NCBI GenBank assembly: GCA_963803875.1
Contig: CAWDOA010000014.1
Coordinates: 48,625 to 112,624, forward strand
Direction of reading: 5' to 3'
DNA: 64,000 nt
Source of the DNA: an uncultured Acidimicrobiales bacterium
Lineage (GTDB): Bacteria > Actinomycetota > Acidimicrobiia > Acidimicrobiales > SZUA-35
The notes beneath the pieces are model-generated. The model had not been told where the DNA came from. It did not search any database and saw only the letters and a program-made list of their open reading frames with translations. This document shows, one piece after another, positions 1-64,000 of the stretch. The position numbers and the translations under genes are program-made. Positions within the stretch are counted from its first letter, which is position 1. Every line of letters begins with the position of its first letter.

Positions 1-50
1 GGCTGGTCAGGACAGGCCACTGTGAGTGTTGACGAATACCCAGTATTCAG

Positions 51-124
51 TGGGCGTTGAGGGACTCGAACCCCCGACCCTCTCGGTGTAAACGAGATGC
101 TCTAGCCAACTGAGCTAAACGCCC
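51..124 (-). tRNA. tRNA-Val (anticodon TAC)
   Basis: Reverse complement folds as a 74-nt cloverleaf: acceptor GGGCGTT/AACGCCC, D arm GCTC-AGTTGGCTA-GAGC, anticodon arm TCTCG-TTTACAC-CGAGA, T arm GGGGG-TTCGAGT-CCCTC, discriminator A. Confidence 0.9.
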
Positions 125-152
125 TTCCAAGGGAAATATGAGGCTACCGCAG

Positions 153-875
153 TCAGTTGTGCTTCAGCGCCGTTTGGATGTCGGCCAGGAGCTCCGGCGT
201 CGCCGCCACGATCGGGCCTCTCCGGGCTTCTGTCTCGAGCACGAGCAACTCATCGTCGTTCAGCTCCCCGACCGAACAACCCGATTCAGTGCAGAACAGC
301 AACGCCCCCAGGTAGTCCCACACACCATGGGCAGCATCCACATCGATGAACGCGTCGAACGAGCCAGTGGCTACCGCACAGAGATCCAGGGCGGCGGCTC
401 CGTAGGTGCGGTACTGCCGCCACCCGAGATGTCGTTCGGGATAACCGGACAGTGCGACGATGGCGTCAGAAAGCGACGTGCAGCCCGATGGCGACTGCTC
501 AGTCCCCTCACCTCGCACGGCGACAAACCGATCTCCCAGAGCAAGGTTGTAGACACCGCTTGCCAACAGACCGTCGGCGTCCACCGCGCACAGGCTGGTG
601 GCGAACCAGGGAAGATCCCGGGCCGCATTGGTCGACCCGTCGATCGGATCAACCACCACAGTGATGTCGCCCGACCCGGAGAAGCCTGACTCCTCGGTTA
701 GCACTCGAAGCCCAGCGTCGAGCAGCGGCCCGACAATGAGCTCGTCGGCGACAACGTCATGTTCGTATTGGCCTGGGATGTTGCCGGTCAGTCCCCAGTC
801 GGTCTGGTGGTCGAGCCTGGCTCTGAGATCGCCGGCCAGCTCATCGAACAGGCTGATCAGGTCTTCGGGTGACAA
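153..875 (-). CDS. inositol monophosphatase family protein (SuhB/HisN-like)
   Basis: 240-aa ORF with the IMPase metal-binding motif VVVDPIDGSTN and the C-terminal WDYLGALL-type motif. Confidence 0.8.
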   Translation of the reverse strand: MSPEDLISLFDELAGDLRARLDHQTDWGLTGNIPGQYEHDVVADELIVGPLLDAGLRVLTEESGFSGSGDITVVVDPIDGSTNAARDLPWFATSLCAVDADGLLASGVYNLALGDRFVAVRGEGTEQSPSGCTSLSDAIVALSGYPERHLGWRQYRTYGAAALDLCAVATGSFDAFIDVDAAHGVWDYLGALLFCTESGCSVGELNDDELLVLETEARRGPIVAATPELLADIQTALKHN

Positions 876-881
876 CAGAAG

Positions 882-1469
882 CTACAGGACTTCGTCGAGC
901 CAGTACGGCGAACGATCCAGCATGTACTCCGATACGGCCCGACACCGTTCGAACGGTTCACACAGCGATTCCCTCTCCAAGAACAGATCGCTGAGCGACA
1001 GTGGAACCCGGCTGGTGATGGCCAGCTTGCGCTCGGTGGCGTCGGTAGCTGAGGCGGTGGAATCAATAGCCGACACCTCGAGCGGGAGAACGGTTCCGCC
1101 CACGCCGGCGAGTTCGGTGGCCAGCACCAGCAAGTCTGGCGGTTTCACCAGCGGCGGCATCGCCCAGCTGAATATCAAGGGGAACGCAAAGCCGTCAGGT
1201 GGATCGGCATCCTCTGGAAGCGAGATCATGGCATCTTCGAAGGTCAGCAGCGTGCGGGGGTCGACCTCGAGCGCGAGATGCAGATCGAGCGGTCCACCGC
1301 ATGCGGCCTCGGGATGGAGATCCACTTCGAAGGCCTGCGCCATGCTGTAGGTCTCCACGAAATGACGCTCGTCGTGTACATGAAAACCGTGATCAGCAGC
1401 GTGACCTTTCAAATCGGTTATGAAACCGGGCACGTCAATGAGCGCCAACGCGAGTACCTCCTGGAACAA
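882..1469 (-). CDS. hypothetical protein
   Basis: 195-aa acidic ORF with ordinary amino-acid composition, unlike the overlapping Arg/Ser-rich frames. No family recognised. The true start may be internal. Confidence 0.45.
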   Translation of the reverse strand: MFQEVLALALIDVPGFITDLKGHAADHGFHVHDERHFVETYSMAQAFEVDLHPEAACGGPLDLHLALEVDPRTLLTFEDAMISLPEDADPPDGFAFPLIFSWAMPPLVKPPDLLVLATELAGVGGTVLPLEVSAIDSTASATDATERKLAITSRVPLSLSDLFLERESLCEPFERCRAVSEYMLDRSPYWLDEVL

Positions 1470-1523
1470 CTATCTATCGTGCCAGATTCTTCGGGCATTC
1501 GTGCGCCGCATAGGGTTGAGTCG

Positions 1524-2954
1524 ATGGTTGCCGAGCATTCCAACCTCTACCTCCACCTCATGTCGACCGTGGTGACAGAGCCCGGCCGGACGTTGTTCCA
1601 TCTCCAGGACGATTCACCGATCACCTATGGCGACATGGACCGCCGAAGTGCTCAGTTTGCCAATGCCCTGACTGTTTTGGGCCTGAACCCGGGCGACCGG
1701 CTCGTTGTTCAGGTGAAGAAGTCGCCTGATGTCATTGCGTTGTGGCTGGGGTGCCTACGCACCGGTGTGATGTTCGTACCGTTGAACACCGCCTACACCG
1801 ACGCTGAAGTAGACACCTTCGTGGCCGACGCCGACACCCAACATCTGGTGACAACCCCTGAGCGAGGCCGGGGTCTGACCCTCGGCTCTGACGGCGACGG
1901 CTCGCTAGCCGAACTGGCCAACGGTCAGAGCACATCACACGAGGTCCTCGATGTGGTTCCGACCGATCCGGCCGCCATGTTGTTCACCAGCGGGACCACC
2001 GGGCGGTCCAAAGGCGCGGTGATCACCCATCAAGGTCTTCTCGCCAACGCCGAGAGCCTGGCCGAGGTGTGGCAGATCACTTCTACCGATCATCTGCTTC
2101 ACACGTTGCCGGTCTTCCACGTCCACGGCCTCTTCGTTGCGCTACATCCACTCATGCTCCGCGGCGCACAAATCACTCTTCTGTCCCGATTCACCACAGA
2201 CGTTGTGCTTGAGCACCTACCTCACGTGAGCGTGCTGATGGGCGTACCGACCCACTACACCCGCCTACTGGAGGATCCCCGCTTCGATCGGGCAGCCTGT
2301 GCAGACGTGCGTCTCTTCACCAGTGGTTCAGCGCCGATGACTACACAGGTCCACGAACAGTTCCAGCACCAAACCGGTCGCACCATCACCGAACGGTACG
2401 GGATGACCGAGTGTGGGATCATCACGTCAAACTCCCCCGGGTCCCCGCTTCCGGGAACGGTCGGCACGGCGATTCCGCTGATGGAAGTTCGCGTCGGCGC
2501 CGCCAGCATCGTTGAGGTCCGGGGTCCCCATCTGTTCGATCGGTACTGGCGGCGGCCAGACGCGACCGCAGAATCGTTCACCGACGATGGCTGGTTCCGG
2601 ACCGGCGACATCGGACGTTTGGACCACAACGGGGTGGTGACGCTGTCAGGACGAGCGTCCGATCTCATCATCTCCGGCGGCTACAACATCTACCCCAAAG
2701 AAATCGAACAGGTCCTCGACCACGACCCGCAGATCGCCGAGTCCGCTGTGGTCGGGTGGCCCAACCCCGAGTGGGGGGAAACGGTCGTGGCTTTTGTGGT
2801 GCTCTCCGATCCAGGATCCGAGTTCGAGCCCCCCGACCTCGGTGATCGGCTCGCCCGGTTCAAGCATCCTCGCCTGTGGCGAGTGGTCGATGCCCTGCCT
2901 CGAAACGCCATGGGCAAGGTCCAGAAGAAGGGCCTACGTGAGATCGCTGCCTAG
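1524..2954 (+). CDS. AMP-dependent acyl-CoA synthetase/ligase (MatB-like)
   Basis: AMP-binding motif FTSGTTGRSKGAVITH, TERYGMTE and GWFRTGD motifs, and a C-terminal Lys (GKVQKK). Start moved to ATG 1524 (MVAEHSN...), because the upstream part of the ORF overlaps 882..1469 and looks non-coding. Confidence 0.85.
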   Translation: MVAEHSNLYLHLMSTVVTEPGRTLFHLQDDSPITYGDMDRRSAQFANALTVLGLNPGDRLVVQVKKSPDVIALWLGCLRTGVMFVPLNTAYTDAEVDTFVADADTQHLVTTPERGRGLTLGSDGDGSLAELANGQSTSHEVLDVVPTDPAAMLFTSGTTGRSKGAVITHQGLLANAESLAEVWQITSTDHLLHTLPVFHVHGLFVALHPLMLRGAQITLLSRFTTDVVLEHLPHVSVLMGVPTHYTRLLEDPRFDRAACADVRLFTSGSAPMTTQVHEQFQHQTGRTITERYGMTECGIITSNSPGSPLPGTVGTAIPLMEVRVGAASIVEVRGPHLFDRYWRRPDATAESFTDDGWFRTGDIGRLDHNGVVTLSGRASDLIISGGYNIYPKEIEQVLDHDPQIAESAVVGWPNPEWGETVVAFVVLSDPGSEFEPPDLGDRLARFKHPRLWRVVDALPRNAMGKVQKKGLREIAA

Positions 2955-4492
2955 GGCCGGGTTTTCTTCACCGAGAGCGAGGTCCTCGAGTTTTCCACCT
3001 GACGACGAAGTGTCGCCGGTGACGCTCGCGTGAACGCGATCAACGCGAGAACCACGGGGTAGATCTCCAACCGACCCAGGATCATTGTGACGAAGGCGAT
3101 CGGGATGCCGGCGCGGGGTATGAAGGTGAAGTTCTGGGTGGGACCGATCGCATTCAGTCCCGGGCCGACGTTGCCGATGCTCGTGGCCGCAGCGGAGAAG
3201 GAGGTCACCAGGTCAGCCCCGGTGATAGCGAACAGCAGCGCCGCCAATCCGAAGATCGAAAGGGCCAGCACCAAGAATCCCAACACCTGGAATGCCACCG
3301 CATCGGTGAGAGAATACGACCCCACCCGCACGGGTCGGACGATCCGGGGATGAAGCTGGCGCAGCGCCTCCCTTCGAGCAAACGAACCGACCGCCATCAG
3401 CCGAATCATCTTCACCCCACCAGCGGTCGAACCCGCCATTCCACCCAGCGGCATCAACAGCAGCAGTATCACCTTGCTGGCGTCACCCCAGATCTGGTAG
3501 TCAGCCGTGGCATAGCCGGTGGTCGACACGATGGCGTTGACGGTGAACAATGCGTCCCGCAGCCCGTCCCAACTCGAGTCGAGATCACTGCCGGCGGTGA
3601 ACATGACGATTATCGTGGCGACCGCCACAACCCCGAGATACAGCTTGAACTCACTGCTCTCCAGGAATGCGCCCGGCTTGCCCCGGATCGCTCGATACAG
3701 AAGAGTGAAGCTGGTACCGGCAATGAACATCGACACGATGGCGATCCACTCGATCAGTCCGGAATCGAAATGGTGAATCGAAGCGTCATAGGGCGAGAAC
3801 CCACCGGTAGAAACCGTGGTGAACGAATGACTGATGGCGTCGTACAGGCCCATTCCAGCGATGAGATATGCGAGGGACACCAGAATGGTGAAACCGAGAT
3901 AGAGGGCCCACAATCGGCGGGCGGTGTTGCGAACTCGAGGCGTGAGCCGCTCGCCGGTGGGACCCGGCGCCTCGGCTTCGAGCAGGTTCATACCGCCGGC
4001 CCCGACGGTGGGAAGGACCGCCACCACGAGCACGATGACGCCCATGCCTCCCATCCACTGTGAGATAGAGCGAAAGAACAGGATGCCTTGGCTGGTGCCT
4101 TCGATCGGCGTCAGTACGGTGGCGCCGGTAGTGGTGAAACCGGATATCGACTCAAACAGTGCGTAGTCGATGTCGGAAAGTGTCCCGGTGACCAGATAGG
4201 GCAACGCACCGGCAACTGCCAGAAAGACCCATGCTCCCGTAACCGTGATGAACACATCGACAACCTGGATGCGTTTGGGGATCGCCGTTGTCCCCCACGC
4301 CACCGCTCCCACGATCGTCGTGATCACACCCAGGATGAGCAAGCGACACAGCACGTGGGGCCCGGAGGTCAGGATCTCGACGAAGGTGGAAACAAGTATC
4401 GCTACTCCGGTGACTGCGGTGACCAGGCCGGCTACATGTAGCACGAGATTGTCGAGTTTTCGCGAGCCGTCGAAGGCCGATCGCTTTTCCAC
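2951..4492 (-). CDS. trkH: Trk/Ktr-type potassium uptake membrane subunit TrkH
   Basis: 513-aa polytopic protein with four pore-loop glycine motifs (FTTTGAT, VSTGGFS, STTGYAT, IGNVGPG). Starts 9 nt downstream of trkA. Confidence 0.85.
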   Translation of the reverse strand: MEKRSAFDGSRKLDNLVLHVAGLVTAVTGVAILVSTFVEILTSGPHVLCRLLILGVITTIVGAVAWGTTAIPKRIQVVDVFITVTGAWVFLAVAGALPYLVTGTLSDIDYALFESISGFTTTGATVLTPIEGTSQGILFFRSISQWMGGMGVIVLVVAVLPTVGAGGMNLLEAEAPGPTGERLTPRVRNTARRLWALYLGFTILVSLAYLIAGMGLYDAISHSFTTVSTGGFSPYDASIHHFDSGLIEWIAIVSMFIAGTSFTLLYRAIRGKPGAFLESSEFKLYLGVVAVATIIVMFTAGSDLDSSWDGLRDALFTVNAIVSTTGYATADYQIWGDASKVILLLLMPLGGMAGSTAGGVKMIRLMAVGSFARREALRQLHPRIVRPVRVGSYSLTDAVAFQVLGFLVLALSIFGLAALLFAITGADLVTSFSAAATSIGNVGPGLNAIGPTQNFTFIPRAGIPIAFVTMILGRLEIYPVVLALIAFTRASPATLRRQVENSRTSLSVKKTRP

Positions 4493-4501
4493 CGCCGCCG
4501 C

Positions 4502-5854
4502 CTAATCGCCCACGCCGAACACGGCCCGGGTCTCCGGCAGACCCTGCGGGCGGGCAAACAGAACAACATGATCGCCGGCACGCAACACCGTTGCTCCCCG
4601 CACGATCTGGGCATCTCCATCGGAGGGGACAACCGCCCCGAGCAGCACGTCGGTCGGGAGTTTGAGCTCTGAGACAACGGCCCCGTCGGCCTTGGAACCT
4701 GCGGCCACCTCGATCGCGTCGACTTCGGCGTCACTCTCGAGGAACGTGGCCACGCTTGAGGTATTGCCACGGATGTGGCGCAGCACCGCATTGGCCGACG
4801 CCGTTCGGGGGCTCAGCGCAGCATCGATGCCAAACCTGGCGACGAGGGGAAGCAGTTCGAGGCGGTGCAGCACCGCGACCGTAAACGATGCGCCCTCAGC
4901 GGCGGCATAGGCGCACGCCAGCACGTTCGAGGCGTCCTCACCGGTGGCGGCTACGACCGCATCCATTCTGCCGATGGCCTCTTCAGCGAGGAGTTCGGTG
5001 TCGGTGACATCGCCCCTGATCACGATCGTTCTCGGCAGTTGTTGAGCCAGCTCCTGAGCCCGACGCATGTCCCGTTCCAGCAAGACCACTTCGGCGCCCT
5101 CCGCCTCCAAGTGTCCCGCCAGTCGCGACCCGATCGCTCCGCCTCCCAACACCATGATCCGTCGAGCGAGCGCACCGGGCACCCCGAGATGATCCATGAT
5201 CGCTTTCCTGGACGACTCGTGGCACAACACTCGCACGTGATCGCCAGGCAGAATCATCTGACTGCCGTGCGGGATTACCGTCGTACCGCCGCGAGTGATG
5301 GCACCGAACAGGAAGTCCAGGTTGCGTCCCAACGAGCCGCCGATGTCAGCGACTGTCTGATGGGCAACATCGGCGCCTTCCCGGACAACGGCACCTATGA
5401 CGACCAGGTCGCCACCCATTCGGTAGACCTCGTCGGCTCCGGTGGCGTGAACGAGCTCGAGAATCTCGTCCGCAGTGTCGGCATCGGGATCGATGACCAG
5501 GTTGGCTCCCACTCTGTCCCGAAGCGACTCGGCAGCAAGCCCTCGAAATGCGGCGTTCTGCAACCGGATCACGGTCGTCTCGACGTTCTGACCGGCCGCA
5601 ACGAGGGAGGCCAAGAGGTTGATCTCGTCTTTTTCGGTGACAGCAGCAACGAAGTCGGCTCTATCGATTCGCGCCTCCATGAGCACGTCCGGGTGCGAGC
5701 CGCTCCCTACGACAACCTGAACATCGAGCCGCTCGCTGACTTCCTCGGCCCTGCCGGGGTTCTGCTCCACGATCGTCACATCATGGTTTTCAGCTGCGAG
5801 GCGTTCTGCCAGATAGAAGCCGATTTCGCCTGCACCCACAATCACAACATGCAC
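4502..5854 (-). CDS. trkA: Trk system potassium uptake protein TrkA (tandem RCK/NAD-binding domains)
   Basis: Two Rossmann motifs (VIVGAGEIG and VLGGGAIGSRLA), each followed by a TrkA_C-like segment. 450 aa. Confidence 0.9.
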   Translation of the reverse strand: MHVVIVGAGEIGFYLAERLAAENHDVTIVEQNPGRAEEVSERLDVQVVVGSGSHPDVLMEARIDRADFVAAVTEKDEINLLASLVAAGQNVETTVIRLQNAAFRGLAAESLRDRVGANLVIDPDADTADEILELVHATGADEVYRMGGDLVVIGAVVREGADVAHQTVADIGGSLGRNLDFLFGAITRGGTTVIPHGSQMILPGDHVRVLCHESSRKAIMDHLGVPGALARRIMVLGGGAIGSRLAGHLEAEGAEVVLLERDMRRAQELAQQLPRTIVIRGDVTDTELLAEEAIGRMDAVVAATGEDASNVLACAYAAAEGASFTVAVLHRLELLPLVARFGIDAALSPRTASANAVLRHIRGNTSSVATFLESDAEVDAIEVAAGSKADGAVVSELKLPTDVLLGAVVPSDGDAQIVRGATVLRAGDHVVLFARPQGLPETRAVFGVGD

Positions 5855-5899
5855 GTGACCATCATCCCCGATCCGACACCCAAACGGACATTCATTTGG

Positions 5900-7165
5900 C
5901 TAGATGATGGCACGCATGTGTTTGATTCCGTGAATGAAGCTCGACTCCAAAAGGTCGGGTTGACCCGACACGCGGATACTCGGCACACGGTGGAAGAGCT
6001 CACGGAACATCACGGTTATCTCCCGGCGAGCCAGATGGGCGCCTAGACAGAAATGGGGGCCGGGCCCTCCGAATCCCACGTGGGGATTCGGGTCGCGCCG
6101 AACATCGAACGTCAAAGGGTCGTCGAACACCGACGGGTCACGATTTGCTGCGAGGTAGTTGAGCAGGACCTTGTTGCCCGGCTGCATCGTCACTCCTCCA
6201 AGGACGTACTCATCCAACAGCGTCCTCCTCATGTACGTGACCGGGCTTGCCAACCGCACGATCTCCTCCACGGCAGTAGGTGCGATGGATTCGAAATCGG
6301 ACTGCCAGAGGTACAGCTGCTCGGGGTTGTCGGTCAGGTATTTCATTCCCCAGCTGATCGCATTCCTCGTGGTCTCGTTCCCGGCAACCACGAGGAGAAC
6401 GAAGAAGCTGGCCAAGTCGGCGTCGGTGAGCTCGTCATCAGCCAATTCGGCATTCACCAACTGGCTGGTGAGGTCCGAACCGTCACCACCCCTTTTCTCG
6501 GCGGCAACCTCTGCCATCAGTCCTGCGAGATCGCCTCCTGCTGTGAGAAGCGCAGTGATGATGTCACCATCCGCGGGGGTGAATTCGGGGTCTGAGACTC
6601 CCAGGATGATGTTGGTCCGGTCGAAGACGAATTCGTAATGACTATCGGGAATCCCCATCAGGTCACACACGATTTTGAGCGGCAACGCAGCCGCAACGTC
6701 GGTCACGAAGTCCACACTTCCGCCATCAGCGAGGCGATCCACAATGGCCGCGGCGACCTCGGTGACCGTTCCCTCGAGCCGCTCCATCATCCGCGGTGTG
6801 AAACCCCGCGACACAATCCGTCGCAGCCGGGCGTGTCGGGGGTCGTCCATGGCGATCATGGAAGAGAAGAACTCGTTGAATTCGGGTGGGGTGTCGAGAG
6901 CCGTGATACCGCTTGCCGAGGAGAACACCTCGGGGTGCCGCGAGGCCTCCAACACCTGTTCGTGGCTGGTGATCACGTATGCGCCGGGTCCGGTTTTGAT
7001 GAGGCTGTCCTCCGGCATCTCCGGCTCGGGAAGATGCTGGGGCCCAAGGGCTCGGAGCGTCGCCAGATCGGCATCGATGGCCGCCTCGTCTCGCTTCCAG
7101 AACACCGGTTTGATCGGGTTTGGCACACCGTCGGCCGCAACAAATGAACCGTCGGTCACAGTCAT
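5900..7165 (-). CDS. cytochrome P450
   Basis: Heme-binding loop FGGPGPHFCLGAHLA, EXXR (EEIVR) and I-helix VVAGNETT. 421 aa. Confidence 0.9.
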   Translation of the reverse strand: MTVTDGSFVAADGVPNPIKPVFWKRDEAAIDADLATLRALGPQHLPEPEMPEDSLIKTGPGAYVITSHEQVLEASRHPEVFSSASGITALDTPPEFNEFFSSMIAMDDPRHARLRRIVSRGFTPRMMERLEGTVTEVAAAIVDRLADGGSVDFVTDVAAALPLKIVCDLMGIPDSHYEFVFDRTNIILGVSDPEFTPADGDIITALLTAGGDLAGLMAEVAAEKRGGDGSDLTSQLVNAELADDELTDADLASFFVLLVVAGNETTRNAISWGMKYLTDNPEQLYLWQSDFESIAPTAVEEIVRLASPVTYMRRTLLDEYVLGGVTMQPGNKVLLNYLAANRDPSVFDDPLTFDVRRDPNPHVGFGGPGPHFCLGAHLARREITVMFRELFHRVPSIRVSGQPDLLESSFIHGIKHMRAII

Positions 7166-7359
7166 GGCAACAACTTACTCACCGGTAGCCCAGGCCACCC
7201 AATACAACCCGGCATACGAGACCGGTCACGGTTGTGACTCCCCCCAGCAGCGTCAACGCGAACCTCACCGAACCGAGCTAGCCTCACGGGAGCGGTTCGC
7301 ATAACCGATGACGTCGGACAATCGACCGAGCGGGGTGACATCAGAATCATGGGCGACAA

Positions 7360-8265
7360 GTGAGGAAACGGGCGCTGGAAATCGCCGACCAGATCGAATC
7401 GTCGGCGTGCGAGCTCGGCTGGGTCGTCGGCGAAATGGTGGGTGACGAATCGGCTCTGATGGCCAGATTCGACGTCGGACGCAGCGTCTTCCGGCAGGCG
7501 ATACGGCTCTCGGAACACCTCGGTGTAGCCACAATGCGAAGAGGCCGAACAGGCGGCCTGGTCATCGCCAAACCCAACGCAGACCCCGCCGCTCTGTCCT
7601 TACAGATCGCCTGGTCCAAGCAGCGGGTGCAGATTCGAGCCGTCGAACGGCTCCACACCACCATCGACGACTGGGCGCCGACGGGACCGCCAGGATCGAA
7701 GACGTTCCTCGACATCATTCGTCGCGCACTCCAAGGATTCAACGGCAACCAGCTCACCACGATCGCGGTGGACTCGGTGAAACTGGGCGAACAGATCGCC
7801 CACCACATACTGGACACCCTCATCGAACAGCGATGGAATGGGCCAGATCTGCTTGGCTCGGAAGCCCATTTGATGGAGGTCTACGAAGCGGGACGAGCCT
7901 CGCTTCGCGAAGCCATCCATCTGCTCGAACTGCACGGCGTAGCGGTGATGCAGCGAGGCCCCGGCGGAGGTCTTCTGGTACTTCGGGCGCCGTCTCCGGG
8001 AGCAATTCCACGGTCGATTCGAGCTCAGCTGCGCGCTTCATACCTGTCCGATCCTCAGATCCAAATGTTGATGGAGGAGTTCGTTTCTGCGGTACCTCAG
8101 CACGACGTTCAAGACTCCGGCCCTCGTGTTGCGGAACGGTGCTCGGCAGGTCATCGACTCTCTCCGGCTCATTCCCCAGTAGCTGGCAACGCCGTCGGAT
8201 ACCTCGATGAGGGGGTCGGTCAGGCGACGGGACGCGCTACGATCATCAGGTCTATTCCGGGGTAG
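7360..8265 (+). CDS. GntR-family transcriptional regulator with two tandem winged-HTH domains (3' end uncertain)
   Basis: GTG start. Residues ~1-75 and ~140-215 are both GntR-type wHTH (GDESALMARFDVGRSVFRQAIRLSEHLGVATMRRGRTGG and GSEAHLMEVYEAGRASLREAIHLLELHGVAVMQRGPGGG). Divergent from the P450 gene. The ORF runs 10 nt into tRNA-Asn. Confidence 0.6.
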   Translation: MRKRALEIADQIESSACELGWVVGEMVGDESALMARFDVGRSVFRQAIRLSEHLGVATMRRGRTGGLVIAKPNADPAALSLQIAWSKQRVQIRAVERLHTTIDDWAPTGPPGSKTFLDIIRRALQGFNGNQLTTIAVDSVKLGEQIAHHILDTLIEQRWNGPDLLGSEAHLMEVYEAGRASLREAIHLLELHGVAVMQRGPGGGLLVLRAPSPGAIPRSIRAQLRASYLSDPQIQMLMEEFVSAVPQHDVQDSGPRVAERCSAGHRLSPAHSPVAGNAVGYLDEGVGQATGRATIIRSIPG

Positions 8266-8331
8266 CTCAGTTGGCAGAGCAACCGACTGTTAATCGGTTT
8301 GTCGTGGGTTCGAGCCCCACCCCCGGAGCCA
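8256..8331 (+). tRNA. tRNA-Asn (anticodon GTT), CCA encoded
   Basis: Acceptor TCCGGGG/CCCCGGA, D arm GCTC-AGTTGGCAG-AGC, anticodon loop CT-GTT-AA, T arm GTGGG-TTCGAGC-CCCAC, then G-CCA. Confidence 0.9.
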
Positions 8332-8353
8332 CACCACCCGCTGATTCAACCCT

Positions 8354-8427
8354 GGGGCGGTAGCTCAGTTGGTTAGAGCACGGCACTCATAATGCTTTTG
8401 TCGTGGGTTCAAGTCCCACTCGCCCCA
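8354..8427 (+). tRNA. tRNA with CAT anticodon (elongator Met, or Ile2 if lysidine-modified)
   Basis: Acceptor GGGGCGG/TCGCCCC, anticodon loop CT-CAT-AA, T arm GTGGG-TTCAAGT-CCCAC. The paired G1-C72 argues against an initiator. No encoded CCA. Confidence 0.85.
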
Positions 8428-8435
8428 CCGTGATA

Positions 8436-8795
8436 CCCCTGCAGGGGGCTCGTTGCCACGAAGGTTCCGAGCATCGTTGCGCCAGAGCCGAGCCATGTCC
8501 TCACTCGCTGTCTCGCTCGTCCCTCGCTTTGCCAGCTCGCTTCATGGCTCGTTCTGCCTCCACTCGCTACGGGTCTGCCTCGCCGTGCGAATCTCAAATC
8601 GCTGCGGAAGCTGAACCGGTGTTCGCCCGTTGTCGAGACGCCGGTTCCCGGAGGTTGAACGCGTGAAGCGAAACGGCGCAATGCGACGAAGGAGCGAGCC
8701 CGCTGGAGGCGAGCAGCACGTGCGTCGAACGGCCGAGGAGGCGAGAGCACGGAACCTCCGAGCTTGCGCAACGGGCACGACCTGCAGGCGCAGGA
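8436..8795. repeat. ~360-bp imperfect palindromic intergenic element (copy A of a local repeat family)
   Basis: Left arm motifs: GGGGGCTCGTTGCCACGAAGG (8444-8464), TCCTCACTCGCTG (8498-8510), CTCGCTTCATGGC (8536-8548), CTCCACTCGCTACGGG (8558-8573). Right arm carries reverse-complement-like versions (CGTGAAGCGA 8662-8671, CGAACGGCCGAGGAGG 8726-8741, CGGAACC). Both ends contain CTGCAGG. The same ordered motifs occur at 15285-15665. Confidence 0.6.
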
Positions 8796-8797
8796 AC

Positions 8798-10018
8798 TCA
8801 GTCCAGATAGCCGCGCAGTTTGTCGGAACGGAGCGGGTGGCGCAGTTTGGCCAGGGTTTTGTTTTCGATCTGCCGGATCCGTTCTCTGGTCACCCCGAAC
8901 TCCTTGCCCACTTCTTCCAAGGTGCGGGGCTGGCCGTCGTCGATCCCGAAACGGAGCTTCACCACCTCGGCTTCCCGCTCGCTCAACTCCTTCATCACTT
9001 CGCTGACCGCAATCGCCAACATGTGACGGGCCGCTACATCTACCGGTGCCGCGCCTTTGTCGGGGATGAAGTCGGCCATCGAGCTGTCATCCTCGTCGCC
9101 GACCGGGGTGTCGAGGCTGAATGCTTCCTGCCGGGCGATGCGCAGGATCTCTTCCACCCGTTCCGGCGTCATGTCGACGTCCTTGGCGATCTCGGCCATG
9201 GTCGGGTCACGTTCGAGCCGCTGTCCAAGCGATCGCTGACTGCGGATGACCCGATTCATCGACTCCACCATGTGAACCGGTACCCGGATCGTGCGTGACT
9301 GGTCGGCGATCGCACGGGTGATCGACTGACGGATCCACCAGGTGGCGTAGGTGGAGAATTTGAAACCGCGGGCGTAGTCGAACTTCTGCACCGCCCGCAT
9401 GAGCCCGAGGTTTCCCTCTTGGATCAGATCGAGCATGGCGACGCCGCGGCCGGTGTACCGCTTTGCGATCGACACGACCAGACGCAGATTGGCAGCTGTG
9501 AGATCATTCCGGGCCAGCTCCCCGTCGTGAACCGCCTGTCGAATCCGGCGCCGCTCTTCAGGATCGAGGTTGTCCCACTCGCCTGACATCACCAGGTCGG
9601 TCTGCCGATCGGAATCTTTGGCACCTTGCTCGATACGTTTCGCCAGTTCCACCTCCTCATCGGCAGCGAGCAACGGAACCCGGCCGATCTCCTTGAGGTA
9701 CATCCGAACCGGGTCACCCGAACCAGATGCTTTGGCAACGGCTTGAGTAGCGATGACAGCAGAATCAGGTCGCCGGCGGCGACGCGACGTTGCTTGAGAG
9801 TCGTGGTCATCTGACTCTTCGATCACGTCATGGTCGAAGGGCACGTGGTTCTCGGCCAGGAACCTTTCCACCTCCTGAACCAACTGAGGGGTGAGGTCGA
9901 TGTTGTGCATTACTTCGATCACGTCGTCGGGCGTGAGGGTTCGGCCAGCCTTGGCGCGCAGCAGCAGCCGATCGCGGTGTTCTTCGCTGAACAGCGGTTG
10001 TTGGGGAACTGCGTGCAT
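8798..10018 (-). CDS. rpoD: principal RNA polymerase sigma-70 factor (RpoD/SigA-type)
   Basis: Region 2 [14 protein letters not shown] and region 4.2 [31 protein letters not shown]. Start set to ATG 10018 (MHAVPQQ...), 2 nt after the dnaG stop. The longer ORF to 10234 overlaps dnaG. Confidence 0.9.
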
Positions 10019-10020
10019 CC

Positions 10021-11934
10021 TCAGGGGGTAACCTCCTCCGATCCCGTCCCCATCCAAGCTAGCAACTGTGACACTGTCAGTTCTTGTGAATGCTCTGAGG
10101 TAAGTGACTCCACCGTTTCCTGGAACCACCTGAGTTCGGAGGTCAGCGCAGCCTGATCCTCGACAGAGGTGGGATCGAAGCTTCGCAAACGAGCCGTTCG
10201 TTCCCGTTCGATCAGCAGACGCCACAACCGGCATGCAACGTCGAGCGGGTCTGCCTCGGCCGGCTCTACCGCCAGTCGGTACAGCAAGCTCTGATCGTCG
10301 GAATCGACGGTATTCGCCACCGCATCGAAGTCTTCGGTCTCAACCAACAGTGCGAACAGATCACCCAGTCGTTGCACGGTGAAGGCGTCGGCTACGACGA
10401 GTCCGCCGATCGTGGTCGGGTCCTGGATCGCCAGCTGGAGGGCCAACAGCTCCACCGGCGGATAACGATCCGGACGGCGCTGCTGCCGGGCAGATGGCGC
10501 AGCCTCCTTGCCGGGATCGTTGCGGAGGTCGATGTACTGGTCGGGCGGCGGCCTGTCGTAGGAGTATCCATCACCGGGAGGCCGATTGGACCCTCGGTTG
10601 TCCTCAGTGCGCCGGTTCGGAGAGCTCCGAGGACCTGAACCGCCGCCGAATCGACGCGCACCCGGGGAGGTGAACATCGAGCGGATCGTCTCGATCGCCA
10701 TCTGGGTGTGATCGGCGATTTGAAGAGCGTAGGCGTCTCGGACCAGAGAATCAGGGTGCTCAGCCACAACGGAGATCGCCTCTTCGGCCGCACGGGCGCG
10801 GCCCTCGACCGTGTCCATGTCTGCACCCCGTAGAACCCGATTCACCCGGAACTCCAAGAAAGGGCGAGCCTCGGTGACCGCAGTTGCTAGCCGCTCGGGG
10901 TCGCTGAAGGCCAAATCACCGGGGTCGGCGCCGCTGGGGAGATCGACAACCCGTACGTCGAGGTCGTACTGCTTCTCCCACTCATAGAAACGGGCGGCGG
11001 CATTCTGGCCGGCATTGTCGCCGTCGAAACTCAACACCACTCGGTTGCAGTACTTCTTGAGTTCTTTCACGTGCCGTTCGGTGAGCGCTGTCCCACAGGT
11101 GGCCACTGCCCGGGGCACCCCGGCGATGTGATAGCCGATCACGTCGGTGTAGCCCTCGCAGATCACTACCTCGTCAGCAGCCACAACGTTGCTCTTGGCC
11201 CGATCGAGCCCGTACAGCACGCTGGACTTGTTGTAGACCGGCGAGTCCTTGCTGTTCATGTACTTCGCTCCGTCTCCGCCGGGAAGGATGCGACCTCCGA
11301 AGCCAATGTGATTGCCCCGCACATCTTTGATCGGAAAGAGAACCCTGGCTCGGAACCAGTCTTGCTGTTTGTTGCGCCGGTTTATCAGACCCAGACCGGA
11401 ATCGACGAGATCCTTGTTGCTTGCTCGGAGGTGGTTTGCAAGCTGATCCCAGTCGTCGGGCGCCCACCCCATTTCGAATTCCCGAACAATGTCGCCGGTA
11501 TAGCCCCGTTCCCGCAGATACGCCCGAGCGGGAGCGGCCGAAGGACTTTTCAGCAGCAGTTCGTGATACCACTTTGCGGCCGATTCGATGAGCTGTTGAA
11601 GGTGTTCCTTGCGCTTGCGATCCTTGCCCTGGTTGGCGTCGGTGTAACGCAACTGGATTCCGGACTTGTTTGCCAGCCACTCGATTGCTTCGACGAAATC
11701 GAAGCCCTCCTTTTCCCTGACGAAGGTGATGACATCACCCTTTGCATGGCACCCGAAGCAGTAGTAGAGGTTCCGCTCTGCGTTGACGCTGAATGATCCG
11801 GACCGCTCGGAGTGGAATGGGCACAGGCCGCTGAACCGGTTACCCACCCGCTTGAGCTGGGTGTACCCGGAGACAACCTGAACGATGTCGCTTTCGTCCC
11901 GAACCCTCTGGACGTCCTCGTCAACGATCCCCAC
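10021..11934 (-). CDS. dnaG: DNA primase DnaG
   Basis: CHC2 zinc finger ([11 protein letters not shown]...[11 protein letters not shown]), TOPRIM (CEGYTDV...SFDGDNAG), 637 aa. Confidence 0.92.
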
Positions 11935-11990
11935 AGGCCAAGCTTATGACCGCCATGCGACGGCCGCTGTTTTCCCAACCGATGGCCAAG

Positions 11991-13303
11991 CTACAGCTTG
12001 TCGTTGATCCAGGCGGCGACGCCCGGGAGCGGGATGCGAACCTGTTCCATTGTGTCACGGTCCCGGATCGTGACGGCCTGATCGTCGAGGGAATCGAAGT
12101 CGAACGTCACGCAGTACGGCGTACCGATTTCATCTTCACGGCGGTACCTCTTGCCAATGCCCTGAGTCTCATCGAAGTCGGTATTGAAGTGGCCCGCCAG
12201 GTCGGCGAAGAGTTTCTGCGACGGCTCCATCAGTTCAGGCTTCTTCGACAGCGGCAGCACCGCCGCCACGAACGGCGCTATGCGGGGATGCAGCTTCAAG
12301 ACGGTGCGTTCCTCATCGCCCACTGGCTCCACGTTGTAGGCATCCATGAGAAACGCCATCATGGCGCGGGTCGCCCCGGCTGCGGGCTCGATCACATGAG
12401 GGACGTAGCGGCGATTGTTGGCCTGATCAAAGAAGTCCAGCCTTGATCCGCTGTGTTCGGCGTGCTGGTTCAGGTCGAAGTCGCCCCGGTTGGCGATTCC
12501 CTCGAGTTCCCCCCAACCCCACGGAAAGAGGAACTCGACATCGCTTGTGGTCGATGAGTAGTGGCTCAGTTCGTCGTCATCGTGGGGGCGAAGCCGGAGG
12601 GAGTCGGCATTCATACCCAGGTCGATGTACCACTGCATGCGGGCGGCGCACCAGTACTCGTACCATTCTCGGCGTCCTCGGGCGGTACGAAGTACTCCAT
12701 CTCCATCTGTTCGAATTCCCGGGTCCGGAACACGAAATTGCCCGGCGTGATCTCGTTGCGGAAGCTCTTCCCGATCTGGGCGATACCGAACGGGGGCTTC
12801 TTCCTGGTCGTGTGTTGGACGTTGGAGAAGTTGATGAACATTCCCTGGGCGGTTTCGGGCCGCAGGTACGCGTCGGCACCCTTCCCGGCTACGGGACCGG
12901 CCGCGGTCTTGAACATGAGGTTGAAGTGTCGAGCCTCGGTGAAGGAATCGGCAGCTCCGCAGTTCGGACATAGGTTCGGGTCCTCCAGAGTGTCTTCCCG
13001 GAATCGCTGGCCGCATTCCTTGCAGTCCACCAGCGGATCGGTGAAGTTCGAGAGGTGACCGGAGGCCTCCCACACCTGTGGTGGTCCCAGAATCGAGGCG
13101 TCGAGTCCGACAACGTCGTGTCTCTGCTGCACCATCGAACGCCACCAGGCGTCCTTGACGTTGCGCAACATCAGCACCCCGACCGGCCCGTAGTCGTAGG
13201 TGGAACGGAAGCCACCGTAGATCTCCGCCGACGGGAACACGAAGCCTCGCCGTTTGCAGAGGTTCACAACCTGGTCGAACAGTTCCGGTCTGGGCTCAGC
13301 CAT
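11991..13303 (-). pseudogene. glyQS: glycine--tRNA ligase (dimeric class II GlyQS), interrupted by a 1-nt frameshift as assembled
   Basis: The N-terminal part ([30 protein letters not shown]) is in the frame of ORF 12611..13369. The rest ([18 protein letters not shown] ... RYRREDEIGTPYCVTFD) is in the frame of ORF 11991..13145. The switch lies at ~12660-12680 (GAC GCC GA|G AAT GG). Start ATG 13303 (MAEPRPELF). Confidence 0.85.
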
Positions 13304-13325
13304 GGCCGAAAGGCTAACGCCCACG

Positions 13326-14543
13326 ATGTCCGGCCCCATCCAAGCAATTCGACAGACAAACGGTAACAATAGAGGGGTGAATGACCTGTCGACATCGTCG
13401 CTGCTACCGCGTCGAATCGCAGCCTCAGTGGTGGATCTCGCGGTTGTCGGGTTGCTGTGGCTCCTGGTGCTGTATCGCTTGGCCGTACGGTTCGAAATCG
13501 CCCAACGAACCCCCGACGGAACACCGGTCTATTCCGACCTCCAGCGGGCCGAGTTGTCGAGCATCGCCGAGGGACTGAACTTCGGTCGGATCATCGGTGA
13601 CTTCTATTACTCGATCCACGGGAGAGGTTTGATCCTGGCAATGCTGTCGCTCCTGATCTTCTCCCTCATCGCCTGGGTGCTGGTTCCTGCAAACACCGGC
13701 TGGTCCGTAGGGCATCGGGCGTTCGGACTCATGGTCACCGACATGAAGGGACAGAAACCACCCCTCGACAGCTATCTGCGCCGCTACCTGGTGGGCATTG
13801 TTGACCTGTTCCCCTACATCATCCCGGGCCTTCTCGGATGGATCGTCGCCTCCCGCAACGAACACCACCAGCGTATGGGTGATCTCAGTGCCGACACAGT
13901 CGTGGTGAACGCCACCGCAGCCCTCGGCGACCTCCCACAGACCACCACCACGGTCATCCGCCCTGGCCAGACTGCCGAAGCTGAGGCGGAGGGCACGGGT
14001 CAACCGCCCGCACCGGCACACCCGGGGACAATGGTCGATGTCGAGGCGGCGCTGGCCGGTCACACCATGACCGAGGCGGCCGAAGATCTCTACCCGGTCC
14101 TGGATCTGGAGGACACCACACCACCGATCCCGACGGTCGAAGCTGGCAAGGCCATTCCGACTCCTGATTCTGGAGACAGCGAATTCGTCACATCGCTGAT
14201 CGACCATGAGGAATCGATCCTCGCCGATGAGGCCGAGGTCGATGAACTTCCCCAATCGACCTATGCCGAGAACTGGCATTTCCCTGAAGCCCAAGAGGCC
14301 CCCGTCTGGACACCTGAACCGAGCACCAACAACGGTCCCAAGGCAGCCCAGCACGACTCCAAACCGGCCAAGGCCGACCAACCGGCGCTCCAACCCGCTG
14401 CCAGTTCTGCAGCACAGATTGGTGACCCTGTCTGGAACGAACAGTGGCAAGCATGGCTTTATTGGGACCGCGACGGGAAGAAGTGGCTTCGTCATGATCC
14501 CGAGCGAGGTTGGCTCCCGATCGGCGACTCGCAGAAGGCCTAG
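13326..14543 (+). CDS. RDD-family membrane protein with long acidic/Pro-rich tail
   Basis: RDD-type N-terminal region ([22 protein letters not shown], 3-4 TM segments, RRYLVGIVD), then a low-complexity tail ending in the Trp-rich [27 protein letters not shown]. Start uncertain (ATG 13326 or GTG 13377). Confidence 0.7.
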
Positions 14544-15280
14544 TAGTGGCCACCCAGAACGCGGCGCCGGAAGCTACGGTGCCGCGCGTGATCGATCCTC
14601 AACGCGTGCCGCAGCATGTCGCATGTGTCATGGACGGCAACGGACGGTGGGCCAACGAACGAGGTCTCGTCCGCACCGAAGGTCACGCCGCTGGCGAACA
14701 GGCCCTCGTCGACGCCGTCGATGCATCCCTCGAACTCGGGATTCAGTGGCTCACCGTTTATGCCTTCAGCACCGAGAACTGGCGGCGCCCAGTCTCCGAA
14801 GTGCGCTACCTCATGAACTTCAACGAACAGCTTCTGCTGCGTCGGAGAGATGAGCTGAACGACAAGGGCGTACGAATCAAGTTCGTCGGTCGCCGAGACT
14901 GGCGAATCCCCAGGCGGCTGCTCAAACGCATCGAAGAAACCGAAGCTCTCACGGCCCACAACGACACCCTCACGCTCAGCATCGCATTCAACTACGGAAG
15001 TCGAGCCGAACTCGTCGATGCCGTCAGGCAACTGAACGCCGACGGGGTCGAACCCACCGAAGAAGCCATCTCGGCTCGAATGTACGACCCGTCCATGCCC
15101 GACGTCGATCTCTGGGTTCGAACCTCAGGTGAGCACCGCATCTCGAACTTCTTGCTATGGCAATCCGCCTACGCCGAGTTCGTGTTCGTCGATGCCTTCT
15201 GGCCCGACTTCGGACGAACCGAGATGTTCAATGCCGTCGCAGAATTCCAGCACCGCAACCGCCGCTTCGGCGGGCTGTAA
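14510..15280 (+). CDS. uppS: isoprenyl transferase / undecaprenyl-diphosphate synthase
   Basis: Motifs VMDGNGRWA, YAFSTENWRRP, RTSGEHRISNFLLWQSAYAEF. An alternative GTG start at 14546 lies right after the upstream stop. Confidence 0.9.
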   Translation: MAPDRRLAEGLVVATQNAAPEATVPRVIDPQRVPQHVACVMDGNGRWANERGLVRTEGHAAGEQALVDAVDASLELGIQWLTVYAFSTENWRRPVSEVRYLMNFNEQLLLRRRDELNDKGVRIKFVGRRDWRIPRRLLKRIEETEALTAHNDTLTLSIAFNYGSRAELVDAVRQLNADGVEPTEEAISARMYDPSMPDVDLWVRTSGEHRISNFLLWQSAYAEFVFVDAFWPDFGRTEMFNAVAEFQHRNRRFGGL

Positions 15281-15284
15281 CTCC

Positions 15285-15665
15285 ACCTCCGGTGGGGGCC
15301 GTTCAGGCGCCACGGAGGCTTGAGCCTGCGGCCTCAAAGAACTCGGGCCGTCTAGCCCGCTGCGCTGGATCTCTCGCTAGCTGCGTAGTTCGTGTTCTCA
15401 CTCGCTGACGCTCGCTTCACGAACCACTCCGCCTCGCTACAGGGAAACCGCGCAGGAATCAGAAACAGCCCGGCCTCCTCGCACCGAGGGGTGAAACCTC
15501 TGCGAAGAGAGCCCGCACCGCCGCTTCAGGCTGACGGGCGAGCCAGAGGGAGGGCGGCCTAGGGTGGGGAGCCATGAAGCGAGGCGGCGGCAATAACGAT
15601 CACAAGCCGCACGTAACGAGCCGCCGAGTGAGAACATGGCTCCCCGCCCAGGCCGAACGGAGACA
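15285..15665. repeat. ~380-bp imperfect palindromic intergenic element (copy B of the family seen at 8436-8795)
   Basis: Same ordered motifs as copy A: GGGGGCCGTTCAGGCGCCACGGAGG (15294-15318), TTCTCACTCGCTG (15395-15407), CTCGCTTCACG (15411-15421), CTCCGCCTCGCTACAGGG (15427-15444). Right arm has the complements GCCATGAAGCGAG (15571-15583), CGAGTGAGAAC (15625-15635) and GGCCGAACGG (15651-15660). Confidence 0.6.
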
Positions 15666-15758
15666 GAGCCACATCGGATCCCACGCCCCCAGCACAACTC
15701 ACGGCCACCGGCTAAAGGCTCCGTGCCGTTTGAGCGGGCCCCCTGCAGGGGTGTAACC

Positions 15759-16580
15759 GTGCCGTTGTATCGGGATCAGGGGGTTGTGCTTCGCACCCAC
15801 AAGCTCGGCGAAGCCGACCGGATCATCACGCTCTTCACCGCCGGTCACGGACGAATCCGGGCGGTAGCGAAGGGAATCCGACGTACCAAGTCTCGATTCG
15901 GGGCTCGGCTCGAGCCGATGTCGTGGGTGAACGGTCAATTCTACGAAGGACGAAACCTCGACATCGTGACGCAGGTCGAAACCGCCCATCGATTCGATCA
16001 CTTGCGAAGCGATCCCGAGCGTCTTCATCGAGCGGCGGTGATGCTCGAAGCGGTGGAACACACCACCCAAGAGCGAGGCCCGGACAGAGGGATCTTCAAC
16101 CTGCTCACCGGTGCACTCCGCGAACTCGATCGGACCGGCAATCACAGCGTCCTTCCAGCCTTCGTGGCCAAGTTGCTGATGCTCGAAGGGATCCAGCCTC
16201 AAGTCAACCACTGCGTCCACTGCGGCAAAGAGGATCGAATCGAGGCGATCAACCTTCACCAGGGCGGAGTTCTGTGTCACGAACATCGCTCTGGTCAACC
16301 GATCGGTCCCGGCGTCCGCAGGGCGCTGTCGCTCGTGTTCGCGGGTGAGGTGAGACAAATGCTGGATGAAACGGACCCGGCTGTCGCCGACGAAATCGAG
16401 ATCCTTGCAATTCAGCTACTGGAGCAACACCTCGAGCGACGACTGAAATCAGCGAGCTGTCTTCCGAACCGCTATCTAGGCGTCAGACTCCCCGCTCCCT
16501 ACGGATCTGGCGTTTCGGTTCCCACCCACGTGGGTGGGCTGAACGTGACGTCAGGAAGCGTGGGTGCAGTCGTGGCCTGA
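15759..16580 (+). CDS. recO: DNA repair protein RecO
   Basis: GTG start at 15759 (VPLYRDQGVVLRTHKLGEADRI...), OB-fold N-terminus and zinc motif CVHCG...LCHEH. The upstream part of the ORF lies inside the repeat element. Confidence 0.85.
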   Translation: MPLYRDQGVVLRTHKLGEADRIITLFTAGHGRIRAVAKGIRRTKSRFGARLEPMSWVNGQFYEGRNLDIVTQVETAHRFDHLRSDPERLHRAAVMLEAVEHTTQERGPDRGIFNLLTGALRELDRTGNHSVLPAFVAKLLMLEGIQPQVNHCVHCGKEDRIEAINLHQGGVLCHEHRSGQPIGPGVRRALSLVFAGEVRQMLDETDPAVADEIEILAIQLLEQHLERRLKSASCLPNRYLGVRLPAPYGSGVSVPTHVGGLNVTSGSVGAVVA

Positions 16581-17050
16581 GTTGTCGGCCGCCGAGTCGT
16601 CGGGGGCCGGGTGGTTGGCCGTCGAGTTGTCGCGGGCCGAGCCGTCGTGGTCGGCGCGGCCGTCGTGGTCGGCGCGGCCGTTGTCGTCGGCGCGGCCGTT
16701 GTCGTCGGCGCGGTTGTCGTGGGTGCGCTGGTTACCGCCTGGGTCGTCGGCGGAGCCGGGACGGTAGTCGCTGAGACAGTGGTCGGCGGTTGGGAGACCT
16801 CGGCGGCGGTGGTGACCTGAGGTGTCCCCTGCACCGTGGACTCAGTTGCGTCGGTGTCAGCCTCAGCGGCACCTCCAAAACTGAGAGCTGTGACTGCGAT
16901 CGAACCAGCCAACGACAGTGTGAACAGCGATGCCAGGATCACAGTGATCCGTTTCCGTCGGGCACTTTCCCTCCCGACCTTCCGGGCGATCGTGGCAACT
17001 ACAACGGTTTGCCTGGGCGACCTTTGTCGGAACAACAACCCTGGAGACAC
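16499..17050 (-). CDS. membrane-anchored Thr/Pro-rich repetitive protein
   Basis: GTG start preceded by a strong SD (GGGAGG, 6-nt spacer). Basic N-terminus, one TM (ITVILASLFTLSLAGSIAVTAL), then an (A)APTTTA-type repeat tract. The 3' end overlaps recO convergently by 82 nt. Confidence 0.6.
   Translation of the reverse strand: MSPGLLFRQRSPRQTVVVATIARKVGRESARRKRITVILASLFTLSLAGSIAVTALSFGGAAEADTDATESTVQGTPQVTTAAEVSQPPTTVSATTVPAPPTTQAVTSAPTTTAPTTTAAPTTTAAPTTTAAPTTTARPATTRRPTTRPPTTRRPTTQATTAPTLPDVTFSPPTWVGTETPDP
16641..16730. repeat. 18-bp tandem repeat x4-5 inside the Thr/Pro-rich gene
   Basis: GCCGTCGTGGTCGGCGCG x2, then GCCGTTGTCGTCGGCGCG x2, then one degenerate unit. Encodes APTTTA repeats on the minus strand. 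Confidence 0.85.
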
Positions 17051-17062
17051 TTCTTGCCTCCC

Positions 17063-17380
17063 TCACCACCGAGCCTTGCGGTGCCTGTCTGCGTATTGAG
17101 TCCCGAGTTGTTGGCGCCACTCCCCGGTTGCGCCTTTGGCCAATGCACCCCACCGTGCGCCAACGCTCGGAGCAATCGGCTCGGGTCGGCCGAAGACGCT
17201 GTTCCGAACGGCGGTGGCAAGATCGTGCTGGTCCCGTCGGTCGACGGGCTCCTCGGCATCGGAGGACTCGGTGAGGTCGATCACGGTTTCGGTGCGGCGA
17301 GTGAGCAGGCCAGCAGACACCATGGCCGGCTCGTCGTCGCCCAAGGACACATGCTGATTCAGGTCGTGCTGGTTGCTCAT
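17063..17380 (-). CDS. hypothetical small acidic protein
   Basis: 105 aa from ATG 17380 (MSNQHDLNQH...). Its stop lies 12 nt before the GTG of the next gene, in the same frame. No family recognised. Confidence 0.4.
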   Translation of the reverse strand: MSNQHDLNQHVSLGDDEPAMVSAGLLTRRTETVIDLTESSDAEEPVDRRDQHDLATAVRNSVFGRPEPIAPSVGARWGALAKGATGEWRQQLGTQYADRHRKARW

Positions 17381-17421
17381 AGGGTGGGTTCGCCTCTGCC
17401 GGGACAGTCCGCCCGGCACTA

Positions 17422-19371
17422 ATGCCCACACTACCGCCTAGCCTCTGGGCAATGTCCAGCATCTTTGACCTTCTGGGAACAGTTGCTCAGAACGTCGCCG
17501 GTGGTGGCGAGGACCGCCCCGGGCAGCAGCAGATGGCTGAAATCGTTGCCGACGCACTGGCCGTGCCCGGCACCGCGGTTGCCATTCAGGCAGGCACCGG
17601 CACGGGTAAGAGCATTGCCTACCTCACTCCGATCGTCCATGCCTTGGCAGAGCAGCGGATCGAGCGGGCCATCGTTGCCACCGCAACAATTGCGCTACAG
17701 GACCAACTACTCGATTCCGATGTGCCCACCACGGTGGCCGGCCTGGGCGCAGACGTCAGCGCAGCAGTACTGAAGGGACGTTCGAATTACCTCTGTTTGC
17801 AGCGGCTCGACGAACTCAACGAGGCGGCGATCGCAGAGCAACAGCAACTTCTCGCCGGAACCGACGCTCAGTCGCACGTTCCCGCAATCAACGAATGGGT
17901 CCAGACCACCTCCACGGGCGACCGTGAGGAGCTGGTTCCCGCGCCACCATCAGCGGTGTGGCGAGCGGTCAGCGTTGGTCCCGACGAATGTCCAGGCGCA
18001 GCTCGTTGCCCCAGAGGTGGCGACTGCTTTGCTGAGAACGCCCGAACAATCGCGGCGGCGGCAGACATCGTAATCACCAACCATCACTTCTACGGATTAC
18101 ACATGGCATCGGAGGGCGCTCTCCTACCCCCTCACGACATCGTGGTGTTCGACGAGGCTCACCATCTTCCCGACGTGATCAGCGCGACCAGCGGCGCCGA
18201 ACTCAGCGGCGGACGGTTTCGCGCCATCGCCCGCAGGATCCGCAATCTACTGACAGAGGCGGACGTCGCTGACCTCCTGATCCGCTCCGCCGATGACCTG
18301 CCCAACGAACTCGGTTCCCGTACCGGCACGCGCGTGACCGTCTCGGCGGATCTCCTAGCAGTACTCCTGGCCGGCAGGAGCCGCAGCGAATCAGCGATGC
18401 AAGAGCTCCGAAGGGTGATCAGCGCAGCCGAGTCAGCTGGCGGTCAGATCGACGCCAAAACCTCCACTCGCATCGAGCGAGCCATGCGAATGCTCACATC
18501 GCTCATCGATGACATCGACCTCGTGATCAACGCCGAGCCCGCCTCCACGGTGCTGTGGGTGGACGGCTCACCGGGCAATCCGGTGCTCAAGGCAACACCA
18601 ATCGATGTATCGCCACTGTGCAAGGAGTGGTTGTGGCGGGGTCAGTCGGTTGTCCTGACCAGCGCCACTCTCCCGGCCGAAATCGGCACCAGTCTGGGCC
18701 GTCCCGAACTCGAGGTCGACTCGGTCCCCTCGCCGTTCGACTATTCGACCCTGGGCCTGTTGTACTGCCCACTCCATCTCCCCACTCCAAAGGATCCGTC
18801 GTACCCCCAAGCCAGTAGAAACGAAATCGAGCGGCTCGTGCGGGCTGCTGGGGGGCGGTCATTGTGCCTTTTCACCTCCTATCGGGCGATGGAAGGGGCC
18901 GCGGAATTCCTTGAGCAAGCCCTGGATTCCGACATGACTGTCTTGGTGCAAGGCACAGAATCGAAAGCGGAACTGATCCGCCGGTTCGTGGGGACGGACA
19001 GAGCTGTCCTGCTGGCAACGATGAGCTTCTGGCAGGGCGTCGACCTACCCGGCGACGACCTCACCCTTGTGACTATCGACCGTTTGCCGTTCCCTCGCCC
19101 GAACGATCCGGTCCTGTCGGCTCGACGAGACCGACTCGGCAATGCCGCCTTTCGAATGATCGATCTTCCTCGAGCGGCCACGCTGCTGGCCCAGGCGGCA
19201 GGGCGGCTGGTCCGCAGGGCCGATGATCACGGAGTTGTAGCCGTACTCGACAAACGCCTCGCCACCAGCCGCAGCTATCGATGGGATCTGATCAATTCCC
19301 TCCCGCCGTTCACGAGAACGAAAGATCCAGAAGAGGTCTACGATTTCCTCCGGAGTCTCGATGACCGCTGA
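17422..19371 (+). CDS. dinG: ATP-dependent DNA helicase, DinG/XPD (Rad3) family
   Basis: Walker A AGTGTGKS, DEAH box FDEAHHL, four Cys for an Fe-S cluster (NYLCLQ, ECPGAARCPRGGDCF), C-terminal helicase motifs. Alternative start ATG 17452. Confidence 0.85.
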   Translation: MPTLPPSLWAMSSIFDLLGTVAQNVAGGGEDRPGQQQMAEIVADALAVPGTAVAIQAGTGTGKSIAYLTPIVHALAEQRIERAIVATATIALQDQLLDSDVPTTVAGLGADVSAAVLKGRSNYLCLQRLDELNEAAIAEQQQLLAGTDAQSHVPAINEWVQTTSTGDREELVPAPPSAVWRAVSVGPDECPGAARCPRGGDCFAENARTIAAAADIVITNHHFYGLHMASEGALLPPHDIVVFDEAHHLPDVISATSGAELSGGRFRAIARRIRNLLTEADVADLLIRSADDLPNELGSRTGTRVTVSADLLAVLLAGRSRSESAMQELRRVISAAESAGGQIDAKTSTRIERAMRMLTSLIDDIDLVINAEPASTVLWVDGSPGNPVLKATPIDVSPLCKEWLWRGQSVVLTSATLPAEIGTSLGRPELEVDSVPSPFDYSTLGLLYCPLHLPTPKDPSYPQASRNEIERLVRAAGGRSLCLFTSYRAMEGAAEFLEQALDSDMTVLVQGTESKAELIRRFVGTDRAVLLATMSFWQGVDLPGDDLTLVTIDRLPFPRPNDPVLSARRDRLGNAAFRMIDLPRAATLLAQAAGRLVRRADDHGVVAVLDKRLATSRSYRWDLINSLPPFTRTKDPEEVYDFLRSLDDR

Positions 19372-19384
19372 TCCGAACCGTCGT

Positions 19385-20203
19385 CTATCCGAGTTGGCCT
19401 GACCCTTCGATCGGGGGCGGCTCCTCGGCCGGTGGGGTGAGAGCGAACGTCGCGGGAAGGCCGAGCGCATCGGCGATGAGGCGACCCAGCACCTCGTAGC
19501 CCTCGAGGTTTGGATGGTAACCATCAGATCGGACGATGTCGGGTGTGGCGGCTGCATTCCAATCGACCAGGGTGACGTGGTCATGATCGACAGCGAGTGC
19601 CGCCAGCTCGGCATTGGCGAGGTCGGTGTAGTGCCGGTCCACGCTCACGTTGACCAGCACGACATGTCGTTCGCTGAGAGCTGTGAGTGTCTCGGCGAAC
19701 GACTCCTTGGTGGTAGGCCACCAACCGTTGGTGCCCAGGTGTACTACGACATTCGACACCGGTTCATGCTCGGCCAGGGCCTCGTCCAATTGCAGAACGC
19801 TACGGGCAACCTCGGTGTCGTACACGGTGTTGGGGCCAAAGCGGTAGCTGAGGACATTCAGCCCTTCCAGTATCGAATCCCCGACGATCAGTACCCCAGG
19901 AGGGTGAACCGGAATCGTGGACGAGACGGTGCTGGGCTCGAATGAGCGCAAAGTTGTCGGTGCCACCACGGTGGTCGTTGTCGGCTGGGTCGTGGTCGTG
20001 GCGCCCGGATCTGACGTCGATCCAGGCCTGGCCGCCGGGGAAGACGCGGAGGCCACCTCTTGAGCACCGAGCCCGGTTTGGGAGACGAATGGAAGCGTTA
20101 CTGGTCGCGTGCACGACACCGCAGCAACCCCGAGGGCCATGGAGATCAAAATCCCCACCACCAACTGCCTGATCACGGCATCCCATCGGCCAGCTGGGCA
20201 CAA
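19385..20203 (-). CDS. SGNH/GDSL-like hydrolase, probable lipoprotein
   Basis: N-terminal signal with lipobox-like AAVSC, Thr-rich linker, block I LIVGDSILEG and C-terminal DGYHP. Confidence 0.65.
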   Translation of the reverse strand: MCPAGRWDAVIRQLVVGILISMALGVAAVSCTRPVTLPFVSQTGLGAQEVASASSPAARPGSTSDPGATTTTQPTTTTVVAPTTLRSFEPSTVSSTIPVHPPGVLIVGDSILEGLNVLSYRFGPNTVYDTEVARSVLQLDEALAEHEPVSNVVVHLGTNGWWPTTKESFAETLTALSERHVVLVNVSVDRHYTDLANAELAALAVDHDHVTLVDWNAAATPDIVRSDGYHPNLEGYEVLGRLIADALGLPATFALTPPAEEPPPIEGSGQLG

Positions 20204-20234
20204 CGATGAGTGGGATCGGCAACCGGGTCAGGCT

Positions 20235-21118
20235 CTAGAAGCCGAGCATACGTTCGACCCCGGCCGGGTCGTGTTGCCAGTTCGGTTCGACGTTCACGAC
20301 CAACTCGAGGTGATAACCCTCCGCTAGCTGTTTGCGCACGTTGGTCCCGACCTTCTTGAGAACTTCTCCGCCCTTGCCGATCACGATGCCTTTTGGCTTT
20401 CGCGTTCGACCAGAATTTCGACGGTGACGTGTTTGTCCCTCCACTCGGTCACGCGGGTGGCGATGCTGTGGGGCAGCTCCTCACGAAGCGTGCGAAGGAG
20501 CTGTTCCCGTACCAATTCGGCCACCCACCGTGCATCGGGCACATCGGTGAACGCATCGTTGGGAAACCAGCGGGGGCCCACCGGCAGACGACTCAGTAGA
20601 TGCTCCACCAGGGGTGCTAGGCCGGCCCCGGTGAACCCTGACACCGGGAAGTAGGCGGAGCAGTCCAGGGGGGCAACCAGCGCCAACTGCTTTGCGATCG
20701 CTTCCCGCTTCATGCCGTCGATCTTGTTGAGGACCAGCACGGTCTTCTTGGGATCGATGCTCTCGGCCAGAAAGGCGTCGCCGCGCCCGTAACCGGAACG
20801 GGCGTCGACCACGAAACACACAACATCGGCCTCGCCCTTGCCCTGTCGAGCCGTGGTGTTCAGCTTCTTGCCCAGCGCAGTACGGGGCTTCCCTACGCCG
20901 GGGGTGTCGACGAACACCAGCTGTGCTTCTGGGGTTGTGAGCACACCACGGATCTGATGGCGGGTGGTCTGAGCCTTGTTCGACGTGATCGAGACCTTCT
21001 CCCCGATGATCTTGTTGACGATCGTCGATTTGCCGGTGTTCGGCCTGCCGTACATGGCTACGAATCCGGACCGGAAACCATTGTCGGAGGGTCCAGCATC
21101 CTGAGAACGTGCGCTCAC
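20235..21118 (-). pseudogene. era: GTPase Era, interrupted by a 1-nt frameshift as assembled
   Basis: G domain (GRPNTGKST, DTPG, NKID) is in ORF 20381..21118. The KH domain (GIVIGKGGEVLKKVG) is in ORF 20235..20444. The junction ERESQK|GIVIGKGG at ~20385-20400 needs one extra G. GTG start overlaps the corC stop (GTGA). Confidence 0.85.
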
Positions 21119-22383
21119 CGGGAGACTCGGTCCGAGGCCGGAGCAAGAATGCGAACCCTGGTGATCCGTCGACCTTGCACCTTTTGCACCCGCAACTGCA
21201 CACCACCGATCTCACAGGTCTCCCCGGCGGCCGGAACACGACCGAACGTATCGATCACGAGACCACCGACAGTGTCGTAGTCGCCTTCGGGTAGTTGGAG
21301 GCTGCCGAGGTCGTTGAGTTCGTCGATCTGGATGCGGGCGTCAACGCCCAGAGATCCATCTGGCTGCCGCTCCAGCAGCGGCTCTTCCCGATCGTATTCA
21401 TCCACGATCTCGCCAACGAGTTCCTCGATCAGATCCTCGAGGGTCACCAGACCCGCTACTCCGCCGTACTCATCAACCACTATCGCCATATGGAATGTCT
21501 GTTGCTGCATTTCCCGCAGCAGTTCGGCCACTTTCTTCGACTCGGGTACGAAGTGTGCGTCGCGAAGGAAATGGGTCACCGGTGTGTCCACCTGACCGTC
21601 GAGTTCGGCCCGAATCAGATCCTTCACATACACGAGCCCCAGGACGTCATCGACGTTGGTGCCAACGACGGGCAGGCGTGAATACCCCGCTGCGCTGCTC
21701 ATCTGCAGAGCGTGCTCGACAGTCTCGTCGGACTCGAAGAAGGTCATGTCGGGTCGAGGCACCATGACCTCACGGACGATGGTCTGACCGAACTCGATGA
21801 CACTTTCGATCAGGTCGCGATCGTCTTGTTCGATGACCTCATCAGCTACGGCGGCGTCGGCCAGGGCGATGAACTCTCCAGGCACCGCGAACGGGCCCCG
21901 CCGCAGACCTTTCCCGGGGACGATCACGTTGGCGAGGACGATGAGTGCCTGAGTGAGCCAGCGCAGGGGGGGGAAACCGACCAGAGCCGCCACCGGGCGA
22001 CCAAGAGTCATCGCCAGGCGATCGCTGTGAAGGATCCCCCATGTCCGCGGAACGGCCTCGGCGAACACGAACACAACGAACACATTGGCGAGCGTGATGG
22101 CCACGACCCACCAGCGGGAAACCAGCGAGTTGGCCAGAAGGGCCACCAACGTGACTTGGGCGAGGATCGTTGCCAGCGCAACCAGCCGTAGCGGGTTGAC
22201 CAGCGACTCAGGGTGACTCAGGAGTTCGGCCATGCGCTCGGCTCGCGTGTCGGTCTCATCGTCACCGCTGAGATGCTGAAGTCGGACCAGCGAAGTGTTC
22301 GACAGCGCTGCTTCCATCATCACCAACACCATGGCGATGAGGACCAGGATGATCGCCAAGGTGATGCTGAGGGCGTCGTTCAC
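21115..22383 (-). CDS. hemolysin-family / CNNM (DUF21-CBS-CorC_HlyC) membrane protein
   Basis: N-terminal 4-TM DUF21, CBS pair and a CorC_HlyC-type C-terminus. Sits in the conserved position between ybeY and era. Confidence 0.85.
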   Translation of the reverse strand: MNDALSITLAIILVLIAMVLVMMEAALSNTSLVRLQHLSGDDETDTRAERMAELLSHPESLVNPLRLVALATILAQVTLVALLANSLVSRWWVVAITLANVFVVFVFAEAVPRTWGILHSDRLAMTLGRPVAALVGFPPLRWLTQALIVLANVIVPGKGLRRGPFAVPGEFIALADAAVADEVIEQDDRDLIESVIEFGQTIVREVMVPRPDMTFFESDETVEHALQMSSAAGYSRLPVVGTNVDDVLGLVYVKDLIRAELDGQVDTPVTHFLRDAHFVPESKKVAELLREMQQQTFHMAIVVDEYGGVAGLVTLEDLIEELVGEIVDEYDREEPLLERQPDGSLGVDARIQIDELNDLGSLQLPEGDYDTVGGLVIDTFGRVPAAGETCEIGGVQLRVQKVQGRRITRVRILAPASDRVSR

Positions 22384-22898
22384 AACTGGTCTCCAGGGTG
22401 GCTGAAACCACAGCGCGCGAGATGGATTCTTTCCTTGGACATCATCGTTTCTCGTTCGGCGTCGTCGGCATGGTCGTGGCCGAGAAGGTGGAGGGTCGAA
22501 TGAATGATCAACAGGTGCATTTCAGCCTCGATCGTTCCGGCGTGGTCCGCTGCCTGACGGGCGGCAACGTCGGGACACACCACGATGTCACCCACGTGAG
22601 GTCTGAAGCCGAAGCTGTCACCCTCGGAGGGATCGTCGAGGGGAAAGCTCAGCACGTCGGTGGGGCCGGCGTGGCCCATGTGTTGGGTGTTGAGCTGGGC
22701 GATCGTTTCGACGTCGACTGCGATGATGTCGACAGATCCTGCCTGCACGCCCTCGGTCTCCAGGGTGCTTCGGGCTGCCTCGACGAGGCTTGCCACCAGC
22801 ACGACATCCAAGGACGAAACGTCGTTGCGCTGATCGGAGAACTCCACAGCGATGCCGGCCACTCCGAGGTCGACTGTGAAAGAGGCTTCGGACATCAT
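22380..22898 (-). CDS. ybeY: rRNA maturation endoribonuclease YbeY
   Basis: Zinc motif HSTLHLLGHDH. 172 aa. 4-nt overlaps with both neighbours. Confidence 0.9.
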   Translation of the reverse strand: MMSEASFTVDLGVAGIAVEFSDQRNDVSSLDVVLVASLVEAARSTLETEGVQAGSVDIIAVDVETIAQLNTQHMGHAGPTDVLSFPLDDPSEGDSFGFRPHVGDIVVCPDVAARQAADHAGTIEAEMHLLIIHSTLHLLGHDHADDAERETMMSKERIHLARCGFSHPGDQL

Positions 22899-23842
22899 GT
22901 ACTTTTCTGGTTCTTTCGTTTCGCCTCGATCTGATCCGATCGATCGTAGGCATCCACGATTTCCTGCACGATCTGGTGTCGCACGACGTCCGCCGAGCCG
23001 AGGCGTACGAACGCCAATCCATCTACACCGGTGAGGATCCGTTCGGTCCCCCGCAAGCCGCTTCGCCCGTTCGCCACATCGACCTGGGTTACGTCGCCGG
23101 TGACGACGACTCGCGATCCGAATCCGATTCGGGTGAGGAACATCTTCATCTGCTCAGGGGTGGTGTTCTGAGCCTCGTCGAGGATCACGAAACTATCGTT
23201 GAGAGTGCGGCCCCGCATGAACGCCAGCGGCGCAACTTCGACTGCGTTGCGCTCGAACAGCTTTGACATCCCGTCGGCCCCCACCATGTCCTGCAGAGCG
23301 TCGTACAGCGGGCGCAGGTACGGGTCGACTTTGCTCAGAAGGTCACCGGGCAGATAGCCGAGCCGTTCACCGGCCTCGACCGCTGGTCGCGTGAGCAGAA
23401 TTCGCTCCACTTCGCGATTCTGGAGCGCACGAACCGCGCACGCCACCGCCAACCAGGACTTGCCGGTTCCGGCCGGCCCGATTCCAAAGGTGACCATGTT
23501 GGTCCGAATAGCATCCAGATAACGCTTCTGACCTGCCGTTTTGGCCCGGACACTCTTGCCTCGGGCGGTGGTCAACACCCGATCACCGAACACAGCAGAC
23601 GGCCGTTGATTCTCCGCAACCATGGTGACCGCCCGCGTGACTTGCGCCGGCTCGATCACTTCTCCACGCTCGACCACCAGCACGAGTTCGGTGAGAATCT
23701 GTCCCGCCTTTTCGGCGTCGACACCATCGATGGTGATCTCATTGCCTCTGACGTGCACGTTGACATCGAGCGCTCTGGTGATGGCATCGAGGTTCTCATC
23801 TCGCTGTCCCAGTAACTGCACCATCAGGTGGTTGCCCGGCAC
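22895..23842 (-). CDS. phoH: PhoH-family ATPase
   Basis: Walker A GPAGTGKSWLAVA, Walker B FVILDEAQN, PhoH C-terminal signature. Confidence 0.9.
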   Translation of the reverse strand: MPGNHLMVQLLGQRDENLDAITRALDVNVHVRGNEITIDGVDAEKAGQILTELVLVVERGEVIEPAQVTRAVTMVAENQRPSAVFGDRVLTTARGKSVRAKTAGQKRYLDAIRTNMVTFGIGPAGTGKSWLAVACAVRALQNREVERILLTRPAVEAGERLGYLPGDLLSKVDPYLRPLYDALQDMVGADGMSKLFERNAVEVAPLAFMRGRTLNDSFVILDEAQNTTPEQMKMFLTRIGFGSRVVVTGDVTQVDVANGRSGLRGTERILTGVDGLAFVRLGSADVVRHQIVQEIVDAYDRSDQIEAKRKNQKST

Positions 23843-24008
23843 GTGAATCTTGACTGGGGCGCTCGTAGTTCCTATGCCAACAGGCTACCACCGGGCTCGG
23901 TGTCGCCTCGGGTCGTTTGCCTCCCACCGGGTTAGGCTCGCCCTCACGTCTCGGGTTCGGCGTTGCGAACCTCCATTTGCCAGTCCACCGCTTTTGAATG
24001 GAGTTCCC

Positions 24009-25055
24009 ATGAACGCTTCCGATCCTGCGTTCGACGATGGCAGCGACACCAGCCGATCCTCCGATGGCGGCATCGAGCAGTACATGACCGTCGACGCGTT
24101 CGACGTCACGGTGACCGCCGGGTCTTCCGAGACCGCCATAGTTTCCAAGGACCACAGTGGTCCGCTCCCGGACCACGGACGCACGCGAAGTGAACATCGT
24201 GAGGCAATGGACCGAGAAAAGCAGTGGTTACGGAAGGCCGCGGGAATCCCGGGCGTGGTTCGATTGGTGGAACATCGTGACAACATCGTGACCGAGTTCG
24301 CAGGGAGTCGAACCCTCCGCTCTGAGTGCCCTGACCCTCACACAACGGCTCGAGCGCTGGCATCTGTTGCGGACACCATCGCCGAACTTGCCGGGCGGTG
24401 TCTGATTCACGGCTCCATCGCCCCTGAACATGTGATCCTGCCAACCGACGGCGCAGCAATCTTGTGCAGCCCGAACTCATCGGGCGACCCAATCGATGAC
24501 TTGGTCGCTCTTGGATTGTGCATAGAGTTTGCCAGCGAACAGTGGGAATCACCGCCGGACTCGATCACCCGATGGTGGTTATTGGCCAAGCAGCTGATGG
24601 ATCAGGACCCCACCATGGGACCGGAGAGGGCGGCGCAGAATCTACGGGATCTGACCGAAACCCAAACGGATCGTTCTCGTCGCCTACGGCTCGGTTCTCT
24701 GGTCACCGCGATAGGGGCAGGATTGGTGTTGGTCCTGGCGGCGGTCATGTTCACCTCAGGTTCCCGGCCCAGCGTCACCGGACCCGAAGTCCAGATCGAC
24801 GGCAGCGTGGTACGAGTGGGCAGCGAGGGCCAAGTGGCGCTCGTGCACCCAGGTGACAAGTGCATCGCCAGCCGGCTTTACCTTCTGGACCCGGAAACGT
24901 TCCAAATCTGGACCTTTGAGACCTTCGATACCGGCACTACCGGCACACCCGTGGCCATGGTGCCGGGGGCAACCGATCTGGGTATGGCCGAACTGAACGA
25001 CGGGTGTGTCTCAGTTGTCGCCCGCGGGCCGGCTGGAGAAGTTGCGCTGCCCTAG
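24009..25055 (+). CDS. membrane protein with degenerate protein-kinase-like N-terminal domain
   Basis: ATG 24009 preceded by GGAG. Kinase-like helix/hinge/catalytic-loop remnants (VVRLVE, TEFAGSRTL, LIHGSIAPEHVIL), but no Gly-rich loop, VAIK Lys, HRD Asp or DFG. One TM (LVTAIGAGLVLVLAAVMF), then a ~90-aa extracytoplasmic domain. Confidence 0.5.
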   Translation: MNASDPAFDDGSDTSRSSDGGIEQYMTVDAFDVTVTAGSSETAIVSKDHSGPLPDHGRTRSEHREAMDREKQWLRKAAGIPGVVRLVEHRDNIVTEFAGSRTLRSECPDPHTTARALASVADTIAELAGRCLIHGSIAPEHVILPTDGAAILCSPNSSGDPIDDLVALGLCIEFASEQWESPPDSITRWWLLAKQLMDQDPTMGPERAAQNLRDLTETQTDRSRRLRLGSLVTAIGAGLVLVLAAVMFTSGSRPSVTGPEVQIDGSVVRVGSEGQVALVHPGDKCIASRLYLLDPETFQIWTFETFDTGTTGTPVAMVPGATDLGMAELNDGCVSVVARGPAGEVALP

Positions 25056-25066
25056 CGGGACTCCAG

Positions 25067-25603
25067 CTACGCAGGAAGGTTGGTGAGGCCCAGATCGAGG
25101 AGGCGGTCCACGGCATGGTCCACCTCGACACCAAGGATGCAGGCCACCGCACGAAGGTCGTCTTGGCGGATGGTGAGCACACGTCCGTTGAAATCCTGAC
25201 GCTGTACTTGGATCATGCCGAGGTAGCGGGACAACATGTCGCCTTCCGGTCCGGCGAGTTCGTGGAGGTGGGTGAGATCCATGGTCACCCCGGCCCGGCC
25301 GGTCTTCTCGGTCAGATCGAGCACACTGGGCGTCACGCCCACCTTTGTGGCCCGTGGCAACAGCTGGTCGACGGGCACCTGATAGAACTCGGCGAGGCGC
25401 TGAAGTCGTGGAACCGAGATAGCTCGCTCGCCCCGTTCATAGGCTCCCAAGACCGACGCCTTGAACTCCTGGCTTGACTCGGACTCGACGTCTTGAAGCG
25501 AAAGGCGCTTCTGTCGACGGATCGCACGGAGGCGCTCGCCGACCCGGCGTCCATATTCAGAATCAGTACCTTCGGGGGTGTCGCTGTCGTGCATGTGCCT
25601 CAA
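25067..25603 (-). CDS. BldD-like XRE-family transcriptional regulator
   Basis: N-terminal HTH (EYGRRVGERLRAIRRQKRLSLQDVE...VLGAYERGERAISVPRLQRLAEFYQVPVDQLLP) and C-terminal IQVQRQDFNGRVLTIRQDDLR resemble Streptomyces BldD as recalled from memory. RXD-X8-RXXD is present at 25157-25201. Confidence 0.7.
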   Translation of the reverse strand: MRHMHDSDTPEGTDSEYGRRVGERLRAIRRQKRLSLQDVESESSQEFKASVLGAYERGERAISVPRLQRLAEFYQVPVDQLLPRATKVGVTPSVLDLTEKTGRAGVTMDLTHLHELAGPEGDMLSRYLGMIQVQRQDFNGRVLTIRQDDLRAVACILGVEVDHAVDRLLDLGLTNLPA

Positions 25604-25704
25604 TCCGTTCTAGGCGGTTCTCCCAAACCAAGCGCGGGGTGAACCGTAATCGGATAGGAGTGAACCTTCAACCACGAAGGGTGCCCGACTTCAGGATCGG
25701 CCCG

Positions 25705-26421
25705 TTATTCCTCGATCGAAACGCGATCACGGTGCGCGGCGAGAACAACACCAGCGGCGACGGTTGCGGTGTCGGCTCGCAAGATGCCGCCGGGCAATCC
25801 GAAGGTCTCCGCCCGTGAACGTTCAGTGTCCGTCCAGCCCCCTTCGGGACCGACTGCCGCCCAGAGCGTCGACTGAACTGGTAAAACACAATCCGGAAGG
25901 GAAGGCCCACCCGGTTCAGCCAGAAGCGCTGTGTGGTGCCGGGCCAGGAATGTCTCGATCGGCATCGGTCCCTCGAGGTGAGGCAGGCGAGGTTGCCTCG
26001 ACTGCTGGCACGCCTCCCTCACGGTCACGGAAAGTCTTCTCATAAGTCGCTCAGCGCGAGCGGCATCGTAGGTGACCACAGACCGTGCGGACTGAAGAAT
26101 TGCAATCCGGTTGATCCCCAGCTCGGTGAGCTTCTTGGCCACGCTTTCGACCTTCACTCCCTTGGTTGCCGCAAAGGCGACGCCAAGCGCCGGCTGTGGT
26201 GGCGCCACGTAGTGGCTGGCCCCGGTGATCTCCACCGAGCCGTCGCTGGCGGTGAGGACAACAGGAACCCAACCACCGGCCCCATCGCTCACGTTCAGTT
26301 CATCCCCGACAGAGAACCGCAGCGACCTGACCAGATGATCGACGTCGGCAGGGCTGAGCTCGGGCATCACCAGGTCGTCGACAAAGACCAGCGGGAATCG
26401 ACGCAGTCGATCGCTGACCAC
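25705..26421 (-). CDS. rsmE: 16S rRNA (uracil1498-N3)-methyltransferase RsmE
   Basis: PUA-like N-terminus and SPOUT C-terminus with VGPEGGWT. Conserved position downstream of dnaJ. Confidence 0.85.
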   Translation of the reverse strand: MVSDRLRRFPLVFVDDLVMPELSPADVDHLVRSLRFSVGDELNVSDGAGGWVPVVLTASDGSVEITGASHYVAPPQPALGVAFAATKGVKVESVAKKLTELGINRIAILQSARSVVTYDAARAERLMRRLSVTVREACQQSRQPRLPHLEGPMPIETFLARHHTALLAEPGGPSLPDCVLPVQSTLWAAVGPEGGWTDTERSRAETFGLPGGILRADTATVAAGVVLAAHRDRVSIEE

Positions 26422-26436
26422 CGTGAATCCGAATCT

Positions 26437-27549
26437 CTACGAGAACGCCGACTTGATGCGGCTCATGAACCCTTCGGGGGCGTCGGCAACAGATTCGCCC
26501 CGCTCAGCAGCGAAGTTCCGCAGCAGTTCTTCTTGCTCATGGGTGAGGTCGATCGGTGTCTGAACCTGTAGTTCCAGGAGCAGGTTGCCTCGACCTCTTC
26601 CCCGCAGATGGGGCACGCCCCGGTCACCGATCTTGAAGATCTTGCCACTCTGGGCTCCGCGAGGGATGTCGACCTCGACCGGACCATCGAAGGTGTCAAA
26701 ACGTACGGTCGCACCAAGTGCCGCCTGGGTGAACGGCACGGTGAGCGATGCCCGAAGGTCGTCTCCCTCCCGGGTGAAGCTCGGATGTTTGCGGACCCGA
26801 ACCTCCACGTAGAGATCCCCGGCGGGGCCACCTCGGGGCCCAACGGCACCCCGTCCGTTGAGCCTGAGCGTACGACCGTGATCGATCCCGGCGGGAACAT
26901 CGATGGTGTACTGCTGGTCCTTGATCTCGCGACCCTCACCGGCACAGGTGCCGCACGCCTTGCTGACGATCTTGCCTTCGCCTCCGCATCGGGGACACGC
27001 GCCTGTTGTGACCATCTGGCCCAGGATCGACTGCCGGACCTGCCGGACCTGGCCCGAACCCTGGCACTGCCCACATGTGGTGACTTCGGCCCCTGGAGCC
27101 GCTCCCGATGCGTCGCAGACCTCGCAGGCAACCGCGGTTCGAACGTTCACTTCGCTGGCGGTGCCAGAGATGGTGTCGTCGAGATCGATTTCCAGGACGG
27201 TCTCGAGATCGACGCCTCGATTGGAGCCGCGCTGACCACCCTGGCCACCCACGTTGAAGAAGGCCTCGAAGATGTCACCGAGGCCACCGCCGCCGAACAC
27301 ATCGCCGGCTCCAAACCCGCCGAAACCGCCGCCCGGATCGGCAGTACCGAATCGGTCGTAGTTGGCGCGTTTGGTCGGATCGGACAGGATCTCATAGGCC
27401 GATGCAAGCGCCTTGAAACGCTCCTCGGCCCGCGGATCGTCCGGGTTGGCGTCGGGGTGAAGTTCCCGGGCCCGCTTTCGGTACGCCTTCTTCAGTTCAT
27501 CGGCGGAAGCGCTTTTGTCGACGCCAATGACGTCATAGAGGTCTGCCAT
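26437..27549 (-). CDS. dnaJ: molecular chaperone DnaJ
   Basis: J domain with HPD (RELHPDANP), G/F-rich linker and four CxxCxGxG zinc-finger repeats. Confidence 0.93.
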   Translation of the reverse strand: MADLYDVIGVDKSASADELKKAYRKRARELHPDANPDDPRAEERFKALASAYEILSDPTKRANYDRFGTADPGGGFGGFGAGDVFGGGGLGDIFEAFFNVGGQGGQRGSNRGVDLETVLEIDLDDTISGTASEVNVRTAVACEVCDASGAAPGAEVTTCGQCQGSGQVRQVRQSILGQMVTTGACPRCGGEGKIVSKACGTCAGEGREIKDQQYTIDVPAGIDHGRTLRLNGRGAVGPRGGPAGDLYVEVRVRKHPSFTREGDDLRASLTVPFTQAALGATVRFDTFDGPVEVDIPRGAQSGKIFKIGDRGVPHLRGRGRGNLLLELQVQTPIDLTHEQEELLRNFAAERGESVADAPEGFMSRIKSAFS

Positions 27550-27555
27550 GAGCCC

Positions 27556-28551
27556 CTACCTTTCGTTGAGACGCTGCTCGAGCTGTCGGCTCACCACGGA
27601 AACGGCTGCCAGTGACTCTCGGTAGTGCATTCGGGTGGGGCCGAGAACGGCGATTGAACCACTGACTTCTCCGTCGACTCGGTAGGGGGATACGACAACA
27701 CTGCACTCTTCCAACGGTTCCACGCCGGTTTCGGTTCCAATCGCCACCCGCATGCCGCGATCAAGCACATCGCTGATCAATTTCACGACGAGCAGTTGCT
27801 GTTCGAGAATCGTGAGCACCTGGCGAACCGATTCAACCGCCTCGAAGGACTGGGCGACATTCGATGTGCCGTTCACGTACACACGATCGTCGTCGTGCCC
27901 TCCAACGATGAGTCCGAACAAGAGGTTCGTCAGATCATCGTGACCACCATCGCCGGTTGGTGCCGGTGGTGACAGGTTCTCATCGAGGCGGTGTTCTTCC
28001 AGCGAAGCCCTCAGTTGGGTAGTGACAGCGTCCACCGTTTCGTCGTCGAGTTCGCTGTCGGCCTCGAACGAATAGCGGTACACCTCGCCAGTGCTGTCGA
28101 CCACGACCACCAGGAGAGTGGTCGTGGTCAGAGGGACCAACTGAACTGACTTGATCTGCCTCGCTGAGGCCCCGAGGTCGACGACAACGGCGGTGTACTT
28201 GGTGAGGTTGCTCAGCAATCCCGCAGTTTGTTCGAGTCGCCCCTCGATCTGGCCTTCCATCCGACGGAAGAACGTGGTTACTCGTTCAGAGCTGGCACCG
28301 TCGAGCGTTACCGCGCCAAGTTTGTCGACGAAGTGTCGGTACCCCTTTTCGGTAGGGACGCGTCCAGCGCTGGTGTGAGGCTGCCACAGATACCCATCGG
28401 ACTCGAGGCTGGCCATCTCGTTGCGAATCGTTGCTGCACTCACATCGATCTCGGTCGAGTTTCGCACCGCGCCGGAACCGACCGGCTGCGCGGTCTCGAT
28501 GTATTCGCCAACGATGGCGCTCAGAATTGCGGCTTTCCTGTCATCAAGCAC
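27556..28551 (-). CDS. hrcA: heat-inducible transcription repressor HrcA
   Basis: GTG start at 28551 gives VLDDRKAAILSAIVGEYIETAQPVGS, a typical HrcA N-terminus. 331 aa. Immediately upstream of dnaJ. Confidence 0.9.
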   Translation of the reverse strand: MLDDRKAAILSAIVGEYIETAQPVGSGAVRNSTEIDVSAATIRNEMASLESDGYLWQPHTSAGRVPTEKGYRHFVDKLGAVTLDGASSERVTTFFRRMEGQIEGRLEQTAGLLSNLTKYTAVVVDLGASARQIKSVQLVPLTTTTLLVVVVDSTGEVYRYSFEADSELDDETVDAVTTQLRASLEEHRLDENLSPPAPTGDGGHDDLTNLLFGLIVGGHDDDRVYVNGTSNVAQSFEAVESVRQVLTILEQQLLVVKLISDVLDRGMRVAIGTETGVEPLEECSVVVSPYRVDGEVSGSIAVLGPTRMHYRESLAAVSVVSRQLEQRLNER

Positions 28552-28713
28552 AGTGCGGCCGATTTTACCGCCCACAGACCGCCGCGCCGTACCACACTGG
28601 GTCGGTCGAATCACCGGACGGGCGAAGGTACTCGAACTGTTAAGACCGCCAGTTCTTGTGTCGAAGCTAGAAAGGTGCCCGGAGACGGTCCAACCCAGAC
28701 TCCCGAAACGGAG

Positions 28714-29900
28714 ATGCGAGTCGGCTGGCAGGCCAAGCCCGGCCTGGCCCAGATCGTTCGCGTCCTCGTAACCATCGGTCCCGCGCTTTTCACCATAATT
28801 GCGTCCACTCTCTTGGCGAAAGCATTGCCTGCGAGCCAGGGCCGCGATCGAGTCTTGTGGTGGATCTTCCTTCTCTTTTCCTGTCTGGTCCTCCTCGCTG
28901 TCTTCGATCGTGCCTTCCGGCGCCTAGCACCGATCTCAACGCTGCTGAAGGTATCCCTCGTCTTTCCGGACAAGGCTCCCAGCCGATTTGCGGTGGCCCT
29001 CCGAGCCGGCAACACCCGATCGATCGCCAAAAGAATCGAATCGATTCGCGAATCCGGGGTAGCACTGGATCCCGAGGACAACTACGCCAGCCAGATGCTG
29101 GAGATGATCGCGCTTCTGGGCGAACACGACCGACTGACCCGTGGCCACTGCGAACGGGTTCGGGCCTACACCGACCTGTTGATCGATGAAATGGGAATCG
29201 CCGCCGAGGACGCCAACCAGCTGCGTTGGGCAGCGCTCCTACACGATCTCGGCAAGCTGATGGTTGCGGCGGAGATCCTGAACAAGGACGGGCGCCCGAC
29301 CGAGGAAGAATGGGAAGAACTCAAGACCCATCCCGCGGAGGGAGCGCGCCTTGCGCTGCCGCTGTCGGGCTTCCTCGGTGACTGGTGGAGAGTGATAGGT
29401 GAACACCACGAACGCTGGGATGGGGGCGGGTACCCCTCGGGTCTGGCGGGAACCGAAATCCATCTTGGCGCCCGCATGGTCGCTGTCGCAGACACCTTCG
29501 ACGTGATCACCTCTGCCCGGTCGTACAAGACTCCGATCGAGGCGGACAAAGCTCGGGCCGAAATTGCTCGATGCTCGGGTGGACAATTCGACCCTCAGGT
29601 CGTTCGTGCTTTTCTGTCGATCGGGATCTCCAAACTTCGTTTCATCGTCGGCCCGCTGGCGTGGCTGTCCGGTTCGGCCAGTCTGTCCGGTGCCAGTACC
29701 GTGGTCCCGGCCGGAAGTGCGATCGCTACCGCCGCCGCCACCCTGGGAGCCGTTGTTGCGGTCGCAACGCCCGCAATCGTGGAGGACATCGACGTCGTTG
29801 CACCGCCGATCGAAGCTCCATTCGTGCAACCGTTCGAATCAACAACAACAACGATCGCTTCATCCACCACAACAGGTCCTGCTGGCAACAACCACGACGT
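28714..29900 (+). CDS. membrane-bound HD-GYP domain protein (putative c-di-GMP phosphodiesterase), 5' segment of a frame-interrupted gene
   Basis: Two N-terminal TM segments, then an HD-GYP domain (HCERV, LLHDLGK, HHERWDGGGYP at 29404-29436) and a hydrophobic stretch (~29610-29790). Beyond ~29890 this frame becomes Arg/His-rich nonsense. Confidence 0.8.
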
Positions 29901-31672
29901 TGGCCCTCGGTTCGTCAACGTCCTCGCTTCCAACCGCCACTTCAACATCGGCGAACACACCAACATCGACAAGCACACCAACATCGACGAGCACACCGAC
30001 GTCTGGTGTCACGTCGACAACGGTCCCGACAACACCGCCTCCAACGACAGCCGCCCCTTCCACCACCGCACCACCGGCGCCACCAAGCGCAAACGTCGAC
30101 TTCGCCACGTTGTCCGAAGGCTCTGCGCAGACAGTCGACGTGCTCGCCAACGACGATTCCGGTCTCACATTGACCTCGGTGAGCGGCGGATCGCATGCCG
30201 CCAGCATCGTCATCAGCGGCGGCAAGGTCATCTACACCCACGACGGCTCGGAGAGCCTGAGCGATACCTTCACCTACACCGCAATCAACGGTTCAGGAAC
30301 TTCGGTTTCCCAGGTGGTCGAAATCACAGTGTCGCCGCAGAACGACACGCCGACACTGTCGTTTGACCCACAGACGGTTTACGCAGACGCCACCGCCCTG
30401 GATTTCGCTGTGGTGCTCGTGGCAAACGATCCCGATGACAGCAGCCATTCCTGGTCCATCGTCTCGTCCACCAATCCGGACTTCGTACTCTCGGGTTCCA
30501 CGCTCAGACTGACAGACTGGACCAACCTGACCGCAGGTGACACCGAATCGGTCACCATCCGGGCCTACGACGGCTCGGTCTACTCATCCCCCGCCACCAT
30601 GACCGTGACGGTGGAGGCACCCAGTACAGCCGGGCTGCTGATCAGTCAGTTCTCCAGCGATGGCTCGTACTACGGTGAGGACTTCGTGGAGATCTACAAC
30701 TCCAGCACCGAGCCGCGATCGGTTGGGGCACTTTCCCTTCGCATCACCGGCGAGCGCGATGAACTCGAGGACAGCCGGCTCAGTCGGACGTCGTTGGGTG
30801 ACCGTGTGATTCCCGCCGGCGGGTTCCTGCTCCTCGGCAAGAACCTGGGCGATGTGGGCGGCAAGGTCGACATCGCCTTCGGCCACAACCTACCGGCAAC
30901 AGTCGGTCTGGAAATCTTGGCCCCCGACCGCACCGTCATCGACGCGGTGGGAACCCGAGCCGCCCCTGAAGCTCCCGGTGGCAAGTCGAACCGCAGTTAT
31001 GCCTTGGAAGGGGTGGGCCTGCCCCCGCTCGACAAAGACAACACGGCTCATCCGCAGAGTTATGTCCGCCGGCATGGCAACGCCGGGTCGTGCGTCGACA
31101 CCCAGAACAACTCAGCGGATTTCGTGCGACACTTCACCCCGGCCACCGTCAACCCTCGGCATGAGGGCGACACTGCACCGTGCGGCGGACCGGTGCCGTT
31201 CGCCGGCACGTCGGGCTCGTTCGTGATAAGCGAGTTCAGGACCGACGGTCCCGGGGCCGGAGACAACGACTTCATCGAGATCATGAACCCGACCAACGCT
31301 CCGCTGCCGCTCGACGGTTTCACCCTCGACGGAGACTCCCTTTCATTCAACTTCCCCAACGTCACACTCCAGCCCGGTGAGCACTTCCTCGTGACCGCTG
31401 ACGGCTATGCGATCCTGGGCGACGGCCGGATGTCCGGTTCCCCCAGGAACGGTGGTTGGATCGAACTACTGGACGGAGCCGGCCAACGCCACGACTACGT
31501 TGACATCGGAAACAACGTCGACGAACTTCCCAAGCTGACCCGACGGGTTGAAAACAGCTGGGGCCGCAAATACGGATGCCAGTTCACCGGCATCATGCAA
31601 TTCGGCGACTGGCAGCACCTCTTCATCCAAACCCCCCAGGGTCGCGGCGACATCACGGCCTGCCCGTCCTAG
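29880..31672 (+). CDS. extracellular module: Ser/Thr/Pro linker, two cadherin-like Ig domains, two lamin-tail domains (3' segment, no own start)
   Basis: Frame of ORF 29564..31672. S/T/P linker (~29900-30090). Cadherin-like repeats (VDVLANDDSG...TFTYTAINGSG...VSPQNDTPT; VANDPDDSSHSW...VTIRAYDG). LTD-like units (LLISQFSSDG...DFVEIYNSS at ~30625-30960; FVISEFRTDGPGAGDNDFIEIMNPT at ~31210-31510). The upstream part of this frame is non-coding-like. Confidence 0.65.
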
Positions 31673-31718
31673 AACAGCGAGGGTGCACCGGCGGAAGCCA
31701 TATGCTTCACTGAGATCC

Positions 31719-33072
31719 GTGGCAGCCCCGGTTGTTTTCTGGTTTCGAAGAGATCTGCGGGTCGAGGCCAACCAGGCCTTGGCGGAGGCGGCGAGCGAAT
31801 GGTCCGGTGATCCCGGTCTTCATCGTCGACAGCATGTTGTGGGAAACATCGGGGGCAAACCGCACGTGGTTTCTGGCCGGCACCCTCGACGACCTCGATC
31901 GACAGCTCGGAGGTTCGCTGATCATACGGCGCGGCGACCCGGCGACGATTCTCCATGAACTGGCTGACGCAACGGGTGCTCGCGAGGTGTTTGCCACCGA
32001 CGACTACGGGCCGTACGGGCGGGCCAGGGACACCAAGGTCGGTGAGACGTTGGCCACCAAGGGCATCTCGACCCACTACCGCTCCTCCAATTACGTGATC
32101 CCACCCGGCAGTCTCCTCACCAAGAGCGGAACGCCGTACAAGGTCTTCACTCCGTTCTACAAGTTGTGGATCACCACGCTGCCCGAACCGCCGGCAACAC
32201 CCGAACTCGACTGTGTCGATGGGATCACATCGGAGGGACTACCCGACTCGCCCTCGCCGACCGCAACAAACCTTCCCGTACCAGGCGAGGAAGCGGCCTG
32301 GCATCGCTTCGATAGGTTCAAGTCCTCGATCGTCGACCGCTACGAGGAGACCAGAAACCTGCCCGGGATCGACGGAACATCGCGCCTGTCCCCCTACCTC
32401 AAGTGGGGTACCGTGCATCCGCTCCAGCTCATGGATCGGCTGGGCAACAGTCCCGGAGAACAATCCTGGGTTCGTCAGCTGTGCTGGCGTGATTTCTACG
32501 CCGAAGTCCTCTTCCATCGACCAGACTCTGCTCGCGAAGCATACATTCAGCGCAACGCCGTCGAAGCCGATACTGACGAGGCTGCTCACGAGCGATTTCA
32601 GCGCTGGTGCGACGGTCAAACCGGCTACCCGATCGTCGACGCCGGCATGCGGCAATTGCTGACCGAGGGTTGGATGCACAACCGGGTGCGCATGATCACC
32701 GCATCCTTTCTGGTGAAGGACCTGCATCTGCCGTGGCAGTGGGGTGCTCGCTTCTTCATGCAGCACCTGGTGGATGGCGACCTGGCCAGCAACAACCACG
32801 GATGGCAGTGGGTTGCCGGCACCGGGACCGACGCATCGCCGTACTACCGAGTCTTCAACCCCACCAGTCAGAGCGCCAAGTTCGACAAGGACGGGGCATA
32901 CATCCGGCACTGGATTCCCGAGCTGGCCCAGCTCGGGAACAAGGTGATCCACGATCCTTCGTCGGATCCCTACGGGGCGCCAGCGGCCTATCCGCCCCCC
33001 ATGGTCGACCACGCCGCCGAACGCATCGAAGCTCTGGTCCGCTACGAACGGCGTCGCGACACAAACCACTAG
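31719..33072 (+). pseudogene. phr: deoxyribodipyrimidine photolyase/cryptochrome family protein, N-terminus frameshifted as assembled
   Basis: N-terminal VVFWFRRDLRVEANQALAEAA is in the frame of ORF 31548..31958 (GTG 31719). The remainder (GPVIPVFIVD..., WRDFY, GWMHNRVRM, WQWVAGTG) is in ORF 31732..33072. The switch is at ~31790-31805. Confidence 0.8.
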
Positions 33073-33084
33073 CGGTGGAGTCGT

Positions 33085-33125
33085 TCAGAAAACGAAAGAA
33101 GCCACACGACGGATCGTGCGGCTTC
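33085..33125 (-). terminator. putative rho-independent terminator of rpsT (hairpin shared with convergent phr)
   Basis: On the minus strand, GAAGCCGCACGATCCGTCGTGTGGCTTC (one mismatch in the stem) is followed by TTTCGTTTTC. It lies 35 nt after the rpsT stop. Confidence 0.5.
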
Positions 33126-33159
33126 GGTCGGGATATGGGCCGAATCGTCGGCGGTCTGA

Positions 33160-33426
33160 TTACGCGTCGCCGCTCTCAGAGTTGCGAACCCGAGCAATAA
33201 GGCGGCTCTTGCGGCGGGCTGCGTTGTTCTTGTGCATCACACCCTTTTGCTGGGCCATGTCGATTCGCTTGATCGCGATGCGGAGCTTCTCTTCTTGCTG
33301 ATCAGTTCCGGCGGCGGCCTCGGCAGCCTTTTCGCGGGTCTTCAGCTCGGCGCGCACTGCGCGGTTACGCAGACGCCGCTTTTCGTTCTGGCTATTGCGC
33401 TTGATTTGAGACTTGATGTTTGCCAC
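33160..33426 (-). CDS. rpsT: 30S ribosomal protein S20
   Basis: 88 aa, MANIKSQIKRNSQNEKRRLRNRAVRAELKT..., a typical S20. Confidence 0.93.
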   Translation of the reverse strand: MANIKSQIKRNSQNEKRRLRNRAVRAELKTREKAAEAAAGTDQQEEKLRIAIKRIDMAQQKGVMHKNNAARRKSRLIARVRNSESGDA

Positions 33427-33591
33427 TGAATCTGAATCCTGTTGGACGTTGGTTGGACCGGTTGAGGATAGCGCCGTTCATCTGCGGTGACGCGCCCGTC
33501 GTTTCTTTGCCTCGGCTGCCTCAGACTCTATGTCCCCGCGGTCGCTGTACCCTTTGGGGCCACTTCAACCCGAAACGGCCGCTACCCCTCA

Positions 33592-35379
33592 ATGTCCGAT
33601 CAATCCAAGATCCGCAACCTGTCGATCATCGCTCACATCGATCACGGCAAGTCCACCCTCGCCGATCGAATGTTGGAGCTGTGCGGAGCGGTCGAAGCCC
33701 GCGAGATGCGAGCCCAGTACCTCGACTCGATGGACATCGAGCGTGAACGGGGGATCACCATCAAGCTCCAGAGCGTTCGCCTCGACTGGCGCGACTACGT
33801 GATCAACCTGATCGATACACCCGGGCACGTCGATTTCGGCTACGAAGTCAGTCGGTCCCTGGCTGCGTGCGAAGGCGTCGTCCTCGTGGTTGACGCTGCT
33901 CAGGGCATCGAGGCGCAAACCCTGGCCAACACCTATCTCGCGTTGGAGAATGACCTGGAGATCGTTGCGGTCCTCAACAAGATCGATCTTCCAGCCGCAG
34001 ATCCTGACCGGTATGCGATGGAGATCGAGAACATTCTGGGCATCCCGGCCGAAGACATCATTCGTATTTCGGCCAAGACCGGCGACAACGTCGAAGCGGT
34101 ACTCGACGCAATCGTGGAGCAGATCCCGGCGCCCGAGGGCAATCCGGACGGGCCCCTCCAGGGTCTGATCTTCGACAGCCATTTCGACAGCTACCGGGGA
34201 GTCGTGTCGAGCATCCGGGTGATGAACGGGACCATGAAAGCCCGTGAGAAGCTGCTGTTCATGCAGGCCGGCGCAACCCACGAGGCCGACGAGATCGGCG
34301 TGCGCACACCGGCCTCCAAGCCGGTGAAGGAGTTGGCCGCCGGGGAGGTCGGATATCTCATCGCCGGAATAAAGGACGTTCGAGAAGCGCGGTCAGGTGA
34401 GACCGTGACAGCCCTTGCCAACCCTGCATCGGGACCCCTCGAGGGGTACCGCGAGCCTCAGGCCATGGTGTTCTGCGGGCTGTACCCCGTCGACGGCGAC
34501 GACTACGAGCCGTTCCGCGACGCACTCGACAAGCTGAGGCTCGACGACGGCAGTTTCACGTTCGAACCCGAAACCTCCACGGCTCTGGGGTTCGGATTCC
34601 GCTGCGGGTTCCTTGGTCTCTTGCATATGGAGATCATCCGTGAACGTCTCGAACGAGAGTTTGATCTCAACCTGATCGCCACCATCCCCAGTGTGGAATA
34701 CCGGATCGACATGACCAACGGTGACCAGCGGGTTGTCGACAATCCCTCGGCTCTTCCGGATCAGGTGGAGTGGAACAGTATTCATGAGCCGTACTTGAAG
34801 GCGTCCATGATCGCTCCCAGCGACTACACCGGCACCCTGATGGAGCTGTGCCAGACCCGTCGCGGTCGGATGGAGGCGATGAACTATCTGTCACCAGAAC
34901 GGGTGGAGCTGGTCTATCGGCTGCCACTGGCAGAGGTCGTGGTCGACTTCTTCGATCAGCTCAAGAGTCGAACCGCCGGCTATGCGTCGCTCGACTACGA
35001 ACCGGTGGGATACGAAAAGGGTGATCTGGTAAGGGTCGACATCCTCTTCAACGGTGAGCGGGTCGACGCGTTCAGCACCATCGTGCACCGCGACAACGCC
35101 TACGAATACGGCCGCAAGACGGCCGAGAAGCTGAAGGAGATCATTCCTCGCCAGCAGTTCGAGGTTCCGATCCAAGCTGCCATCGGTGGCAAGATCATCG
35201 CCCGTGAGACTGTGAGGGCGTTTCGCAAAGACGTCACGGCAAAGCTCTACGGCGGCGACGTCACCCGAAAGAACAAGCTGCTCAAGAAACAGAAAGAGGG
35301 CAAGAAGAAGATGAAGAACATCGGAACGGTTCAGATCCCACCCGACACCTTCATCCGCGCCCTCCGACTCGACGACTGA
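33592..35379 (+). CDS. lepA: translation elongation factor 4 (LepA)
   Basis: ATG 33592 ([22 protein letters not shown]), DTPGH, NKID, and a LepA-specific C-terminus ([11 protein letters not shown]). Confidence 0.95.
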
Positions 35380-35403
35380 ACAGCTGAGTCATACGGCATC
35401 ACA

Positions 35404-36816
35404 ATGGAGGCGAACCACCGCTACCGTCTCGACGCCTCGGTCTGGCGTTCCCCAGATGGGCGAACCCTGATCGGGGGATCCGACTTCACCATCGTCGGGC
35501 TCAGCGATTCCAATCGGGATGCGCTTGACGCAATGATTGCGGGGTCACACACCACCGCCATCGACGATGACGAGTTCACACGATTCCTCCTCAACCGGAA
35601 TCTGGTGCAGCCCGTCTCCCCGCCCGCACGACCATCGGAGGTAGCGCTGGTCATCCCGTGCCGGGACCATCACGCCCAACTGGACGACCTGTTGGGAGAA
35701 CTCGATCCCACGGTGTTCGCCGAGATCATCGTAGTCGACGACGGATCGTCCCCTCCGCTGGTGGTGCCTCCCAACATGGCGACACTCGTTCGCCACGAAG
35801 AGTCCCTCGGGTCCGGCGCAGCACGCAACACCGGCTGGCGGGAAACGACCGCTGCGCTCGTCCTGTTCCTCGATGCCGACGTCGCCACCGATGGCAGGTG
35901 GATCCCCGATGCCGTTCCCTTTCTCCTCCACCCGAACGTGGCAGCATTGGCACCGCGGGTCAGGAGCATTCCCAATCCCAGCCGGGCCGGCCGATGGGAA
36001 CAGGTCAGACCGGCACTCGACCTGGGAAACAACCGCTCCGTGGTCAGGCCACGCACTCGAGTTCCCTACGTTCCAACGGCAGCCTTACTCCTGAAGAGGG
36101 AGGCGTTGGAATCAATCGGCGGATTCGACGCCTCGATGCCCCTGGGTGAGGACGTCGACCTGGTATGGCGGCTCCACGACGAGGGTTGGACGGTTCGGTA
36201 CGAGCCCGACCTAGCGGTTGGCCACCGGCCTCGGCCCACAGCTAGAGCATGGATTCGTCAGCGGATGACCTACGGCCGCAGCAACGTTGCGCTGTCGCTA
36301 GCGCATCCAGCCCATGTGGCCGGCATCGAACTCACATGGTGGAACGTTGCACCACTTCTGATGCTCGCTCGATCTCGGCCGCTCAAGGCTGTCGGGCTCG
36401 CCGCCGGATCGGCCGGTGTGCTGATGCTGCGGGACCGCCTCATCGACCGGTGCGAACACCCAGGGGTGATGGCTCTGAGACTCCAACGGGACGGCATCGC
36501 GTACACTGCGTTTGCCGTGACCCAAGCCGCACGCCGCAACTACTGGCCGCTGGCGCTGCTGGCATCAGTGTTGAACAAGCGAAGCCGGTGGCTTCTGACA
36601 CTGAGCCTGTTGGCGCCGTCGTGGGAATGGTTGCACCGACGCCCCAACGTCCCGATCCATGAGTGGATGGCCGCCAGCATCACCGACGACGTGAGCTTCG
36701 GTACTGGGTTGTGGCTCGAATCGATTCGCACTCGAACTCTGAGCGCGGTGCGGGTTCACCTCAGCCCGATCGAACGGTATCTTCCCGATGTGGTCCCCGA
36801 TTTCAGCCGACGATGA
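35404..36816 (+). CDS. family-2 glycosyltransferase with C-terminal membrane domain, MftF-like (mycofactocin-system-type)
   Basis: 470 aa. N-terminal YRLDASVWRSPDGRTLIGGS motif. GT2 core (VIPCRD, VVDDGS, FLDADV, GEDVDLVWRL). C-terminal TM region with RNYWPLALLAS and DDVSFGTGLW, resembling M. tuberculosis MftF as recalled from memory. Confidence 0.7.
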   Translation: MEANHRYRLDASVWRSPDGRTLIGGSDFTIVGLSDSNRDALDAMIAGSHTTAIDDDEFTRFLLNRNLVQPVSPPARPSEVALVIPCRDHHAQLDDLLGELDPTVFAEIIVVDDGSSPPLVVPPNMATLVRHEESLGSGAARNTGWRETTAALVLFLDADVATDGRWIPDAVPFLLHPNVAALAPRVRSIPNPSRAGRWEQVRPALDLGNNRSVVRPRTRVPYVPTAALLLKREALESIGGFDASMPLGEDVDLVWRLHDEGWTVRYEPDLAVGHRPRPTARAWIRQRMTYGRSNVALSLAHPAHVAGIELTWWNVAPLLMLARSRPLKAVGLAAGSAGVLMLRDRLIDRCEHPGVMALRLQRDGIAYTAFAVTQAARRNYWPLALLASVLNKRSRWLLTLSLLAPSWEWLHRRPNVPIHEWMAASITDDVSFGTGLWLESIRTRTLSAVRVHLSPIERYLPDVVPDFSRR

Positions 36817-38131
36817 TTGCGTTCAGCGCGGCGACATCGCTCAACCACTGTGCGCTCTTCTTCGGGATACGTTCCTGGGTCTCGTAGTTGACCTCGACGA
36901 TCCCGAACGTGGGTCCGTACCCCCAGGCCCATTCGAAATTGTCGAATAACGACCACACGAAATAACCCTCCAGCGGGAAACCCTCCCGAATGGCGGCATG
37001 GACCTGCTCCAAGTGGTCACGAATGAAATCGATCCGATCATCGTCTTTCACCCGACCGTCGTGCCGTTCATCGTCGGGCATCGGGCAACCGTTTTCGGTG
37101 ATCAGATAACTGGGGAAGTCGTAGCGATCGTGGAGCCATCTGAGAACACGGCCGAGGCTCGGTGGATGGATCTCCCACCCCATGGTGTTGGTGGGGGCGT
37201 CCGCAGGCAGGGTGAAGCTGTCGTCCACCGACTCAAAACTGCGGGTATAGAAGTTGATCCCCAGTAGATCGATCGGTGCGCCGATGATGTCGAGGTCACC
37301 GTCGTGGACCTCGCTTTGATCCCAGTTGAAATGGTCAGCGGTGTCCTGGGGATAGCCGAATCCTGCGACCGGGTCGGCGTACCAGTGGTTCTCGAGGTTG
37401 TTGCGGTGGTGGGCCGACTCGATATCCCGCTTGTCATTGGTTGCGGGTTCAATCGGGGTGAAGTTGATCGTGATGGCCAGCCGCGCCTCTGGAGCGCCTG
37501 CCCGAATCCGCTCCCCGGCGAGTCCGTGAGCCAGCAGAAGGTGGTGGGATGCTGCGAAACCCTCTGCCCTGGAAGTGTGTCCCGGTGCGTGCTCGCCGGT
37601 CACGTAGCCATGGTCGGCTGACACAAACGGTTCGTTGAGGGTGGTGAAGGTGTCGATGCGATCACCCAGCCGAGCAACAACGGCTTCGGCGTAGTCGGCG
37701 AAGGCGTACGCAGTGTCGCGGTTCACCCAGCCTCCGTTGTCTTGTAGACACTGGGGTAGATCCCAGTGATACAGCGTGGGAAACGGGCGGATGTCGGCTT
37801 GCAGGAGTTCGTCGACCAAACGATCGTAGAAGTCGAGCCCGGCTCGGTTGACCGGACCCGCGCCGTCGGGAATGACCCGGGGCCATGCGATCGAGAAGCG
37901 GTAGGCATGGAGCCCAAGGTCTTTCATGAGAGCTACGTCGTCCCGATACCGGTTGTAGTGATCGCAGGCGACATCACCATTGGATCCATCTTTGATTCGG
38001 CCCGGTTCGGCGCAGAAGGTGTCCCAGATACTCGGCGACTTCCCATCTGCGGTGGGCGAACCTTCAATCTGGTACGAGCTCGTTGCCGAGCCCCATAGGA
38101 AGCCTTCGGGGAAAGGGAGCGATTTGGTCAT
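36803..38131 (-). CDS. GH1 beta-glucosidase
   Basis: Catalytic motifs TLNEP (acid/base) and ITENG (nucleophile). 442 aa. The 3' end overlaps the GT gene by 14 nt. Confidence 0.9.
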   Translation of the reverse strand: MTKSLPFPEGFLWGSATSSYQIEGSPTADGKSPSIWDTFCAEPGRIKDGSNGDVACDHYNRYRDDVALMKDLGLHAYRFSIAWPRVIPDGAGPVNRAGLDFYDRLVDELLQADIRPFPTLYHWDLPQCLQDNGGWVNRDTAYAFADYAEAVVARLGDRIDTFTTLNEPFVSADHGYVTGEHAPGHTSRAEGFAASHHLLLAHGLAGERIRAGAPEARLAITINFTPIEPATNDKRDIESAHHRNNLENHWYADPVAGFGYPQDTADHFNWDQSEVHDGDLDIIGAPIDLLGINFYTRSFESVDDSFTLPADAPTNTMGWEIHPPSLGRVLRWLHDRYDFPSYLITENGCPMPDDERHDGRVKDDDRIDFIRDHLEQVHAAIREGFPLEGYFVWSLFDNFEWAWGYGPTFGIVEVNYETQERIPKKSAQWLSDVAALNAIIVG

Positions 38132-38150
38132 TGGGGTTCCTCTGCAACCT

Positions 38151-39158
38151 TCAGCGTCGGCGTGACAGCGCTGCCAGGCGAGCCACGAGAACTTCCATCA
38201 GTGTGTCGGTATCGATCGCCGTTGCCCCTCGAACTCCGAGGTCAGCGGTGGCCAATAGACCGAATACCTCCCGCAATTTCTCAGACCCGAGCGAACGGCT
38301 GAGATTCAGCGCCTTCTTGGCGGGAAAGGTGCTCCCTTTCATTCCGAGGAGCGCGGCGGCCTGTTTCTCATTGCCGATTCCGGCCCCATCGAGAGCGAGG
38401 GCCCTCTGGTAATGGCCGTGCAGGGTGGCAAGAATCTGGAGCGTGTGACGTTCGCCGCCGCCCATCATGCGGTGCAGCTTGTCCAGGGCGACCGCGATGT
38501 TGCCCTGATCGATGGCATCGGTGAGTTCCCACGGTGGAACGTCGGATGCCTCCCCGAGGAACGGCTCCACATCGGATGCGGTGAGCCCTGACCCTTCGCC
38601 AAAGGTGGAGCCAAGAACGTCGAGTACCGCTTCGGCCCGACCAACATCGTCACCGAGACGATCAGTGATGAGCGCCTTCGCCCCGCCGTCGAGACGCACT
38701 GCCGCTTGGGCAAGATGCTGATCGAGTAGGGCCTTGCGGCCTTTGCCCCGGGGGGCGGCATCGATCTCGCCCGCCCCGGCCGCCCTGAGAGCCTCCTTCA
38801 ACGGCTTGGGTACGGCGGGGAGACGGTGGGAGCTACTGCCTTTCTCCCACACCAGCACCAGATCGGTCGATTCGGTGGGATCGGCGACGTATCGAACCAG
38901 CGGGGCAACGTCATCCTGCTTGGAGAAGATCCCGAGGTTGCGGCCGATGACAACCCGACGTTCGGTGAGAAAAGGGGGGGTCTGAGCTGACGTGACCAAC
39001 GCCGAGATCGATGCCGGCCCACCCTCATCGACCATCTGCGCCTCGGTGATCTCGTCGACCATCAGCGTCTTCTCACCATCGCCAACCAGCTGATCCACGA
39101 CCTTGCTGAGCGCCTGAGCGACCAACGTGGGATCGTCTCCTTTCAGAAAATGGATCAT
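38151..39158 (-). CDS. holA: DNA polymerase III delta subunit (HolA)
   Basis: 335 aa with a delta-subunit-like N-terminus (MIHFLKGDDPTLV...). Sits in the conserved actinobacterial neighbourhood with comEC/comEA and rpsT. Confidence 0.75.
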   Translation of the reverse strand: MIHFLKGDDPTLVAQALSKVVDQLVGDGEKTLMVDEITEAQMVDEGGPASISALVTSAQTPPFLTERRVVIGRNLGIFSKQDDVAPLVRYVADPTESTDLVLVWEKGSSSHRLPAVPKPLKEALRAAGAGEIDAAPRGKGRKALLDQHLAQAAVRLDGGAKALITDRLGDDVGRAEAVLDVLGSTFGEGSGLTASDVEPFLGEASDVPPWELTDAIDQGNIAVALDKLHRMMGGGERHTLQILATLHGHYQRALALDGAGIGNEKQAAALLGMKGSTFPAKKALNLSRSLGSEKLREVFGLLATADLGVRGATAIDTDTLMEVLVARLAALSRRR

Positions 39159-40033
39159 GCGGCGTCGAATTCGGCTCGTCGTTGGAGGATTTCGGCCACC
39201 GTGTCAGCCACCCGGCGCGATGCTTTCACATCGTGGGCTCTCAGGATGCGACAGCCCTTGGCGATCCCCAGGGCGTGGGCTGCCATGGAGCCTTCGTTGA
39301 TGTTGTGCCGATCGGTCTCCAGCAGCTCGAACAGGAACCGCTTGTTGGACGCCGAGAGAAGCAGCGGATACCCCAGGTCGGCCAGCTCGGCTGAACGGTC
39401 GAGCAATTCCCAGCTCATATGCGGGTCCTTGCCCAGATCCATTCCGGCGTCGACAACGATCCGTTGTGGTTGGATACCGGCGTCGAGCGCCATCTGCACT
39501 CGACCGGCGAGGAATGATCGAACCTCGTCCACCAGATTGTCATAGTGCGGTTCGGGATCGGCAACTCGAGGACCGATCCGGATATGGGTGGCGATCACGG
39601 TGGCATCGTGCTTGGCGGCAACTTCGAGATAGCGCGGGTGCTCGAACCCGGAGATGTCGTTGGCGATGACAGCCCCACGCTCGAGGCTGGCATCGAGCAC
39701 CTCGGGGTTCCAGGTGTCCACACTGATCGGAAGATCGAACCGTTCCACGAGGGCCTCGACTGCCGGAACGACTCGGTGCAGCTCTTCGTCGAGGTCGACC
39801 GCGTCACCGGGGGCAGCCTTCACCCCTCCGACATCGAGGAGATCGGCGCCCTGCCGAACAAGATCGTCGGCCTTGCGCAGAAAGTCATCGAAATCAAAGT
39901 ACTCGCCAGCGTCATAGAAGGAGTCCGGAGTCCGGTTGAGAATGCCCATCACCAGCGCTCGATGGGTGATGTCGAACGGAGTCGGGCCGAGCTCCAAGAT
40001 CACCCTCTCGGTCCCAACGTTCACCATGGCCAT
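39155..40033 (-). CDS. folP: dihydropteroate synthase
   Basis: Pterin-binding motifs GILNRTPDSFYD, LDVGG, ISVDTW, NDISG and RAHDV. The stop overlaps the holA start (ATGA). Start uncertain: taken as Met-24 of the supplied ORF translation. Confidence 0.85.
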   Translation of the reverse strand: MAMVNVGTERVILELGPTPFDITHRALVMGILNRTPDSFYDAGEYFDFDDFLRKADDLVRQGADLLDVGGVKAAPGDAVDLDEELHRVVPAVEALVERFDLPISVDTWNPEVLDASLERGAVIANDISGFEHPRYLEVAAKHDATVIATHIRIGPRVADPEPHYDNLVDEVRSFLAGRVQMALDAGIQPQRIVVDAGMDLGKDPHMSWELLDRSAELADLGYPLLLSASNKRFLFELLETDRHNINEGSMAAHALGIAKGCRILRAHDVKASRRVADTVAEILQRRAEFDAA

Positions 40034-40115
40034 CAACCTATCGAAGCACGGCGCGGACGGGTTGGGTCCGAACCCGCTGCGTTGGGCATGCTCGCCCGCC
40101 ACCTCGTAGCCTCGT

Positions 40116-41180
40116 GTGATGAGTTCTGTGCTTCAGAAGTTCGAAATAGGTTCGCAATGGCCGACGTTGGACCCGTTTCTGTTCACCGCCCACCATAACG
40201 ATGCCTATCCGGCGGGGAATGGTCGCCTCGCTCCCGATTCGTCCGCCCTGGTCGGACGTCAGATCGGTAGCGACTTCAGCGGCCAAGACGGTTGGAGTAT
40301 GTACCACGGCAGCGACGTTCCGGGCTTCCCTCAGCATCCCCATCGAGGTTTCGAAACCATCACCTATGTTCGCCAAGGTTATTGCGACCACACCGACAGC
40401 ATGGGGGCCGCCGCGCGGTTCGGTGAAGGAGACGCCCAATGGGTCACGACCGGGGGCGGCGTGGTCCATGCCGAGATGTTCCCCCTCTTGAACGAGGACG
40501 CCGGCAACCCGTTGGAGCTGTTCCAGATCTGGCTGAACCTGCCGGCTCACGACAAGATGGTGCCGGCCTATTTCACCATGTTGTGGGCCGAGGACACCCC
40601 CAAGATCGTCACAGCCGATCCGAACAAGAACAAGACCACTCTCACGCTGCTCGCCGGTAGCTTCGGCGAACACAATGCCCAGTTGCCACCGCCCAATTCG
40701 TGGGCATCGAAGATCTCGGCCGGTATCGGCATCTGGCACATTTCGATGCAGGCTGACGCGGAGTTCCGGCTGCCTCACACCGAGTCGGACGAGATCAACC
40801 GTGCGATCTACGTGTTCGACGGCTCCTGGATCGACGTCGATGGTGTGGAGATCGAGACGGGTACAGGCGCAGTACTTCGATCCGATGTTCCGACCAAACT
40901 CATAGCGGGAGACGGCCCCGTTGACGCCATGGTGTTGCAGGGTCGCCCGATCGGTGAACCGGTGGTTCAGTACGGTCCGTTCGTGATGAACACCGAAGCC
41001 GAGATACGGCAGACATTCGCCGACTACCAGAACACCCAGTTCGGCGGCTGGCCATGGCCCACCGATGATCCCAACCACGGCGATGCCACTCAGGGGCGGT
41101 TCGCTCGTCACGCCGACGGCCGTATCGAGCAGAGATCGGGCCCAGCACCAACCAGAACGAGTGCCCAGTCCACTCACTGA
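40116..41180 (+). CDS. pirin family protein
   Basis: Cupin motif HPHRGFETITYV...GGGVVHAEMFP and a second cupin half. 354 aa (ATG at 40119). Confidence 0.85.
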   Translation: MMSSVLQKFEIGSQWPTLDPFLFTAHHNDAYPAGNGRLAPDSSALVGRQIGSDFSGQDGWSMYHGSDVPGFPQHPHRGFETITYVRQGYCDHTDSMGAAARFGEGDAQWVTTGGGVVHAEMFPLLNEDAGNPLELFQIWLNLPAHDKMVPAYFTMLWAEDTPKIVTADPNKNKTTLTLLAGSFGEHNAQLPPPNSWASKISAGIGIWHISMQADAEFRLPHTESDEINRAIYVFDGSWIDVDGVEIETGTGAVLRSDVPTKLIAGDGPVDAMVLQGRPIGEPVVQYGPFVMNTEAEIRQTFADYQNTQFGGWPWPTDDPNHGDATQGRFARHADGRIEQRSGPAPTRTSAQSTH

Positions 41181-42940
41181 GTTTGTGGACCCGGCTCGGG
41201 TTCGGGGAATTCGACCTCGAGTTTCTTCGCCGACATCGGCGAGATGGTGATCGGCCCGATCCGGGACTCGATGACGATGGGAGCCAGAACCCGGGTACCA
41301 CCAACCACTGTGTGATGGGGCGGCGCCAGCACCACCCCCAGGTCCGCAACCCGCTCAATCTCGCGGACTACCACAGACATTCCACGATGTCCGCCCCGGA
41401 CAATCACAATATCGATGACGTCGGGGTCGAGGTTCACGATCTCCTCGACCACCCGATCATCGGCATCGGCCGCCAAAACCAACACCGACGGCCGCGCTCG
41501 GTCGTCGAAGATGTAGAACCCGCCGCCGTCCAGCAGCCGCATGCTTCCTGAGCTCCCCGATGTTGCGACCAAGCCTGCGAGCAGCGCAACTGACACGGCC
41601 AGCCGAACCCTGCCGGGAAGAGGAGCTGAAGCCAGCAGAACCCCACAACATGCCAACGCCAGAGGGGCCGTGAGCGGCTGAAGAGGCATGTCGGCAAAGA
41701 AGGCGGCAACGCTGTCGATCCACCACAACAGAAGCTGCACCGGTGATTGCACGGTGACGGCGAAGGACCCCCCGAAGTATCCGGCGACCAGGCCGACACT
41801 CATCCCCCACATCATCACCACCCCAGCCGCCCACCCAACCAGGACATTGGCAGGCAACGACACCAATGACACCGACCCGAAGGTCATCAGCAACAGCGGA
41901 GAGACAGCCGCCTGTGCCGCGATGGTCACCGCAACCGGCACCGACACCACCGCTGGTCCGGGCAGCCTGGCGGCGACTGCGGGGCCGAACAACAGAATTC
42001 CGCTCGAAGCCAGGACCGAGAGTTGGAAGCCGATCGCCATCGCCAGAAACGGATCGATCAAAAGGAGCGCGCTCGACCGCGACCGCCAGCAACCGGACAC
42101 CGGACGCCCGCCGTCCCGTCGCCACGGCCCAGTAGCCGATCCCGGCGGTGAACGTTGCTCGAAGAACCGACGGTTCGAGCTGGGTGGTCAGCGCAAACAG
42201 ACCAAGCACCATCACGACGACCGGAGGACGCAGATACCCGGGAAGGAATCCGATGGCCAGGTGAAGAAGAACCAGAACGAACGCCACATTCTGTCCGCTG
42301 ACGGCAAGGATGTGACTCAGTCCCGTTTGCGAAAGATTGCTTTTTGAGCTGCCCCCTGGGCTCGGTCATCGCCGGTGACGAGCCCTTGGTAGAGCGCGGC
42401 GGAGCGATCGTCCATCGATACGGTGGCCGACGCAACCGTCCGTTGCAGCGCGGCTGCCATCCGCCAATACACAGGACCGGCCTCCACAACACTGACCGAA
42501 CGGGCGGACAATCGGCCCACCAGATGCCTGGAGCGATACCAACCGTTTTGCTCGATCGGTCGGACCGAACCGACCACTCGAAGTTTCACACCGGGGCGAA
42601 CGGTGCGGACCGAGCCGACAGCAGGCGACACGCTCATGCGAACCCGATCCCCGGTTGGCAGACGCACATCGATCTGCTCGGAGAAGGTGTCGACCGCGGG
42701 CAAGGTGACTGCGTCGACGACACCATCGAAGCTGCCGTGGTTGATCGGCTGATAGGAGTTGTCGGCCGCCTCTCCGGCGGCAAGCCCGAGGGCCAGACCT
42801 GCCAGTAGGACCAGCCGGGGAGACCCCAAGCCGAACCCGAGGAGCCCGGCCCCTACCCCGATCACCAGAGGCACGGGAGCGGTGACCACGCACCCCAGCC
42901 ACACCAGAGCGGCCAGGGCGATCACCTGAAGGTCGCTCAT
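41174..42940 (-). pseudogene. comEC: competence protein ComEC/Rec2, split by two frameshifts as assembled
   Basis: The DUF4131-like N-terminus is in ORF 42317..42940. The competence domain starts in another frame (TGLSHILAVSGQNVAFVLV..., ORF 41457..42287) and continues in ORF 41174..42100. Switches are at ~42315-42330 and ~42060-42110. Confidence 0.8.
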
Positions 42941-43599
42941 CGAACCATGACAAGATCTTCGAGGGCGGCGAGCTTCGCCTCGCCGATTCCTCTGACGCCG
43001 AGGAGATCGGCCACCGACCCGAAGCGACCAACTTCGTCCCGGTACTTCAGAATGGCGGAAGCGGTCGCCGGTCCTACGCCGGGCAACGCCTCGAGCTGTG
43101 CTGATGTGGCAGTGTTGAGATCCACCGGGCCCGCTCCGCCTTCGCCGGTCAGGGGACCGCTCACAACTGCAGCCTCACCCTCTACCGGAACTCGAATCTG
43201 CAGCCCATCGCTCACCGGCGCAGCGAGGTTCAGGCGGTCCGGTTGCCCTTCGGCGTTGGCGCCGCCGGCGATGGCGATGGCATCAAAGATCCGGTCTCCG
43301 ACGTTCAGTTCATACACACCGGGCGTCCGGACCGCACCGGTGACGTGTACGAGCAGAACAGCCGGAGACGTGGTGGCGGTGCTGGTCGGAGCGAGCGAGA
43401 CCACCGGGATTCGATCATCGACCGGAGCGCGTTCGGTCTCGCCCGATCGGTGAGTCATGAACCAGGCCAGACCGACAACAACGGTGGCAACAAGCACCAC
43501 CGACAGCGCAACAACCGGCCTGCGTCGAAGCTCATCCCAACGGTAGAGCAACTCATCGATTTGCTCACCGACGTTCCGGGATTCGGTTCCGGAGTTCAA
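42937..43599 (-). CDS. comEA: ComEA-like DNA-binding competence protein (TM + SLBB + HhH)
   Basis: N-terminal TM, SLBB-like core (VHVTGAVRTPGVYEL) and C-terminal helix-hairpin-helix (LNTATSAQLEALPGVGPATASAILKYR). Confidence 0.8.
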   Translation of the reverse strand: MNSGTESRNVGEQIDELLYRWDELRRRPVVALSVVLVATVVVGLAWFMTHRSGETERAPVDDRIPVVSLAPTSTATTSPAVLLVHVTGAVRTPGVYELNVGDRIFDAIAIAGGANAEGQPDRLNLAAPVSDGLQIRVPVEGEAAVVSGPLTGEGGAGPVDLNTATSAQLEALPGVGPATASAILKYRDEVGRFGSVADLLGVRGIGEAKLAALEDLVMVR

Positions 43600-43724
43600 C
43601 GGTTCCCCTCAGCTCGAAGGGCTGACCCGCACGGGGTCCGAGGGCCGCAGGGTCAGTGCTGCTGGGCCGAGGGGGAGCTAGCCGCTCCGAGGCATCACGC
43701 TATCTGGCTCGAGACGGTCTGCGA

Positions 43725-44429
43725 TCAGAACAGGTGCGTACTGAGCTTCTTTCGCCACAACCCGGTGTTCGGGTGGTTCGGGCCGAGCACTTCGAGCAAG
43801 TCGACGAATTCTTGCCTGGCTTCGTCGTCGTCTTTGACCTTGGGCAGCAGCGTGGTGAGACGGGCTTCCACATCGTCGATATCGCCGGCCGATTCGGCGG
43901 CCCGCGCCCGAGCGGCGATGGGACGGGTCACGTCGGTTTCCGGGATTCTGGCCAGGAACTGAAGCGCCTCTTCGTTGTTGCCGGCGTCGATCAACAGCGT
44001 GGCCAGAGCAGCGATGGCCGCCTCGTTGTCAGGCTCCATCTCGAGGGCCCGCCGAAGTGAATCCTCGTCGCCGGCTTCGACCAGTGCATCGACGGGGCTG
44101 ATGACGGGCAGGAGTTTCTGTACGAACTCTCGTACTGCGTGTTCAGGCTGGGCTCCGGTGAAGTTATCGACCACTTGCTGGTTGTCGATTGCAAAGACCG
44201 ATGGGATCGACTGCACCTGGAAGGCTTGCTGCACCTGTGGGTTCTTGTCGACATCGACTTTGGCCAAGACGACCGACCCGTTCATTTCTTTGACGACCTT
44301 CTCCAGGATCGGGGTGAGGGTCTTACATGGCCCGCACCAGTCGGCCCACAGGTCGACGATTACCGGGGTATCCACCGAACGGGCCAGGACTTCGGTCTGG
44401 AATGTGGCGTCACTGACGTCAATAATCAC
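43725..44429 (-). CDS. thioredoxin-domain co-chaperone with TPR-like C-terminus (YbbN/CnoX-like)
   Basis: The active site WCGPC sits in a thioredoxin fold, followed by a helical TPR-like domain. Confidence 0.85.
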   Translation of the reverse strand: MIIDVSDATFQTEVLARSVDTPVIVDLWADWCGPCKTLTPILEKVVKEMNGSVVLAKVDVDKNPQVQQAFQVQSIPSVFAIDNQQVVDNFTGAQPEHAVREFVQKLLPVISPVDALVEAGDEDSLRRALEMEPDNEAAIAALATLLIDAGNNEEALQFLARIPETDVTRPIAARARAAESAGDIDDVEARLTTLLPKVKDDDEARQEFVDLLEVLGPNHPNTGLWRKKLSTHLF

Positions 44430-44502
44430 GTATCCAGTTTACCCCTGTGAGTAGCGCCGCCGACCCGGAAAGCCCAATGAAGCGGTCGGAGCGATGCAAG
44501 GC

Positions 44503-45018
44503 TCAGAGATCGCGTGGCCGGGTGAGCGACAACAATTTGCACATTCCCTCAGGTGTGCCGACCGCTGACCATGCGGGGCGAACCGCGAAGTGGGCGACCG
44601 CCGCCGTGGTCATCAGTTTTCCGGAATCGCTGAACGGCGCAGTTCCGTCGCTGAGGTGATCGACGAGCTGGTCCAAACCGGGATTGTGGCCACAGATCAG
44701 GAGCCGTTGGCAGGTGCGATCCCGAAGCTTCTCCAGCCAGGTCCACGCATCGGCGTGATAGAGCTCCTCGTCGAACTCGATATCGGCTTGCTCAACCCCG
44801 CACGCAGACACGACCTCCATCGCAGTGGTATGAGCCCGGACGGCGGGCGAGCTGAGCACACGATCCGGGCACAGGTCCTGGTCGGCCAGCCATTGCGCCA
44901 TCTGGACGGCGTTGCGCGCTCCCCTGGCGTTCAGCGGCCGGTCGAAGTCACTGTCGTAGGTGCTCCAGTCGGACTTGGCGTGGCGCATGACCAGCAATTC
45001 GAGCGATTCAGTTTCCAC
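44503..45018 (-). CDS. histidine phosphatase family protein (SixA-like)
   Basis: GTG 45018 gives VETESLELLVMRHAKSDW (RHA/RHG motif), with a later CGHNPG His motif. The longer ORF would overlap the fadD 3' end. Confidence 0.7.
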   Translation of the reverse strand: METESLELLVMRHAKSDWSTYDSDFDRPLNARGARNAVQMAQWLADQDLCPDRVLSSPAVRAHTTAMEVVSACGVEQADIEFDEELYHADAWTWLEKLRDRTCQRLLICGHNPGLDQLVDHLSDGTAPFSDSGKLMTTAAVAHFAVRPAWSAVGTPEGMCKLLSLTRPRDL

Positions 45019-45080
45019 ACCGCCATCATCGCAGACAAGAGATGCCGACTGCAGCCCGAGGGTTGCAGGGACACCCCCAA

Positions 45081-46730
45081 CTACACCAGTTCGAGGCCCT
45101 GACCCAGGAACTGTTCCTTGCACAGTGCCCGTTGCAGCTTGCCTGACGAGGTCTTGGGCAGCGTCCCCGGTTTCACCAGCGCCACCTCTTTGGCAGGCAC
45201 ACCGACCGCCACGTACACAGCTTCGTGCATCTCATGGAGGAGCGCTTCGCGATCTTCAGCCCGTGTCTCGGCGACAACGGCCACCGCTTCCTTGCCACCC
45301 CGGCCTTCCACGCTGAACGCGATCACGTTGCCGGCGCGGACTCCCTCGAGAACACCGACCGCTCGTTCGATGTCTTGGGGATACACATTGCGTCCACCCA
45401 CGATGATGAGATCCTTGATTCGCCCGCACATGATCATCTGACCATCGACCATGTACGCCAGATCTCCGGTGCACAGCCAACCGTCATGAAACAGGTCGGC
45501 GTCGGCCTCAGGCCGATGGTAGTAGCCGGTCGTGACCGAGGTTCCAAAGATCTGAAGCTCACCAACTTCGCGGTCGCTCAGAACCGATCCGGTCTCAGGA
45601 TCGCAGATGCGCATCTTCAACCCCGGAACCGGATAGCCGAGTTTCACGATCTCCCGAGCGTTCTTGTGATCGAGATCCACGTTCACTGCCCGATGCTCGT
45701 GTTCGAGGACTTCGGAGTCAACGATGTCGGTTTGCAGTCCGGTCATGGGGATCGGGAACGACCCGGCGATGCCGACCTCGGCCATACCGAAAGCAGGGAA
45801 CACTGCCTCGGGGCGCATTCCGTGACGGGCGCCGGCTTCGATGAACTCGCGAACACTGGCCGGATCCACCGGTTCGGCTCCGTTGAGAGCGATCCGAAGT
45901 GTGGACAGGTCCAGAATCTCCTTGCTGCGATTCAAGGCCCGGGTGGCCAGTACATAGGAGAAGTTGGGGCCGGCGGTTGAGGTGCCTCCGAATTTGGAGA
46001 TCCACTCCATCCATCGACCCGGCGAGCCGAGGAAGTCCTGAGGTGCGCCGAGCACGAGGTTGAGGCCGGCGCTCATCGGCAGGATGCAGAATCCCACCAG
46101 ACCCATGTCGTGGTACAGCGGCAGCCACGACACCATCATCTCGGTGGAGGAGTCGACCTCAGCCGCTTCATAGATCGCGTCGAGATTGGCCGCAATGAGG
46201 TGGTTCGGCAATTGGACACCCTTGGGCTCGCTCGTCGATCCGCTGGTGAATTGGAGAACGAACAGATCATCGGCGTGGTAGTCGGGACGAATGAAGTCGT
46301 CGGCGGCCTCGGTCGCCTCTGCCAGTTCGTCCAGGAGATAGACGGGCGGATCACCTTCTTCGACAGCGAGGAAAGGCGCCAGGTCACTGTCGACCAGCAC
46401 GCAAACAGAATCGGCGAGATGGATTCGGTTGCGGGTGGACTTCGTGAAGTCCTCCAAGGACGCCAGCCGCATCGGGAGTGGCAGGACAACCAGGGTCGCT
46501 CCGCACAGCCAGACGGCCTGCATGGCGGTTACGAGGTTGATGGTGGTTGGGCCGAGGATCGCTACGTGATCCTCTCGATTCACTCCCCGGGTTTGAAGCG
46601 CAGCCGCCATCCTCTTGGCGTCGGCGTGGAGCTCACCCCAGGTCATTTCGACAGGTTCGTCACCGGTCATGAACGTGACCGTGCCTTGCCCTTTTGCAGC
46701 GTGTTCTATACGGGTGACAATGGTGTCCAC
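45081..46730 (-). CDS. fatty-acyl-AMP/CoA ligase (FadD family)
   Basis: AMP-binding motif FTSGSTSEPKGV, plus YHDMGL, GWLCTGDL and C-terminal SSGKLQR. Confidence 0.85.
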   Translation of the reverse strand: MDTIVTRIEHAAKGQGTVTFMTGDEPVEMTWGELHADAKRMAAALQTRGVNREDHVAILGPTTINLVTAMQAVWLCGATLVVLPLPMRLASLEDFTKSTRNRIHLADSVCVLVDSDLAPFLAVEEGDPPVYLLDELAEATEAADDFIRPDYHADDLFVLQFTSGSTSEPKGVQLPNHLIAANLDAIYEAAEVDSSTEMMVSWLPLYHDMGLVGFCILPMSAGLNLVLGAPQDFLGSPGRWMEWISKFGGTSTAGPNFSYVLATRALNRSKEILDLSTLRIALNGAEPVDPASVREFIEAGARHGMRPEAVFPAFGMAEVGIAGSFPIPMTGLQTDIVDSEVLEHEHRAVNVDLDHKNAREIVKLGYPVPGLKMRICDPETGSVLSDREVGELQIFGTSVTTGYYHRPEADADLFHDGWLCTGDLAYMVDGQMIMCGRIKDLIIVGGRNVYPQDIERAVGVLEGVRAGNVIAFSVEGRGGKEAVAVVAETRAEDREALLHEMHEAVYVAVGVPAKEVALVKPGTLPKTSSGKLQRALCKEQFLGQGLELV

Positions 46731-46811
46731 GACAACTCAGACTCTGGTGGTTACCCAGGGGTTACATCCTGATCGAAGAATTCAATGAGGCCGAGCCGCT
46801 ACCGTTTTGGC

Positions 46812-47213
46812 ATGGCCGAACCGAAAACACAAAGGAACGACTCCGATGTCGATTCGTTCCTCGACGGGGTGGAACCGGAGCAGCGAAAATCGGACGCCAG
46901 AGCTCTGCGAGAGCTGATGGCGACGATCACTGGCCAGCCAGCCGTCATGTGGGGCTCGTCCATCGTGGGATTTGGTTCCAAACCCGTGGTTTACGCCAAC
47001 GGAAAGACCTCGGAATGGATGGCGGTCGGGTTCGCACCCCGGAAGGCCCACACGGTGTTGTACATCATGGACGGCTTCAAATCGTATGGGGAGGTGCTGG
47101 CCAGGCTCGGACCCCACAAGACCGGCAAGGCCTGCCTCTATGTGAAACGGTTGTCCGACGTCGACCTCGACGTGCTGAGCGAGATGATCGACCTCAGTTA
47201 CCGGAACGCGTGA
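46812..47213 (+). CDS. DUF1801-like small protein
   Basis: 133 aa from ATG 46812. DSFLDGVEP...ARALRELM...MWGSSIVGFG...VGFAPRK resembles the YdhG/DUF1801 pattern. Family call from memory only. Confidence 0.55.
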   Translation: MAEPKTQRNDSDVDSFLDGVEPEQRKSDARALRELMATITGQPAVMWGSSIVGFGSKPVVYANGKTSEWMAVGFAPRKAHTVLYIMDGFKSYGEVLARLGPHKTGKACLYVKRLSDVDLDVLSEMIDLSYRNA

Positions 47214-47264
47214 TCGTCCTGGTGCGGGCCCGGCTTGCGCTCGAACCTCCACTACGCTGCCCCG

Positions 47265-48536
47265 ATGCTCGAATGGTGGTCTGAACAGGCACGATCCCGT
47301 CGGCAGGAGATCCTGGCCAGTCCAATCTCTGCGGAGCGGGTAGAGCAGCTCGCAACCCGGAACTCGACCATTCACGACCGCGAGTGCATCAACCTGAACC
47401 CGGCCACCAACACCATGAACCCGCGGGCGGAAGCGTTGCTGTCGGCCGGCCTCGGGGCCAGACCCTCGCTGGGCCATCCCGGGGAGAAATACGAGATGGG
47501 CTTGGAGGCGATCGAGGAGATCGAAGTGATCACCGCCGAGCTCGCCTGTCGTGTATTCGACGCCGGTTACGCCGAAGTGCGAGTGCCGTCAGGGGCCATG
47601 GGAAACCTCTTCGCATTCATGGCGACGTGTGAGCCCGGCGATCCGATCATCGTGCCACCGGCAACAATCGGTGGTCACGTGACCCACAACACGGCCGGAT
47701 GTGCCGGGCTCTTCGGACTCGAGATCCACGAGGCTCCGATCGACGCCGACCGTTTCACCGTCGACGTGGACGGGGTCGCCCAACTCGCGGCTCGCGTCGA
47801 ACCCAAGCTCATCACCATCGGAACAAGCCTCAACCTGCTCCCGCATCCGGTCGCCGAACTACGCTCGGTCGCCGATTCGGTCGGTGCGAGGCTGCTGTTC
47901 GATGCGGCTCACGCCTGTGGCATGTTCGCCGGTCGGGCATGGCCCAACCCGTTGAGCGAAGGGGCCCACCTGATGACGATGAGCACCTATAAGAGTCTGG
48001 GTGGGCCACCGTCGGGCCTTGTGGTCACCAGCAACAACTCGCTGGCCGAACGGATCGACTCCATTGCCTATCCCGGCATGACGGCCAACTTCGATGCCGC
48101 CCAGACCGCTGCATTGGCGATCACCCTGACCGACTGGTTGAAGCACGGGCGTGACTACGCGGAGGCGATGATCGCAACGGCAACGTCACTGGCTGAATGC
48201 CTCGATGCCAGTGGTATCTCCACGTTCCATACCGTCGAGGGCAGCACCCGGTCCCATCAACTGGCGGTGGACGCCCGACCCTTCGGCGGTGGCCATGCCG
48301 CTGCGCTACGCCTGCGGACCGCAAATGTGTTGGCCTCGGCCATCGGTCTTCCCACCGGAAGTGACGACGGACTCCGCCTGGGAACAAACGAGCTCACCCG
48401 CTGGGGCATGAGCCACACCGACATGCCCGAACTCGCCACCTACATCGCCCACGCACTCACAGGCGATCCGAGCCAAGTGGCCGCTCGGGTGACCGCAATG
48501 CGGGGCCGGTTCACCGACCTCAGATTCATCGACTAG
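47265..48536 (+). CDS. serine hydroxymethyltransferase-family PLP enzyme (divergent, SHMT-like)
   Basis: SHMT-like blocks INLNPATNTMNP, GHPGEKYEMG, VPSGAMGN and GGHVTHN, with PLP-Lys block STYKSLGGP (canonical is TTHKTLRGP). Start ATG 47265 or 47235. Confidence 0.75.
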   Translation: MLEWWSEQARSRRQEILASPISAERVEQLATRNSTIHDRECINLNPATNTMNPRAEALLSAGLGARPSLGHPGEKYEMGLEAIEEIEVITAELACRVFDAGYAEVRVPSGAMGNLFAFMATCEPGDPIIVPPATIGGHVTHNTAGCAGLFGLEIHEAPIDADRFTVDVDGVAQLAARVEPKLITIGTSLNLLPHPVAELRSVADSVGARLLFDAAHACGMFAGRAWPNPLSEGAHLMTMSTYKSLGGPPSGLVVTSNNSLAERIDSIAYPGMTANFDAAQTAALAITLTDWLKHGRDYAEAMIATATSLAECLDASGISTFHTVEGSTRSHQLAVDARPFGGGHAAALRLRTANVLASAIGLPTGSDDGLRLGTNELTRWGMSHTDMPELATYIAHALTGDPSQVAARVTAMRGRFTDLRFID

Positions 48537-48568
48537 AAGCAGTCGAAGCGCTGCGCGATCATTGGTCC

Positions 48569-49747
48569 ATGCCATCAATAGGTTGGAACACCGAGGTGCC
48601 CCCCAACGGATTCGCCAACCGACCGGCCACAGCCACTGCTGACAACAACAACCCGCTCGGCCTCCATGCGCCAGCGCCCGATTTCGTGATCGAAACGACC
48701 CCGGAGCACTACAACCTGGTGGGCGGTGATCCCTCTTGCGCCACCTGGACGAGGGCCTACGACGATCCCGGGGTGGTCGCGCTCCGGAATCGGCTGCGCG
48801 ACCACAACGGCATTCCGAACCTGGAGACCGTGAAGCCACATGAAGTAGCTCGGGCGGTTGAGCTGTTCTACCGCGATGGCTTCGTGGTCGTCGCCGATGC
48901 CCTTCCACCCGAACATCTGGCAAACCTCAGGGCAGCAACCGATCGAGTGATCGACGACATCATCGCTGTCGACCCCTCCGGTGGCGCCGGCGGTGGCGCC
49001 GGAGGTCTCCCCCATCGATACTCCTTCGGTTCAACCTCGGCATCGCGGCATCGGCTACACGATCCGGCTTGGACTGCGGTGATAGATCTCCCGACAACCA
49101 CACCGATCCTCACCGCTATCTACGGATCTGACAGCTACATCGTCGGCGGGGGTGGGGGTGATCTGGCCCTTCCGGGCGCAATCGAGTACCAAGGCCTGCA
49201 CAGCGACAACATCTGGACCGAACCACACGATCCGGTTGCGGGTCTGACGATGAAACAGCTGCCCGTCTCGGTGGTCACGATCAACTTCCCAATGGTCGAT
49301 CTCACCTGGGAGAACGGTCCGATCCGTCAGATCCCCGGCAGCCAGCGTTCCACCGAACCGATCCCTACCGTCGCCAACGAGCCCCTGTGGATGAAACACA
49401 GCACGGTGTGCCCTGTTCGGGCCGGATCGGCCATCTTCAGAGACAACCGGTGCTGGCACAGTGGCACACCGAACCTTTCGCGTGAGGTTCGGTCGATGCC
49501 CAACATCGAGTACTTCGCACCGTGGTTCCGGAGCGACATCATCACACGATCAATGCCCTTCGACCGGTGGGTGGAACTCAGCCCCCACGGACGCCGGATC
49601 TGCCGCTACGTCACGTGCGATCCGGGTGAATCGGTTCTCGGGGCCGGATTCACCCATCCCCGAGCAGCCGCTCGGGAAGCGTTTGTCGAATCCCAACTGG
49701 CCGACATGGACCCCACGACTGCAGCGATCGTTCGGGCCCGCCTGTAG
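48569..49747 (+). CDS. phytanoyl-CoA dioxygenase (PhyH)-family Fe(II)/2-oxoglutarate oxygenase
   Basis: PhyH-like N-terminal block (FYRDGFVVVADALP), HxD (GLHSDNIW) and distal His (RCWHSGTPNLS). Confidence 0.65.
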   Translation: MPSIGWNTEVPPNGFANRPATATADNNNPLGLHAPAPDFVIETTPEHYNLVGGDPSCATWTRAYDDPGVVALRNRLRDHNGIPNLETVKPHEVARAVELFYRDGFVVVADALPPEHLANLRAATDRVIDDIIAVDPSGGAGGGAGGLPHRYSFGSTSASRHRLHDPAWTAVIDLPTTTPILTAIYGSDSYIVGGGGGDLALPGAIEYQGLHSDNIWTEPHDPVAGLTMKQLPVSVVTINFPMVDLTWENGPIRQIPGSQRSTEPIPTVANEPLWMKHSTVCPVRAGSAIFRDNRCWHSGTPNLSREVRSMPNIEYFAPWFRSDIITRSMPFDRWVELSPHGRRICRYVTCDPGESVLGAGFTHPRAAAREAFVESQLADMDPTTAAIVRARL

Positions 49748-49782
49748 AAAGTCCCCCGACCGGACTCAGACCAACCGGTAGT

Positions 49783-50706
49783 GTGCAATCGATGGTCGCC
49801 AAGCCGGTAATCGCCAAGGAGCTCACCAAGTCCTTCGATGGGTTCACCGCGGTCAACGGCATCGACCTCGAAGTCGAACCCGGTGAGTCATTCGCAATGC
49901 TGGGTCCCAACGGGGCCGGAAAGAGCAGCACTATGAAGATGATCTCCACCGTGAGCCCAATCACTTCGGGCGAACTGTGGGTGCTGGGCGCAGACCCGGT
50001 GACCGAGGGACCATCGATCAGGGCCAGGTTGGGAGTGGTCCCCCAGGAAGACAACCTCGACGACGAGCTCACTCTTCGAGAGAACCTCATGGTCTACGCA
50101 CGCTACTTCGGGCTTTCCTGGAGCACAGCACGGGCCAAGGCCGACGAGCTTCTTGCATTCGCCCGGCTAGAAGACCGAGCCAAGGATCGAGTCAGCTCGC
50201 TCTCGGGAGGAATGAAGCGTCGGCTCACGATCGCCCGGGCGCTCGTCAACGAGCCTGACATGGTGCTCCTTGACGAGCCGACAACCGGTCTGGACCCCCA
50301 GGCTCGCCATCTGCTGTGGGAACGCCTCTACCAATTGAAGGAACGAGGGGTGACGCTGCTGCTCACCACCCACTACATGGACGAGGCCGAACAGTTGGCC
50401 GACCGGCTGGTGATTATGGACAAAGGCAAAATCGTGGCTGAAGGCTCACCGTCGAGTCTCATCACCGAGCACGTCACGAGGGAGGTGTTGGAAGTCCGAT
50501 TTGCTGGCGGCGACCGGTCTGACATCGCGGACCTGGGACTTCGCACCGAAAGGCTCGCCGACCGAACCCTCGTCTACACCGACGACGGCGAAGGGACCAT
50601 GGCCAAGTTGGTCAACGCCGGCCACACCCCCACTTCGAGCCTTGTACGGAGGGCCGGCCTGGAGGATGTCTTTCTCGCCCTCACCGGTCGGACCTTGGTG
50701 GAGTAA
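49783..50706 (+). CDS. ABC transporter ATP-binding protein (DrrA/NodI-like, ABC-2 exporter)
   Basis: Walker A GPNGAGKSS, signature LSGGMKRR, Walker B LLDEPTTGLD. Confidence 0.9.
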   Translation: MQSMVAKPVIAKELTKSFDGFTAVNGIDLEVEPGESFAMLGPNGAGKSSTMKMISTVSPITSGELWVLGADPVTEGPSIRARLGVVPQEDNLDDELTLRENLMVYARYFGLSWSTARAKADELLAFARLEDRAKDRVSSLSGGMKRRLTIARALVNEPDMVLLDEPTTGLDPQARHLLWERLYQLKERGVTLLLTTHYMDEAEQLADRLVIMDKGKIVAEGSPSSLITEHVTREVLEVRFAGGDRSDIADLGLRTERLADRTLVYTDDGEGTMAKLVNAGHTPTSSLVRRAGLEDVFLALTGRTLVE

Positions 50707-50708
50707 GG

Positions 50709-51542
50709 ATGACGGCAACGACAACCTCTGCCCTGTCACCAGCGGAAACCAGGGATCAAGGGCGTTCACAGCTGGGGCCACTGGTCCACTTTCTCGAGCA
50801 CCAATTCCTGCGTTTTCGGACCACGTTCCGAGGGACCGTGGTCAGTGGAGCGGTCGGCCCGCTGTTCTATCTGCTGGGGCTCGGGCTGGGGCTGGGCTCA
50901 CAAATCGATGCCCAGCAGTCCGGACTGCAGACCGCCGACTATCTCGAATTCGTCGGCCCGGGACTCATGGCGGCCGCCGCCATGCAGCTGGGGGCGTCGG
51001 AGAGCCTGTGGCAAACCGCAGGCCAGCTCCGCTGGCGCGGGACCTATGTGTCGATCATCAACACACCGCTGACCACCGGACAGTTGTTCACCGGTCATGT
51101 GGTATGGATTGGATTTCGAGCTCTGGTCGGCGCCTCCATTTACCTGATGGTGCTCACCGGGTTCAGCGTCCCCACCGGTCCCCGTGCGTTGCTTGCTCCT
51201 TTCGCCGCGGTCGGAACGGCAATGGCGTTCGCGGCACTCATCTCGGCGTGGACCGGTCAGGCAAAGGGTGACCAGAGCTTCCCGGTGATCCTGCGTCTGG
51301 GCGTCCTCCCCCTCTACCTGTTCTCCGGCGCGTTCTACCCGGTGGACCAGCTTCCCGATGCGCTCGCCTGGTTCAGCAGGCTCACACCGGTCTGGCATGG
51401 CGTGGAGCTTTGCCGGGGTTTGATCATCGATCGGGGGCTCAGTCTCGAGGCAGCCGTCGGTCACGTCGCGGTACTCACCGGGTTTGTCGTGATCGGCATC
51501 CTGGCCGGGCGACGCACGTTCACCAAGGCGCTCGGATCATGA
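50709..51542 (+). CDS. ABC-2 type transporter permease
   Basis: ~6 TM segments with ABC-2 (DrrB/NodJ-like) topology. Starts 3 nt after the ATPase stop. Confidence 0.75.
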   Translation: MTATTTSALSPAETRDQGRSQLGPLVHFLEHQFLRFRTTFRGTVVSGAVGPLFYLLGLGLGLGSQIDAQQSGLQTADYLEFVGPGLMAAAAMQLGASESLWQTAGQLRWRGTYVSIINTPLTTGQLFTGHVVWIGFRALVGASIYLMVLTGFSVPTGPRALLAPFAAVGTAMAFAALISAWTGQAKGDQSFPVILRLGVLPLYLFSGAFYPVDQLPDALAWFSRLTPVWHGVELCRGLIIDRGLSLEAAVGHVAVLTGFVVIGILAGRRTFTKALGS

Positions 51543-52309
51543 CCGCGGCTGTGATGCTGCCGATGCGGGTCGTGGAGCGGAACATCGTGTCGTATCGGCG
51601 GTTGTGGCTGATCCTGGCCAGCGCAATGTTCGAACCGATGATCTTTCTGTTCGGGCTCGGTGTGGGCCTTGGCCAGCTGGTCGGCAACATCGAGTGGGAC
51701 GGTGAGATGATCACGTACGCCCAGTTCGTGGCCCCAGGGCTCTTGGCCAGCAGCGCCATGAACGGTGCAATCTTCGACATGACGTTCAACTTCTATTTCA
51801 AGCTGAAGGAGAGCCGAACCTTCGATGCGATGCTCGTGACGCCGCTTTCGATCGGCCATGTGATGGATGGCGAGATGGCATGGGCCATGATCCGCGGTGG
51901 CCTCTACTCGGTCACGTTCCTGGTGGTCATGTGGGCCTTCGGCCTTTTGGCCAGCTGGTGGGCGCTCCTCATCCCGCTCGCAGCTCTGCTCATCGGTGTG
52001 GCATTCGCAGCCATGGGGGCGTACGGAACCACGTACGCACGAAACTGGCAGGACTTCGACATCCTGTTCCTCATAACCCAGCCGTTGTTCCTGCTGAGCA
52101 CCACGTTCTTCGCCCTCGATGTCTACCCCGGCTGGGCCCAGCCGATCGTGCAGGCCACCCCGCTGTACCACGGCGTCGACCTGATCCGCGATCTCGCCCG
52201 CGGCTCGGTCGACAGCAGCGCATTCGGCCACGTGGGCTACTTGGTGTCAGCCACTCTCATCGCCCGCCACTTCGTGAAACGGCGGATGAACACGCTCCTA
52301 CTGAGCTGA
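51539..52309 (+). CDS. ABC-2 type transporter permease (second subunit)
   Basis: ATGA overlap with the preceding permease. Starts MTAAVMLPMRVVERNIVSYRRLWL. ~6 TM segments. Confidence 0.75.
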   Translation: MTAAVMLPMRVVERNIVSYRRLWLILASAMFEPMIFLFGLGVGLGQLVGNIEWDGEMITYAQFVAPGLLASSAMNGAIFDMTFNFYFKLKESRTFDAMLVTPLSIGHVMDGEMAWAMIRGGLYSVTFLVVMWAFGLLASWWALLIPLAALLIGVAFAAMGAYGTTYARNWQDFDILFLITQPLFLLSTTFFALDVYPGWAQPIVQATPLYHGVDLIRDLARGSVDSSAFGHVGYLVSATLIARHFVKRRMNTLLLS

Positions 52310-52387
52310 ACAAACTCTTGCTGCCAGCGAATCGCGTGGCCTGATTTCCCTAGAGCTTTCGGGGCGAGAACCGGCTTAACTAGAGCA

Positions 52388-54253
52388 ATGCGGCGGCGAA
52401 TCCTTGTTCTGTTGACGGCATTGACGTGTGGCGGAGCCCTCCTCGTCGGCATGCCCAGTGCCTCGTCGGCAGATGGAACCGCGCTGGCACCGATCGAGTG
52501 TGAGTTCACAGTGAGCGGTTCGAGCGCAACGGTGTCCTGGACGAGAGCGGTCGATGATGGCGCCGCCTCATTCGTGATCCGACGCAGTCGAAACGGCGGG
52601 GCGTTCGGATGGACGGGACGGGTGGTGGTCCCTGCGACCACATTCACCCAGACCGTCCCCCGGTCCTCTACCTACGCCTACACCGTCGAAGCGAAAGATG
52701 CAGCCAATCAATCCAGCGAAATAGTTGCCTGCACCGAGCAGACAGCCCCCGACACCGACCCGGTTGCACCGCTCTCTTGCACCGCCGAACGAACCGGCAA
52801 TGCGGTGACAGTCGAATGGACCAGGGCGGCGAACGACAACGCCAGTGCGTTCATCATCCGCCGTAGCCGCGACGGTGGAGCGTTCGGCTGGACCGGACGG
52901 GTCAACGTCCCGGCCACGACCTTCGACCAGACCGTTTCCGGAAACGCCGCGTACGACTACACCGTCGAAACTCGCACCAGCGACAACGACGGCAGTACCG
53001 GGACGCCCTGTATCAACTCCGGCGAGCCTCCGCCTGCCCCTGGCGCCCCCACGGTTTGCACCTACGTTCGGGACGGCAACACCGCCACCCTCGAGTGGAC
53101 TCGGGCCACCGACGACAACGCAGATGCCTTCATCATTCGACGCAGCCGGAACGGCGGCCCGTTCGGATGGACCGGCCGGATCCTTCCCCCGGACACGACA
53201 TTCACTCAAACCTCACTGTCCTCGTCCAGCACGTACGACTACCGGGTTGAAACCCGATCCAGCGACAACGCGTTCAGTGATCCCACCCCGTGTACGACGC
53301 CCCAGTCTGAGGGCAGTGCCGAACGTGTTCTTCACATCAGCATCGACGGGCTCCGGTCCGATTATGTCAACGATCAGATCACGCCGACGCTGTGGGGCCT
53401 GGTGACAAGCGGGGCGTCGACCCTCAACGCTCGAACAGACTTCAACGCCACGATCACCTTGCCCAATCACACCGGCCAGCTCACCAGCCGCCGCCAACTG
53501 GGTCCTGATGGGTTCAACGTTCTCACCAACGAGGACAACGGTGGCACTGTGCATGATCAGGCCGGGTTCTACGTCGCTTCGAGCTTCGACGTGGCCCACG
53601 ACAACGGGCTGGCTACCTATGCGCTTGTCGGCAAGGAGAAGTTCGACTTCTTTGATCGAACCTGGAACGAGGTGAACGGTGCACCCGACACCACTGGCGC
53701 CGACGACGGCATGGACAAGATCGACGTCTACGAAAAGAACTTCTCGATCCAGGGCCAGACCGACCTCATCGTGGACCACCTCACATCCGAGCCGGCCGAG
53801 TACATCTTCTGGCACATCCCTCACCCGGATGGCTTTGGTCACCCCAACGGCTGGGGGTCACCTGCGTACGACGCAGCCGTCGCCAACTCCGACGCATCGA
53901 TCGCTGCCGCCCTCAACGTGATCGCAAACGATCCGGCACTGGCGTCCACCACCGCCGTGATCGTGACATCGGATCACGGAGGACCAATCGGCGAAAGCCA
54001 ACACGACGTCTTCGATGACGACGAGAACTTCATCGTGCCATTCATCGTGTGGGGTCCCGGTGTGGGAGCCAACGAGAACCTCTACACGCTCAATAGTTCA
54101 ACCAGACTCGATCCTGGAATTGGCCGACCCGACGAAATCGGGATACAGCCGATCCGGGCCTCGGAGGCGGGCAACCTCTCAACCCAATTGCTCGGACTGT
54201 CACCGATCCCGGGATCGCGATTCAACGCGGCCCACGACCTGGTCTTGGACTGA
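52388..54253 (+). CDS. secreted protein: three Fn3-like Cys-bracketed repeats + alkaline-phosphatase-superfamily (ENPP/type I phosphodiesterase-like) domain
   Basis: Signal peptide (MRRRILVLLTALTCGGALLVGMPSASSA). Three ~95-aa repeats (C...WTRA.DDNA.AFIIRRSRNGG.FGWTGR...TTF.QT...Y.Y.VE...C). Catalytic-domain motifs ISIDGLRSDY, TLPNHTGQLT and VTSDHGGP. Confidence 0.75.
   Translation: MRRRILVLLTALTCGGALLVGMPSASSADGTALAPIECEFTVSGSSATVSWTRAVDDGAASFVIRRSRNGGAFGWTGRVVVPATTFTQTVPRSSTYAYTVEAKDAANQSSEIVACTEQTAPDTDPVAPLSCTAERTGNAVTVEWTRAANDNASAFIIRRSRDGGAFGWTGRVNVPATTFDQTVSGNAAYDYTVETRTSDNDGSTGTPCINSGEPPPAPGAPTVCTYVRDGNTATLEWTRATDDNADAFIIRRSRNGGPFGWTGRILPPDTTFTQTSLSSSSTYDYRVETRSSDNAFSDPTPCTTPQSEGSAERVLHISIDGLRSDYVNDQITPTLWGLVTSGASTLNARTDFNATITLPNHTGQLTSRRQLGPDGFNVLTNEDNGGTVHDQAGFYVASSFDVAHDNGLATYALVGKEKFDFFDRTWNEVNGAPDTTGADDGMDKIDVYEKNFSIQGQTDLIVDHLTSEPAEYIFWHIPHPDGFGHPNGWGSPAYDAAVANSDASIAAALNVIANDPALASTTAVIVTSDHGGPIGESQHDVFDDDENFIVPFIVWGPGVGANENLYTLNSSTRLDPGIGRPDEIGIQPIRASEAGNLSTQLLGLSPIPGSRFNAAHDLVLD
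52499..53293 (+). repeat. three tandem ~280-bp intragenic repeats (protein-level ~95-aa units)
   Basis: Units run roughly 52499-52732, 52778-53011 and 53057-53293. Each starts and ends on a Cys codon and shares WTRA-DDNA-AFIIRRSR-GG-FGWTGR. Confidence 0.8.
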
Positions 54254-54258
54254 CCGGT

Positions 54259-55245
54259 TCAGATTGAGATGGGACGGTTGGTGGCAGCCGATTCCCGCGC
54301 CGCCAATCCAATCACCAGCGGGGCCCGCCCGTCGGCACCGGTCACCGGAGTGGCCGAGCCTGACCTCACTGCGTCGATGAACCGCTCCCACTGGTGTACG
54401 TAGCTGGGGATGTATCGCTCGAGGAAGAAGTGAGGCACCACGTCACCGGCACTGCCGCCGGCGGTCCGTTTCACCATGGAGGTGGCGGTGTGGTTTTCCG
54501 AGCCGACGATCCCTTTCGACCCGAACGCTTCGACTCTCTGGTCGTAGCCAAAAGCGCTCTGGCGACAGTTGTCGATGGTGGTGACCGTGCCGTTCTCGTG
54601 GGTGAGCAGCACGGTGACAGTGTCGAGATCGCCAGCCTCGCCAATACCGGGGTCCACCATCACCGAGCCGGTGGCGTAGACCTCGGTGACTTCTGAGCCG
54701 GTGATGAAGCGGGCCATGTCGAAATCGTGGATGGTCATGTCGAGGAAGATCCCACCGCTGACCTTCACATACTCGATCGGAGGTGGCTCGGGATCCCGGC
54801 TACTGATACGAAGCTGTCGGAGATCGCCGACCTCGCCAGCGGCAACCGCAGCCTGCACCGCAGCATGAGACGGATCGAACCGTCGGTTGAACCCGATGTG
54901 AAGTGGCACGCCGGCGCGTTCGACCGCGGCTAACCCACGGTCGACCTCGTCGAGGTCGAGCGATACAGGCTTCTCGCAGAAGATCGCCTTTCCGGCCGCT
55001 GCCGCCTGCACCATGAGATCCACATGGGTCGGTGTCGACGTGCAAATCGCAACCGCATCGGCGTCGCTGGCCAACGCATCCTCAACGCTTGTGAAACGAG
55101 ATACACCCAGCCGTTCAGCCGTGGCAACGGCCGCCCCATCGAACACGTCGAAGACCCCGGCCACCGAAGCGCCCGCGATCCGGTTGTGAAGCAAATCCAC
55201 ATGCATCGCTCCGATACGCCCAACACCCAAGACTGCAATCTTCAC
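54259..55245 (-). CDS. iolG: Gfo/Idh/MocA oxidoreductase, inositol 2-dehydrogenase-like
   Basis: Rossmann KIAVLGVGRIG, CEKPV motif and GFNRRFDP. Located in an iol gene cluster. Confidence 0.75.
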   Translation of the reverse strand: MKIAVLGVGRIGAMHVDLLHNRIAGASVAGVFDVFDGAAVATAERLGVSRFTSVEDALASDADAVAICTSTPTHVDLMVQAAAAGKAIFCEKPVSLDLDEVDRGLAAVERAGVPLHIGFNRRFDPSHAAVQAAVAAGEVGDLRQLRISSRDPEPPPIEYVKVSGGIFLDMTIHDFDMARFITGSEVTEVYATGSVMVDPGIGEAGDLDTVTVLLTHENGTVTTIDNCRQSAFGYDQRVEAFGSKGIVGSENHTATSMVKRTAGGSAGDVVPHFFLERYIPSYVHQWERFIDAVRSGSATPVTGADGRAPLVIGLAARESAATNRPISI

Positions 55246-55374
55246 TTCGATCCCTCCCAGGGTTTGTTCCTGCCAATACGACCAGACTCCAGAGGACGTT
55301 AGTTGACCGGGTGGCAGAGACCGAGCCCAGGGTTGAGCAGGCCGACCCCGGCGCGTCCGCCATGCACGATCCAG

Positions 55375-55407
55375 AAGCCTCCGTGGCGCCCGAACGGCCC
55401 CCGGAGG
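55375..55407. repeat. short hairpin motif related to the terminal motif of the 15.3-kb and 8.4-kb elements
   Basis: AAGCCTCCGTGGCGCCCGAACGGCCCCCGGAGG. Its first 28 nt match the reverse complement of 15294-15321 (AAGCCTCCGTGGCGCCTGAACGGCCCCC) at 27 of 28 positions. Forms a CCTCCG...CGGAGG stem. Confidence 0.55.
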
Positions 55408-55451
55408 GACAGCACAGCCCCTGCCTGATGAGGCGCACTCGGTCTACCCAA

Positions 55452-56636
55452 CTAGCACGACACATCCTCAATCGTCAGGGGTTTCACGTCTTCCCAGGAG
55501 CCGCTTTCCCAGCTGTTGATGATCGCCTGCTGCACGCTCACGTAGTCGACAGCCTGTTGGAAGCCGGGCTCGTGTTGTTCACCGGCGGCCACCGCGGTGA
55601 GGAACTGAAGGCATTCGATGACCTTGAGATCCTCGTAGCCGATGGCGTTTGCATCGCCGGGAACGAAGTTGCCATGAAATGGATAGCGGTCGCCGGCAAA
55701 TACCTTGGTGTAGCCGTCGTGAAGGTGGTCGCCGCCGGTCATGAAGATGTTCATCTCGTTCATGGTTTCCAGGTTCCAGTTGAGCGCCCCTTTGGTGCCG
55801 TGGACGTCGAAGGCCATCTGGCTTTGCGGGCCCACGATGTTTCGGCTCGTTTCGAATGTGCCGATCGACCCGTTGGCGAAGCGAACCATGCAACCGGCGT
55901 AGTCTTCGTTGGTCACCGGTCCGGTTGGGTCGCCGGGCGCACCTCGGTCGTAGTGAGTGCCGCCGGCTTTGGGCAGCGGCCGCTCTTTGATGAAGGTCTC
56001 TTGCATCCCCACCACGCTCGTGATCGGACCGTTGAGCATCATGCCGAGATCGATGCTGTGGCTGAGGATGTCCGAACTCACCCCGTAACCGGCGCCGTCG
56101 AGTTCGAATCGCCATGACAGCAGACCCATCGGGTCCGAGCCATACATGGAGAAGAACCGGCCGCGGTAGTTGGTGATCTGGCCGAGATCGCCGTCGTCGA
56201 TGAGCTTCTTGGCGTACCGAACCAGAGGCGCCCAGCGGTAGTTGTAGCCGACGCCGGTAATAACCCCGGCGTTCTCTGCTGCGGCAGCTATCCGTACCGT
56301 CTGGGCCGGAGTTCCACCTACAGGCTTTTCGCAGAAGACGTGCTTACCCGCAGCGGCGGCGGCGACACATAGCTCTTCGTGCAACATGTTGGGTGCGCAC
56401 ACGATCACTGCATCCACGTCGGGGTGTTCGATGGCCTCGGCCGGGTCGGTGGTGTACTCGGCGAAACCGAAGCTCCGAACCGCCTCTTGGGCCCGAGCTT
56501 CCATGTTGTCGCAGCAGATGACCAACTCGGGTTCGGCCGGCCGGTCGGGGAAGAGCGAGGGGATCCTGGCGTAACTACGGCTATGGGCTTGGCCCATCCA
56601 ACCGAAGCCGATCACGGCGATTCCGACGGTGTTCAT
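55452..56636 (-). CDS. Gfo/Idh/MocA family oxidoreductase
   Basis: Rossmann GIAVIGFGWMGQAH and CEKPV motif. 394 aa. In the iol cluster. Confidence 0.8.
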   Translation of the reverse strand: MNTVGIAVIGFGWMGQAHSRSYARIPSLFPDRPAEPELVICCDNMEARAQEAVRSFGFAEYTTDPAEAIEHPDVDAVIVCAPNMLHEELCVAAAAAGKHVFCEKPVGGTPAQTVRIAAAAENAGVITGVGYNYRWAPLVRYAKKLIDDGDLGQITNYRGRFFSMYGSDPMGLLSWRFELDGAGYGVSSDILSHSIDLGMMLNGPITSVVGMQETFIKERPLPKAGGTHYDRGAPGDPTGPVTNEDYAGCMVRFANGSIGTFETSRNIVGPQSQMAFDVHGTKGALNWNLETMNEMNIFMTGGDHLHDGYTKVFAGDRYPFHGNFVPGDANAIGYEDLKVIECLQFLTAVAAGEQHEPGFQQAVDYVSVQQAIINSWESGSWEDVKPLTIEDVSC

Positions 56637-56679
56637 GCGGTGGCGTTCCTTTGTTGAGGTGTGGAAGGGAATAACAAGA

Positions 56680-57588
56680 TCAGAGTGCAGTGACGGTGTC
56701 GAAGACAGACCTACCTCGAGAGGCGATCACGCACAGTTCGGCGAAGCGAGGTTTCACATAGTCCTCCACCGCTTGCGCACGAGTATCGGGTGCGAGAGCT
56801 TCGCGCCACAGGGCCCGGCCAACGGTGAAGCCGGCACATCCGTGCTCGACCGCCTCGGACAACTGATCGCGAAATTCCGGGTACGGCACACCCCAGCTCA
56901 GCAGCGCCCATGGATGAGATCCGGTGGCGTCATTCAGCTCTTCGCATGCCCCGCCCCCGGGAAACGGAACCTTGAGGATCATTGGGCCCATCGGGGCGAT
57001 CCGACGAACGGATTCCACGATCACCTTCTGCCGGTCAGCAGCGTCAGCTATGTCGTAGGGCACGGGCTCGACCAGGAGCGGGAGACCGGCGTGGTGAGCC
57101 TGGGAGACAGCGGCTCGAACGAACCGATCCTGAGCACCGGTGTGGTCACCTCGGTCATGCCGGTACAGCACCAGGATCTTTGCGCCATCACCGCCCATGC
57201 GCATCAACTGGTCCGCAGACCAATCGGGCATGAAGTCGTTCACCGAAGCCGAGCCATCCGCGCCGCTGTGATGGTAGCCCTGGGCTTCCAGGGCCCCGAA
57301 CACCCCGATCGAAGCCGGCACGGACCGGGTTCGGAGGAGTTGGGGTAGCGAGTACTCCGGTTCGAGCATCACACCGCTCGGTGCGTCGCCCAGTCCGGCG
57401 ATCATGTCGGCCTTGAACTGGGTGAGCGTCTCAGCGGAAACCGAACCCGGATCATCGGGATCGAACTCACTCCGAAGTGCGTCCCGGTGGTCGACGGCGA
57501 GCACGTTGAAGTGTCCGTCAGCGTTCGTGACCCGGGACAGACGGCGGTAGGCACCTACCGACCATCGGTCACGATCGATTTCAGCCAC
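56680..57588 (-). CDS. class I aldolase, LacD/DUF2090-like (candidate 5-dehydro-2-deoxyphosphogluconate aldolase)
   Basis: TIM-barrel aldolase-like (NVLAVDHR, LEPEY, GAKILVLY, KVPFPG). GTG 57588 overlaps the iolB stop (GTGGCTGA). Context is between iolB and the dehydrogenases. Function is inferred. Confidence 0.6.
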   Translation of the reverse strand: MAEIDRDRWSVGAYRRLSRVTNADGHFNVLAVDHRDALRSEFDPDDPGSVSAETLTQFKADMIAGLGDAPSGVMLEPEYSLPQLLRTRSVPASIGVFGALEAQGYHHSGADGSASVNDFMPDWSADQLMRMGGDGAKILVLYRHDRGDHTGAQDRFVRAAVSQAHHAGLPLLVEPVPYDIADAADRQKVIVESVRRIAPMGPMILKVPFPGGGACEELNDATGSHPWALLSWGVPYPEFRDQLSEAVEHGCAGFTVGRALWREALAPDTRAQAVEDYVKPRFAELCVIASRGRSVFDTVTAL

Positions 57589-58405
57589 CAAGATCGCCGT
57601 TCGTGACCACCGGCATGCCCCACTCACCGGCGGCCCAATCCTTCTCTATCCACGTGTGGTCGCTGTGGAAGCACGGCGGGGTTCGACGCTCATCGCCCAC
57701 CAACTCACCGGCCAGGTAGTTCAGGAAGTACATGTTCGCCCCAGGGCATGCGACCGAGGTGTGGTAGCCCCTGGGAACAGTGGCGAGTTCACCATCCTTA
57801 CCGCAGAAGAGGTCATCGAAGACGTCCTCGTCAGCCCCTTCGTCTCGCCAGTTCCGGTGGATCCAGAACCCTTCGGGTCGGTCCATCCTGAAGTAGTAGA
57901 CCTCCTCCAAGTAGGGCGAACCGTCAAAACCGTCGTGGCAATGGGGCGGCCAGCCAGACCATGTTCCTCGAGGTACGTAGACCTCATACAAGATGAGGCG
58001 CTCGGCTTCGATCGGCATCGCCAGCGTATGGTTCACCTGCCGGAGCGCTTGGCCACCGCCCCTTACCTCGCTGCGGATCGTGGACGGTTCCACGAGCTTT
58101 GCGCCGTACAAACCTTGCGCCGGCGCCGAACCAACCGCGTAGGTGAAAGGCTCTGACCCTGCTGTGACGGTGATGTCGACACCCGGTGGGACATAACCGA
58201 CAGGCGCGAGTTCGGTGAAGACCGACGAGCGGCTCACTTCGTGCTCAGCACCGTCGAACTTCAGTGTGGCCGAACCGGACAACGGCACGACCGCCTGCTC
58301 GCGGGCGCCCTGGGAATGAGTGCTCGAATCGCCGGAAGCGAGTTCGACAATGTCGAACGCCAGATAGGTCCAACCCTCGGACTCGGGGGTGACTGATCGA
58401 TTCAT
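57581..58405 (-). CDS. iolB: 5-deoxy-glucuronate isomerase IolB
   Basis: 274-aa cupin protein with an IolB-like N-terminus (EGWTYLAFDIVELASGDS...EQAVVPLSGSATL). Confidence 0.8.
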   Translation of the reverse strand: MNRSVTPESEGWTYLAFDIVELASGDSSTHSQGAREQAVVPLSGSATLKFDGAEHEVSRSSVFTELAPVGYVPPGVDITVTAGSEPFTYAVGSAPAQGLYGAKLVEPSTIRSEVRGGGQALRQVNHTLAMPIEAERLILYEVYVPRGTWSGWPPHCHDGFDGSPYLEEVYYFRMDRPEGFWIHRNWRDEGADEDVFDDLFCGKDGELATVPRGYHTSVACPGANMYFLNYLAGELVGDERRTPPCFHSDHTWIEKDWAAGEWGMPVVTNGDLGG

Positions 58406-58425
58406 GAGGATCCTCTCGGACAGAG

Positions 58426-59389
58426 TTATAGAACGGAGCCGTCGGTGCGAACCTGGTCGACCTCGTGGCGATAGGGCATGTCATCAGCGCACAGCAACCG
58501 AGCCGCAACGATGGCACCGGCAGCGTTGCCGCGCCGGGCGGCTTCCACAAATCCGACACCGGAGAGAATTGAATCACAGAACGAGCCCCCGAATGCGTCG
58601 CCGGCGCCGAGGCCGCAGACCACCTGGACCGGATAGGGCGGAACGGTTTCTCGCTCTCCATCAGCGGTGGCGACCATCACACCATCACCGCCCAGTTTCA
58701 CCACTGCACATGTCGCTCCGGTTTCGAGGAGTCGGTCGGCCGCCTGGTTGGGTTCGCTCGTACCCACGGCCACCTGGCATTCCTGTCGGTTGCCGATAAT
58801 CACGCTGAAGTGCCTGAGCATCGGATTGATCACCTCGTGGGCGGCCGCCTCCGACTCCCAGAACTGGTAGCGCCAGTCGAGATCAAGAATCGTGTGCTCG
58901 GCGCGAGCCCTCGATCTCCAGGAGGCCTGTCACGGTGCCACGGCTCGGTTCGGTTGAGAACCTCGTGGCCGGCATCCAGAGGATCCTGCACTCCGTCACC
59001 GGCAGATCGAGGAGATCGTCCGGCGTGAGCTCCATGTCGGGTCCGGATGGTTCTCGATAGAAGATGATGTTCGGTTCGGTACGCGGGTTCAGCTCGGCGA
59101 ACGCCAGCGGGGTCTTGAGTGTCGGGTGGGTCGAGATCCAGCGGGTGTCGACGTTGAAACGGGTCGAAAGTGCATGGGTGACGTCGTCGCCGAATGCATC
59201 GTCGCCGACCTTGGTGACGAGCGCTGCTCGTCTCCCCAGTCGTGCCGCTGCGACCGCAACATTGGTTGCGGTCCCGCCGACACTTTTCTCCAGCGTTCGT
59301 ACATCACGCATTGGACCCTCGGTTGTCGGATAGAGATCGACACTGATCCGACCGACGGTGATGATCTCCGGAGCGTCGGTGGTGGCCAC
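58426..59389 (-). pseudogene. iolC: 5-dehydro-2-deoxygluconokinase IolC (PfkB family), frameshifted as assembled
   Basis: The N-terminus (VGRISVDLYP...GGTATNVAVAAARLG) is in ORF 58883..59389. The C-terminus (RAEHTILDLDWRYQFW...GAGDAFGG) is in the frame of ORF 58426..58833. The switch is at ~58890-58930. Confidence 0.8.
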
Positions 59390-60186
59390 TAGCCGCCTGA
59401 ACCACCGGTGGCTTGGGCCAGCTCATGCTGAAGCGCCTCGAGCTCGGCTCCGCCCGCCATCTTCTGGGTCAGTTCGGCCTGGCTGATCTCGTCCTTGGCG
59501 AAGTTGCCCATCGACTTGCCTCGGTTGAGGATCAAGAAACGGTCACCGACCGGGTAGGCGTGTGCGGGGTTGTGGGTGATGAAGATGACGCCGAGACCGC
59601 GTTCGGCCGCAGCCAGGATGTACTTCAGCACGACCCCGGACTGGCGCACCCCCAATGCCGACGTGGGCTCGTCGAGGATGAGGACCTTGGCGCCGAAATG
59701 GACCGCACGGGCGATGGCCACCGATTGGCGCTCACCACCGGACAGCGTCCCAACCGGCTGCTCGGTGTCTCGAATATCGATGCCCATCTTGGCCATCTCA
59801 GCTTTGGCGGTCTCGCTGGCAACCTGCTTGTCCACCCACCGGAACGGCCATATACCTCGGGCAGGTTCGGCCCCGAGGAAGAAGTTCCGCCAGACCGACA
59901 TGAGCGGGACCATGGCCAGGTCTTGATACACCGCCGCTATGCCCCGGTCGAGCGCTTCACGAGGCGAGTTGAACTTCATCGCCTGGCCCTCCAACCGAAA
60001 CTCTCCCTCGTCATGCTGATGCACGCCGGCGAGGATCTTGATGAATGTGGACTTTCCGGCGCCGTTGTCGCCCAGCACACACGTGACCTCGCCAGCATTC
60101 ACACTGGTCGTGACGCCCTGGAGAGCAATGATGTTGCCGTAGTACTTTCCGACATTGTCAAGCTCGATAAGTGATTCGGTGCTCAT
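59389..60186 (-). CDS. sugar (CUT2-type) ABC transporter ATP-binding protein
   Basis: Walker [10 protein letters not shown], signature LSGGERQ, Walker [12 protein letters not shown]. Intact 265-aa ORF. Confidence 0.9.
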
Positions 60187-60286
60187 GATTCCGCTCCCTG
60201 TTGATGGGTTCTGGTTTGAAGCGTTTCGGCGCCCCGCCGCCGAAAGGCGGTACGTGAGGAGGCATCCTGGGGGTCGATGAACGACG

Positions 60287-62439
60287 TCATCTTCCTGCCG
60301 CCTCTGCCTTGTTCTTGATGAAGTTGTTGGCGATCACAGCCGACAGCAGAATCACTCCGAGGAAGGCGAACCGCCAGTCGGAGTTCCATCTGGCGGCCGG
60401 TATGCCCTGTTTGGACATGGCCATGATCAGTGCACCGATGGCGGCACCGAAGGCCGAGCCGTAACCGCCGGTCAGCAACGTCCCCCCGACCACGGCGGCG
60501 ATGATGTACTCGAACTCCAGTCCGTTTCCGGTGCCCGACTGCAGCGTGTTGAGACGGAAGGCCAGGAGAAGACCCACCAACCACGCCGCAACCGAGACGA
60601 TCATGAACAGCTGGGTCTTCGTGCGTGCCGCTGGCACACCGATCTGGCGAGCCGCCTGCTTGTTGCCGCCGACGGCGAAGATCCAGCTGCCGAACTTGGT
60701 GCTGCCGAGCAGCCAAGTAGCGAAGATCGCAATCCCAATGAACCACAGGACACTCATACGGAAATTGGCCGGGTTGGTCTCGCCCAGCGCCAGCTCTTCC
60801 TCGGTGGTGAACAGCAGACCGGGTGATCAGACCCACACCAACTGCGACGATTCCAACCCGGGCCAGAATGCCGGCGAGCCTCTCGGAGATCGTCGTTCGT
60901 CGTGGCGACGGGTTTCGAACATACGTTGAGGCAACCGCCCACACCGCGATCAGCAGCGCGGCCACCAAGCATCACGCTGAATGCTTCGGTTCTGAACTTG
61001 GTGGAGGTTGATGCGCCCTGAACGAACCAGGCGAGGCGGGCACCCATCAACGCTGCAAGCAGGAGGACGAATGCTCGCGAGGCGCGGTGAGACCCGTCCG
61101 GCCTTGTAGGCCGCCATGGCGAGATCCGAGGAAGCCGGCCAGCACGAGCATACCGAAGAGGATTGCCCGCAGGCCCTGTTCGGTGGTCATGAACAGGAAC
61201 CCGTACACCCCGAAGCCGGCACCGATTGCCGGCTGCAACTGTCGATATGACCGAACGGATCATCGCCTGCTGAGATTGCGACGAGTCGTGCGTGTTGCCA
61301 GGCCCGGTATCCGACCAGCGCGCCACCGAGCGATCACCAATGGCCATTTCAGCGCACCGACCAGGTCGAGCACGCTCTCTTGAGATTCGACCTCGAGGCC
61401 ATCGGCGCAGATGATGCCCAGGTTGAGGACCACGAGAGCTCCTACGGTCCAGGTGAGGGTTTCGTTGACTGTAGAGCGTGGAACCCATCGTCCTGAGGCT
61501 CGTAGCGCCAGACGCACAATCCGATGAAGCCGGCCAGTGCGGAGAGGGCGATCAGGACAACCGCAAGCGTGTTGGCTCCGCGACCGTCGGAGTTGTGCAT
61601 GTACGAAGATCGAGCCGACCGCCCCGGCGATACCGGCGACTAGGAGAGGTAGACCGATCGGGTTCGGTGACTGTCGACGTTTGAAGTTCATCTCGTAGAT
61701 CGCGGCTCCGAGAAGGCTGCCACCTGCCACGAATCCGATGAGCCAAACGGCGTCGCGGCACCCCAAGCTGGTGATCGTTGCGGGCCCACACTCCATCGAA
61801 GATCGGCTTCCAGAATTCGTAGCCGCGGCCTGACGCCTCGTCGATTCGACCGACCGAGATGTTGTCGATGATCAGTTTCGAGAAACCAAGCTTGAAACCA
61901 CGGAGGATGAAGAAGGTTGCCAGTGTCACGATGAAGCTGGGAAGGCCGGTCCGTTCGACCATGGTTCCGTTGAAGTAGCCGAGGCCAAGGGCAACGATCA
62001 GCGACAGCGGGATGGCGATCCAGAGGCTCAACCCCGCTCCACCCAGCTCACCGATGTCCTTCACCAGCAGGATGGTGACGATGCCCAGCGCTCCGGTTGC
62101 AGCACCGGAGGAGAGATCGAACTCCCCACCGATCATCAACAGTGAGACCGCAACGGCCATGATCCCCAGCGGCGCAGCCACATCCATGATGTTGGCAAAC
62201 CCGGTGGCCACCCCGAAGGTGTCGGCCACCGCCCAGAAGAAGACCCAGATTGCGGCGGCACCGATGATCGCCCCGATCTCGGGACGGATGAGAAGCCGTT
62301 GAAAGACTCCTCGGTACGCCAACCGTTCATCGGCGGTGTTGACCGTCAGTGCCTCGGTCTCGGCTGCGATCTCGGCGGCGTCTTCGGCGTCTACGTCCAC
62401 ATCGATTTCGACAGCTGGCGAAGCGTCAGCGTGCTTCAT
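60287..62439 (-). pseudogene. CUT2 sugar ABC transporter permease, heavily frame-disrupted as assembled
   Basis: The N-terminal part (MIGGEFDLSSGA, PSFIVTLATFFILRG) is in ORF 61552..62439. The C-terminal part (FGSWIFAVGGNKQAARQIGVP, VVGGTLLTGGYGSAFGAAIGA) is in ORF 60287..60757. In between, TM-like coding signal hops among all three frames at least 6 times (60.76-61.8 kb). Confidence 0.7.
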
Positions 62440-62575
62440 CGTTGGTCCCTTTCATCTTTCCCCTTTTCTCATCTTCGTTGTCAGCTAGAACCAAACGGGG
62501 AGGCCAGACCTGATGTTCGGTCCGGCCTCCCAGCTCACTGTCTATGGTGCTTCACCGTTGGGTGATGCGTTGCTA

Positions 62576-63705
62576 TCAGCGGGTTCCGGCCGCAACGAGT
62601 GCCTTGACGTCGGCTGCGTTGTCGGGAGTGACGAAGCCGGGACCGGTGAGGATCGGCAGCCCACCACCGAGGGTGTTCTTGTTGGTGGCCTCGAGGAACA
62701 TGAGCAGGACGGGGATGTAGCCCTGGAGGTACTGCTGCTGGTCCACGGTGAAGATCACGTCGCCGCCTTCGATGGCGTCGATCAGCTCGGGAGTGATGTC
62801 GAAACCACCGACCGGGATGTCCTGGCCGAGGTCCTGTGCGGCACGGAGACCGGACATTGCGATGACCGGCCCGACGCCCATGAAGCCGTCGATGTCGGGA
62901 TCGGCCGACAGGGCAGCGTTGATGGCTGCTTGCTGCGCGGTCTGGTCGGCGTCGAGACCCATGAAGGACTGAACGACCTCACCCTCAAAGGTTGCGGCGA
63001 GGCCGTCACAACGCTCGCCGAGCGCAACGTTGTCCTGCTCCTGGATGCCACAGAGGATCTTGGTGGCTCGACCGTCGGCGTTGAACTGCTTGCCGGCACC
63101 TTCACCGGCGATGACCTCGGTCTGGCCCACGTGGGTGGTTGCACCGATCTCCTCGTAGTCGTTCACACCCGAGTTGAGGGTGTACACCGGGATGCCGGCT
63201 GCGACCGCGGCCTTGGAGGCCGGGGATCAGCTGATCGGGTGAAGGCAACGAGGCAGCGATGCCGTCGGCACCTGAGGCGATGGCGGCGTCGATGTCGGAG
63301 GCCTGGACTGCGGGATCGTTGTTCGAGCCTTGCCAGACGAGTTCGACACCGAGGTCGGCGGCGGCTTGATCGGCGCCACGCTTGAGCACGGACCAGAACG
63401 GGCCGTCGTCGGAGTGGGTGATCATGTAGAAGGTGAGGTCGGTTCCCTGCACTAGGTCAACGTCGTCGTCGCCACCGTCGTCGGACGCACCGTCATCAGC
63501 AGAGCTGTCGTCAGCGAGAGCTGTCGTCGGCGGCGCTGTCGTCGCCGGAACCGTCGTCGGATGCTTCGGGCGCATTGCTGCCACATGCGGCGGCGATGAG
63601 CGAGACGGCAAAGAGCAACGCCAGAAGGCGCTTCAAGGTTGTGGTCATTCGTGGACTCCCCAGTTGTGGATCGGCTCTCCCGCCGATCCGTGTGACTGAT
63701 GACAC
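62576..63705 (-). pseudogene. sugar ABC transporter periplasmic/lipoprotein substrate-binding protein, two frameshifts as assembled
   Basis: Lipoprotein signal (LLALLFAVSLIAAACGS) is in ORF 63511..63705. The PBP type I core is split between ORFs 63102..63611 (LTFYMITHSDDGPFW) and 62576..63187 (PVYTLNSG...GFDITPELIDAIEGG). Switches are at ~63500-63560 and ~63185-63240. Confidence 0.75.
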
Positions 63706-63815
63706 TAGTCCAGGAACTTCACGAACGGCAAAGGTCCACGCCTTTCACTTAAGCTGTGACGCCGGTCCGTAACAAACGAGCCCCGCAAACCGCCGCCAGC
63801 GGAGCCATCCGTGCC

Positions 63816-64000
63816 CTAGAAAAGACCCAGCGATTGCAGATACGTGATGCTGGTCTGAACGTCTCTGATCGGGCCGTCGCCCTGCCCGGGCATCTCGCCC
63901 GTGATGGCACAGTCCTGCTCGACGACGTACCAGCCATCGTAGCCCCAGGACTCGAGCGTACGAATGACCTCGCCGATCGGGAGCTGGCCGGATCCCAGGG
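63816..64000 (-). CDS. sugar phosphate isomerase/epimerase (xylose-isomerase-like TIM barrel; IolE-like), C-terminal fragment cut by window edge
   Basis: My own minus-strand translation ends ...GSGQLPIGEVIRTLESWGYDGWYVVEQDCAITGEMPGQGDGPIRDVQTSITYLQSLGLF*. The GYDGW..VEQD pattern is typical of this family. Not in the ORF track because no start lies inside the window. Confidence 0.6.
   Translation of the reverse strand, partial: LGSGQLPIGEVIRTLESWGYDGWYVVEQDCAITGEMPGQGDGPIRDVQTSITYLQSLGLF

Follow-up and report, generated by a model that had tools for sequence, protein, structure and literature searches.

The window analysed here, a stretch of 64,000 nt in all, comes from a metagenome-assembled genome (MAG) of the Acidimicrobiia (Acidimicrobiales, 62% GC). 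Those relatives that carry names are Acidimicrobiia/Acidimicrobiales MAGs too, and their loci are referred to below by L numbers. From left to right, a P450 gene (minus strand), a GntR-like gene (plus) and the plus-strand genes for tRNA-Asn and tRNA-Met lead up to a repeat structure that we call element A, which is followed by rpoD, dnaG and glyS (all minus) and an RDD-like gene. Onward lie uppS (plus, ending at 15280), a second structure of the same kind, element B, and recO (plus, GTG start at 15759). The spacer between tRNA-Met and the rpoD stop codon (8798–8800), in which element A lies, measures 368 nt (Table 1). The GntR-like ORF was called mechanically (7360–8265, plus) and overlaps tRNA-Asn by 10 nt; its product has 301 aa here and 292–298 aa in relatives, and the true end or start of the gene may differ.

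Table 1. Features of elements A and B, of the genes that border element A, and of site C (positions in the window)
Feature	Position	Strand	Basis or remark
tRNA-Asn	8256–8331	+	Upstream of tRNA-Met; ARAGORN, Rfam tRNA
tRNA-Met (CAT)	8354–8429	+	ARAGORN, Rfam tRNA; left unit of A directly after 3' end
Element A, left unit	8430–8573	+ (as tRNA-Met)	Unit profile match 8430–8569, E = 1.5e-32
Head of left unit, CCCCTGCAGGGGGCTCGTTGCCACGAAGGTTCCGAGC	8436–8472	+	Derived order-wide core with ~5-nt loop deletion
H2 of left unit	8484–8557	+	Per-sequence folds, RNAalifold, pair counts; CM R1 85.4 bits
Central joint between units	8574–8641	.	Small hairpin; repeat search and fold
Element A, right unit, inverted	8642–8793	− (as rpoD)	Unit profile match 8793–8642, E = 2.9e-18
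Degenerate H2 of right unit	8654–8729	−	CM R1 20.1 bits, E = 0.055, non-training sequence
Head of right unit	8747–8790	−	Reverse complement is CGCCTGCAGGTCGTGCCCGTTGCGCAAGCTCGGAGGTTCCGTGC
rpoD, primary sigma factor, 406 aa	8798–10018	−	NCBIfam; exact 406-aa match P0001
Element B, left unit	15277–15441	+	Canonical head 15286–15323; H2 15381–15432
Element B, right unit, inverted	15557–15757	−	Head 15713–15753; H2 15562–15648
Site C, solo canonical core	55375–55412	−	Between two minus-strand genes

A preliminary description, made from the letters alone, had called the region between the tRNA genes and rpoD an imperfect palindrome. Global alignment of 8436–8788 (353 bp) with its own reverse complement bears this out: the score was 55, compared with −3.9 ± 10.4 for dinucleotide shuffles (z = 5.7, reached by 0/300 shuffles), and six control segments put through the same test gave z values from −1.2 to 2.1. 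Identity between the arms is 77% when aligned columns are counted and 68% over arm length. At the two ends are inverted heads of ~40 nt that share ~80% identity over aligned positions, with two indels. The short motif that had been noticed at both ends is CCTGCAGG, found at 8438–8445 and at 8781–8788, the latter copy 9 nt from the rpoD stop. The 64 kb contain just three copies of this 8-mer, all of them at element ends; the third marks the right end of element B. The hexamer CTCGCT, after which the motifs of the region had been named, is clustered (five in 8504–8563 and four in 15373–15433, out of 30 in the window), and the ORFs within elements A and B had no Pfam match, in line with the earlier view that none of them is convincing.

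Closer reading resolves the palindrome into two units that face each other. The distance from gene end to unit start is 6 nt on the left (tRNA-Met) and 9 nt on the right (rpoD stop), so each of the two convergent genes has its own co-oriented unit. On the left, a head is followed by a hairpin, termed H2, with outer stem CGAGCCATG/CATGGCTCG, internal loop UCCUCACUC/UCGCUU and a perfect 9-nt inverted repeat (8489–8497/8543–8551), and then by a tail block CCTCCACTCGCTACGGG at 8557–8573. A small hairpin (GAACCGGTGT/ACGCCGGTTC) pairs 8613–8622 with 8638–8647 at the joint. Blocks CGCCTGCAG, GTGCCCGTTGC and CGGAGGTTCCG of the right head recur in the L052 and L149 heads, and most of them also in L150, where the ortholog of the right unit sits directly past the rpoD stop. 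The H2 of that ortholog is intact (81.7 bits, as one of the six sequences from which the model was built).

The ordered motif set of element A had been reported to recur at 15285–15665. The recurrence stands but the extent does not, as element B runs from 15277 to 15757. Ordered blocks shared by the two elements are CTCACTCGCTG (8500 in A, 15397 in B), GCTCGCTTCA (8535 and 15410) and CTCGCTAC (8563 and 15433). Alignment of A with B exceeded shuffled controls, as the preliminary description would have it, in the reverse orientation (z = 6.9, 0/300) and to a lesser degree in the direct one (z = 2.2, 13/300). Two palindromic dimers of a single unit would be expected to behave in this way, with A closer to B when B is reverse-complemented. 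The left unit of B follows the uppS stop codon (TAA, 15278–15280), and the right unit ends 1 nt before the recO start.

Several smaller observations concern the uppS–recO spacer. A direct TGTAAC repeat flanks element B (15276–15281 and 15752–15757), its left copy spanning the uppS stop and its right copy ending 1 nt before the recO GTG; the corresponding sequences in L052 are TGTAAT and TGTAGT. The pair could be a 6-bp target-site duplication left by insertion into a 2-nt uppS–recO junction, or a coincidence. A perfect palindrome, CCCCTGCAGGGG, lies at 15740–15751, 8 nt upstream of the recO start, with a like arrangement in L052. Its GGGG could be a ribosome-binding site, in which case the repeat may supply the recO translation signal. 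The spacer is occupied in the window, L052 and L053 and lacks the element in L002 (98-nt spacer), whose uppS–recO spacer (4560–4660) holds a tandem duplication of 43 nt, which takes in the region of the recO start codon and may be real or an assembly artefact.

A third site in the window, C, holds a solo core that matches the left end of element B at 27 of 28 nt. It lies ~30 nt past one minus-strand stop and ~125 nt ahead of the next gene start; that gene is MKIAVLGVGRIG oxidoreductase-like. The spacer around it is kept in L028 (82% over 168 nt), and L060 has four tandem 39-nt copies.

The core is ~35 nt long, (T)GTCCCTCCGGGGGCCGTTCARRCGCCACGGAGGCT, is followed by lineage-specific tails, and is present in dozens of Acidimicrobiales MAGs. 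Searching one genome per species with a degenerate core pattern yielded 71 loci. The 23-nt form of the core is almost exclusive to Acidimicrobiales/Acidimicrobiia MAGs, and a single MAG of ~4.5 Mb contains at least 34 exact copies of it at 14 loci. A core HMM counted 94 copies at 49 loci; neighbouring copies were direct in 41 cases and inverted in two, and arrays had periods of 39 nt and about 85–150 nt.

The canonical-core HMM alone misses the heads of element A, and homology therefore rests on the intermediates L053, L052, L149 and L150. Read from the sequences, the chain leads from the canonical core to L053, whose head CTAATTCCCTTCCAGGGGGCCGTT-----GCCACGGAGGTTCCG is the canonical core with a 5-nt deletion, then to L052, L149 and L150, and from these to element A; these last three and both ends of element A form one subtype in which CCTGCAG replaces CCTCCGG. 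A profile of the whole unit, made from six arms, recovers both arms of element A and the L053 copies, and it matched the left unit of L149, on which it had not been trained, with E = 3e-11. Homologous units are found in four other genomes (L052, L053, L149 and L150). The left arm of element A (8430–8573) and L052 3530–3672 share 83% identity over 144 nt. The L052 unit sits at a non-orthologous place, the uppS–recO locus of another species (EBRS4.bin13), which upholds the original reading of an interspersed element and not a unique spacer. Flanking coding DNA is 81%–87% identical among the window, L052 and L053, and across these three genomes the spacers contain conserved islands within otherwise diverged sequence. 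We conclude that element A is very probably an inverted pair of non-coding units of ~150 nt, convergent and tail to tail, and a member of a gene-terminus repeat family specific to the Acidimicrobiales.

A linked double change at core positions 29 and 37 (GCC-ACGGA-GGC to GGC-ACGGA-GCC) is seen in several independent copies (L049, L061, L068, 15714–15737 of the window and the right arm of L052) and points to either a mini-hairpin of 3 bp within the core or a symmetric site for a protein, in competition with the CCUCCG/CGGAGG stem. The latter stem (−15.2 kcal/mol) is no better than in shuffles (z = −0.7); its variants are mixed (U-G, C-A, C-U), and its non-Watson–Crick pairs have no clear strand bias. 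In a sub-family (L003, L005 and L048), each unit contains a GC hairpin and then GATTTTGG, resembling a classical intrinsic terminator, and the same pattern is found in the flanks of L009, L010, L041 and L068. A tRNA-derived origin of the core is rejected, since its alignment to 24 tRNAs, in either orientation, was no better than that of shuffles.

The second module, H2, is the seat of the CTCGCT-type motifs of the preliminary description, which correspond to the strands of its conserved internal loop, UUCUCACUC/UCGCUU. Around this loop the outer stems vary: to the stem of element A given above correspond GAACGAGTCATG/CATGACTCGTTC in L052, GTTCGTG/CACGAAC in the left unit of B, CACG/CGTG in L053 and GGGGAGCCATG/CATGGCTCCCC in the right unit of B. 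RNAalifold on six H2 copies from four genomes gave 15 pairs; double changes of a compensatory kind occur in 10 of these (0/500 shuffles) and amount to few independent events because some of the copies are positional orthologs. Pairing reached 90.5%, compared with 74% in shuffles (0/500) and 32%–48% in slid controls, and the covariation score was 0.51 versus 0.24 in shuffles (0/500). The covariance model found eight sites in 486 kb, namely the six training copies, L149 2710–2761 (E = 1e-3) and the degenerate right arm of element A. We are confident that the unit has this bipartite make-up, with a head that is kin to the order-wide core of ~35 nt and has hairpin potential, and an H2 with covarying stems and a conserved loop.

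The whole of element A folds with an energy marginally below that of shuffles (z = −1.7 and −2.1, with 3–4/100 shuffles as good), which gives the folding check proposed in the preliminary description a borderline outcome; for element B the whole-region value is z = −3.2. The same description had allowed for a repeat that acts as a long-hairpin RNA or a bidirectional terminator. Its repeat nature is confirmed, and the long conserved hairpin and the U-tract terminator are not. A conserved long-hairpin RNA of 360 nt is rejected because the arms differ more from each other than the left arm differs from the copy in another species, and because the orthologous L149 spacer is non-palindromic (z about 1). 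The conserved structure is instead the local H2 within each arm, and the 360-bp palindrome is a side effect of two diverged copies lying face to face. Scans of 8200–9000 on both strands found no hairpin with a U-tract, and no sigma-70 promoter was found at element A. At Rfam 15 gathering thresholds the window had matches to tRNAs only and 17 core-carrying loci had no match on the repeats, while relaxed thresholds gave only noise on the repeats of L052 and L053; the suggested comparison with Rfam thus yielded no family for the element. GC skew is −0.15 to −0.29 in both units of A and in the left unit of B (a mild excess of C over G of the Rho-utilisation type), ∼0 in the right unit of B, and +0.02 on average downstream of canonical cores.

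The position of the cores relative to genes is strongly biased. Of the 48 core clusters that could be classified, with crude GC3-based gene calls plus ARAGORN and with core copies ascertained by an exact pattern, 40 point the same way as the gene upstream (binomial p = 3e-6), and 30 of these 40 begin within 72 nt of its end. All nine clusters that follow a tRNA gene (Met, Pro, Gly, Ser, Ala, Leu) are co-oriented with it. The seat of element A after tRNA genes, to which attention had been drawn, is accordingly a trait of the family. As had also been noted, no integrase is at hand: neither an integrase nor a transposase was found in the window between 5.9 and 19.4 kb. The 5' flank of the unit (GCTCTAA / CTGA; CTAA) often provides the upstream stop codon, as for uppS in the window, L052 and L053. 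There are exceptions to the polarity: the right unit of B faces the recO start, and in L036 one plus-strand unit runs antisense to the genes on either side. Within 8-kb loci around the copies, no transposase or other protein family recurs apart from orthologous housekeeping genes.

We compared the spacer between tRNA-Met and rpoD among relatives (Table 2). Its content ranges from none of the units to long arrays, and relatives with a spacer of 13–25 nt show that the element is dispensable there.

Table 2. The tRNA-Met to rpoD spacer in relatives
Locus	RpoD identity to window	Spacer
L152	83%	13 nt
L151	87%	23 nt
L001	95% (closest relative)	25 nt
L148	87%	58 nt, one degenerate core
L002	84% (syntenic contig)	~150 nt, two direct cores
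L037	–	About 430 nt, about eight direct cores
L149	92%	385 nt, A-type unit first, non-palindromic
L150	92%	rpoD-side unit with intact H2; contig end inside unit
L147	92%	Contig end exactly at rpoD stop

In L001 the spacer consists of the left flank, a single CCTACAGG and the right flank. This state is explained more simply by deletion between 8-mers, since L149 and L150 (92% RpoD identity) carry units at the site and CCTGCAG belongs to the head elsewhere; alternatively, an insertion may have duplicated an 8-bp target. Contigs of three relatives end at or near these repeats (L147 at the rpoD stop, L150 inside the rpoD-side unit and L001 inside tRNA-Met), and the repeats appear to fragment metagenome assemblies.

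The best-surviving alternative, which we nonetheless hold to be rather unlikely, treats element A as one MITE- or REPIN-like transposable element, non-autonomous and mobilised by a transposase in trans, which entered CCTGCAGG by tRNA-Met as a single palindromic unit and has no host function. It would account for a non-coding element of 353 bp with ~40-nt terminal inverted repeats, for the 8-mer at both ends where L001 has one copy at an otherwise empty 25-nt site, for like arms at unlinked loci, and for presence/absence and copy-number variation among relatives; the direct TGTAAC around element B and the contig breaks of relatives also fit. However, CCTGCAG forms part of the head in other units too (L052, L149, L150 and the right unit of B). 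The flanking CCTGCAGG is part of the head of each unit, without a demonstrable target-site duplication; CCTGCAG being palindromic, such a duplication is indistinguishable from the tip of an inverted repeat. The L001 state, as argued above, is more simply a deletion. Insertion alone would not lead one to expect the strong orientation bias relative to genes, the prevalence of direct over inverted neighbours is unlike MITEs, and no transposase recurs near the copies. Viral contigs gave no core matches and metagenome scans gave no genuine ones: a scan with GCTCGCTTCA..CTCGCTACRGGG had no matches, and the 73 matches to CGTTGC..CGRAGGTTCCGWGC were all chance-like by blastn.

We therefore favour a gene-terminus repeat pair with a role as 3' trailer and with turnover by duplication and deletion, an account that, taken as a whole, we consider somewhat better than even. 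The orientation bias and the tight spacing to gene ends point to a role at the RNA level. The units may be transcribed together with the preceding genes, as 3' trailers. The hairpins might then mark or protect RNA 3' ends, through termination, through processing or as a barrier to exonucleases, and a protein might recognise the conserved loop bases, by analogy with what has been proposed for TRIT; we put forward each of these three steps tentatively. The family would grow by tandem duplication, with occasional dispersal or gene conversion, and shrink as DNA between short repeats (for instance the two CCTGCAGG copies) is deleted. Turnover of this kind would leave the same spacer very differently occupied in close relatives. 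An essential role is spoken against by the close relatives that lack the element.

A bolder proposal, in our judgement unlikely, is that head and H2 make up a new class of structured 3'-trailer RNA module, in use throughout the Acidimicrobiales, whose conserved loop bases a dedicated protein reads so as to terminate, process or stabilise transcripts, above all tRNA precursors, or else are the ends of a REPIN-like mobile element served by a non-RAYT enzyme. It is improbable that the units or H2 are a dedicated structured RNA (an sRNA, or a cis-regulatory 3'UTR or leader) that regulates rpoD, recO or the tRNA operon through a bound protein. Covarying stems around a conserved loop are the usual signature of functional RNA, conserved islands persist in the diverged spacers of three genomes, and the right unit of B adjoins the recO start with its GGGG 8 nt upstream. 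Against this, there is no promoter-like site and no Rfam match, the element is missing from the same loci in relatives, its neighbours are unrelated genes, and the H2 in the right arm of A is degenerate. That the region is a chance or low-complexity spacer, or the att-remnant scar of a tRNA-targeting integrative element, is very hard to credit: the DNA is GC-rich, lies by tRNA genes and folds only marginally below shuffles, but the palindrome and A-to-B statistics, the homologous units in four other genomes, the lack of an integrase, the presence of units after protein-coding genes as well, and a motif that neither overlaps nor resembles tRNA all speak against it.

The core repeat family and H2 are previously undescribed, being absent from Rfam and from the searchable literature, in which we found no report of such repeats in Acidimicrobiia; they resemble REP, TRIT and MITE elements more than they do a system of a new kind. 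Acidimicrobiia are abundant, mostly uncultured Actinomycetota of soil, marine and wastewater environments whose non-coding content is essentially uncharted. An order-wide core of ~35 nt with gene-end polarity and a genus-level, covarying H2 are now defined in them. High-GC Actinobacteria have few canonical terminators, and a gene-terminus element conserved in sequence would be a concrete candidate for 3'-end formation. The repeats also provide copy-number markers between close strains.

Compared with a canonical intrinsic terminator, element A differs in having no U-tract after a GC hairpin (8200–9000). The MIRU-type repeats of mycobacteria are tandem intergenic arrays of 40–150-bp repeats with variable copy number. 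By description, the canonical-core arrays in L037, L012 and L006 are alike; for MIRUs, neither polar hairpins at gene termini nor inverted dimers have been reported. Element A resembles bacterial MITEs (Correia/NEMIS, RUP and MITEAba12) in size (100–500 bp), non-coding nature, terminal inverted repeats, whole-length fold-back potential, presence/absence between strains and the capacity to supply stop codons or expression signals. It differs in that no target-site duplication is demonstrable, that the sequences analysed contain no parent IS with matching ends, and that its arms, at 77% identity, have diverged from a unit found solo and in direct arrays as well. The repeats that flank the elements are 8 bp long at A (CCTGCAGG, with one copy in L001) and 6 bp long at B (TGTAAC).

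REP elements are recognised by proteins and are linked to mRNA 3'-end stabilisation and to termination. There is a likeness to REP, BIME and REPIN elements: these too are short extragenic hairpin repeats that are found singly, in clusters and as inverted doublets forming a larger hairpin, in many copies per genome, at gene ends and between convergent genes. The REPIN concept treats the inverted doublet as the replicating unit (PMC3116915), and here inverted doublets are seen in A, B and L052. The core family differs in that its copies are mostly in direct tandem arrays (41 direct neighbours versus two inverted) and strongly polar to the upstream gene. A REP unit is an imperfect palindrome of 20–40 nt; the ~35-nt core can form the CCUCCG/CGGAGG stem described above, with a stability that does not exceed that of shuffles. 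REPs have a conserved terminal GTAG or CGTC (PMC3733652); the core consensus and the A-type heads carry neither of these tetranucleotides at either end. No gene for RAYT, the Y1 transposase associated with REPs, was seen (window 5.9–19.4 kb and the 8-kb loci around copies). The units are moreover four to five times longer than REPs (~150 nt), modular, with a head and a lineage-specific tail, and hosted by Acidimicrobiia, whereas REPs are found mainly in Proteobacteria.

TRIT, the 'Tuberculosis Rho-independent terminator', is a motif reported as restricted to Mycobacterium, strongly conserved in sequence and structure, with 147 copies in M. tuberculosis (PMC3152330). It is tied to gene termini, often over the stop codon, and forms a single palindromic, mostly bidirectional hairpin; a binding factor was proposed because of its sequence conservation (PMC3152330). 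The core described here is polar, arranged in tandem, provided with variable tails and strongly enriched after tRNAs, which sets it apart from TRIT. In terms of the published description, both are lineage-restricted actinobacterial elements that sit at gene termini and overlap stop codons, and the positioning is as in TRIT, with 30 out of 40 co-oriented clusters within 72 nt of the gene they follow and the two units of element A at 6 and 9 nt.

Follow-up and report, generated by a model that had tools for sequence, protein, structure and literature searches.

Canonical HD-GYP proteins such as RpfG, PmGH (4MCW), PA4781 (4R8Z) and V-cGAP3 (5Z7C) share one catalytic domain, with its H/HD/H/HH/D ligands and GYP motif, which is placed C-terminally behind an N-terminal sensor, for example REC, GAF, PAS, dCache, PBPb, CHASE2 or MASE9-11. 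A census of HD-GYP proteins, published in 2021, found these domains to be typically at the C-terminus and recorded no HD-GYP protein with an extracytoplasmic sensor that had been characterised. The protein considered here is encoded on the + strand of a window of 64,000 nucleotides, the whole stretch that we analysed, from an uncultured Acidimicrobiales bacterium. It has the same catalytic domain but differs in order: HD-GYP comes first, and the putative sensor lies C-terminal to it, past a predicted transmembrane (TM) segment.

Among membrane-bound HD-GYP proteins, HdgA and HdgB of Streptomyces are also actinobacterial, but theirs is an N-terminal polytopic sensor (MASE9, 6TM) in front of HD-GYP, with no ectodomain; neither protein is among the best matches listed for the window protein. 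DvhD and LapD are membrane proteins that tie c-di-GMP to surface adhesion, DvhD via an HD-GYP domain. They do so with an N-terminal periplasmic domain between two TM helices and act on separate adhesins via a protease, whereas in the window protein adhesin-like repeats are covalently fused and the catalytic residues are intact.

The C-terminal domains have relatives of their own. Lamin-tail domains (LTD, PF00932) are found in an extracytoplasmic context in secreted proteins, including the ExeM nuclease of Shewanella and multi-LTD proteins of Chloroflexota; in ExeM, which carries a signal peptide at its N-terminus, LTD is combined with nuclease domains, whereas here two Cys-paired LTD-like units would sit on top of a cadherin-like stalk that an HD-GYP enzyme anchors. 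The Big_9/cadherin-like ‘tandem-95’ adhesins contain the same repeat families as the window protein, with VDVLANDD and NDxP motifs and structures resembling cadherins and the extender repeats of RTX adhesins, but they are very large proteins, secreted or anchored in the wall, that carry no signalling enzyme; the window protein has just two repeats (up to many in its relatives), tethered to a phosphodiesterase (PDE). In overall plan, an analogy may be drawn with the actinobacterial receptor Ser/Thr kinases PknB (kinase-TM-PASTA) and PknD (kinase-TM-beta-propeller): they come from the same phylum, and share what would be an N-terminal cytoplasmic catalytic domain, a single TM segment after it and a C-terminal extracellular sensor or binding module, with ectodomains that appear variable and swappable. 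The kinases phosphorylate, whereas the window protein would hydrolyse a cyclic dinucleotide; it also adds an N-terminal TM hairpin, so that its catalytic domain would be membrane-tethered at both ends.

Domain content of the HD-GYP protein

The N-terminal part (28714-29874, frame 1; aa 1-387 of a repaired 985-aa product), delimited from the ORF list, Pfam matches and hydropathy, contains two TM helices, the HD-GYP domain, a third hydrophobic segment and the beginning of a linker. TM helix 1 (28738-28824, aa 9-37) is predicted by AlphaFold as a helix with pLDDT >90, has a Kyte-Doolittle (KD) value of 2.13 across aa 17-35 and is conserved in all orthologues. A loop of only ~6-10 aa leads to TM helix 2 (28843-28920, aa 44-69), likewise an AlphaFold helix, with KD 2.45, after which come the conserved motifs DRxFRRLAP and LVFPDxAPSRF, residues F84, P85, P89 and R91 being invariant across 126 family members. 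The catalytic domain (29110-29601, aa 133-296) matches Pfam HD_5 at 106.7 bits (cut-off 27.2; 1.4e-30) and HD at 59.3 bits (cut-off 22), and carries the signature motif HHERWDGGGYP at 29404-29436. The third hydrophobic segment (29716-29784, aa ~335-357; proposed as TM3, a reverse signal-anchor) peaks at KD 1.88 over aa 337-355 (about 29722-29778) and lies within a 47-aa uncharged stretch (29644-29784). Only three segments of the protein exceed KD 1.6, and their positions are conserved.

Frame 2 (29876-31672) opens with an S/T/P-rich low-complexity linker (29876-30079), whose pLDDT of <50 is consistent with disorder; it holds an 18-nt tandem repeat (x3.1, 29943-29997) encoding TPTSTS, and its length differs among orthologues. 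Two Big_9/cadherin-like Ig repeats follow, for which Big_9 (PF17963) scores 49.7 bits over two stretches of the frame-2 product (2.8e-10; cut-off 23.6). The first repeat (30080-30328; Big_9 over aa 69-151 of the C-terminal part) is modelled as a beta-sandwich with pLDDT about 90, and its top Foldseek matches are cadherin and RTX-adhesin repeats; the second (30329-30616) has AlphaFold strands with pLDDT 76-92 and reaches 30 bits for Cadherin_4 (PF17803; cut-off 25.1) in a Pfam sub-scan. For the C-terminal part, Cadherin_3 (PF16184), at 24.3-24.6 bits, falls just below its cut-off of 25.5.

Two LTD-like units complete the protein, the LTD profile matching the frame-2 product at 64.4 bits (1.5e-17; cut-off 34.3). 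Unit 2 (31211-31672; DFIEIMNPT), which ends in ACPS and the stop codon, accounts for 47.6 bits alone and has a Cys pair, C340 and C368, invariant in orthologues. Unit 1 (30617-31183; DFVEIYNSS) scores 19.4 bits alone (E=0.0014), under the cut-off; it shares the N-terminal LTD signature with unit 2 (BLASTP E=4e-5), is modelled as beta-sandwich strands with pLDDT 55-80, and has conserved Cys codons at 31091-31093 and 31181-31183, C178 and C208 being invariant in 6 orthologues. Four relatives (P0041, P0042, P0044 and P0045) have two LTD stretches each. The C-terminal module as a whole is modelled as all-beta and matches cadherins and RTX adhesins in Foldseek; the LTD pair has no significant sequence match in the PDB. 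The first-pass annotation of this DNA, made from the letters and their translations, had already read two TM segments, HD-GYP and a further hydrophobic stretch in frame 1, and an S/T/P linker, two cadherin-like repeats and two LTD-like units in frame 2. Both readings were borne out, by the hydropathy peak at TM3 and by HD_5, Big_9 and LTD profiles all detected above their cut-offs.

The HD-GYP domain looks catalytically complete, and the enzyme probably degrades c-di-GMP. Residues H145, H177-D178, H231-H232, D236, G237, G239-Y240-P241 and D260 are invariant in 126 relatives, and H206, conserved in at least 90% of them, is present in the window protein. A binuclear metal site is likely, because Leu occupies the position of Glu185 of PmGH, which we take to be a ligand of the third metal in that enzyme. 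A search of the window for GGDEF genes found none. A BldD-like gene lies 3 kb away with its RQD-x8-RQDD binding motif intact, and may be counted as a sign of c-di-GMP signalling in this organism.

The frame break and the orthologues

On the + strand, a frame-1 ORF running to 30366 overlaps a frame-2 ORF of 29564-31672, and the deposited gene calls are split in two: P0039 (550 aa) comprises 2TM-HD-GYP-TM and an out-of-frame tail, and P0001 (452 aa) begins at an internal GTG within the first Ig repeat. As remarked earlier, the 3′ part has no start or signal peptide of its own. A switch of frame had been proposed at ~29870-29900; comparison with orthologues confirms it and narrows it to 29872-29876, inside the Thr-rich linker. 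By tblastn, aa 1-386 of orthologue P0003 are collinear with frame 1, at 89% identity and ending at 29871, and its aa 387-973 match frame 2 from 29876, the junction from 386 to 387 being contiguous in P0003; DNA alignment against locus L037 places a single additional base in 'ACAACAGGTCC'. The junction was fixed by tblastn and not by a GC3 frame plot, which is uninformative inside the linker, where the third base of Thr, Pro and Ser codons is A and GC3 is higher in frame 1. Once one base is removed, an ORF of 985 aa runs without internal stop from a start, MRVGWQAKPG, that is common to the window gene, P0002 and P0003.

At the two syntenic loci, L001 and L037, the gene is a single intact ORF, of 963 and 973 aa respectively; these orthologues are 82% and 78% identical over the C-terminal module and align unbroken across the 1-nt insertion. 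The same architecture is found in a single ORF in P0002, P0003, P0004, P0005 and P0006, HD_5 and LTD occur within one protein in six relatives (five of which have Big_9 too), and the LTD pair lies in one open frame with HHExxDGxGYP in 9/9 Acidimicrobiia MAG loci, these being all the loci with an untruncated upstream region. On these comparisons the N-terminal and C-terminal parts are one gene with a single ORF, and the proposal of one polypeptide broken by one indel holds. The hrcA/dnaJ-to-photolyase synteny of the window gene is found in these two closest orthologues only and is absent at L003-L014; the hrcA/HD-GYP intergenic region has 0 matches to the CIRCE operator, and NCBIfam has no family specific to the window protein.

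Most probably the insertion that splits the gene arose in sequencing or assembly and is not biology, given that a second frameshift in the window, at ~12668-12672, interrupts glyQS, an essential gene whose halves match residues 24-245 and 247-474 of GlyRS 8sld. Comparable breaks are present at related MAG loci, in phoH in L001 and in LTD1 in L004. That the frameshift is instead real, a recent pseudogene or truncation which leaves a 550-aa 2TM-HD-GYP-TM protein and an unexported, probably untranslated LTD fragment, seems to us rather unlikely. The deposited assembly does itself contain the split, the inserted base lies outside any long homopolymer, and the neighbouring genes, out to ±10 kb, are unbroken, which means that errors are not rife in this assembly; repeated loss of the ectodomain would also explain why L004/P0013, from another MAG, is broken inside LTD1. 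Besides the glyQS break, however, 1.8 kb of downstream frame has no further stops or indels and is 73-77% identical to orthologues, there is no other decay in either gene part, and both syntenic orthologues are intact. The abutting of the two frames without a stop between them, at a junction in a repetitive tract of Thr codons, would also suit programmed +1 ribosomal frameshifting or transcriptional slippage, yet neither a slippery homopolymer nor a known +1 signal is present at the site, the linker is not conserved in sequence and every orthologue is in frame at the junction; we rejected this mechanism on the last ground and consider it extremely improbable. Two heuristic frameshift scans of the window were unreliable, the glyQS case emerging from the first by manual follow-up only; an overlap of dnaG and rpoD, flagged as a frameshift, was rejected as merely an upstream ORF extension.

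The architecture is, from the predicted proteins, not a one-off but that of a large Actinomycetota family with a constant core and interchangeable C-terminal modules. In ~90 of the best 150 clusters at 50% identity, the 2TM-HD-GYP-TM core precedes a variable part of 150-2200 aa (Big_9/cadherin, LTD, pentapeptide or C-type lectin), and the sources, where named, are all Actinomycetota and mostly Acidimicrobiia. Actinotalea sp. K2 (P0285) and an Ilumatobacter isolate are examples of cultured bacteria that have the core. The 2021 census and our full-text literature searches contain no description of this core with a C-terminal module, nor, as had been suspected, of a surface cadherin/LTD module C-terminal to HD-GYP. 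The architecture is a real variant of a known enzyme family, undescribed in the literature that was searched.

Topology and a proposed mechanism

The ~600-aa C-terminal module probably lies outside the cell after TM3, a placement that is well supported indirectly. Its bases are the conserved uncharged hydrophobic segment, the acidic flank, the S/T/P linker, the adhesin-like domains and the Cys pairs. A peak equivalent to TM3 occurs 92-123 aa past the HHE motif in ~83/117 motif-bearing proteins from the best 150 clusters; among family members, uncharged runs have a median length of 35 aa at this position and of 11 aa in the catalytic domain, and across the family net charge averages +0.32 ahead of the segment and -0.95 behind it. 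TM3 is rich in Ala, Gly and Thr and of moderate hydrophobicity, and AlphaFold gives its region (aa 322-376) pLDDT <50 and no confident helix. The earlier proposal that the C-terminal ~590 aa are displayed outside after a TM pass is supported indirectly, in that hydropathy and charge bias fit it.

Taken as a whole, we consider it reasonably probable that the locus encodes a single-gene, ~985-aa receptor-type HD-GYP PDE with its module outside the cell, artefactually split and belonging to a family of such proteins. We propose that the TM hairpin and TM3 would bracket a cytoplasmic HD-GYP domain, TM3 acting as a reverse signal-anchor that would put the remaining ~600 aa outside, where the two Ca-cadherin-like Ig repeats could form a stalk and the two LTD units a head. 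The ectodomain might bind another cell, or a ligand that is extracellular or associated with a surface; such binding could alter the oligomeric state or the position of TM3, a change which may be relayed to the HD-GYP domain, tethered to the membrane at both ends, and so modify c-di-GMP hydrolysis. Since bacterial LTDs have no known ligand, the ligand and the direction of signalling in this scheme are pure inference, and sensing of eDNA or matrix by the ectodomain is speculation.

Signalling could also run from the inside out: the HD-GYP domain would then be mainly a c-di-GMP-binding switch, as in DvhD and LapD, controlling which conformation its own extracellular adhesin module takes, or whether that module is clustered or retained, so that adhesiveness would depend on cytoplasmic c-di-GMP, and c-di-GMP would not depend on the ectodomain. 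DvhD, an HD-GYP protein, has been shown to be a c-di-GMP-dependent switch over adhesin processing (PMC13090378), two PDB chains that bear the name ‘HD domain/sensory box protein’ (9rbz and 9rc0) are recognisably related to the window protein, and the ectodomain is made of adhesin-type repeats. We nevertheless hold this to be unlikely: the (near-)invariance of the catalytic residues in 126 members (H206 in at least 90%) suggests selection for hydrolysis beyond binding, and conformational control could hardly be conveyed to a distal head through one TM3 and ~70 aa of disordered linker. The TM1-TM2 loop is, moreover, too short for a protein of the LapD/DvhD type and the catalytic residues are intact, and the neighbours (hrcA/dnaJ, photolyase) include no LapG-like protease. 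Somewhat less likely again is that the physiological substrate is 3′3′-cGAMP or another cyclic dinucleotide and not c-di-GMP. Among the solved relatives of the domain (5z7c, 4mcw and PA4781, 4r8z), the best is V-cGAP3, a 3′3′-cGAMP-specific PDE (1e-35), ahead of PmGH (3e-27), but specificity cannot be read from similarity scores between HD-GYP domains, and a c-di-GMP effector of BldD type appears to be encoded close by. More improbable still, in our view, is a hydrophobic segment that is non-spanning or a hairpin, which would leave the Ig/LTD module in the cytoplasm. The low AlphaFold confidence at TM3, a 47-aa uncharged stretch that could accommodate a hairpin and the pentapeptide repeats, often cytoplasmic, of some family members would allow it; however, KD in the first half of that stretch rises no higher than ~1.1, whereas the second half attains 1.9, the flank past TM3 is acidic, and Big_9, cadherin, LTD, C-type lectin, S/T/P linkers and Cys pairs typify secreted proteins.

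Extending the receptor-type reading to the family, we suggest tentatively, as a possibility that we do not favour over its opposite, that in the Actinomycetota, and above all in the Acidimicrobiia, there may be an extensive class of receptor-type HD-GYP PDEs, not described so far, in which the catalytic domain is clamped by the TM hairpin and a C-terminal TM segment and swappable adhesin- or lectin-like ectodomains would directly gate c-di-GMP hydrolysis on surface, matrix or cell-cell contact. The Acidimicrobiia are abundant and largely uncultured, and in MAG annotations the architecture is concealed where the gene call is split, as it is into P0039 and P0001. Known inputs to HD-GYP enzymes come via N-terminal sensors; the window gene and its relatives invert this layout, with adhesin-type modules attached straight to the enzyme. 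In the host phylum c-di-GMP governs development through BldD, a BldD-like gene being near the window gene too. Should the ectodomain control activity, this family would physically and directly connect surface contact with c-di-GMP levels. It would then be a way for the sensing of contact or mechanical force to feed into the c-di-GMP signalling of monoderm bacteria, and would give bacterial LTDs a first defined role, as ligand-binding sensor heads.

One polypeptide interrupted by a single base

The HD-GYP/LTD (lamin tail domain) gene at 28714-31672 (+) lies in two long, overlapping plus-strand ORFs in different frames: one in frame 1, running to 30366 with a sensible ATG at 28714 (product beginning MRVGWQAKPG), the other in frame 2 (29564-31672). 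In Pfam, the frame-1 product matched HD_5 (1.4e-30, 106.7 bits) and HD, and the frame-2 product matched LTD (1.5e-17) and Big_9 (2.8e-10), with Cadherin_3 slightly under threshold; sub-scans of the C-terminal part separated two Big_9/Cadherin_4 repeats and two LTD units. LTD unit 2 alone scored 47.6 bits, over the gathering score, while unit 1 alone was sub-threshold (19.4 bits) and is kin to unit 2 (BLASTP E=4e-5); orthologue representatives have two LTD stretches apiece. The HD-GYP signature HHERWDGGGYP is at 29404-29436 (+). All the features that the first-pass annotation had read from the bare sequence were recovered by ORF listing, domain models and motif position.

In the deposited annotation the gene is split, since P0001 (452 aa, internal GTG start), found with the C-terminal part, is the window's own truncated call and P0039 (550 aa), found with the N-terminal part, is its other half. 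That both belong to one polypeptide broken by an indel, as had been proposed, is borne out by the relatives. Searching with the C-terminal part gave six proteins uniting HD_5 and LTD, five of them with Big_9 as well: P0002 (963 aa, 82% identical), P0003 (973 aa, 78% identical), P0004 (1018 aa), P0006 and P0013; the sixth, P0005 (833 aa; 'HD domain-containing protein [Acidimicrobiales bacterium]' at NCBI), is without Big_9. The loci of P0002 and P0003 (L001 and L037) share the window's upstream neighbours (phoH, a 401-aa ORF, a BldD-like gene, rsmE, dnaJ and hrcA), with hrcA/dnaJ on the opposite strand and a photolyase downstream, and each holds a single intact HD-GYP/LTD ORF. By tblastn, P0003 residues 1-386 match frame 1, ending at 29871, and residues 387-973 match frame 2 from 29876, gaplessly, which places the junction where it had been expected (~29870-29900). 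DNA alignment shows one extra base in the window relative to L037, within ACAACAGGTCC; once it is removed, the ORF runs for 985 aa uninterrupted by a stop. A scan of the LTD-LTD module against 185,579 species-representative genomes found 13 MAG loci in Acidimicrobiia/Nitriliruptoria, and wherever the upstream region was uncut (nine of nine) the LTD pair shares an open frame with an HHExxDGxGYP motif, in products of 833 to ~2600 aa.

The extra base is quite probably an assembly error. The glycyl-tRNA synthetase gene glyQS (11991-13369, -), normally essential and seen in one copy in the window, is itself broken into two frames where a base is missing at ~12668-12672: its upstream (N) half matches residues 24-245 and its downstream (C) half residues 247-474 of GlyRS 8sld, and the junction (...PPEDAE / EWYEYW...) requires one further base. 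This indicates that the assembly contains indel errors, and it weighs against a genuine recent truncation of the HD-GYP/LTD gene, as do similar breaks in related MAG loci and the lack of further decay in the gene. Such a truncation is the less likely reading; in its favour, the insertion lies outside any long homopolymer and the genes within ±10 kb are intact. The first-pass annotation was thus right about a single interrupting base, but under the favoured reading, assembly error, the interruption is probably an artefact. Programmed frameshifting was ruled out because every orthologue is in frame.

The breaks in related MAG loci are in L001, where phoH (~775-1125) gives two overlapping tblastn pieces, and in L004 (6001-7024; MAG MFD03551.bin.1.131), where LTD1 of the homologous gene is frameshifted and P0013 ends out of frame. 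Within the window's linker, an 18-nt tandem repeat (3.1 copies of CAACATCGACGAGCACAC, 29943-29997) encodes TPTSTS units with A-ending codons in the true frame, and GC3 is higher in the wrong frame (0.82 vs 0.60); gene finders relying on codon bias would go wrong here. Upstream, in the 99-bp hrcA/HD-GYP divergent intergenic region (28615-28713), no CIRCE operator was found when up to 3 mismatches were allowed, and translation initiation may be atypical, as the sole SD-like GGAG (28709-28712) directly adjoins the ATG. The 401-aa ORF (23850-25055, +), between phoH and the BldD-like gene, keeps its position in L001 and L037 at 70-79% identity and has no Pfam match.

A family with interchangeable C-terminal modules

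A search of the representative library with P0002 and a search with the N-terminal part found many proteins whose own N-terminus aligns over aa ~4-440 and which extend beyond it by a further 150-2200 residues. The added modules include Big_9, Cadherin_4 and Cadherin_5 repeats (up to five Big_9 stretches among the proteins scanned), LTD pairs (P0041, P0042, P0044, P0045), pentapeptide repeats, Lectin_C and long low-complexity tails. In P0285, P0195, P0096, P0233 and P0243 the 2TM-HD-GYP-TM core is followed by pentapeptide repeats or a C-type lectin in place of Ig/LTD. Named sources (Acidimicrobiales, Ilumatobacteraceae, Kineosporiaceae, Actinotalea, Nitriliruptoria) are all Actinomycetota, and beyond the catalytic residues the core conserves a juxtamembrane LVFPDxAPSRF following TM2, as well as a GP motif just ahead of TM3. 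On these alignments, the architecture is not unique: the gene is one member of a large modular family.

In the repaired protein, mean Kyte-Doolittle hydropathy exceeds 1.6 over 19 residues at only three segments (aa 17-35, 47-65 and ~337-355), and every orthologue has the same three. Among the best 150 clusters from a representative library of 1.84 billion proteins, 117 carry the strict HD-GYP motif, ~83 of these with a first hydrophobic peak 92-123 residues downstream. Among 126 aligned relatives, the peak after HD-GYP reaches at least 1.4 in 109/125, mean net charge passes from +0.3 before to -0.95 after the segment, and the median longest uncharged run there is 35 aa, compared with 11 aa for the catalytic domain. 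These properties suggest that aa ~337-355 form a third TM segment, TM3, which is placed by hydropathy because an AlphaFold model (aa 1-387, the 126 sequences as input, mean pLDDT 81.6), confident for TM1 (9-37), TM2 (44-69) and the HD-GYP fold, gives aa 322-376 no helix (pLDDT <50). A position of the C-terminal module outside the cell has independent, indirect support from the predicted disorder of the S/T/P linker, from all-beta Ig-like domains that in the PDB best match cadherins and RTX-adhesin extender repeats, from four invariant Cys, one pair per LTD, and from the relatives' alternative modules. The earlier proposal of display after a TM pass agrees with hydropathy, charge and domain content, though the model gives TM3 no helix.

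A proposed receptor-like HD-GYP protein

The nearest solved structures are V-cGAP3 (5z7c, 1e-35), PmGH (4mcw) and PA4781 (4r8z). H145, H177-D178, H231-H232, D236, G237, G239-Y240-P241 and D260 are invariant in the 126 relatives and H206 is kept in at least 90%, which argues for a working hydrolase. Leu occupies the position of PmGH Glu185, reportedly a third-metal ligand, suggesting a binuclear site. The substrate may be c-di-GMP or cGAMP, which sequence does not separate. Signalling by c-di-GMP is plausible in this organism because the BldD-like gene (25067-25603, -; HTH_3 and BldD-like_C, 5e-18), which lies 3 kb away from the HD-GYP gene, with synteny kept in L001 and L037 (95% identity), carries RQD-x8-RQDD; this motif resembles the signature by which Streptomyces BldD is reported to bind c-di-GMP.

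The enzyme is familiar, and the databases already hold thousands of family proteins under generic names, with no dedicated NCBIfam model. Its inverted, receptor-like layout with an LTD/cadherin ectodomain is undescribed in the literature searched, as the first-pass annotation had supposed: no full-text paper joined HD-GYP or c-di-GMP to 'lamin tail domain' or 'lamin tail' respectively, and by title and abstract none pairing HD-GYP with cadherin appears relevant. Passages of the Galperin and Chou census have HD-GYP typically C-terminal, behind N-terminal sensors, and describe no C-terminal ectodomain on it; its main text has no word beginning 'Actinobacteria', 'Actinomyc' or 'Acidimicrob'. Streptomyces HdgA/B are presented, in the passages concerned, as 6TM (MASE9)-HD-GYP proteins, whereas here HD-GYP precedes TM3 and the ectodomain.

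Apart from these two corrections, of the split and of the family, the core interpretation is supported, and its most economical functional reading would be outside-in control. The HD-GYP domain would have a membrane anchor at each end, the TM1-TM2 hairpin and TM3, the latter running straight into the variable ectodomain; an LTD head on a cadherin-like stalk could bind to another cell, to a surface or to some ligand, altering oligomerisation or the position of TM3 and so modulating hydrolysis. This topology would be akin to that of two receptor kinases from the same phylum, PknB and PknD. The LTD of ExeM is dispensable in vivo and has no more than a modulating effect on activity in vitro, so that eDNA contact, raised in the first-pass annotation, would be a speculative input. 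The chief functional alternative to outside-in control is inside-out control of the DvhD or LapD kind, which is disfavoured by the complete set of catalytic residues and by the length and disorder of the linker. Within this family, the pentapeptide-repeat protein P0285, from the cultured isolate Actinotalea sp. K2, could be an experimental entry point.
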